A stretch of DNA of 63,709 nucleotides, the filler included, from Collodictyon triciliatum (taxonomy: Eukaryota): NCBI GenBank assembly GCA_043381765.1. It is 12 parts of 12 records of this genome, joined end to end, with 100 filler letters (N's around TTAATTAATTAA, not from the genome) between each part and the next. Parts side by side here need not be neighbours in the genome. Positions count along the whole stretch, not along the records: positions 10,885 to 16,224 come from JBHJMP010005283.1; 11 more parts are not named here. One strand, given 5' to 3'. A program made the position numbers and the translations under genes. Shown piece after piece: positions 1 to 63,709 of this stretch. Position 1 is the stretch's first letter; every line of letters starts with the position of its first letter. A model generated the notes under the pieces. That model had not been told where the DNA came from. It searched no databases and was given only the letters and a program-made list of their open reading frames with translations.

Positions 1-11096: not shown

Positions 11097-13548
11097 ATCA
11101 ACTGGAGTGCATCTCTTCGAACTCCAAAGCACGTTGTTGATGAATGGGCGACTGAGCATGGATGCTCCTACTACGCAAGCGAGGAATACCAAAGTGACAT
11201 GGCTGCTGTTGAAAAGAGGATAGGTGACTAAAGTAGATGGACAGAGTCTATCAGAAGATGGTAAATTAGTACTGAATTTTTTTCTTCCCTCGACTACAGG
11301 TGTGCACGACCAAGACACCGTGTTCAATTCCAATAATTCCATGCTGAAGAACGGATGTGAGAGCCTTGGGTACAATCACATGGTCATTCCACGAAATGCT
11401 CCTGGTTCTCATACTTGCGGGTATGATTTTTTTTTTCTGCTTCTACCCCCTTTTTTTTTTCATATTGCAAAAATTTATGATTCCTGTAAATTATATCTTG
11501 AAATCGACCGGGTGTCCTGAAATAGATTCATATTATAATCATAAATTGACTTACATTGTATTATTCCCCTTCAAAAAATATATAAAGATTTTGTACTTTT
11601 GGATGAAAGTCTGGTGAAAAGCAAGGGTGTGTTGAGACTTGGCTAGCAGATGCAGCCAAGAATGGAACACAATTTCTTTTGCAAACTACTGTGCAACAAA
11701 TACTGCACAGTGAGGACATTGTTTTCATAATCATCGAAAGCACAAATGACTAAACAAAAAATAAATAAATTACAAGTAATATTTCGTCTTCGAGCTCAAT
11801 TCAGACTATTTTCTTAATTTACTCATCAACAAAATAGAGGACCAAAAGGTCACCGGGGTCTTATGCAAAAAAGATACTGGAGAAACATTTACTATCAAGA
11901 GCAAGTTTGTATTTACTTGTGCCAGCTCCTTGAACAGTCCGGCCATTCTTCTTCGTAGCAAAGTGCCAAACTCAAACATCGGGAAAAATTTGTATCTTCA
12001 TCCTGTATCAGCCATCACAGGTTTCTTCGACCAAAAAACACAGCCTTATGACGGTTGCCTCATGAGTGTCGTCTGCAAGGAGTTTGAAACAAGGTTGATA
12101 CCTATTGCGTTAAAACCCATGTCCACAGTTTCTACTTTGGTTCGCTATTTAGCGCCAGAGTCCTCGTTAACCCTTAAACACAGCATATTGGGATACTGTT
12201 ACATCTGAGTAATTGAGTGCTCGTGGTTGATTGTTGAATGCCATCACTTTTTTCATGAAAACAAAACAAAACAAAACAAAACAAAACAAAACAAAACAAA
12301 ACAAAACAAAACAAAACAAAACAAAACAAAACAAAACAAAACAAAACAAAACAAAACAGCGGCATCGCATTTTCTTCATCAGGCTTTGAATGGCCCAATC
12401 ATATTAATTTTTTTATATAAAAAACCATCATAGGCCGGAATCAAACTACGGCTGCCTGATTGAAACCCCTCCTGCCCACCCAGGGCTGTTTGCATCTGGT
12501 ACTCCATGGAAATCATCGCTGGAATTCAAGAAAGACTTGCTAGGCTACACAAATGCTGCTATATTCATTGTTATTACACGTGACAAATATGGTGGAGAGG
12601 TATGCAATTTGTGTATTTTCTTTACCAACAATATGTTTTCTCAACGTGATGTATATATGTCGCTAATATCAAAGTGATATTTCGTCTTATGTGAGTATAT
12701 ACAAGGTGAGAATCGACGGGAATGGAAATCCTCGATTTCACTATAATCTATCTGCAAATGACGCCGAATCACTGAAGATTGGGCTTGAAGGTGGCATTCG
12801 TATTATGGCGGCAGCAGGAGCAAAGTGAAGATTTTTTTTTTGGTGAATAAGTCCCCAAACTCTATATATCTAATTATTACTATTTTTTTCTAAAAATAAA
12901 TAAAATAAAATAAAAAATCTACAGGTCCATCCTCACACTGCACACATGCTACAATCGTTTTGATGCCGAGGGTGCTCCAGCTGCTCAGGGTATTGAAGCC
13001 TATGTCCAGCAAACAAGAGCTCTTTCCACAACGGTATACACTAAACTGTCTTTAAGCTTCGGTTGTCGCATATGTTTCTCCCTCACCATTGTTCTATCAC
13101 AAAATCTCAGTATTCGAGCATTTTTCACTCATCTGTTTCTTATATTCTTTTGTAAGGTTATCTACAGAACAAAAAATAATAATTAAAAACAGTAAAACAT
13201 TCATTAATGGTCATCTGTATTAGAGAATAAATTATTGTTTTTATTTAGATGTAAACTTAATTTGTGAATACATTTAATCATATTACTTTCATAACATAGC
13301 CCGGTTCGCTGTCGTTGTTCTCAGCCCATCAGATGGGGACTTGCCGCATGGGAAAATCACGAGAGACATCCGTGGTGAAGGAAAGTGGCGAATCCTGGGA
13401 TATCGCTAATCTCTATGTTGCTGATGCCAGTGTCTTCCCGACAGCAAGTGGCGCTAACCCCATGTTGACAACCGAGGCTGTTGCATACTCTATCGCAAAG
13501 CGCTTCGTCCAGGCCCAAAAGGAATCCGGTGCAACCGCATCCTCATAG
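11097..13548 (+). CDS. Long-chain fatty alcohol oxidase (GMC oxidoreductase), 5' partial, 8 exons visible, one in-frame TGA at 11604-11606
   Basis: Spliced product INWSASLRTP..EW, PRN..HTCGFCTFG*KSGEKQG..TWLADAA, LNSPAILLRS..IGKNLYLHPV, YGCLIETP, FSAHQMGTCRMG, LYVADASVFPTASGANPMLT; all intron phases consistent. Confidence 0.9.
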
Positions 13549-13865
13549 GGGAGTGCGTATGGAAAAAACAAGAAACAGAAACAGAAATAAAGATGCAAGC
13601 AATCAACAAAACTACGCAATCTTTTTCCAAGATAAAACAAACCAAACCAAACCAAACCAAAGCAAAGCAAAGCAAAGCAAAGCACTATCTTTTCATAATA
13701 ACTCAACATAACCATCGAAGGAGTTCTGTTAGAAAGAACAAACACATAAAACATACGAGGTGGATATCAAACTTTTAAAGATATATCGAGCATATGGCGA
13801 GGGGATTATATATTGATTATTCCTGGATGATTTTTTTTTTATCAGCTCTGAGCCGGCAGAGACTG

Positions 13866-14865
13866 CTATCGAATCTTGAGATATGACGGAGGGGCATAGT
13901 TCTTGTGCACATATTTAGCGATGTAGACAGGAAGGCAGCTCATGCTTGTGATGAGCAGAATTCTCCAGATGAACGCCCATGTTTGAATGAAGTTTATATC
14001 TAGAGAGATAGAGACGGTTTGTCGTAAAGTATAGTACTTTCTTCGGTCCATCTAGATGGCTAGAGAATTCAATATAAAACAAAACGGATCCTTACCAAAA
14101 TAGGTGTCCAGCAGAAACATGCTCGAAAAATATGCTGCCACAGATAATACTTCGCAATATACCATATAGCGATGCCATGTGTATATTTCCAAAGCCACAT
14201 TCAGTAGTTCAGTCAAGATGAGAACCGTATATGTGATTGCGACGATATTAATAAAGGCTGATTCGAACATTGTTATAGTGAGTAGCATGATGACTCCGCC
14301 TTGGTACACACTACAAAGAATTAATTTGAACAGGAGTTGCTTGAAAATGTTGAAGCCTCTAGGTCACATATCGTGTCAAGATTATACCTTTTAAAAACCC
14401 ATATGAAAAATGTTTTGTATGATAGCACGCGTCCCTATTTTCAATTGCGGAATCATCAATAAAGGGCTTTGGACACACATTAAAAAATTGGTTGATATAT
14501 TCTGGGATTCATTGGATCACATGTCTGCTGTGGAAAGGAAGGATGCCTCGTATGTTGCCATATATTTGATAGCGTGGTGTTACCTTCTGCAGGTCTTTAT
14601 AGAGTTCCGGATACATAAAGACAAGATGTCGACTGACGTCCTCATCAAGGACCAACGAAAATACGGGTGCCATCGTGTAGAAAGTGGCATAACTATTGGG
14701 AGATTGTTATACTGTAACTAACAGAGGGATGAAAATGAAGAAGATACGGAATACACACAAATAATCAATTAGGATAGTCACTATTATGGTCTTAAGACTC
14801 ACCCAACCATAATCCAGCCCTTTGATCAGACACAGTAGTATTAAATCATGAGTTAGATGCGACTT

Positions 14866-14916
<51 letters not shown>

Positions 14917-15351
14917 ATTAAGGTATTCTTTTCAAAAAATGAATAAGAATGTAAACAAACAGTTGAAATAATAAATGAAAATTGCAATACTAAAATGATT
15001 GAATAAAAAGAAATTGAAAAGAAGATCGAAAGGAATCTAAGGCAAGTACATTGTATATTGCCACTGCAGCAAAATAGTAGAGCGCCGTAAAAACGGCTTG
15101 GATAATCGATATGATGAGACCTCGATGAATCACAAATTGACTAAGGCGAGCCGAGCGTTTATCTAATATTTTAAGTGTTTATGTATGAAGAAGCAAATAC
15201 CGCGCAGAAAAAAAAAGTGAAAACGTATGCGTGTATTAAATGGGTTACATGAATTTCTGCCGTGCCATACTTCAAAAACCCAGAGGTGTTGTGGTCAAAT
15301 AGAAATGGGCATTGATGGGTTAATATTCGAAGAGAGAGGAAGACATAATAA

Positions 15352-15447
<96 letters not shown>

Positions 15448-16063
15448 ACACATAACAGGTTGTATTTCTATTAAAATGAATCAAGTACATATTAATTCGC
15501 TGATAAAGCTAAACTGGGTGACTGAGAAATCTGCAGCAAGAGACGCTTGCTTTCCTTCTTTACCAACAATTCCAATACCTTAAAAAAATCATGAGCATTA
15601 TTGAAAATCTTTATAAATAACCTAAGTAGACTTGAAATGGTAATACAAAATAGAGTATCCTCTGAACCATTCCCTTTTCACATTACATGGCCATGACTCA
15701 GATGTATGTGCCGAAATATAACAGACCGACATCGGCTGCCTGAATCATGGAAACATCGTTTCCACCATCACCTATGGCACAGGTTCGCTTCTGGGTGAAT
15801 GTCCTCAATAATCTGACAATATCAGCCTAGGAAAATGGTAAAGAGTGTCGAAACTTATGAGAAGGAAATGGCCAAAATGAATTGTATAACCACGCAACAT
15901 AAATACCTTTTGCGTCGGAGAGCATCTACAGCACACAACCGAAGGTGCTTTGCATGCAAACTCCACAAACATGGATTGAAAATACTTGAGGCATAAGGTC
16001 AAGGACACACCATCGATTATTAAGCAGGCTCCTGTTTTACGCCCGAAAGTGCTTAATTGCTCT
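13866..16063 (-). CDS. ATP9: P4-type ATPase phospholipid flippase, NEO1/ATP9 class (5' partial)
   Basis: [88 protein letters not shown]-terminal PPSYLKIR*. Confidence 0.93.
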
Positions 16064-16324
16064 CTAGTGAATTTTTTTTTTTTTTTTTTTTTTTTACAAA
16101 AAGGATATTACATGGATTGTTAAAGAAGCATGTGTATATAATAAAATAATCGCCAGTAGCCCCTATGATACATGTTCTATTATGATTTTGATTTTTATGG
16201 CCAAAAAAAAATAAATATGAATCANNNNNNNNNNNNNNNNNNNNNNNNNNNNNNNNNNNNNNNNNNNNTTAATTAATTAANNNNNNNNNNNNNNNNNNNN
16301 NNNNNNNNNNNNNNNNNNNNNNNN

Positions 16325-16419
<95 letters not shown>

Positions 16420-16679
16420 CATAGTTATATGATTTTTATAAATAAATAAATCAATTGTTTTCCCTGAAATACATTTTTTGTATATATTGGGTGGCTGACT
16501 CTCTACCCTACTCTTTACACGAGGAAACTATGAAGCATTTAATAGACAGTTTGCAATTCCAACAAAGTAATTGAATCTAAAACTAACTTTGATGCACATC
16601 ATACATATTCCAATATATTAAAGAGGTAGATAGTCATATGCATGAATCATTTAAAAGAGTCTGTGAGTAACATTCATAC

Positions 16680-16900
16680 GTATATCTTTCCTCAGTGGCA
16701 TCTTTATCCAATTTTGCGTTCTCCGTTACTCAGAGTCTGTGAGAAGAGAGATGCTGAAATAGACAGAGAGATTAAAAAAAAAACACGCTTTACCTCGCTC
16801 ATGCAAGCACAAAACCAAGCTACAGACAGAACAGCATGTTACAATTCCTGATTACCGACCACATCTTCCACATGACCCCAAGTAGCATCTGTGCAAACGA
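16680..16900 (+). mobile_element. Decayed copy of the same LINE (ORF2 end plus part of 3' UTR)
   Basis: Translates ISFLSGIFIQFCVLRYSESVRREMLK*, similar to the corrected ORF end near 10050-10130; shares CTCATGCAAGCA, CAATTCCTGATTACCGAC and CCAAGTAGC with the reverse complement of 9910-10030. Confidence 0.8.
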
Positions 16901-17050
16901 GGGTTAATGAACCAAATCAAACTATTATGTTCCGCAATTTAAAGAAAGCACATAAAACAAATTATGTTTCATATAAAGGAATAAAGCGATGTTTTTTTTC
17001 ATGCTCCTGGTATCAAGGAAAAAACTTGTTATCAATTCAATACTACTTAC

Positions 17051-18257
17051 AAGAGTCAGGGCTAGCGGATATATTCTCATTGAAGTGAAATCATCGGTTA
17101 AAGTTGGAACTATACGTCATAGAGACAGAGCAGCCAACTCTGTGTTAAAGACTATATTTTGTTATCAGCTTCGATTCCAAGGAAAATAATTCCGATAAAG
17201 GTAATTTACCTGAAGTGTGCAATACTATTGTTTGGATGAGTGAATTGTGTCCAACAAAAAAGCCGTGGAAGCATTCAGCGATACCATAAAGGATGAATGG
17301 GTTATAGGTGCCATACTGAGTGGGTAAACAAATCCATTTTCTTGCGACTTTAAGCACTCTTTCTTTTCTTATCAAATGATACCGAGACCGATGGTTTGGA
17401 TGCGTGTCTGAATAATACGTGATATTGAAGGATTTCGTAAAAGCCCCCGAATAAATGAATGTATCAAGTTAGTTTTTTTGCTATACTTACTCCGGTATGG
17501 ATGGTCAGTACCAACTTGCTGAGACTAGAACACGAAAAGATAACAGAACACGCAAATAGTTTCATTACTTTCACTTTATGTTTTGTACTATTTCAGACTC
17601 TAGGGATACTCTCACCAATGCTGTAAATCATAATGTCATACGAAAAAACATCGACGAGGATTGGCTGGCTTAAGGAATCACACTCACCTCAAGGAATCGA
17701 TTGGTTTTCTACATCAGTTAATTAATTCGAGATATAATGCTCTATTCCTTTCTACTTCCATATCATTTTTATGTTATTGTCCTCTAAGAATCTAAGACAT
17801 TTCCTGTAGATTTTTTTGAATCACTACGGAGTTTTCTGGATTGCTATCCTATGTAATATATTGGAAAGTAGACTCTCATCGCAATATTATTTCACAAATT
17901 GGAAGCCCCAAGGCTCTGCAACGAAACCGGACTGGTAATACAATCTGTGAGCATCACAATGTAACCAACCATAAATCCTGACAAGGTGTGCAAAAGTTGG
18001 GACTGTATTTTTAAAGGATAGTTTTGATATCTAAAGAAATACCACTTCAATTAAAGACCTTTCTCCCGATAACAATTGCTTATCTCATATCCATAAATTA
18101 ATCGTAAAGGAAGTCATTGAGAGTCATCGGAAGCAATCTTGAAGCTCTCTTTTCTCGTGTTCATTATTAAACTTGACTGTCGACATTGGAAACTCAATAA
18201 CCTCCACATACGGACTCTGGACGAAATCACGAACTATACTGTTCACCAAATTATTCT
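17051..18257 (-). pseudogene. Exon-like segments of an unidentified, probably disrupted gene
   Basis: Phase-consistent small exons (QVGTDHPYR / THPNHRSRYHLIRKERVLK..LHTS / VPTLTDDFTSMRIYPLALTL); upstream segment 17700-18257 has stops in all frames. Confidence 0.3.
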
Positions 18258-18527
18258 GGCACAAAATAATAGTAAAAAACAAAAAACAAACAAAAAAACA
18301 TAAAAACAATAGACAAAAAACAAACATAAAAACAAACAAAAAAACAAAAAAACAATAAAACAATAAAACAATAAAACAATAAAACAAAAAACAAAAAAAA
18401 CAAAAAACAAAAAAAAAAAAAAACAAAAAAACAAAAAACAAAAAAACAAAAAACAAAAAAAACAAAAAAACAAAAAAACAAAAAAACAAAAAAAACAAAA
18501 AAACAAAAAAAAAAAAAANNNNNNNNN

Positions 18528-18571
<44 letters not shown>

Positions 18572-19550
18572 AAAAAAAAAAAAAAAAAAAACAAAAAAAA
18601 CAAATAAAATAGTGGAGACACGACCGGTTCTACAAAATATGTAAAGTATAAGAGTTGAAGTCAGTAGGTAGAATATAGGAAAGATGTTTTACATTTTCAC
18701 TATATTTCTATTTCACAATCCAATTTTTTATTTCACAAGCATATAGACTCTCAATCAGAAGCATATATTCTAAACTTCAAAAGAAATGTTGTGGAATACA
18801 CTCCAAATGAAAAGTTACAAACTGGAGATATGGTGATGTTGCACGTAAAAAGCACCTTTTGTGAAGGTTATGCTAAAGTTGAAATGATGTCATAGTTCAA
18901 GTTTAACGAAAATGAAATTGTGATACCAGATATAGTATATGTGGTAGGCAGCAGGCGCAGATAAAATAGATTAGCATGAGTATGACACCATTGGCCAGAA
19001 AATAGTGACAGCGAGATAGTCAGGCAAGCTTAATGGCTATTGGAGTGTTTGAGTTGCAATCGCTGGACATGATGGATACGACTTTCAACACTTTTCATCT
19101 CTCTTCTTTTGCGACCAGAAAAGCGATGAATGCATGTGTGTTTCGATAAACTTTATTTCAGAAGAACTTCTAACTTGACTATATTGATTTCTCGTTCAAC
19201 TTAGTGGTAAGACCATTCGATTTGTGTTCTGTTGTGTGTATATGTAGGATTGTGGGTGGCTATGTGTTTCAGTGGGGCTGTAGAACTGCATAGCGCGTGT
19301 GTGTCGGTAGTTCAAGTGTGGCTATTTCCCAGCAGACAAAAGGTCGAATGCCGTATTTTTTCTCTTTATCGTGATTTTCATAGACATCTCGATTGTGAAC
19401 ACCTACATATACATGAGAATTGTGCTTTGCAGAAGGGTTCCTTCATCTGCGCATCATCGTCAGCTACTTTATCTTACAACATGAACAAAAATAGAATAGC
19501 GATTGAATAAAGACTTACTAGCTCGCTATAGATACTAAGTTTTATGATAC

Positions 19551-19850
19551 CTGTTAAATAAGATATTTGTGGAGGCAGTAACGACAACTGATTGCCATGA
19601 AGGTCCAAGATTTTCAGACCAGTCAACAAGAAGACGCCATGAGGAACGGATGTCAGGCTTTTCCATCCTAAGTCTAGCTCTCGGAGCTTTTTAAAGAGGC
19701 GATGTCGTGTGTCTGGTTATTCCTCGGAGACCTCTTCTAAAAGAGCATTCTCGTCGGCCTTTGTGACAGAAATGTAGGGCGAAAGCGGTTTGGGCGGGTT
19801 CTGGGGGCTGTGCGGACGAGTGGATTGGGTTGTGTGATAGTGCGCTGCAT
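19551..19850 (-). pseudogene. Isolated LRR-coding exon, preceded by an in-frame TAA
   Basis: KKLRELDLGWKSLTSVPHGVFLLTGLKILDLHGNQLSLLPPQISYLT ending at a G|gtatc donor; TAA at 19717-19719; ATG at 19850 is out of frame. Not in the ORF track. Confidence 0.55.
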
Positions 19851-20539
19851 ATTTTTTTGTTTTTTTGTTTTGTGAATGCACTTGGCATGTCACACAGACT
19901 GGCGTTGCTCGAGTGAAAGCAGTGCGGTTGTGCACACAGAGAATAGAATGTGCATTGCGAATGAGTGATGTGATAAGGTAGCGAGAAAGAAAGAGCGCAG
20001 GGCAGCAGCGATTTCGACGGGACGAAGGTTAAATATCCCACAAAGGCTGGCGAATCTTCCGTCCGAATAAAGATGCGGCCATCTCAATATATAGTGGGCG
20101 GATTGGGCTGTGTTTCGCTCATGTGCGATGTGTGGCTCGTGTGGTGATTGGAAAGGCAGAACATTCTCGAATGCTCCAGGTGCGATATCTCCCAATGATG
20201 CACGACGTGTATTCCTGCTGCAAAACTTCGGATAATTTATGACTCAGTATTCGATATACCACAAATTGTAAATGTTTTCAATCTGTATTATATCCTATTA
20301 TAAAAATGATATGGAATGCCCAAGCTGAGTTCTTTCCTTTTCTTATTTGCTTTTCTTTCGTAGTGTTTAATGTTTTTGGATATTGGTTTTATTCATATTT
20401 ATTAATACACCTCCACAGATTCAATTGAATTCATAATGAAATCGCATGAGACCAGAACTCTAATGGCGCGAACATCATGTGAAGGGGCGAGCTTGCGTCG
20501 GGATACAGACTCTCAATCAATAATAAGTGACTGACATAC

Positions 20540-21665
20540 CACAATTAATGGAAGCAATGTAGAGCAAATTCTTTAAAGACAAAAAGACTGCTTCATTTAC
20601 CTATACGAAAATAATGAAAAATACTTTCCTTCGCAAACTGCACGAATATGTACAACCAACTGAGCTGTGATTGAAAGCCCGAAAGTGCGACGAAAAGGAC
20701 GTGACTTTTATAATGATGAAAGACTCAGCCATCTGACTCGGAATCGCTTCCCGAGAAAAGAAAACACGACAATATTCATCACCGACAGACCCTTTCAGCC
20801 CCTCGACTGCTCAAACACTCCCATTTCCAGCTAAAATATGTCTTCAAGGGTTGCACACTTATCAAAATCCTGTTTAAATTCCACTGTAACAATATTATTG
20901 AATACTCATTAATCTTTCATCTAATCGATGTTAACTGGGTTCAGTCCAAGAGTAATTTAAACCCGATAAAGTGGTTACCACTACCTAGTCAAAGAGAGAA
21001 ATACACTGCTCACCTGCTCTGCGAACCTGACTGCTCCTGAAGAAAAACCCTCCCAAGAGCTCGACTACCAGGTTTTCAACCAAGAACAATATATCGGAAA
21101 GTATCGAGTCCCTTAGCCAGCAATCGGCAGGGATTCGTCTTGCTGTCTCAATTGCAGAGCATAACTTTCTATCAATAGTATTGTGCCCATCTAAGAAGCT
21201 AATAAGACCAGCTCGCCCAAAGCTATCTTTGTAAATCCTCACTTTCCTGATATATGCGGACGAGCCCAACCAACGAGGAGCACAAGATGGTCGGAGGGTA
21301 CCCCTTCAGAGCAAGTATTCGTCCGAAAGGATATAAGAGCCCAGCCCCAGCCCCGATTACAACTAAAGACACGCCTCCTAACCCCGAGGTATCTGCAGGC
21401 AAACGAAAACAGGCCAACAAACAAAAGCCAACTCAGGTGGAAACCAGACAATCAGTTGCTAGCGAAGAAACTGCGATGCCCGGACATGGACATGCAATCC
21501 CCAACACAAAATCCTCTCCTGCCAAAACCGCCACGGAACGTAGTAGCGAGAACTCTAACAAACAAAGCAGGAAGAAAACAAACTATGGCATACCCATTGA
21601 GAACCCACAACCGAATGAGAAGGAAGCAGAGACCTCGATGCAATCAGAAAGGTACCACTCCTTAG
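20540..21665 (+). mobile_element. Decayed LINE ORF1-like remnant
   Basis: Stop-riddled frame followed by MVGGYPFRASIRPKGYKSPAPAP and a low-complexity tail, similar to IGGIKAVFVTYPKGYSKSKATQEPAP at 43021-43415; assignment to ORF1 is inference. Confidence 0.4.
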
Positions 21666-21766
21666 NNNNNNNNNNNNNNNNNNNNNNNNNNNNNNNNNNN
21701 NNNNNNNNNTTAATTAATTAANNNNNNNNNNNNNNNNNNNNNNNNNNNNNNNNNNNNNNNNNNNNA

Positions 21767-26812
<5,046 letters not shown>

Positions 26813-27015
26813 TGCTCTCTTGGCTCTCCTGCCTTTGTGGGCTACGTTTTGTGTGAAGTTATCATCTTTGTGTTTACTATTTTTGTTTTTTATTGTTTTT
26901 TATTGGTTTTTTTATTGTTTTTTATTGTTTTTTTATTGTTTTTTTATTGTTTTTTTATTGTTTTTTTATTGTTTTTTTATTGTTTTTTTATTGTTTTTTT
27001 TATTGTTTTTTTTTT

Positions 27016-27101
<86 letters not shown>

Positions 27102-27201
27102 NNNNNNNNNNNNNNNNNNNNNNNNNNNNNNNNNNNNNNNNNNNNTTAATTAATTAANNNNNNNNNNNNNNNNNNNNNNNNNNNNNNNNNNNNNNNNNNN
27201 N

Positions 27202-27237
<36 letters not shown>

Positions 27238-27422
27238 AAAAAAAAACAAAAAAAAACAAAAAAACAAAAAATAATGCACACAAGAAATGCACACAAAAAG
27301 ATTTTAAGTGACTGCAAGAAATGGAAAATATAAAGGATTCATTTATCAAATACGACGACATTTTCCTTTTGGGCTATCGCCACACAGATCTCACTTGTTT
27401 TCAACCAAGCTCGCGGCCAGTG

Positions 27423-28581
27423 ATGAACCGCGATTCGAGTCGTCCATCGAACTCAAAAAGTGAGGAGCCATGTCCAGTGTTCAGACTGATGCAAAGTAGC
27501 TGCCATACAGGGGCAGACGGCAAGCTACAATGTCAAGACATTCAGCGGTTTTTTCGAATGTGTCCGGGCCAACCAATGGTTTGTAGGCCACTTATTTCTT
27601 TTTATTTTTTATTTTATGGCACTAAACTAGATTTATCATACTTTTAAATTATCCTATTACCATGTTGGCTTTTTATTTAGATGTCTTAATCCATTTTTTT
27701 TTTTGTGCGTTTGCGTGTTTCGTACGTGGATATATCAATACATGTGCATTTGTAATCTGGTACAATAATTGCCCCAGATCATTATAATTGTCTTTTGAAT
27801 AAACAGACGATAAGACACACATCGATGGGCACTTTACTTTGTTTCCAAGTTTCTCTCAATGAATCCGTCATCTATTCGCTCATGTAGGTGGAAATCAAAT
27901 CCCCCGATCAGCCCGACCATGAAAAGGCTCCCAAATCAGATGACTGGTACGTTAAACTAGGCATTCGCAATAGCCATACACACACATACATGAATATGCG
28001 ATTGATAATGCGTCTGATTGTAATTAATTTTGTTTGAAGGTATGTTCCCTGGCACAAGCGCTTTATTCTCTATGTTATACACATGATTTACACTGTGCTC
28101 TAGGAATCCGTTCCTGCCATCAGAGCCTATGCAATCAGAACTGCCGCCTCCATTTATGCCCGGAGCTGGCGACCTCTTCCATGAGTTTCAGATGATGGAG
28201 CAAGAAATCAATCGGATGTTTTCTGCAGCTTTCGGCAACTTTGGATTTGGCTTTGGCTTTGGCTTTGGCAACGAGCCGCATTCATCCAAATCCGATTCTG
28301 ACTCTTTCTTTGGCCCTCGCCATCAACCTCGTGGGTGTCATTACATAATCAAAATACAATTATGATGACGAATACTATGGGCCAATAAGCACCAAAGCTT
28401 TATACAATGCCAGACATATGACGGTTTTTTTTATTTTCTTTTATGATATCATCTCCTATTCTGATTATTATCCTTTCATACAGGAGGACAAAATCCTTCA
28501 CAGCAGCCGTTTGGTCGATTCCCGAGGCAAGATCGACCCACCCCAAATCCCCACACGCGAGATGGGCCGGCCGATGTATAA
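27423..28581 (+). CDS. Small 4-exon protein resembling plant Mal d 1/Fra a 1-associated protein
   Basis: Exons 27423-27578, 27888-27946, 28103-28330, ~28484-28581 join in phase; C..SSC..GKLQCQDIQRFFRMCPGQPMVE, Phe/Gly-rich middle, ends ADV*. Family call is from memory of the motif. Confidence 0.6.
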
Positions 28582-28785
28582 ACTTGAATAAAGATCCATG
28601 TCAACGACCTTGTCCAAACCGCACTTTTTTTTTTAATTTTGCCGTGTGCGGTTGAGTACCAGTCACATAACTCTGTGGAAATACGTTTAGTGATTAAGGT
28701 TATTTTATGGGGATTTCTGAGGTTCTGCCTTCAGCAAAGGATATAATTGGTTAGGGCCATGTGAGGAGCAGATAGGCCGGGCTGC

Positions 28786-29227
28786 TTAGTGAGTCTTTTT
28801 TTGCTGTTGTTCCTCAGGCTTCTGTTGCTTTCGTTCCTGTTTTTAAAATAAAATAAAATAAATGATATAATTATTAAAAATTAGAGCATCTGATTCTGAA
28901 CAAAACACACCTGCTTGAACTTTGTGGGGTATGGTAATGGATAGGAAAGAAGAAAGACGAAAGATAAGGGTTCTGCACAATCAAGAAGTACGCAAGATGA
29001 TTGGGACGACTCACGTCCAACTTGGTGGGATTCTTGTGCAGTTTGTCGATGGTTTCTTGCTCCTTCTTGCGGAAGAAAGAGTCTTCTAAGGCCTTCTCAC
29101 GCTCACTAAACTTGCCGCCAGCATCGCGTATGTGTCCATCGCTCCCGCTGCGGCAGAGGGTGCTTCTTTCCAGCGCAGATTTGGACGCAAAGACGCGGCC
29201 GAAGCGAAGTGTGGAAGCGCGAAGCAT
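28786..29227 (-). CDS. ATPIF1: Mitochondrial ATP synthase inhibitor IF1
   Basis: Arg/Ser-rich presequence, then GHIRDAGGKFSEREKALEDSFFRKKEQETIDKL (IATP motif); spliced to final exon ERKQQKPEEQQQKKTH*. Confidence 0.9.
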
Positions 29228-29242
29228 CTTGTGTTCTGAGCT

Positions 29243-41348: not shown

Positions 41349-42455
41349 AAACTAACATGAATAAAAACCCAATATCATAAAATAGATGTTGTGGCGTATA
41401 TTGTGATATTTTTTTCAACATGGTCTTCATTGCAAAATCAAACTAAATAAGCAGTTGACATTTTCGATTAATGAATATCATCCGCAATGTTAAAAAAAAA
41501 TAATAAAGGCTCAACACTCGATTAGCGTCATCCGCTACCTCTAATCATAAACACGCGCGCGCTGAAAAATGGGCAGAAACTTTGCTGTTGAAGTAGAGGC
41601 CATCATCAGTCAACCGAAAGGGAGCTGAGTTGCGCGACGTTGGGTTAAGTGATATGTCTTTGCTATCGACGGTATGTATTTTAGAGGGTAGGGTGTCGCA
41701 CAAGCATCGAAAGTACGCAAAGGCACCGTCACTGAAAACCCCCACGGGTTTACACAATTCCCATTAATATATCAACATGGAGTAGCATATGATTTTGAAA
41801 CGAGGCATGCGGGCTTATGCAGGTATCTAGTATGTACGGAAACTGTGCGCCTTCGTGCAAGGTAGGGGAAACATACAGCCCAACCCTCCAGAACACAACA
41901 TCTCGACCTATATAGAAGAAAGGCCCTCACATATGCGTGATGATTGTATCATGTGCAAATATTACGAGACTTGTAAGGTGTTGTGATTCGTTTCTATGCT
42001 CCGCAACATCAAAGTCAAGTAAATTCCAGTATTGTATATATTCTGCACTCCGACGATTTCGAAAATATAGGGAAAGAGTTGTAATCAGCCACACTCGCTC
42101 ACTGAATTGAAAAACATAACCTCCAGAATAGGCACAGCGCTTCCTGCTTTTATTACACACAGTCCTTCTCTGGTACTCACTTTTTTTTTTATTACTTTTT
42201 GCATCTTACTTTTTGTAAGGTTATTTTTGTTTTTTGTGAGGGGTTTGCCTTTTATTTCATCTGGCTTTGTGTTGGGGGTTTTGTGAGTTTAGTTAAAAAG
42301 CAAGCTACTTCCTCAAAAGTCCCCAAGTGCACCGAACATGCGAACTTACCGTGTTGCCATCACAAGAAAAGTGCCCGCTGCGTTTGTTAACTGTCTCAAA
42401 GGTTCATAAAATAACTACTCGCCATGTTGTCTCTGCTATTTTCCTTTCTTTTTTA

Positions 42456-42579
<124 letters not shown>

Positions 42580-43020
42580 TGATATTATATTTATCTTGTT
42601 TAATTTCAATAGTTTAGTGAGAGAAAACAAAGCCGAGGAACCGCCTTCGCCTCAAGGACAAAAATGAGCTGTGGACAAGACAGTGGAAAACCCCGGATTG
42701 TGTGGTTGGAGATTTTGTGTTTTGGGTGGAAAGAGAAAGAAAAAAAGAAAATAGAAAGGAGAGAAAGTGTTCTCACATGCAGACTATTCTACCCGAGGTG
42801 AATCAGCTCCAACGCGATTTCTGGTTGTATTCGAGACTGACAGAGGAGTGGATAAAATGCAGGTCGATGAAAGTACGCACATGGAAGTTACTTCTCAAAT
42901 CGATTCCGACGAGTCCTTTCAACCATCTATCTCAGACAAGGTTTACACCCAATTTCATTCCACAGGATGAGTCTTTTGAGGGGACAACGGGTCACCTTCC
43001 TTGCATTTCTTGCTGGGAGA

Positions 43021-43415
43021 TTAAGACAAAAAGCGATACATCGTTGTTTTTCTGGTATTATCAGAAGTGGCGCTTGACCGTCCCCTGGCATCGGGACCAT
43101 GCGTAGCCGGCAGTGGACTTTGCTTAAACGGAGTATGGATACGCGTCTGTGGTTTTAGAAACATACACTCCTGCTTGCTCGGACTGTCTTTGGTGTGTGA
43201 AGTTCCAAGCTTGGATTCGACTTGTGCTGTTTGCTCTTGCTCCTTTGTTCTCGGTGCGACGGGCTGGGGCAGGGTAAACGGACTATCTTTGGTGGGCGCT
43301 GGCTCTTGTGTTGCCTTCGATTTGGAGTATCCTTTCGGATAAGTAACGAAGACTGCCTTGATGCCTCCTATGTTAACCATATTCACGTCAGTCTGAATGG
43401 GTAGTTTAAGGGGGG
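43021..43415 (-). mobile_element. Possible LINE ORF1 fragment
   Basis: LPIQTDVNMVNIGGIKAVFVTYPKGY plus Pro/Thr-rich linker; similar to 21254-21665. Confidence 0.35.
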
Positions 43416-43515
43416 NNNNNNNNNNNNNNNNNNNNNNNNNNNNNNNNNNNNNNNNNNNNTTAATTAATTAANNNNNNNNNNNNNNNNNNNNNNNNNNNNN
43501 NNNNNNNNNNNNNNN

Positions 43516-43611
<96 letters not shown>

Positions 43612-43697
43612 TTTGGTACTAATTTTCATTATTTTGTCCATCAACCGACACGTCTATGATACGTGACACTTGTTTTCTGAATGCGCCTCTAATATAG

Positions 43698-43915
43698 AGT
43701 TCGAGAGGTTCAACACCTACCAGCTGGAATCGTTCTTTATGAAAAACAAGCTCGAGTATGCGGCGCGTCTCGTCCTTCGCGACAGCCTTATCGGCTCTGA
43801 CATTGTCAGTGTTGAAGGACCTGCGCTGGAAAAATACTTTGGAATCACGTCAAAGATGCACATCGAAGTGCTTATTGGGAAGATGAGGCAGGCGGAATCA
43901 GTGCAGCAGAATTAG
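43698..43915 (+). CDS. Terminal exon encoding a SAM-like domain
   Basis: Acceptor tag at 43695-43697; FNTYQLESFFMKNKLEYAARLVLRDSLIGSDIVSVEGPALEKYFGITSKMHIEVLIGKM fits the SAM pattern; TAG stop. Confidence 0.6.
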
Positions 43916-44456
43916 CGCGGCAGAGCAAGGAGTGCTGCATATCATGGGCAGATGCTTTTTGGCTTTTATTTTCCTGATAATCTTATTCAAAACTTCTTTT
44001 TCTTTTCATTGCCTCCTCATTTTTTTCTTTCTTTCTCAGTTCTTGCAAAATGTCCCATGAGCAGCCGAATACAACTACACCCTTTTAGCATTTGCAATGA
44101 ACACAGGATATCAACTATCCGTGTCATTCTCGTCGCCTTTTTTTTTTTTATTTCGTTCTGATGGATTACTTCACCATGTCGTTCCCTTTCCTTCCTTTTT
44201 TTCTTTTTCTTTTTCTTCTTCTTTCTCTCACTAAAATCTTCAAGCCATATCAACGTTTTGTGTTTCATTTTATTTTAGTCAATATTTGCTCCTTTTATTT
44301 ATTTGAAAATATCGTTCCATCTCGTGTATCAAACAATAGCAACTTCGCCCATTCACTTACAAACGCGACTCGTGGGTTAATTCGGTGGATTATTTCGGAG
44401 AAAACAGCGATTAGCATGTTGGGATTTGCGTATTCGCCCATCAAATCACATCTGAA

Positions 44457-47400
44457 TCATGATTTCCAGCCTGGCCAAGCCTTAGCCTGGCTCGCACCCT
44501 CTGAGTGGGTTCTGGACAAGGTGGGTGCGGTTGCTGGCTTCTTTGTGCTGCCTGCACCTGTGCGCAGAAAAAGTAAAATGAAAAGAGCACGTTATTTTCA
44601 TCCCACGAATGACACATGAAGAGAGAAAGAAAGAAGATAAGGAAGAAAGACAAAATCAGGTTCTGGGCAAATCATGAATAGTTCACTTGCCTGAGGAGCT
44701 GAGTGATTTTGTAATAGAGGAGCCGCCTGGTTTTGATGCTGCTGAAGAAAGCGGCACTACAGTCTTTGCTACCGCTTTTGTCGTGGCGTTTGGAGTTGTG
44801 TGCGATGCTGTGGTGGTGGGTTTCGATAAAGACCCGGCTGATGGTGTTTTTCGGAGTGGGGTCGGCAGTGCAGATGATAATCCTGATCTCTGCTTCGATG
44901 AGACATGTGTTTGCAGCGCTGGCTGCTCAAGCCTACTTTTAACTTCAACTCTAGTAATATATATTTGTTAGACGAATATATCAGGCTACTATTGGTTGGT
45001 TGTTTGTTTGTTTGTTTGTTTGTTTGTTTGTTTGTTTGTTTGTTTGTTTGTTTGTTTGTTTGTTTGTTTGTTGCGATACAAAAAGAAAAGGTATCTTGTA
45101 TGACATGCGATTTGAAGAGAGGGAGAAATAACAATTTTTGTTGCGTTTTGGTCGTCATGTGTCTTTTAAAGTCGAAAACAATATCAGTGTTCATCGAGGA
45201 AGAGAATCAGAGAGGAGAGAAAGGCAAAGGAAAAAAAGAGCAAAGGTTACATGCGCGTTTGCTCTGCTGATTGGGATAGGCCCAGACTGATTGTAGAGTT
45301 GTGTTCGGAATCTGGTTTGGAAGCCGTCTCATCCCCATTCACGGAATGCTGTTCAGAGTTTGCTGTCAACCCACACAAGTCCGTTTCATCTTGCAAACTC
45401 TGGATATCACCTTGCGCTGTGCGTTTTGTTGTGTAGTGATTAGAAAAACTCCAAAATGGTGGGAACTCATGGATGCGAAATGGTTATTATGGCGAGAAAT
45501 AATGTTTGTGTGTGCACAAGTTATCGGGGTGATGATGCAAATTAGTCAAAGTACCATAGACAGGATACGAAACTATTGTCGCTAATATGGTACAAAGCAA
45601 AATATAGAGAAATATATTGCGATAATGTTAATTATGTCTTTTCCTTTTTATAAGATTTAAGTAATAACGTTAGCCATTACAATAGAAGGTTCAACATTTC
45701 ATATGCCCATGGGAAAAAATTGTTACTTTCAAAAATATTCGAGGAGGACAGCGATTGGTGGATAGAACCAGTGGGCAGATCAGAAGCGAAGCGCTTTTGA
45801 ACGGGATTAACGGAATGCGTAAAATCTGCAAAGCAAGCATTGTAAATTATGCTGTGCGTCAATTACATACATTTTTTTTTTATGTTTTTATGTATCGCCA
45901 CATATTTGGTTTCTACGTAAAGTCTGCATCATGAACAAAAATCGTTTGATAACGCAACAGGAACGCAAGTTTGTAGAAATGTTAAGGCATCTAAATTATG
46001 GTTTGATTAGGTAGTATCCATGCATGTTGCACCTGCTACTTTGGGGTGTATCTCAGTGTTTTTTGAATCAGAGCGAACATCTGCAGGAGTGGGGTGTTGT
46101 CTCACAATGGTGTCTACACTCTGGAAAAAATAAAAAAAAAGATGAGATGGAGTTCTTTTACATATTTGTAATCAGATGGAAAAAAGAAGTGAAGATAAAT
46201 CCAGTTTTATCTAAAACCTTGAGATACTTTCCAGACAAGTTTGACATTTGCTCCTTCAGTTTCTGCAACAAATGTTATTCAAATAAATGTAAATAAATAC
46301 GGCATCATTTTGAATGAAAATCGACCACGAAAATAAATGAAACAAAAAATTACTATGATGTCTGCTTCATAATTTTTTTGGAGTAATTCTAGATGTGCCG
46401 ACTTTGCTTGCTCTTCGATGAGCATTTGTTCCAGTTTTTTAATCTCAATCCTATACTTTTCACTCAATTGTGCAACCTGCGAAAGAGAAACGAGGCTTCA
46501 GCTTACGCCTGATTAAAGAAGCTGTGAAATAGTTAGCTATGGGTTATGATAAATCTGTACATATTATTCATAGTCAAACGAAATAAACAAACAGTCGCTT
46601 GGTGGTATGTTTCAGATGTAGCCTTCTTTTTCTCCTCCTCCTTAGATAATGTCTTAACGTCGGCTATATAAGACTAGGTATTTTTTTTTAAGTTGGAACG
46701 TCGATTGCTTTTCTTTATTTTTCTTCACTCCGGGGGATTTTTTTTTTTTGGCTTTCTTATAAACTCGAAATAATTTTCATTTCGTGGTTAGATGGAAAAA
46801 CCAAGAACGCATACACTGAGTCGTGATATCTCCATTTCGTTTGACTGGTTCTGGGAAATGAGCTGGTCTATTGTTAGAGACATGTCCAATTCCTATATAT
46901 TATGAGATATGTGACTAATAAAATAACATAGAAACTATTCATGTATGCAGAATGATGATATTATATTTCAATTTCTGAATATTAACCTTATCGACATGTT
47001 TCTTCAATTCCAGCTGATGGTGTCGTTCTAATTCAATTTTTTCCATAGCGATACGTTGAATGTCATCTTGTATCTGTCATTTTGTGAAATCATGATAATG
47101 AGTAAAAGTTCGCAATAGCTCTACAGAAAATAAAAGGAAACGAATCAGCATGGGTGTGTACTTTTTTGAGGTCGGTTTTTTCCTCCAATATGAGGGTCCG
47201 AATCGATAATGCAGAAACATCAGACAGCGCGATACCTTTGAGAAAACAAATGTTATCATAAGTACATGGATACCTTATATACATATTGTTCTGAAAGAGA
47301 GAAAAGAAAAAGAAAAGATAAATATAAGATATACGTATACCTGGTTGAAGAAGGGTGGCCAGTTCATATAGGGTTTGACTATGCTTCGTTTCATTCGATT

Positions 47401-48649
47401 GTATTTTCATAAGGAGATTCTGAAAAAAGAAAGGAAGAGAAAAACAAACAAACAAACAAACAAACAAACAAACAAACAAACAAACAAACAAACAAACAAA
47501 CAAACAAACAAACAAACAAACAAACAAACAAACAAACAATATATGGTGAAACTAATAGCATGCTTAATTACATATGTGGTTGATACGTCCTACTCTGTGA
47601 AACTAACCTGAGCCTCTTGTGTCAATTTGTGAATCTCTTGTTGAAGTTTCTGGCATTCAACATTTTTTTGGGAGACTGTGTCTCTCGATTGTCCCATCTG
47701 TCCCTGGTAATCCGACATCACGGTCTTTTTTTTTTCTCGATGAGTTTTTCAAGTTTCATCGAAAAATTAAATAAATAAATAAAAAAAAACCAAGACAGCC
47801 AATTGTTTTCTTTCTGAGAAAAATTTGAACAATACCTGGAGAGCTTCATAAGCCCCATTAACTCTGGACAATTCCTCACTCTTTTGGTGAACGACGTCTT
47901 TTGTTTGAGCCAATTCAATTCTTAACTGGACAATATTCTCCTTTTTTTAAAAAAATATATAATTGAATATTAATTCTTCAGAAAAAGAGAAGACAAAAAA
48001 TGAAAGAAAGGAAACCTCCAGACGAGAAATATCAGATAGATGCTGTGTTGATTTTGAACACTCATTTGTTACACGGGTCCTAAGCGATTCGTTTTCTTTC
48101 TGCGAAGCAGTATATGCTTTGGCTGATTGTTTGAGGGATTCAGTAACTTTTGAAATCTCCAAATCCTTGGCGCTGATTTCGCTCACCTTGAAATGGTATT
48201 GACGTAAATATCTTAAAAAAAAATCCAAGATAGGCATTCACGGCTCTACTTTCAAATAATATTAGTTACTGAATCTTTCAGTAAATTCACATGATAATTT
48301 TTTTTTTTGGTGAATCTGAAAGGTAAAGAATCAGAAACCTTAACAGAAATGTCTTTGCTCAAGTCTGAATTGATACTTTCGAGCTATGAAACCATAACGA
48401 TAATGGTGATAATAATTGAATTGAACAAGAATTCGGAGATTTGCTGTTGTTAGAAAATCTCAAAAGTACAAATCCTAATAGAAATGTGAATTTAATTAAT
48501 TTTAGAGATAAACCTGAATGGCTCTCTGCTTGGCATCTTCCAAGCTGTTTTGAAGCCTCTGAACACTATAATTCATATTTTTCAATTCCTCTTCTTTTTC
48601 TCTTGAATTCTTTTCAAGCATGTTGATTGTTTCAATCATAGTTGTTTTC
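44457..48649 (-). CDS. Multi-exon coiled-coil protein with Ser/Thr/Pro-rich tail (5' partial)
   Basis: Heptad-rich exons (EKNSREKEEELKNMNYSVQRLQNSLEDAK, EISAKDLEISKVTESLKQ, EIKKLEQMLIEEQAK) with GT-AG borders; last exon ends AKAWPGWKS*. Confidence 0.65.
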
Positions 48650-48709
48650 CTGTGAGATATTCTGATTAGCCATACATATTTTTTATTCAAAAAACATAGT
48701 ATGACCATG

Positions 48710-48810
<101 letters not shown>

Positions 48811-49287
48811 TAATAATGATAATAATATGAAGAAAACAGCGTACTCTGAGGNNNNNNNNNNNNNNNNNNNNNNNNNNNNNNNNNNNNNNNNNNNNTTAAT
48901 TAATTAANNNNNNNNNNNNNNNNNNNNNNNNNNNNNNNNNNNNNNNNNNNNTATGTTATGTTATGTTATGTTATGTTATGTTATGTTATGTTATGTTATG
49001 TTATGTTATCTTATGTTATGTTATGTTATGTTATGTTATGTTATGTTATGATTGGATGTTAATGATATGTTATGTTATGTTATGTTATGTTATGTTATGT
49101 TATGTTATGTTATGTTATGTTATGTTATGTTATGTTATGTTATGTTATGTTATGTTATGTTATGTTATATTATGTTATATTATGTTATATTATGTTATAT
49201 TATGATTGGATGTTAATGATATGATGTGATATGATTGGATGACTTGGTGAAGTAGCTGAGAGAAGACAGGGTCGGTTGCTTTTTCGT

Positions 49288-50810
49288 TTATTCCGATTTG
49301 GCACTCTTTGCTGTGGCCGCCTTCTTCGGTGTCTTTGCTGGGAAGACGTAGACTGCCACAAGGGTAACAAGGAGAGGCAACCAGTGCCCAATGAAGTAGA
49401 CATTGGCCCAGGCAGAAACACCAAGCTTAAAGTCCAGTACCTGATTAGATGAAGAGTTTGTAAGTTCACTCTTTGAGAGACAAAAATCAATTATCTACGG
49501 CATCGATAGAGAAAAATGCATGGCGTATTGGATGACAACAAACCATGAATGGCGCAAGAGCATAGTTAAGAACTCCCAATGACATGACGAAGCCGAGAAT
49601 ATCGTACACGTATTTCAGAGGGTATTTACCCAGGCCGCCTTGGTCAACAAAGTAAGGACGCAACGATCGTCGAAGCTCTACAAAGAAAACGTGTAGATAA
49701 AAAGAAATTCATTGAGACTTGGCCTTTTGATATTTTAAGAACGAACAGAAAGAAAAAAAAAAGACACAATTTTTTGGAAAAATAAAAAAAAAACGATTGT
49801 TTTAAGCACTCGTCCACAGTTGGCCGATAAGCCTTTCGTGTCTTAAAGTTGGCTCCTATCATAAATGAATAGAGAATGGATGAGCAGGAGAGTATGAGCA
49901 TGCATTCATTACCACGTGCTCCGGCAGTAAAGAATCCGGTGCTAATGAATGAGAGATAGTAGCCAGGATAAACGCCCTGTTTATATAAAGTGCAAAATGG
50001 AGAAATTAAATAAATGACGTTACTTTGCATTTCAAGTGGTTTCAATCAGACTAGAACGTTGATATCATACATGCCAAACTGCGCCAACAAGTGTTGTGAT
50101 AATTGTTGCGATAGTACGCGATGCTTTGGGATACAGGTCAGAGAAGCGAAGGTAGACATCTACCGATAAACAAGGACAGAGAATAATAATCAGCTCAATT
50201 CTTGTCGTATCCGTAAACGTATATAAAAAAAGTATAATGGGGATGGGAATATGTCGAACTATTTGGTTACATTCTTTCATCCAAACTTGGGTTGGGATGT
50301 TCCATGAATCAATCGCATCTTTGATACTCTGCGCTGTTTCAACCTCAATCACATGGCATGTATCAACCGGACCCCTAAATGGCCCCACGGAATTGAGTAT
50401 AAAATATGAGCAGGCACAAGATGTTACAATTTCTTTATCCCACTTCCCTCGGGGAATCATTGGTATTTTGACAACGTCCAATCAAGATTGAAAAGCAACA
50501 ATTATTAAACTATGACCGTCTAAGGCTTTGGCCGATAGTAAAATGAAATAACAATACAATAAAAAAATACAATAAAAATAAAAGTAAACGGCATATTTCC
50601 TTATAACAATCTTCTGCTACATACTTGCACAATTCTATCGAAATTTTACCAAACAGATGAGCCGTCGTCTTTACTGAACCCTTTGAAACCGAATCCTCCA
50701 AGAATGCAAGAGCCCTCGGCGATGGACCAAATGGAGTAGTATTTCCATCGTGTTAAGCTCACAGCTAGTTGCATGTAGAGCACCCTATAGTTTCGAGGAG
50801 TAATAATATC

Positions 50811-50859
<49 letters not shown>

Positions 50860-50867
50860 AAAAAAAG

Positions 50868-50905
<38 letters not shown>

Positions 50906-52348
50906 TAAACTGGGTGTAATAAAATTGCGCAGAGGGAAATATGATATGAGTTAATTCTAGTGAGATAAAAAAAAATAGGAAAGGATAATGGTATCTCAAT
51001 AATTTAAAATGAAGAATCGCCACAGAAAGCATGTTGATGTTTATGTAAATATATGAATGGTCATAGAATTTGTATATCTTACTTGTACCAAAACTCTCGA
51101 GCAGCAAATTCGTCTGTTGTGCAGTAAAGGGTGGGGTACTTGCTGATCAGGTAGAATCCTACAGAAAAGAATAGTCCCTTGAAAAGCTTGCGCAAACCCT
51201 TCACAACGCATGCGCTTCGGACTTTATCCTCTGGCAGGCCTTTCTGCAAAAGAATAAGTAAAGAGTGACGGGTAAAAGTTTTTAGAATCAGTAAATTCCT
51301 GCTTGAAACTAGAGACAAGAAGAAAAGAAAAAACAAAGGAAAAACAGAGCTGCAATTCAATTGGATGAGCATTTTGATTTATATTTCGTAGTTTAGCAGA
51401 GATATCAGCACACGGACATTGAAGAATCCACGATTATATGAAGTAAGGTATAAAAGAGTTATAAAAGAGTATTTGTGTAAAAACAAAACCAGGTTATCTC
51501 TGCGGATGAAATCGATATAATCCTTGAATTCAAAAGGCGGCCCAACCAAAAGGGCTCCAAAGTGGAAGATAAAGCCAAAATATTCCAAGGCGGTGGGCAC
51601 AGGGACAGCGTATTGGGCTCTCCTTTCAGATATCTGAATGGCAATATTCATAACTGTCCATTTCGAATATGAAGGAAAATTTCCTTGTGACTATCAAAAC
51701 ATGTGTAGGAAAGATAAGTTGCCAAGATATCAAGTATGTTCTTTGCCTTTTCTCCTCCCTTCTTGGACTTTTGATAGTCTAGAATAGACCACGCTAAACT
51801 CGTCACTTTGATGGTGATGAGCATGATAGGATATTCGATTTCCAGAGTCCATTGCAGATAAAAGAAGTAGGTGACGTAGATTTGCCTGAGTGCAAAGAAG
51901 TAAAGTTTGATTGGATTGTATATTCAGCCTCGAACAATGATGAAAACGTGAAAACAAATATGATTAGTTGGCATCAATCTTTTGGTAATCATATGTGCAA
52001 ATAGTTGCGTTTATCAGGGGAAAGAAAAAAATCGATAAAGTTTTTGTCGCATATGTGACATATTGAATATAGAATTTTGCAAGATTTTTGATATATTTGA
52101 CTCATTTAGAGTGCCGAATCGGAGTAAATAATGACAAGGGCAATACTCACACTGCTGTCAGGTAGACAAAGGTGAAAAGAAAAACCGCCTTTGTTGCGAC
52201 TTGGGGCTGGAGAAAGCGAATCATAGCATAAGCCACGCCCGAGCAGACCAGGGTATTGACAAACTTCGGACCGTACACAAGAAACCCGCACGAGAGTCCA
52301 AGAATCATGGAATAAGCCAAACGGATCCTATGCAAGTGTAAACTTTTC

Positions 52349-52436
<88 letters not shown>

Positions 52437-52629
52437 ACCCATCGATAGTAGCGGTGGAAGTTTTGTTTAAAAAGGAAAGTAGAAACACTCACGTTGGACT
52501 TTTTAAAATCCAGAACACGGTTGAAAGTGGAAAGGAAAGCAGAAAGCAGGAAAGGAAAGTATCCTGCTGGATTGCAGAGAAGAGATTCCCAGCCTGCTTC
52601 ATGATGTCCTCCAACATAGCTGCATCCAT
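49288..52629 (-). CDS. MBOAT lysophospholipid acyltransferase (ALE1/LPCAT-like)
   Basis: LEYFGFIFHFGALLVGPPFEF, RWKYYSIWSIAEGSC, SWNIPTQVWMKEYVYLR, AVWHGVYPGYYLSF (catalytic His); likely start MDAAMLED. Confidence 0.92.
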
Positions 52630-53271
52630 ATCCTCCTACGAGCGAATCATACAAAGTAAGAAAAAGAGCATACAATATCTTTCCTCTCAAATCAGCTATA
52701 CAAGAAGTATCACTAATGATCCAGTTGTTAAAGGATCGCTTTGATACAGAAGAAGAGACGAATGGCAAGCTTTTCATCTATCCGTAGGCGTGAAGAATGG
52801 AAGAACGAATAATTTGAGAAGGAAAAGGAAAAGGAAAAGAAAAGGAAAAGGAAAAGGAAAGAAAAGAAAAGAAAAGAAAGAGAAATATGCTCTTCCAGAT
52901 ATACACTTTGCTTGCAAGTGCCAGCAGAAAGGGTTGTTTACATGTATACAGCGCAGCCACCTCCGAACGTCTGTTAGCCGAGGCTCAGCTTCTTCGCTCG
53001 CAAAGGCGGCGTGACCTGATTCATCCTCGAGCGAACGACAGCGCGTCTTGTGCCTTTTCGACCTTTCAAGCAATCTGTCCAACTCTGGAATTTATACTTT
53101 CAACATATCCCGCACTCTTTCACGCACCCGATCGCTGAACAAAACAAAAACAAGAGCAAAGACTTGCAAATAAACAAAAAGAAAAAAGCATCACAAAGTA
53201 AGCACAACAAAATAGAAAAGAAAAGAAAAGGACACAAAGAACACAACCATCTTACTCGCCTCAAGTCAGCC

Positions 53272-54086
53272 ATGGACTCCGTCGACGCATCCGACCAGCG
53301 CTTTGACACGCCTCTGGAAGACATCGTCCTCGAGGCAGAAGGGAAGCTGCTTGCCATGGAAACCCTGCAACGCACAAAGCTCACGCCTTCAGCCGCGCCA
53401 TCGACACTCGCAGACCGCCACAGAGACGATGACGGAACCGGAACCGGAGTCGGAGTCGGAGTCGGAGTCGGAGTCGGAGTCGGAGTGATCTTCTCCAGCG
53501 AGGACGAAGCCAAGAAGCAGCTGATTCATCTCGACCTGCAACTGGCCCGGCTCGTCATGGGCGCCCTGGGCACGCTACCCAGCTTGCGGCAGGTGGGCGC
53601 GTCAGCCGCCAGCTCATACCAAAAGTGTGTGTCCTTGGGCTCGCCGAATCGACGCACGGTGGAAACATACGCAGAGATTGTCGGTATGTATGTGTGCCGC
53701 TGCAAACTGGAGTTTGTGCGGCTGAAAGCCAAGCGGCTGATGTGGGAGGCCGAGCGAGGCGCAGGGGCGATTGTCGGGGATGAGGAAGAGTGGGACGAGG
53801 TGACCAAGGCGTACTCGGATGCCATACAGCACAAGCAGATTCTGCTGAGGGTGATTCCCGACTCGCACAGCTTCTTCACACAAACGTATGAACAGAAATC
53901 TCTCGAGAGGATGAGTCTGACTGTAGAGCAATATGCACTACTGGATAAGGTCAAGCCTATGATGGATCTGATAAAGCACTTCCCAGAGATGCTGGCGTCG
54001 GAGGATGTCTTTGACCTGAATGTTGCCTTCAGTAAAGTGCATGAACTGATGATGTTCTCCTCGCTCCTCCAGAGGACAAAAGAAAG
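53272..54086 (+). CDS. First exon of an uncharacterised helical protein, divergent from the MBOAT gene
   Basis: GC-rich open frame MDSVDASDQRF.. with (GV)n tract, ends at AG|gtgggg donor. Confidence 0.65.
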
Positions 54087-54386
54087 GTGGGGTTGTTTCT
54101 ACGTTTCTACGTTTCTGCGTTTCTACGTTTCTACGTTTCTTTGTTTCTTTGTTTCTTTGTTTCTTTGTTTCTTTGTTTCTATGTTGTTTTTGTTTTTGTT
54201 TTTTTGTTTTTTGTTTTTTGTTTTTTGTTTTTTGTTTTTTGTTTTTTGTTTTTTGTTTTTTGTTTTTTTTTTTTTGTTTTTTTTTTNNNNNNNNNNNNNN
54301 NNNNNNNNNNNNNNNNNNNNNNNNNNNNNNTTAATTAATTAANNNNNNNNNNNNNNNNNNNNNNNNNNNNNNNNNNNNNNNNNNNN

Positions 54387-57300
54387 ACTCATCCTATTCA
54401 TCGCTTACTGGGTTGGGATGTTCATCATCGCAGGCTACGCTGTGGAATATGGGGACCCGAGACTGTGAGTTTGATTTGCTACCTGTATGACTGCACGCTT
54501 TCCAAAAGCTATTCAGAATTTTGAACATGTGTTTCCTGCCAAGCGCTTTAGCCTCTTACGCATTTTGAATCGTGTTCTCTATTCCGTTCATTTCTACTCC
54601 AGACCTAGATACCTCTGCTTTGAGACAAGCGTGTTCGTAAATACTCAGATTATATGTAATGCTGCTCTGGTGCTTTATTGTAGGCTGCTGTATCCGAAAG
54701 ACTCGTTCAACAACACATGCGGACTCGACAACACCAGCCGCTTCAAGGGTGGGCGCGACCTGACAGACTTCAAGTGTGTATACCTTGTCCAGCATTCGCG
54801 CTAGTTTTAAACAACCAAAACAAATATACATATGAAATATGAAGATAATCATGATTACACTTGGTTGTGTATTTTGTGTATTTTGTTTTTTCGTCTTTCA
54901 TTTTGCAATATCTTCTCCATTTGCTGCTATCACATCGTGACACAGCTGTCTAATTTACTCTCTGATAGAACATACATCATAACTTTGGCCCAGCAGCTTC
55001 TTTTCGTTTTTTTTCTTCCTTGTGTAAAAATTGGGTTACTGTTCATGAGTCTCTATCGCCTCATAATAGGTATCTCTATTGGCCAGACATCAGTAACCTG
55101 GAGACTCAAGTATGTGTCAAAGACTGCCCAACAAAGTCATCCACGCTCGGCGGATTTTGTGACTCCACAAGCCAACTATACTGCAAGAATGTAGAAGACC
55201 TGGATCTGCAGCCGGTTAGGTCTGTAATCACTTACTGAGACAGCAATAGACAGGGTATTGGTAATGTTTTGAACGTAAAATACTTACATGGCATGTATGG
55301 GTCTCAAGCTACACAGACACAGGGTCATGCTGTCCGTACCAGGCTGACGACTGTGAGGACAAACTAACTTACATGACGATAGAGCTCTTGTGATTGAAAT
55401 TGAGATGAATTTCGAACGGGGAAACTCAGCGAATGATATTTAATTGATAAAAAAAGAATTTATCACAAACATAACAACAACTGAATCATATCTAAGTCCA
55501 CCATATTCTTGTTTAGATTTTTACCGATGCCTTCCTGAAAATGATACACTCGCCGAAGAATCAGGAATAATCGACTCAATTTCAAACAATCTTGACTCTA
55601 TGGAGACTGCTGCGGAGGTTAAAATTTTATCTTTTCGAAACAAATTGATTGAATTTTGAATGTCTGTAGTTTATCATTTTTTTATTCTTCCTTTCAATTT
55701 TGTGCAGGATGGTGAGCATGTCTGTAGTTTATCATATTACTGTATTAATGTTAGTATAGTCATCTGATGTTGACACAATTTTTTGGGGGAAACCCATTTA
55801 AGGTAATGTCCGACATTATCCAAGTCCGTCAATGGATAATTCTTTGTGTTAGTTTGTCCGCAGTCTTTGGATTTATATGGCTTTTAGTGGTGAGAAGTTA
55901 TGGAGAAGGGATACTTTATATAACGTCGGCCCTGGTCATGCTTTCGATTATTGGTTTTATCATTCAGATATGGACCTATGGTAATTTTTTTTAATGATTA
56001 TTCTGTTTTTAAAAATTAACCCTCAGAATACTTATTAAACATGTGTTCATAGAGAAAAATCAAAATATTAAAGCGTATCTCATTAAGCCCTTAATGCGTG
56101 AAAAATTACATCTTAACAAGCCTACGACTTTAATGATCATTTGGACGAAAGATATGGAAGCGATAGTGGTTCGTATCGTACTAAAAGAACTTCAAAAGGG
56201 TTTGCTTATTTCTTGCTTATTATATTTGGCGGATTTTTTGGCATCGCTGTCTCCTTGCGAGAAAAACTTGGTATCATGATGGACATCTGCAAAGAGGCTA
56301 GTCATGTCTTGGTATCTATGCCTTCTATGTTACTCGCACCAATCCTTCCATTCGTATCTTTCCTGGCTTTATCTATCTATTGGATCTGGATTATGTTGTG
56401 AGTATATTTAATCGTTCATTTACTTTTTTACGCAATAATTCATCGCCTTTCTGATTTACAAAATGATACACCGAATGTACAAGTTACTTGGCCAAACTTA
56501 CTCTTTTCGTTCATATTAAAAATTATAATTTACTCTCGCTGTCAGGTACATAGTAAGTGCTGAGGAAGAATCAACAACGTATGAGACCCCATCACAGCGG
56601 TACAGTTTTAAATACCTGGCCATATACCATACCATCGGCTTTATCTGGTCTTTACACACAATCGCTGCTGTTTCCCAATGTGCTATTGCTGGCGGGGTTG
56701 CATCGTACTACTTTTCTCGCAATAAGGAGGTTTTAACTTTTTCGATATGTCTAACAAAGGACGTAAGGCAATAAATCACATCTTTTGGGTATAGTATGTT
56801 TTTTATTCTTAAATCTGTTTCTGTACTGTAGGATTATCCAAGCTTCCCTGTGTTCCGTGCTCTGTTCAGGACGCTCTTTTACCATCTGGGTTCCATGGCC
56901 TTTGGTGCGCTGATACTGACAACCCTTCAAACAATACGAATTGTTATTACCTTTTTGCAAGCGCAGGCCAAGTCAAACGAAGATTCAAATAGCGGTATAC
57001 CTAATATTGCAAAGTATTTGCTATGTTGTGTTCAAAGCTGTTGCTTCTGTATCGAGAATGTGGTCAAATACATTAACAAAAATGCTTACATACAGGCAAG
57101 TTATTTTTAGAATTATGGGAGGCAGAAAGGCATATATAAATAATTTGATATATATATGTCTATGATTTTTCCAAGCCACTTTAGAAAAACTGCTGCAAAT
57201 AAATGCTTACAGATTGCCATACGCGGTGAAAGTTTTTGCTCTGCTTCTAAAGATGCTTTCGATTTGATGTGGAGAAATGCCCTACAACTTTCGATGGTTA

Positions 57301-57973
57301 ACTTTGTTGGTGATTTTGTCATCTTCCTCGGAAAAGTTTGTACCTTTTCTTTCTGCTTTTTTAAAAGGAATGATGAATGAAGTGAGCGAGAAATCGATAT
57401 AAAGACTGAAATGAACATGTAATTATATTTTGTACTTGAATGAATTTTGTATTGCGTCGTGTCAGTACCAAGTAGGTTCCATACCAAACAGTACGGAAAC
57501 GTTGCTTACAATTTCCTGGACTATTATCTTTCGCTTTATTTTCGACAAACTGCCAAGTAAACCAAGAGACAACTATGTTTTAACTAGATTGGCATTTCTG
57601 CTCTGTGCGGTTTAATTGCAGTTGGAATCTTTCGTGTTATCGGCACTCGTTTATCTTTCTGGATTTTACCTGTCTTTGTGAGTGTCTTTTAAAAAAAAAG
57701 TAACATTAATAAGACCATGCATATCATGTTCCTGGGGAGCTTACCGAACTTTTAAACCAGATCATCATCGTTCTTGCATACGGAATCTCAACTTTCTTTT
57801 TGAGCTCCTATCAAATGATCTTCGAAACTCTCGTTATATGCTTCTGCGAAGACAGGGAGCTGAATGCAAGGACCGGCCAGTATTTTATGTCGGAAGAGCT
57901 TCGCAACGCCATCGAGCAAGTCAAGCCTGGTGAAACTGAAATTGAAATGCAAGTCAGAGAGAATACTGTTTAA
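54387..57973 (+). CDS. Choline transporter-like protein (CTL/SLC44): end of exon 1 through stop
   Basis: GDPRLLYPKDSFNNTCG, VCVKDCP, IAGGVASYYF, YHLGSMAFGALI, KYINKNAYIQIAIRGESFCSASKDAF, GDFVIFLGK, ETLVICFCED. Confidence 0.93.
55678..55717 (-). mobile_element. 40-bp LINE 3'-tail insertion with 18-bp TSD in a CTL intron
   Basis: Reverse complement GCTCACCATCCTGCACAAAATTGAAAGGAAGAATAAAAAA flanked by ATGTCTGTAGTTTATCAT at 55660-55677 and 55718-55735. Confidence 0.9.
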
Positions 57974-58259
57974 GGAAAGCAAAATGAATAAAAGCATTTC
58001 TGATTGGCTAGCTTCGTCGCAAAACATTACCCAAAACTCCTGTGGTGTTCACGCTTGTGTGTATGCTCCAGCAAATCGCACCTGAATGGTGTGGCAGGAG
58101 CCCCACTTATTCCCACCTTTTCTTCTTTAAATCCAATTCTTGATGCACGAATATTCTTAAGGTGGGCAAATTGCGAATGCAGATAAAAAGAAGCTACGTT
58201 GGTCGAAAAGGGAGGGTGGAGGGGCGCGCCATTGGAAAGAAGTCTGCGATGGTGAGTTG

Positions 58260-58790
58260 GCTACGCAGGGTGTCCAACAGATTGGCTGGCTTCACATTCA
58301 TTTACTGTGCTTTTTAGATTGGATGGTTTATAATGCTTCTTTACAGCTCCTTCAGCCTCTTGAGGTTCAGCAGAGTGCATTTCATGTTGTAGATAAGGGT
58401 CGACAACATCACTTGATTCCACAACCTTAATTTCCCCGACTCCAAGAGACGAAAGTTGCTCCACACTGATATTTTCGACTTGATGTCCTCAACCAGGGTT
58501 GTCCATTTGGTATGCCCGATTGTGGACCGAAGATGATGCCAAGATACTTGAGTGGATGTGACGGTGGCTTTCGCACAATGTTTCCTGGAAACATAAATCC
58601 GTCCTGAAACCCAAAAAGAATTCCATCTGTCTCGTCATAGTTGATTTTCCCGCCGACAGCTCGTGTGTATCCTTGCGTGCATATGTTGGCGAGTGTGGCG
58701 CCTTCGGGAGACCGCAATATGAATGCTGTGTCGTCTGCATATTGAAGTAGCGGTTGGTTGCGATTTCTGAGTAGCGCCGCAAACATAAAA
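58260..58790 (-). mobile_element. LINE reverse-transcriptase fragment (decayed)
   Basis: LLQYADDTAF, GGKINYDET, LKYLGIIFG, then frameshifted KISVW..SGKLRL..LSTLIY. Confidence 0.85.
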
Positions 58791-59496
58791 AAAATTATTC
58801 CACCACAGTATAGTGCATAATTGTGGAACTTATATATAAAAATACTTGATAGTTTTTTTTGACACATATTTGCATAATTTGCTGCAACAGAGAATGCATA
58901 ATATAATATGTATATAATATGTGAAGCATCGCGCATTAGGCAACCAATATCAATGAACAAGTATGGTATGATTACACTGAAAATCACACTTTTCAAATAT
59001 TATTCTCGCCTTTCTCTATTTGGACGGCGCGCTGGCAAGAAAGTATCGCGTTTGTGTTGTGGGCCGATCAGAAGAGCGTTGATGAGATGATCGTGAGAGT
59101 CTTGAAGGGATCAACCGCCTCAGTTTGTCGAATTATGTCTGTGCGAAACACTTCGCCCTTCTTTTTTCTTTTTTCTTTTTTCTTTTTTCTTTTTCTTTTT
59201 TCTTTTTTCTATTTTCTTTTTTCTTTTTTCTTTTTTCTTTTTTTCTTTTTTTCACTTTTGAGCTTGTAGTAGAAAAAGCTTATGTGATTTATCCACGCCA
59301 TTCTCTAATATTTTCTCATCGATTCTAATCACTCCCATCCTGCGATCCGAAGGGTCTATCTGTGATTGTCTGTGTGCGACTCAACCTCTGACCTACGTTT
59401 CTAAGTTTGGCCGAGTTTGTGAAGTTTTGGTGGACTTTTTATATTTGTGCATTTTTATTTATTAATTTGCAAAACAAACTGCGCTGCGAAGAGAAG

Positions 59497-59672
59497 ATGA
59501 GCGACAAACAAGATAACAGTAGTGGCAAGCCGCGCGACCCTGACCCCGACTTTTCTGGGCCGGTTGAGAAACGTGGGTGCACCGACATTCTAATACTCAT
59601 CCTATTCATCGCTTACTGGGTTGGGATGTTCATCATCGCAGGCTACGCTGTGGAATATGGGGACCCGAGACT
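59497..59672 (+). CDS. Exon 1 of the CTL/SLC44 gene (continues at 54387 by circular permutation)
   Basis: MSDKQ..DPDFSGPVEKRGCTDILILILF..GDPRL, donor gtgagt; 59595-59715 is identical to 54387-54507. Confidence 0.9.
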
Positions 59673-60118
59673 GTGAGTTTGATTTGCTACCTGTATGACT
59701 GCACGCTTTCCAAAANNNNNNNNNNNNNNNNNNNNNNNNNNNNNNNNNNNNNNNNNNNNTTAATTAATTAANNNNNNNNNNNNNNNNNNNNNNNNNNNNN
59801 NNNNNNNNNNNNNNNCCATTTTTTTGTTCCCCTTCCTCTCTCTCTTTTTTTTCTTTTTTTTTTTCTCTTCCCCCCCCCCCCCCCCCCCCCTCTCTCTCTC
59901 TCACTACTTTCTAGATCTTTGCCATTTTCTTACCTTTCATGAGAAGCTTTTCGCTGAATCCAAAGTGCTTTTCATTTTATTTTGGTGACTGCTCAGTACT
60001 CATTCTTCTCACCAGCGACCTAGAGCCACCGTCAAAACACAAAGTATACACCCGCTCCACGCACTACTCACTCACTCACTCACTCACTCACGCACCACCT
60101 CCTTGTTTCCTTCCGCAG

Positions 60119-62058
60119 GGACTGGAAGACACCATGGTTGTTGACGGCTACAATCACCCCGAGTACGAAGCGTGGCTCACCAACCTCGACAGCGACGACT
60201 CTATCGAGTACTACAAGGTCAGCGTCTTCAACATCACCAACCTGAACGATGTTTTGGCAGGCTCCATCCCTGCCCTGCAGGAAGTTGGCCCCTACTACTA
60301 CCGCACATACTCCAAGAAGCTCAACGTCACCTTCAGAGACACGCCCTACGGCCCTGACAAGTCCTCTGGAGATGTTGTCCGCTACCGCGAATACGAGTGC
60401 GTCTCTCTTCCCTCTCCGCCCTCCCTGATTCACTTCGTCCGAAAAGGAGGACCCGCAACTCATACCATATATACCCTTTTACGATACCATATCTTTGCAT
60501 GAATCCACATCCAATCCATATTATTCCTTGCCAGGTACTACATCTATCAGGAGGAAAACTCTGGGGCTGGCCTCAACCCTCTCACAGATGTGGTCACTGT
60601 CCCCAACTTTGCCTTCTTTGCTTTGGGGCCTGTTGCTGGTCCCATGTTCAGACCTATCACAGTCAATGATCTGTTGTGGAACAACGTCCTAACCTTGCCT
60701 GGAAACACCAAGCTGGACCTTTCCTTGGTCACAAACTACACCAGCGAGGAGGACTGCTATAATCGCTGCCAATTCGATGCTTTCCGGTGCGCAGACTCCC
60801 TTCATGGGATTCACTTTATGTTTCTCGCTTTCATGTTTCTCCTCTTAGGTCTCCTATCTATATCTATTGAGATATCCCCTTTCAATCTTCGTACCCAACC
60901 TTCAAACACATAACGCAAAAATGCCCTTTTAGCACTGGAAAGGACGACCCCAACACCATCGGGTACCAAGTGCTCTATGCCGACGAATCCTTCTGCTTCC
61001 TGGGAGAAAATGCCTGCTGGGCATCCCCTGAGCGCATCGAGGGCACAGACGGTAGCATCTTCCCTTACAACTCAAAGAAGGGCGACACTCTCGTCACCTG
61101 GCTGCCCGATGCTCTCCGCACAGTGTCTCTCAAGCACTACGGAGATGCCAACCAGAAGGTTGAAGGCATTGAGCTCTACCGCTTCCGCGTTGACAAGAAC
61201 GGCTTCCTCAACACAACCTACTCTACCCGCAATGAAAAATACTATCAAGTTGGTCCCAATGGGTTGGTAAGTGCCTATATAAGCTAGCAGCCCACGATAC
61301 ACATTCCTTGATTACCAGCCTCTGCTCCTCTCTTTACAAGACTGCAGCCGAGACAAAGATTGCATAATTGATACTAAGACACTTATTATCTGATTTAGGT
61401 CGATATGAAGAACGCATCGTCCGGCCTCCCCGTTTACCTTAGCCAGCCACACTTCTACAACTGCGACCCGGCCCTGACTCAGCAAGTGAGCGGTCTGAAC
61501 CCGAACCAAAGGGACCACGATACCTTCATCGATGTGGAGCCCATTTCCGGGTACACGATGAACGCCGCAAAGCGCCTGCAAGTCACCTTCTACGTGCAGA
61601 TCAGTACGTGATTCCACTCCAATTGCACCACTATTCACATTCGCCTTGCTCCCTTTTGAGATTGGTGCTAATATTTATGGTTGCATCTTTGCCAGTGTGC
61701 TCGTAAAAAAAAGAAATGAAAATAATAGAGCGAATACAAGAAAATATAATTGAAGAGGAACAAGTAGTCTATATGATTGTAAATAATGCTGATGCATTCT
61801 CGCACGATAGCACCGACCACCCCAGACCCGTACAAGAGCGTGCGAAGCTCTTTCGTCCCGATGATCTGGATCGAAGAAGGCGGCCGTGTTAGCCAAGAGA
61901 GTGCCAAGGACTTCAAGGACAGCGTCTACTTTGCCCAAGACTTACAGATTGCCCTGATTGTGACGGGCTGCGTGGTCGGCTTCTTCAGCTTGGTCACTGG
62001 TCTCTATCTGACTTACCGCATCCGCAAGGAAGACACAGAGCTGGGCATCGTCTACTAA
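60119..62058 (+). CDS. CD36/LIMP-2 family scavenger receptor class B (5' partial)
   Basis: VFNITNLNDVLAGSIPALQEVGPYYYR, IEGTDGSIFP, VEGIELYRF, PVYLSQPHFYNCD, FIDVEPISGYTMNAAKRLQV, C-terminal TM and short tail. Confidence 0.93.
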
Positions 62059-62240
62059 GTGAAAGGTCCGCTCGGGGGGCTGCTGAGCCTTTGTCGAGGA
62101 TTGCTCACACTCCCATACCCTTTTAGACACTCTTATTTTCCCTTTTTCTTGTCCTCTTTTCCCTTCCCTCCCCTTTTGTCCTGCTCTATTGCACCCCGTT
62201 ATGACGAGACACCGTCTCTCCCTTTCTATGTTTGTTCGGC

Positions 62241-63287
62241 TCAGTGGTTGCGGGTGTGGCTGCGAGCAAAGTCGAGAATACGCAGACCTACGCCGCATTC
62301 CAACCGCAGATGCTATCAACACAATCAAAGCAATAGTAAAAGATAATTGGAAAAAAAAAATAGTAGTGCGAAGTAGGCGTTTAGCTGATAACTGATATGA
62401 ACTTTTTTTTTTTTCGTGTGGGACTCCACTCGTTGCTTTATGAGACATGCAGTTCGTGCTTATCGATATTGACCAGGGAGATTTCTACATGGAAATGCGG
62501 GTGGTGGGTGGTGAGTGGCGAGTGATGATAGGCATTTCATGGAGACTTACCTCTGCTCAAGTGGTGAAGGAGCCTGTTTCGTGGGTGAGACGGGAATGGC
62601 GATGCGTCCATGGCAAACAGCACCCAGCCAGTGATGGCAAACGCGATGCGGAGCAGATTGAAAGCGTGCCATGAACCGAGTCGCGACAGGAAGGCGCCTC
62701 TGAGCGGTACGCTGTACTGCCTGTCATAAATCACCACAGTTTGATTAATCACGCCAAAGTACCGAATTATCGTCGATGGGGGTAGACAGCTTGTTTCTTT
62801 TATATTTCCTTTCTCATTTTCCTCATTTCTTCTTGATAGCTTTGGCTATTGGTGTGGGACAAAAATTGCAGACCAGTCAGGAACGCGCTGGAAGGAGAAG
62901 TAAAACACATCGTCCATGTCTGATGCGAGACAGGAGAACAGAAAGCACATAAAGTAGCCTGTGCATATTCGAATAGGATGAAAAGTTACCAACCACTATT
63001 TGAATGCCACCTCTGCCTAAATTGCATATTTGATGTTGGAATGGTAAAATAGTATGATTTGGAAACACACAAAAGCATATTATCAAGTCAAATATCTGCT
63101 GTCGCGGGTTTCGGTACCAGCCGGCCATCTGGTCTTTGGCGTACTTATCACAAGCACCCAGGAATGAAAACATGGACAGGAAAAAGAAGAGCCGTGAACA
63201 TGCACGGGAGATTGGCGAGTAGAAGGCTAGAAGGTCCTCGTCAGACCCGCGACTGTATCCCTGGATGAGCAGCAGGGATGCCAGCCC
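62241..63287 (-). CDS. 3' exons of an uncharacterised membrane protein
   Basis: Six GT-AG exons join in phase: ..RLFFFLSMFSFLGACDKYAKDQMAGW/QRWHSNS/GYFMCFLF..RVPDW/QYSVPLRG..HHLSR/EISLVNIDKHELH/HLRLECG..TRNH*. Confidence 0.55.
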
Positions 63288-63709
63288 TTGAGTTGCGCGT
63301 CCACATATGCGTACATGCATACAGATGGCGAGTTTGATAGTATTGCGCGGAGTACCAAGAAATATCAAGGGAAAGGTGGCATAGTTCAAGTTAGATATGG
63401 AATTGAGATTGAGATATAGATATAGAGATAGAAATAGAGATAGAGATAGAGATAGAGATAGAGATAGAGATAGATATAGAGATAGAGATAGAGATAGAGA
63501 TAGAGATAGAGATAGAGATAGAGATAGAGATAGAGATAGAGATAGAGATAGAGATAGATATAGAGATAGATATAGAGATAGATATAGAGATAGATATAGA
63601 GATAGAGATAGAGATAGAGATAGAGATAGAGATAGAGATAGAGATAGAGATAGAGATAGAGATAGAGATAGAGATAGAGATAGAGATAGAGATAGAGATA
63701 GAGATAGAG

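Follow-up and report, generated by a model that had tools for sequence, protein, structure and literature searches.

An in-frame TGA interrupts a predicted long-chain-alcohol oxidase gene of Collodictyon triciliatum at a codon where many homologues carry cysteine. Is this codon decoded as selenocysteine (Sec), is it read through by some other means, or is it an ordinary stop? The gene lies in a window of 63,709 nucleotides (the whole stretch of DNA that was analysed), a chain of ~5.34-kb contigs in which N44-TTAATTAATTAA-N44 linkers recur roughly every 5440 nt. The oxidase gene sits on one 5.3-kb unplaced contig, and the window sequence outside 10885-16224 is unrelated to it. The 5' exons of the gene are lost at a (CAATA)n contig end and the FAD-binding N-terminal half is therefore out of view. 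The features of the contig are given below, together with their support from the sequence and from spliced contigs of two public runs (X1 and X2).

10885..16224, no strand assigned: gene-bearing assembly contig, with N44-TTAATTAATTAA-N44 linkers on both sides and (CAATA)n at its start
11097..11223, + strand: exon A, the first visible exon, INWSASLRTPKH...EKRIG; GMC_oxred_N (PF00732, E 1e-09); joint of 11223 to 11300 in X1 and X2 contigs
11300..11420, + strand: exon B, ending ...PGSHTCG; first triad Cys, TGC, at 11416-11418; joint of 11420 to 11588 in X1 record 2 and X2 record 6
11588..11709, + strand: exon C, FCTFG-TGA-KSGEKQGCVETWLADAAKNG...; second triad Cys, TGT, at 11592-11594; gene model and spliced contigs
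11604..11606, + strand: in-frame TGA in place of the third triad Cys; gene model and homologue alignment
11838..12093, + strand: exon D, end of GMC_oxred_N (PF00732, E 1.5e-10); joint of 11709 to 11838 in RNA contigs
12434..12599, + strand: exon E; gene model, and a loose end behind 12094 in X1 and X2 that reads the start of exon E
12706..12824, + strand: exon F; gene model, aligned to the closest relative, P0001
12925..13033, + strand: exon G; gene model, aligned to P0001
13300..13548, + strand: exon H, with SAHQMGTCRMG, ADASVFPTASGANP and TAG at 13546-13548; GMC_oxred_C (PF05199, E 3.7e-22)
13549..14054, + strand: downstream region, at most ~500 nt up to the convergent gene; AATAAA at 13586-13591; no SECIS-like element found
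14055..16224, - strand: convergent neighbour, C-terminal exons of a phospholipid-translocating P-type ATPase; PF16212 at 14055-14363 (E 5.4e-06) and 14512-14706 (E 1.5e-06)

The eight exons of this 3' part hold 422 codons in phase, every intron is GT-AG, and the TGA at 11604-11606 is the only stop in the model before the natural TAG at 13546-13548. Exon B ends at 11420 with CAT ACT TGC GG, the GT..AG intron 11421-11587 follows, and exon C continues from 11588 with (GG)A TTT TGT ACT TTT GGA TGA AAG TCT GGT GAA AAG CAA GGG TGT, translated as G-F-C-T-F-G-stop-K-S-G-E-K-Q-G-C. A prior reading of the sequence alone (hereafter the sequence-only reading) had traced the frame through this intron to the TGA and had described eight otherwise open, phase-consistent exons; both descriptions hold. 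Two splicing routes around the codon were rejected. Use of the AG at 11608-11609 as an alternative acceptor shifts the frame, as the same reading had pointed out, and a micro-intron of 17 nt excising the TGA would be too short; neither has a matching joint in the RNA contigs.

PF00732 scored above the curated cut-off in both exons A and D, PF05199 matched exon H, and the exon H histidine of SAHQMGTCRMG aligns with the invariant H615 of alignment A1. The best-named relatives, from Pycnococcus, Prymnesium, Kwoniella, Diversispora and others, carry the source name long-chain-alcohol oxidase. On this domain content and likeness, the gene is identified as a long-chain-alcohol oxidase (fatty alcohol oxidase) of the GMC oxidoreductase superfamily. 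Long-chain-alcohol oxidases of plants, fungi and algae share the two Pfam domains with the window gene, but possess a third triad cysteine where the window gene has TGA.

Of 274 fetched homologues, 189 span the motif and were used to count its conservation. The residue at the TGA site is Cys in 128/189 and Asp in 48/189, while the flanking positions G(-1), K(+5) and Q(+6) are conserved in 183, 183 and 148 of the 189, respectively, bearing out the proposal that UGA occupies the third Cys place of a family motif. The triad is all-or-none, with three Cys in 118/189 homologues and zero in 54/189. In the window gene, the first two Cys of C-G-x-C-x-x-G-C are present and the third codon is TGA. Likewise, of the invariants in a 70-sequence alignment (C346, C349, G352, C353, K358 and H615), the gene matches all but C353, which is the TGA.

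We consider it very probable that this codon is an unrecoded TGY>TGA change affecting one of two paralogues, be it a nonsense allele, a recent pseudogene or an error in the consensus. This explanation is favoured by the failure to find a SECIS element, the small room for a 3' UTR, the use of TGA as a stop elsewhere and the weakness of the coincidence with cysteine. With regard to the last point, one-step nonsense routes in the other oxidase codons number 159, 12 of them from Cys codons, and the routes giving TGA number 42, again with 12 from Cys. With the TGA site included, 13/43 routes to TGA start from Cys codons and 3/43 from a triad Cys. The coincidence of TGA with Cys is thus suggestive, but it is not rare. 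Several observations nevertheless count against an ordinary stop: the TGA falls exactly on a Cys conserved with two partners, the classic signature of a Sec/Cys pair; the 421 other codons are intact and identity to P0001 is not lower past the site; and spliced RNA is present in diverged runs with no difference listed at 11604-11606.

P0001 is the 684-aa open reading frame of a transcript from the freshwater flagellate Diphylleia rotans (EukProt record) and is the closest protein found by a wide margin, with 57.1% identity over 408 aa against 44.1% for the runner-up. It shares the domain order and local motif of the window gene (HSCGYCTFG-C-KSGEKQGC), but carries Cys at the site instead of TGA. 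At 57% identity, we regard P0001 as a paralogue or another species' gene, not an orthologue. Identity to P0001 amounts to 179/318 (56%) after the TGA, compared with 54/88 (61%) before it, demonstrating that conservation continues downstream. Such intact conservation past the TGA is, however, equally expected from a young nonsense mutation.

Comparison with RNA contigs from X1 and X2 covered 11097-12250. Spliced contigs from both runs join 11223 to 11300, 11420 to 11588 and 11709 to 11838, confirming introns 1-3 exactly. None of the runs listed as containing the sequence is catalogued as RNA; the spliced contigs show X1 and X2 to be RNA-derived, and the oxidase gene is transcribed and correctly spliced in both. 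One contig (record 1) reaches 356 nt past exon A, which makes further exons upstream probable. Against the assembly, X1 and X2 show differences at 11165, 11672 and 11972. No difference is listed at 11604-11606; yet each contig covering the codon has one unlocated mismatch between 11588 and ~11624, at most ~37 nt from the joint. Furthermore, the difference table omits 4-5 mismatches in each 34-35-nt piece (records 3, 8, 10 and 12-14), which means that differences near piece ends are hidden and that the codon in the RNA and in the paralogue is not readable. If differences near the joint are hidden, one unlocated mismatch is the expected appearance of TGY in that strain. Conversely, if the RNA codon really is TGA, neither a base error nor a strain-private allele can explain it, and the stop must have persisted through some divergence. 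Of two further runs, X3 yielded a 218-nt contig identical to 11911-12128, off the TGA codon, and X4 three 34-nt pieces of low likeness, none over that codon.

Another transcript in X1 and X2 (records 3 and 8) comes from a paralogue, looks intact and has a motif nearly that of P0001. Its nearest relative in the databases, P0001, carries Cys at the site, and the presence of this transcript argues for an ordinary stop in the window gene.

The foremost alternative, which we nonetheless consider very improbable, is that UGA is decoded as Sec by means of a missed SECIS element, divergent or unusually placed, with Sec replacing the third ligand of a putative 3Fe-4S site and the Cys paralogue of the same cell being its Cys counterpart. 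The window gene does resemble eukaryotic selenoprotein genes in having an in-frame UGA at the Cys of homologues and conservation past it. The placement of TGA within an all-or-none triad, the open reading frame otherwise intact over 422 codons with undiminished downstream conservation, and the spliced mRNA in two runs with no difference listed at the codon are all in keeping with Sec. So too are the existence of a Cys paralogue and relative, and the origin of the closest relative in a freshwater flagellate; aquatic protists often retain Sec. On the other hand, the identity of the codon in the RNA is unproven, and eukaryotic selenoprotein genes have a SECIS element in the 3' UTR, whereas none was detected here.

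The SECIS search spanned the 2.7 kb downstream of the gene. At the gathering score, Rfam returned no match of any family over the whole window. At E<=10 it returned 5 matches in 13400-14400 and 2 in the whole contig 10885-16224, none of them to a SECIS family; these E-values, multiplied over 4227 families, reach only ~12-17 bits, and a divergent SECIS could slip through. One match resembling a C/D snoRNA, at 13795-13858 (17.1 bits, gathering score 35, E 1.9), was taken as chance. Three further scans were run with no positive control. A SECIS pattern scan gave 0 candidates in 13549-14300; a looser scan of 13549-16224 gave 4, all within the neighbouring gene, 2 of them with a helix I of at least 4, where 30 shuffles averaged 2.6; and a scan for UGA/GA pairs in 13549-14100 passed 0 of 27 closable pairs. 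When four 3' stretches were folded, their z-scores ranged from -0.79 to +0.72. Additionally, AATAAA lies 38 nt past the stop and the convergent P4-ATPase gene begins ~500 nt past it, leaving little room for an oxidase 3' UTR. Thus, a SECIS element downstream of the oxidase, which the sequence-only reading had proposed to look for, was found neither by Rfam at E<=10 nor by pattern or fold scans, within a sensitivity that is limited for divergent elements. No tRNA was found in the window, and no tRNA-Sec by Rfam, although 64 kb says nothing about the whole genome.

Sec forms were equally elusive in the family. None of the 274 fetched homologues contains Sec and none ends at the site. Queried with TGA taken as Cys, exon C gave no candidate; exon D gave 6 matches, the best at 48% identity; and exon H gave, among the best 120 matches listed, a top match of 75% identity over 70% of the 82-aa query. 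No orthologue, and hence no between-species UGA/Cys pair, was found with these exons (for exon H, among the best 120 matches listed). A metagenome scan for G-(TGH)-K-S-G-E-K-Q-G produced 11 matches and a scan of prokaryote genomes for C-G-x-C-x-x-G-TGA-x-x-G-x-K-Q produced 16, the latter pattern requiring G at +3 plus KQ and so not being exhaustive; every match was due to chance, outside any oxidase frame. UGA/Cys pairs, which the sequence-only reading had proposed to seek among relatives, did not turn up in the 274 homologues or in either scan. In the literature searched, no paper united GMC oxidoreductase, selenocysteine and SECIS. The main text of 'The algal selenoproteomes' has 0 occurrences of GMC, choline or dehydrogenase, while its supplementary lists might name more families. 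The earlier statement that no selenoprotein is known in the GMC/alcohol oxidase family is consistent with these searches.

The nature of the site bears on the same question. The family profile C-G-x-C-x-x-G-C aligns to C213-G-n-n-N-C218-M-P-I-C222 of chain 6a2u_B (stretch 2, 27 bits, i-E 1.7e-05). In that structure, of the Burkholderia FAD-glucose dehydrogenase (BcGDH), Cys212, Cys218 and Cys222 are described as holding a 3Fe-4S cluster that relays electrons from FAD (PMC6719666). The TGA therefore aligns with the 3Fe-4S ligand Cys222, lending weight to the suggestion that such Cys-rich segments ligate Fe-S clusters. The two triads differ in the spacing of the first Cys owing to an insertion (the first Cys of the oxidase falls on Cys213, whereas the BcGDH ligand is Cys212), and the bacterial enzymes of the BcGDH type have cytochrome and hitchhiker subunits as partners, for which there is no counterpart here. 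We know of no long-chain-alcohol oxidase with a demonstrated Fe-S cluster, nor of any eukaryotic flavoenzyme with selenium in the place of an iron-sulfur ligand. Sec in eukaryotes is usually found at catalytic redox residues and would be unusual at a metal ligand. The window gene would therefore depart from known selenoproteins in that the residue encoded by UGA is a putative metal ligand, and also in that no UGA-bearing orthologue was found. The apparent lack of a Sec form in the family, the alignment of the site with a 3Fe-4S ligand and the unlocated RNA mismatches all argue for an ordinary stop.

Marginally less probable than Sec is leaky termination: near-cognate tRNAs (for Cys, Trp or Arg) would now and then decode the UGA stop, and the little full-length oxidase so made would maintain some selection on the downstream exons. 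Of the three stops UGA is the leakiest, near-cognate decoding of it can insert Cys, and the intact downstream exons would fit, but a young mutation accounts for them equally well. Moreover, the base following UGA is A, whereas read-through is known to be favoured by a UGA-C or CUAG-type context, and no structured element follows (11607-11700 lies outside the folded stretches). The least credible explanation by far is a variant genetic code that gives TGA a sense meaning (Trp, or Cys as Euplotes does). It has nothing in its favour beyond the one TGA and is already contradicted: TGA occupies 0 of 3318 codons in four long open reading frames of the same assembly (against 67 TGT/TGC and 48 TGG) despite being as frequent as TAA among window trinucleotides (2352 and 2323), the 12 other Cys of the oxidase are all TGT or TGC, and TGA terminates several open reading frames of at least 200 codons (stop to stop) in the window.

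Of the readings offered from the sequence alone, the better supported is a nonsense allele made by a single-base TGY>TGA change, or else a wrong base call. Sec insertion or Cys read-through is not supported: downstream, no SECIS-like element was found, no Sec form turned up among the family members searched, and TGA is otherwise avoided in coding frames. The organism has at least two long-chain-alcohol-oxidase paralogues, and under the preferred explanation of an ordinary stop, a single transversion would have converted the third Cys codon of the H-x-C-G-x-C-x-x-G-C triad to TGA in one of them. Translation would then stop after ~353 of ~685 residues, as numbered on the closest full-length relative. 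Lacking both the substrate-binding half and the catalytic C-terminal His, this copy would yield no active enzyme, and the intact paralogue would presumably cover the oxidase function. Given that the 422 visible codons are otherwise undamaged, such a change must be recent; possible forms are a nonsense allele carried by the sequenced strain or haplotype, a pseudogene of very recent origin and a base error in the consensus.

The alignment of the conserved Cys triad with BcGDH suggests that long-chain-alcohol oxidases may harbour an unrecognised Fe-S cluster. Were the codon read as Sec, the protein would be the first selenoprotein of the GMC oxidoreductase/long-chain-alcohol-oxidase family, and a natural flavoenzyme in which selenium takes the place of a ligand of a putative 3Fe-4S electron-relay cluster, from a freshwater protist lineage that has received little study. 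The locus also invites caution, as a TGA at a conserved Cys is to be expected fairly often when Cys codons supply ~30% of one-step routes to TGA, as they do here. Most simply, one copy of a duplicated oxidase gene has been damaged or mis-called here.

The window is a chain of unplaced contigs of ~5.34 kb, near-equal in size and slowly shrinking (~5344 to 5329 nt), and is no single piece of chromosome. Linkers of the form N44-TTAATTAATTAA-N44 recur roughly every 5440 nt (5345-5444, 10785-10884, 16225-16324 etc.), and sequences on either side of a linker are not genomic neighbours. The oxidase gene lies on the plus strand of the contig at 10885-16224, its 5' half cut by the contig end, which does not imply absence of that half from the genome. 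The part present was modelled as eight exons.

Exons of the long-chain-alcohol oxidase (GMC oxidoreductase) gene
11097-11223, plus strand, exon A, GMC_oxred_N (Pfam)
11300-11420, plus strand, exon B, gene model
11588-11709, plus strand, exon C, gene model, contains TGA 11604-11606
11838-12093, plus strand, exon D, GMC_oxred_N (Pfam)
12434-12599, plus strand, exon E, gene model
12706-12824, plus strand, exon F, gene model
12925-13033, plus strand, exon G, gene model
13300-13548, plus strand, exon H, GMC_oxred_C (Pfam)

All introns are bounded by GT..AG and all phases fit. The model comprises 422 codons with TGA 11604-11606 as the sole internal stop, ending in TAG at 13546-13548, and the motif around the TGA reads ...PGSHTCG|FCTFG-TGA-KSGEKQGC... 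The sequence-only reading had described the same local frame (HTCG|FCTFG-TGA-KSGEKQG) within eight otherwise open, phase-consistent exons, and the rebuilt model reproduces both.

Microsatellites and homopolymers are dense at 10885-10979, 12258-12358, 13636-13685 and 14870-14915. A (CAATA)n repeat opens the contig, (AAAAC)n occupies ~100 nt of oxidase intron 4, the oxidase 3' region contains (CAAAC/CAAAG)n, and the neighbour gene a ~45-nt T run; such repeats coincide with contig ends. On other contigs, an uninterrupted 1571-codon ORF at 141-4856 (plus strand) carries a protein kinase domain (PF07714, E 6.8e-07) and, at the C-terminal end, a Sel1 repeat (PF08238, E 1.1e-07), with GC climbing to ~49% toward its 3' end. 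The 618-codon ORF at 35468-37324 (minus strand) has a long (SQ)n repeat ahead of a REJ domain (PF02010, E 1e-26). Leucine-rich repeats (PF13855, E 4e-18) are encoded by a 446-codon ORF at 38721-40061 (plus strand), which continues in frame past single stops that are probably short introns. Similar ORFs on different contigs, at 10043-10702 (minus strand) and 32597-33304 (plus strand), match zf-RVT (E 4e-07 and 6.7e-05), the zinc-binding region of reverse transcriptases; both are probably relics of a single family of non-LTR retrotransposons.

Spliced contigs from two public sequencing runs, X1 and X2, show the joints 11223|11300, 11420|11588 and 11709|11838 exactly; the oxidase gene is thus transcribed and spliced as modelled. 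Because both runs come from a single study and have every difference from the window in common, they were counted as one independent source. A 556-nt contig (record 1) extends 356 nt past exon A, consistent with upstream exons. A 55-nt X2 contig (record 7) in which exon B (11389-11418) continues into an inverted segment of exon H was rejected as an assembly chimera and is no splice form. Three differences were listed, 11165 TGC>TGT and 11672 CAA>CAG (both silent) and 11972 TCA>CCA (Ser>Pro), so the contigs derive from a close, non-identical strain. In a third run, the freshwater metagenome X3, a 218-nt contig is identical to 11911-12128, outside the TGA codon.

Codon 11604-11606 is covered by one record from X1 (record 2) and one from X2 (record 6), and the difference listing shows none there. 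Each of these records has two mismatches, of which only 11672 is located; the other falls somewhere from 11588 to ~11624, the codon being within that range. The listing omits all 4-5 mismatches of each 34-35-nt piece (records 3, 8, 10 and 12-14); it thus fails to show differences close to where an aligned piece stops. A hidden TGA>TGY difference in the X1/X2 RNA is thus a live possibility.

P0001, an ORF of 684 aa from a Diphylleia rotans transcript (EukProt), stands well clear of all other proteins found in its similarity to the oxidase, at 57.1% identity over 408 aa (next best 44.1%). Its motif, HSCGYCTFG-C-KSGEKQGC, has Cys where the window gene has TGA. X1 and X2 also contain another oxidase transcript, assembled as contigs of 449 and 1446 nt (records 3 and 8), which matches 11598-11632 at all but 4 of 35 nt. 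Translation of its unaligned ends gave the P0001-like flanks PGSHSCGYCP... and ...QTFLADAAV, which mark it as the product of a P0001-like paralogue carried by the same organism. The simplest account, and very probably the correct one, is that one of two paralogues carries an unrecoded TGY>TGA change, whether as a nonsense allele of the sequenced strain or haplotype, a pseudogene of very recent origin or an error in the consensus of a small unplaced contig. The sequence-only reading had offered a one-base nonsense allele or base-call error as its alternative, and both are among these forms.

In the other 421 codons, 159 one-step changes would create a stop, 42 of them TGA and 12 of these 42 from Cys codons. 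With the site included, Cys codons account for 13/43 of the changes to TGA and triad Cys codons for 3/43 (positions -7, -4 and 0 of C-G-x-C-x-x-G-C, the TGA being position 0); a random TGA lesion would therefore strike a Cys about 1 time in 3 and the triad about 1 in 14, at a site that was itself chosen for its TGA/Cys coincidence. The exons 3' of the TGA are without decay: identity to P0001 is 54/88 (61%) before the site and 179/318 (56%) after, and for two other relatives 44 vs 45% and 47 vs 43%. Such preservation fits decoding of the UGA and a recent lesion equally well, as the strains differ at only 4 of ~630 exon positions.

Decoding of the UGA as selenocysteine, the insertion first proposed, is accordingly allowed by the intact downstream exons; it fails, however, on the one defining feature tested, the SECIS element, and is very improbable. 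At the gathering score, Rfam returned no SECIS match and no match of any family in the whole window. At E<=10 the matches in 13400-14400 (5) and on the whole contig (2) included no SECIS family, in a search reaching only to about 12-17 bits because E-values were multiplied over 4227 families. Custom scans, all run without a known SECIS as positive control, looked for the pattern UGA...AA/CC...GA flanked by both helices (I and II); they gave 0 candidates in 13549-14300 and 4 loose ones in 13549-16224, all within the neighbour gene and not above shuffles, and in 13549-14100 passed 0/27 pairs. The 3' space is short, with AATAAA 38 nt after the stop and a convergent P4-ATPase gene starting ~500 nt after it. 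Between the convergent genes, 13795-13858 (plus strand) weakly resembles the C/D-box snoRNA snoU54, at 17.1 bits where the gathering score is 35 (E 1.9), probably by chance.

Selenocysteine was likewise without support from relatives, other sequence collections or the literature. The comparison of UGA/Cys pairs that had been suggested yielded none: homologue searches returned no orthologue of the window's own oxidase gene, and no homologue in the fetched set ended at the TGA site. All 11 matches in a metagenome scan (local motif with TGA/TGC/TGT) and all 16 in a prokaryote scan (one genome per species, family motif with TGA) were chance. Judged by title and abstract, nothing relevant linked selenoprotein or selenocysteine to alcohol oxidase, and GMC oxidoreductase, selenocysteine and SECIS were never found together in the literature searched. 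The accessible main text of 'The algal selenoproteomes' names no GMC, choline or dehydrogenase family, and 'selenocysteine' has 0 occurrences in the 12 listed papers on CRuMs taxa. Leaky read-through of the UGA is a similarly remote prospect. A variant genetic code is scarcely credible: across 3318 codons in four long ORFs from this assembly, TGY occurs 67 times, TGG 48 times and TGA 0 times, so TGA is no general sense codon.

The TGA falls at a conserved position. Among 274 homologues fetched, 189 covered the motif, with Cys at the TGA site in 128/189, upholding the earlier statement that the TGA replaces the third Cys of the triad; Asp stands there in 48/189 and other residues in 13/189. The flanks are G(-1) and K(+5) in 183/189 each and Q(+6) in 148/189. 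All three Cys co-occur in 118/189, none in 54/189 and a mixture in 17/189, the roughly one quarter of the family with Asp at the third position having lost the other Cys also. A profile of 70 full-length members (alignment A1) places the triad on C213/C218/C222 of 6a2u_B, the catalytic subunit of the FAD-glucose dehydrogenase of Burkholderia cepacia (stretch 2, 27 bits, i-E 1.7e-05), supporting the earlier remark on Fe-S-ligating Cys-rich segments in some flavoprotein dehydrogenases. In the accessible part of PMC6719666, Cys212, Cys218 and Cys222 of this loop are described as ligating a 3Fe-4S cluster through which electrons pass on from FAD. By this analogy, the TGA probably occupies the position of an Fe-S ligand, and long-chain-alcohol oxidases may bind such a cluster. 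The alignment of the triad with the 3Fe-4S loop thus suggests that the Cys-type members of the family harbour an unrecognised Fe-S cluster.
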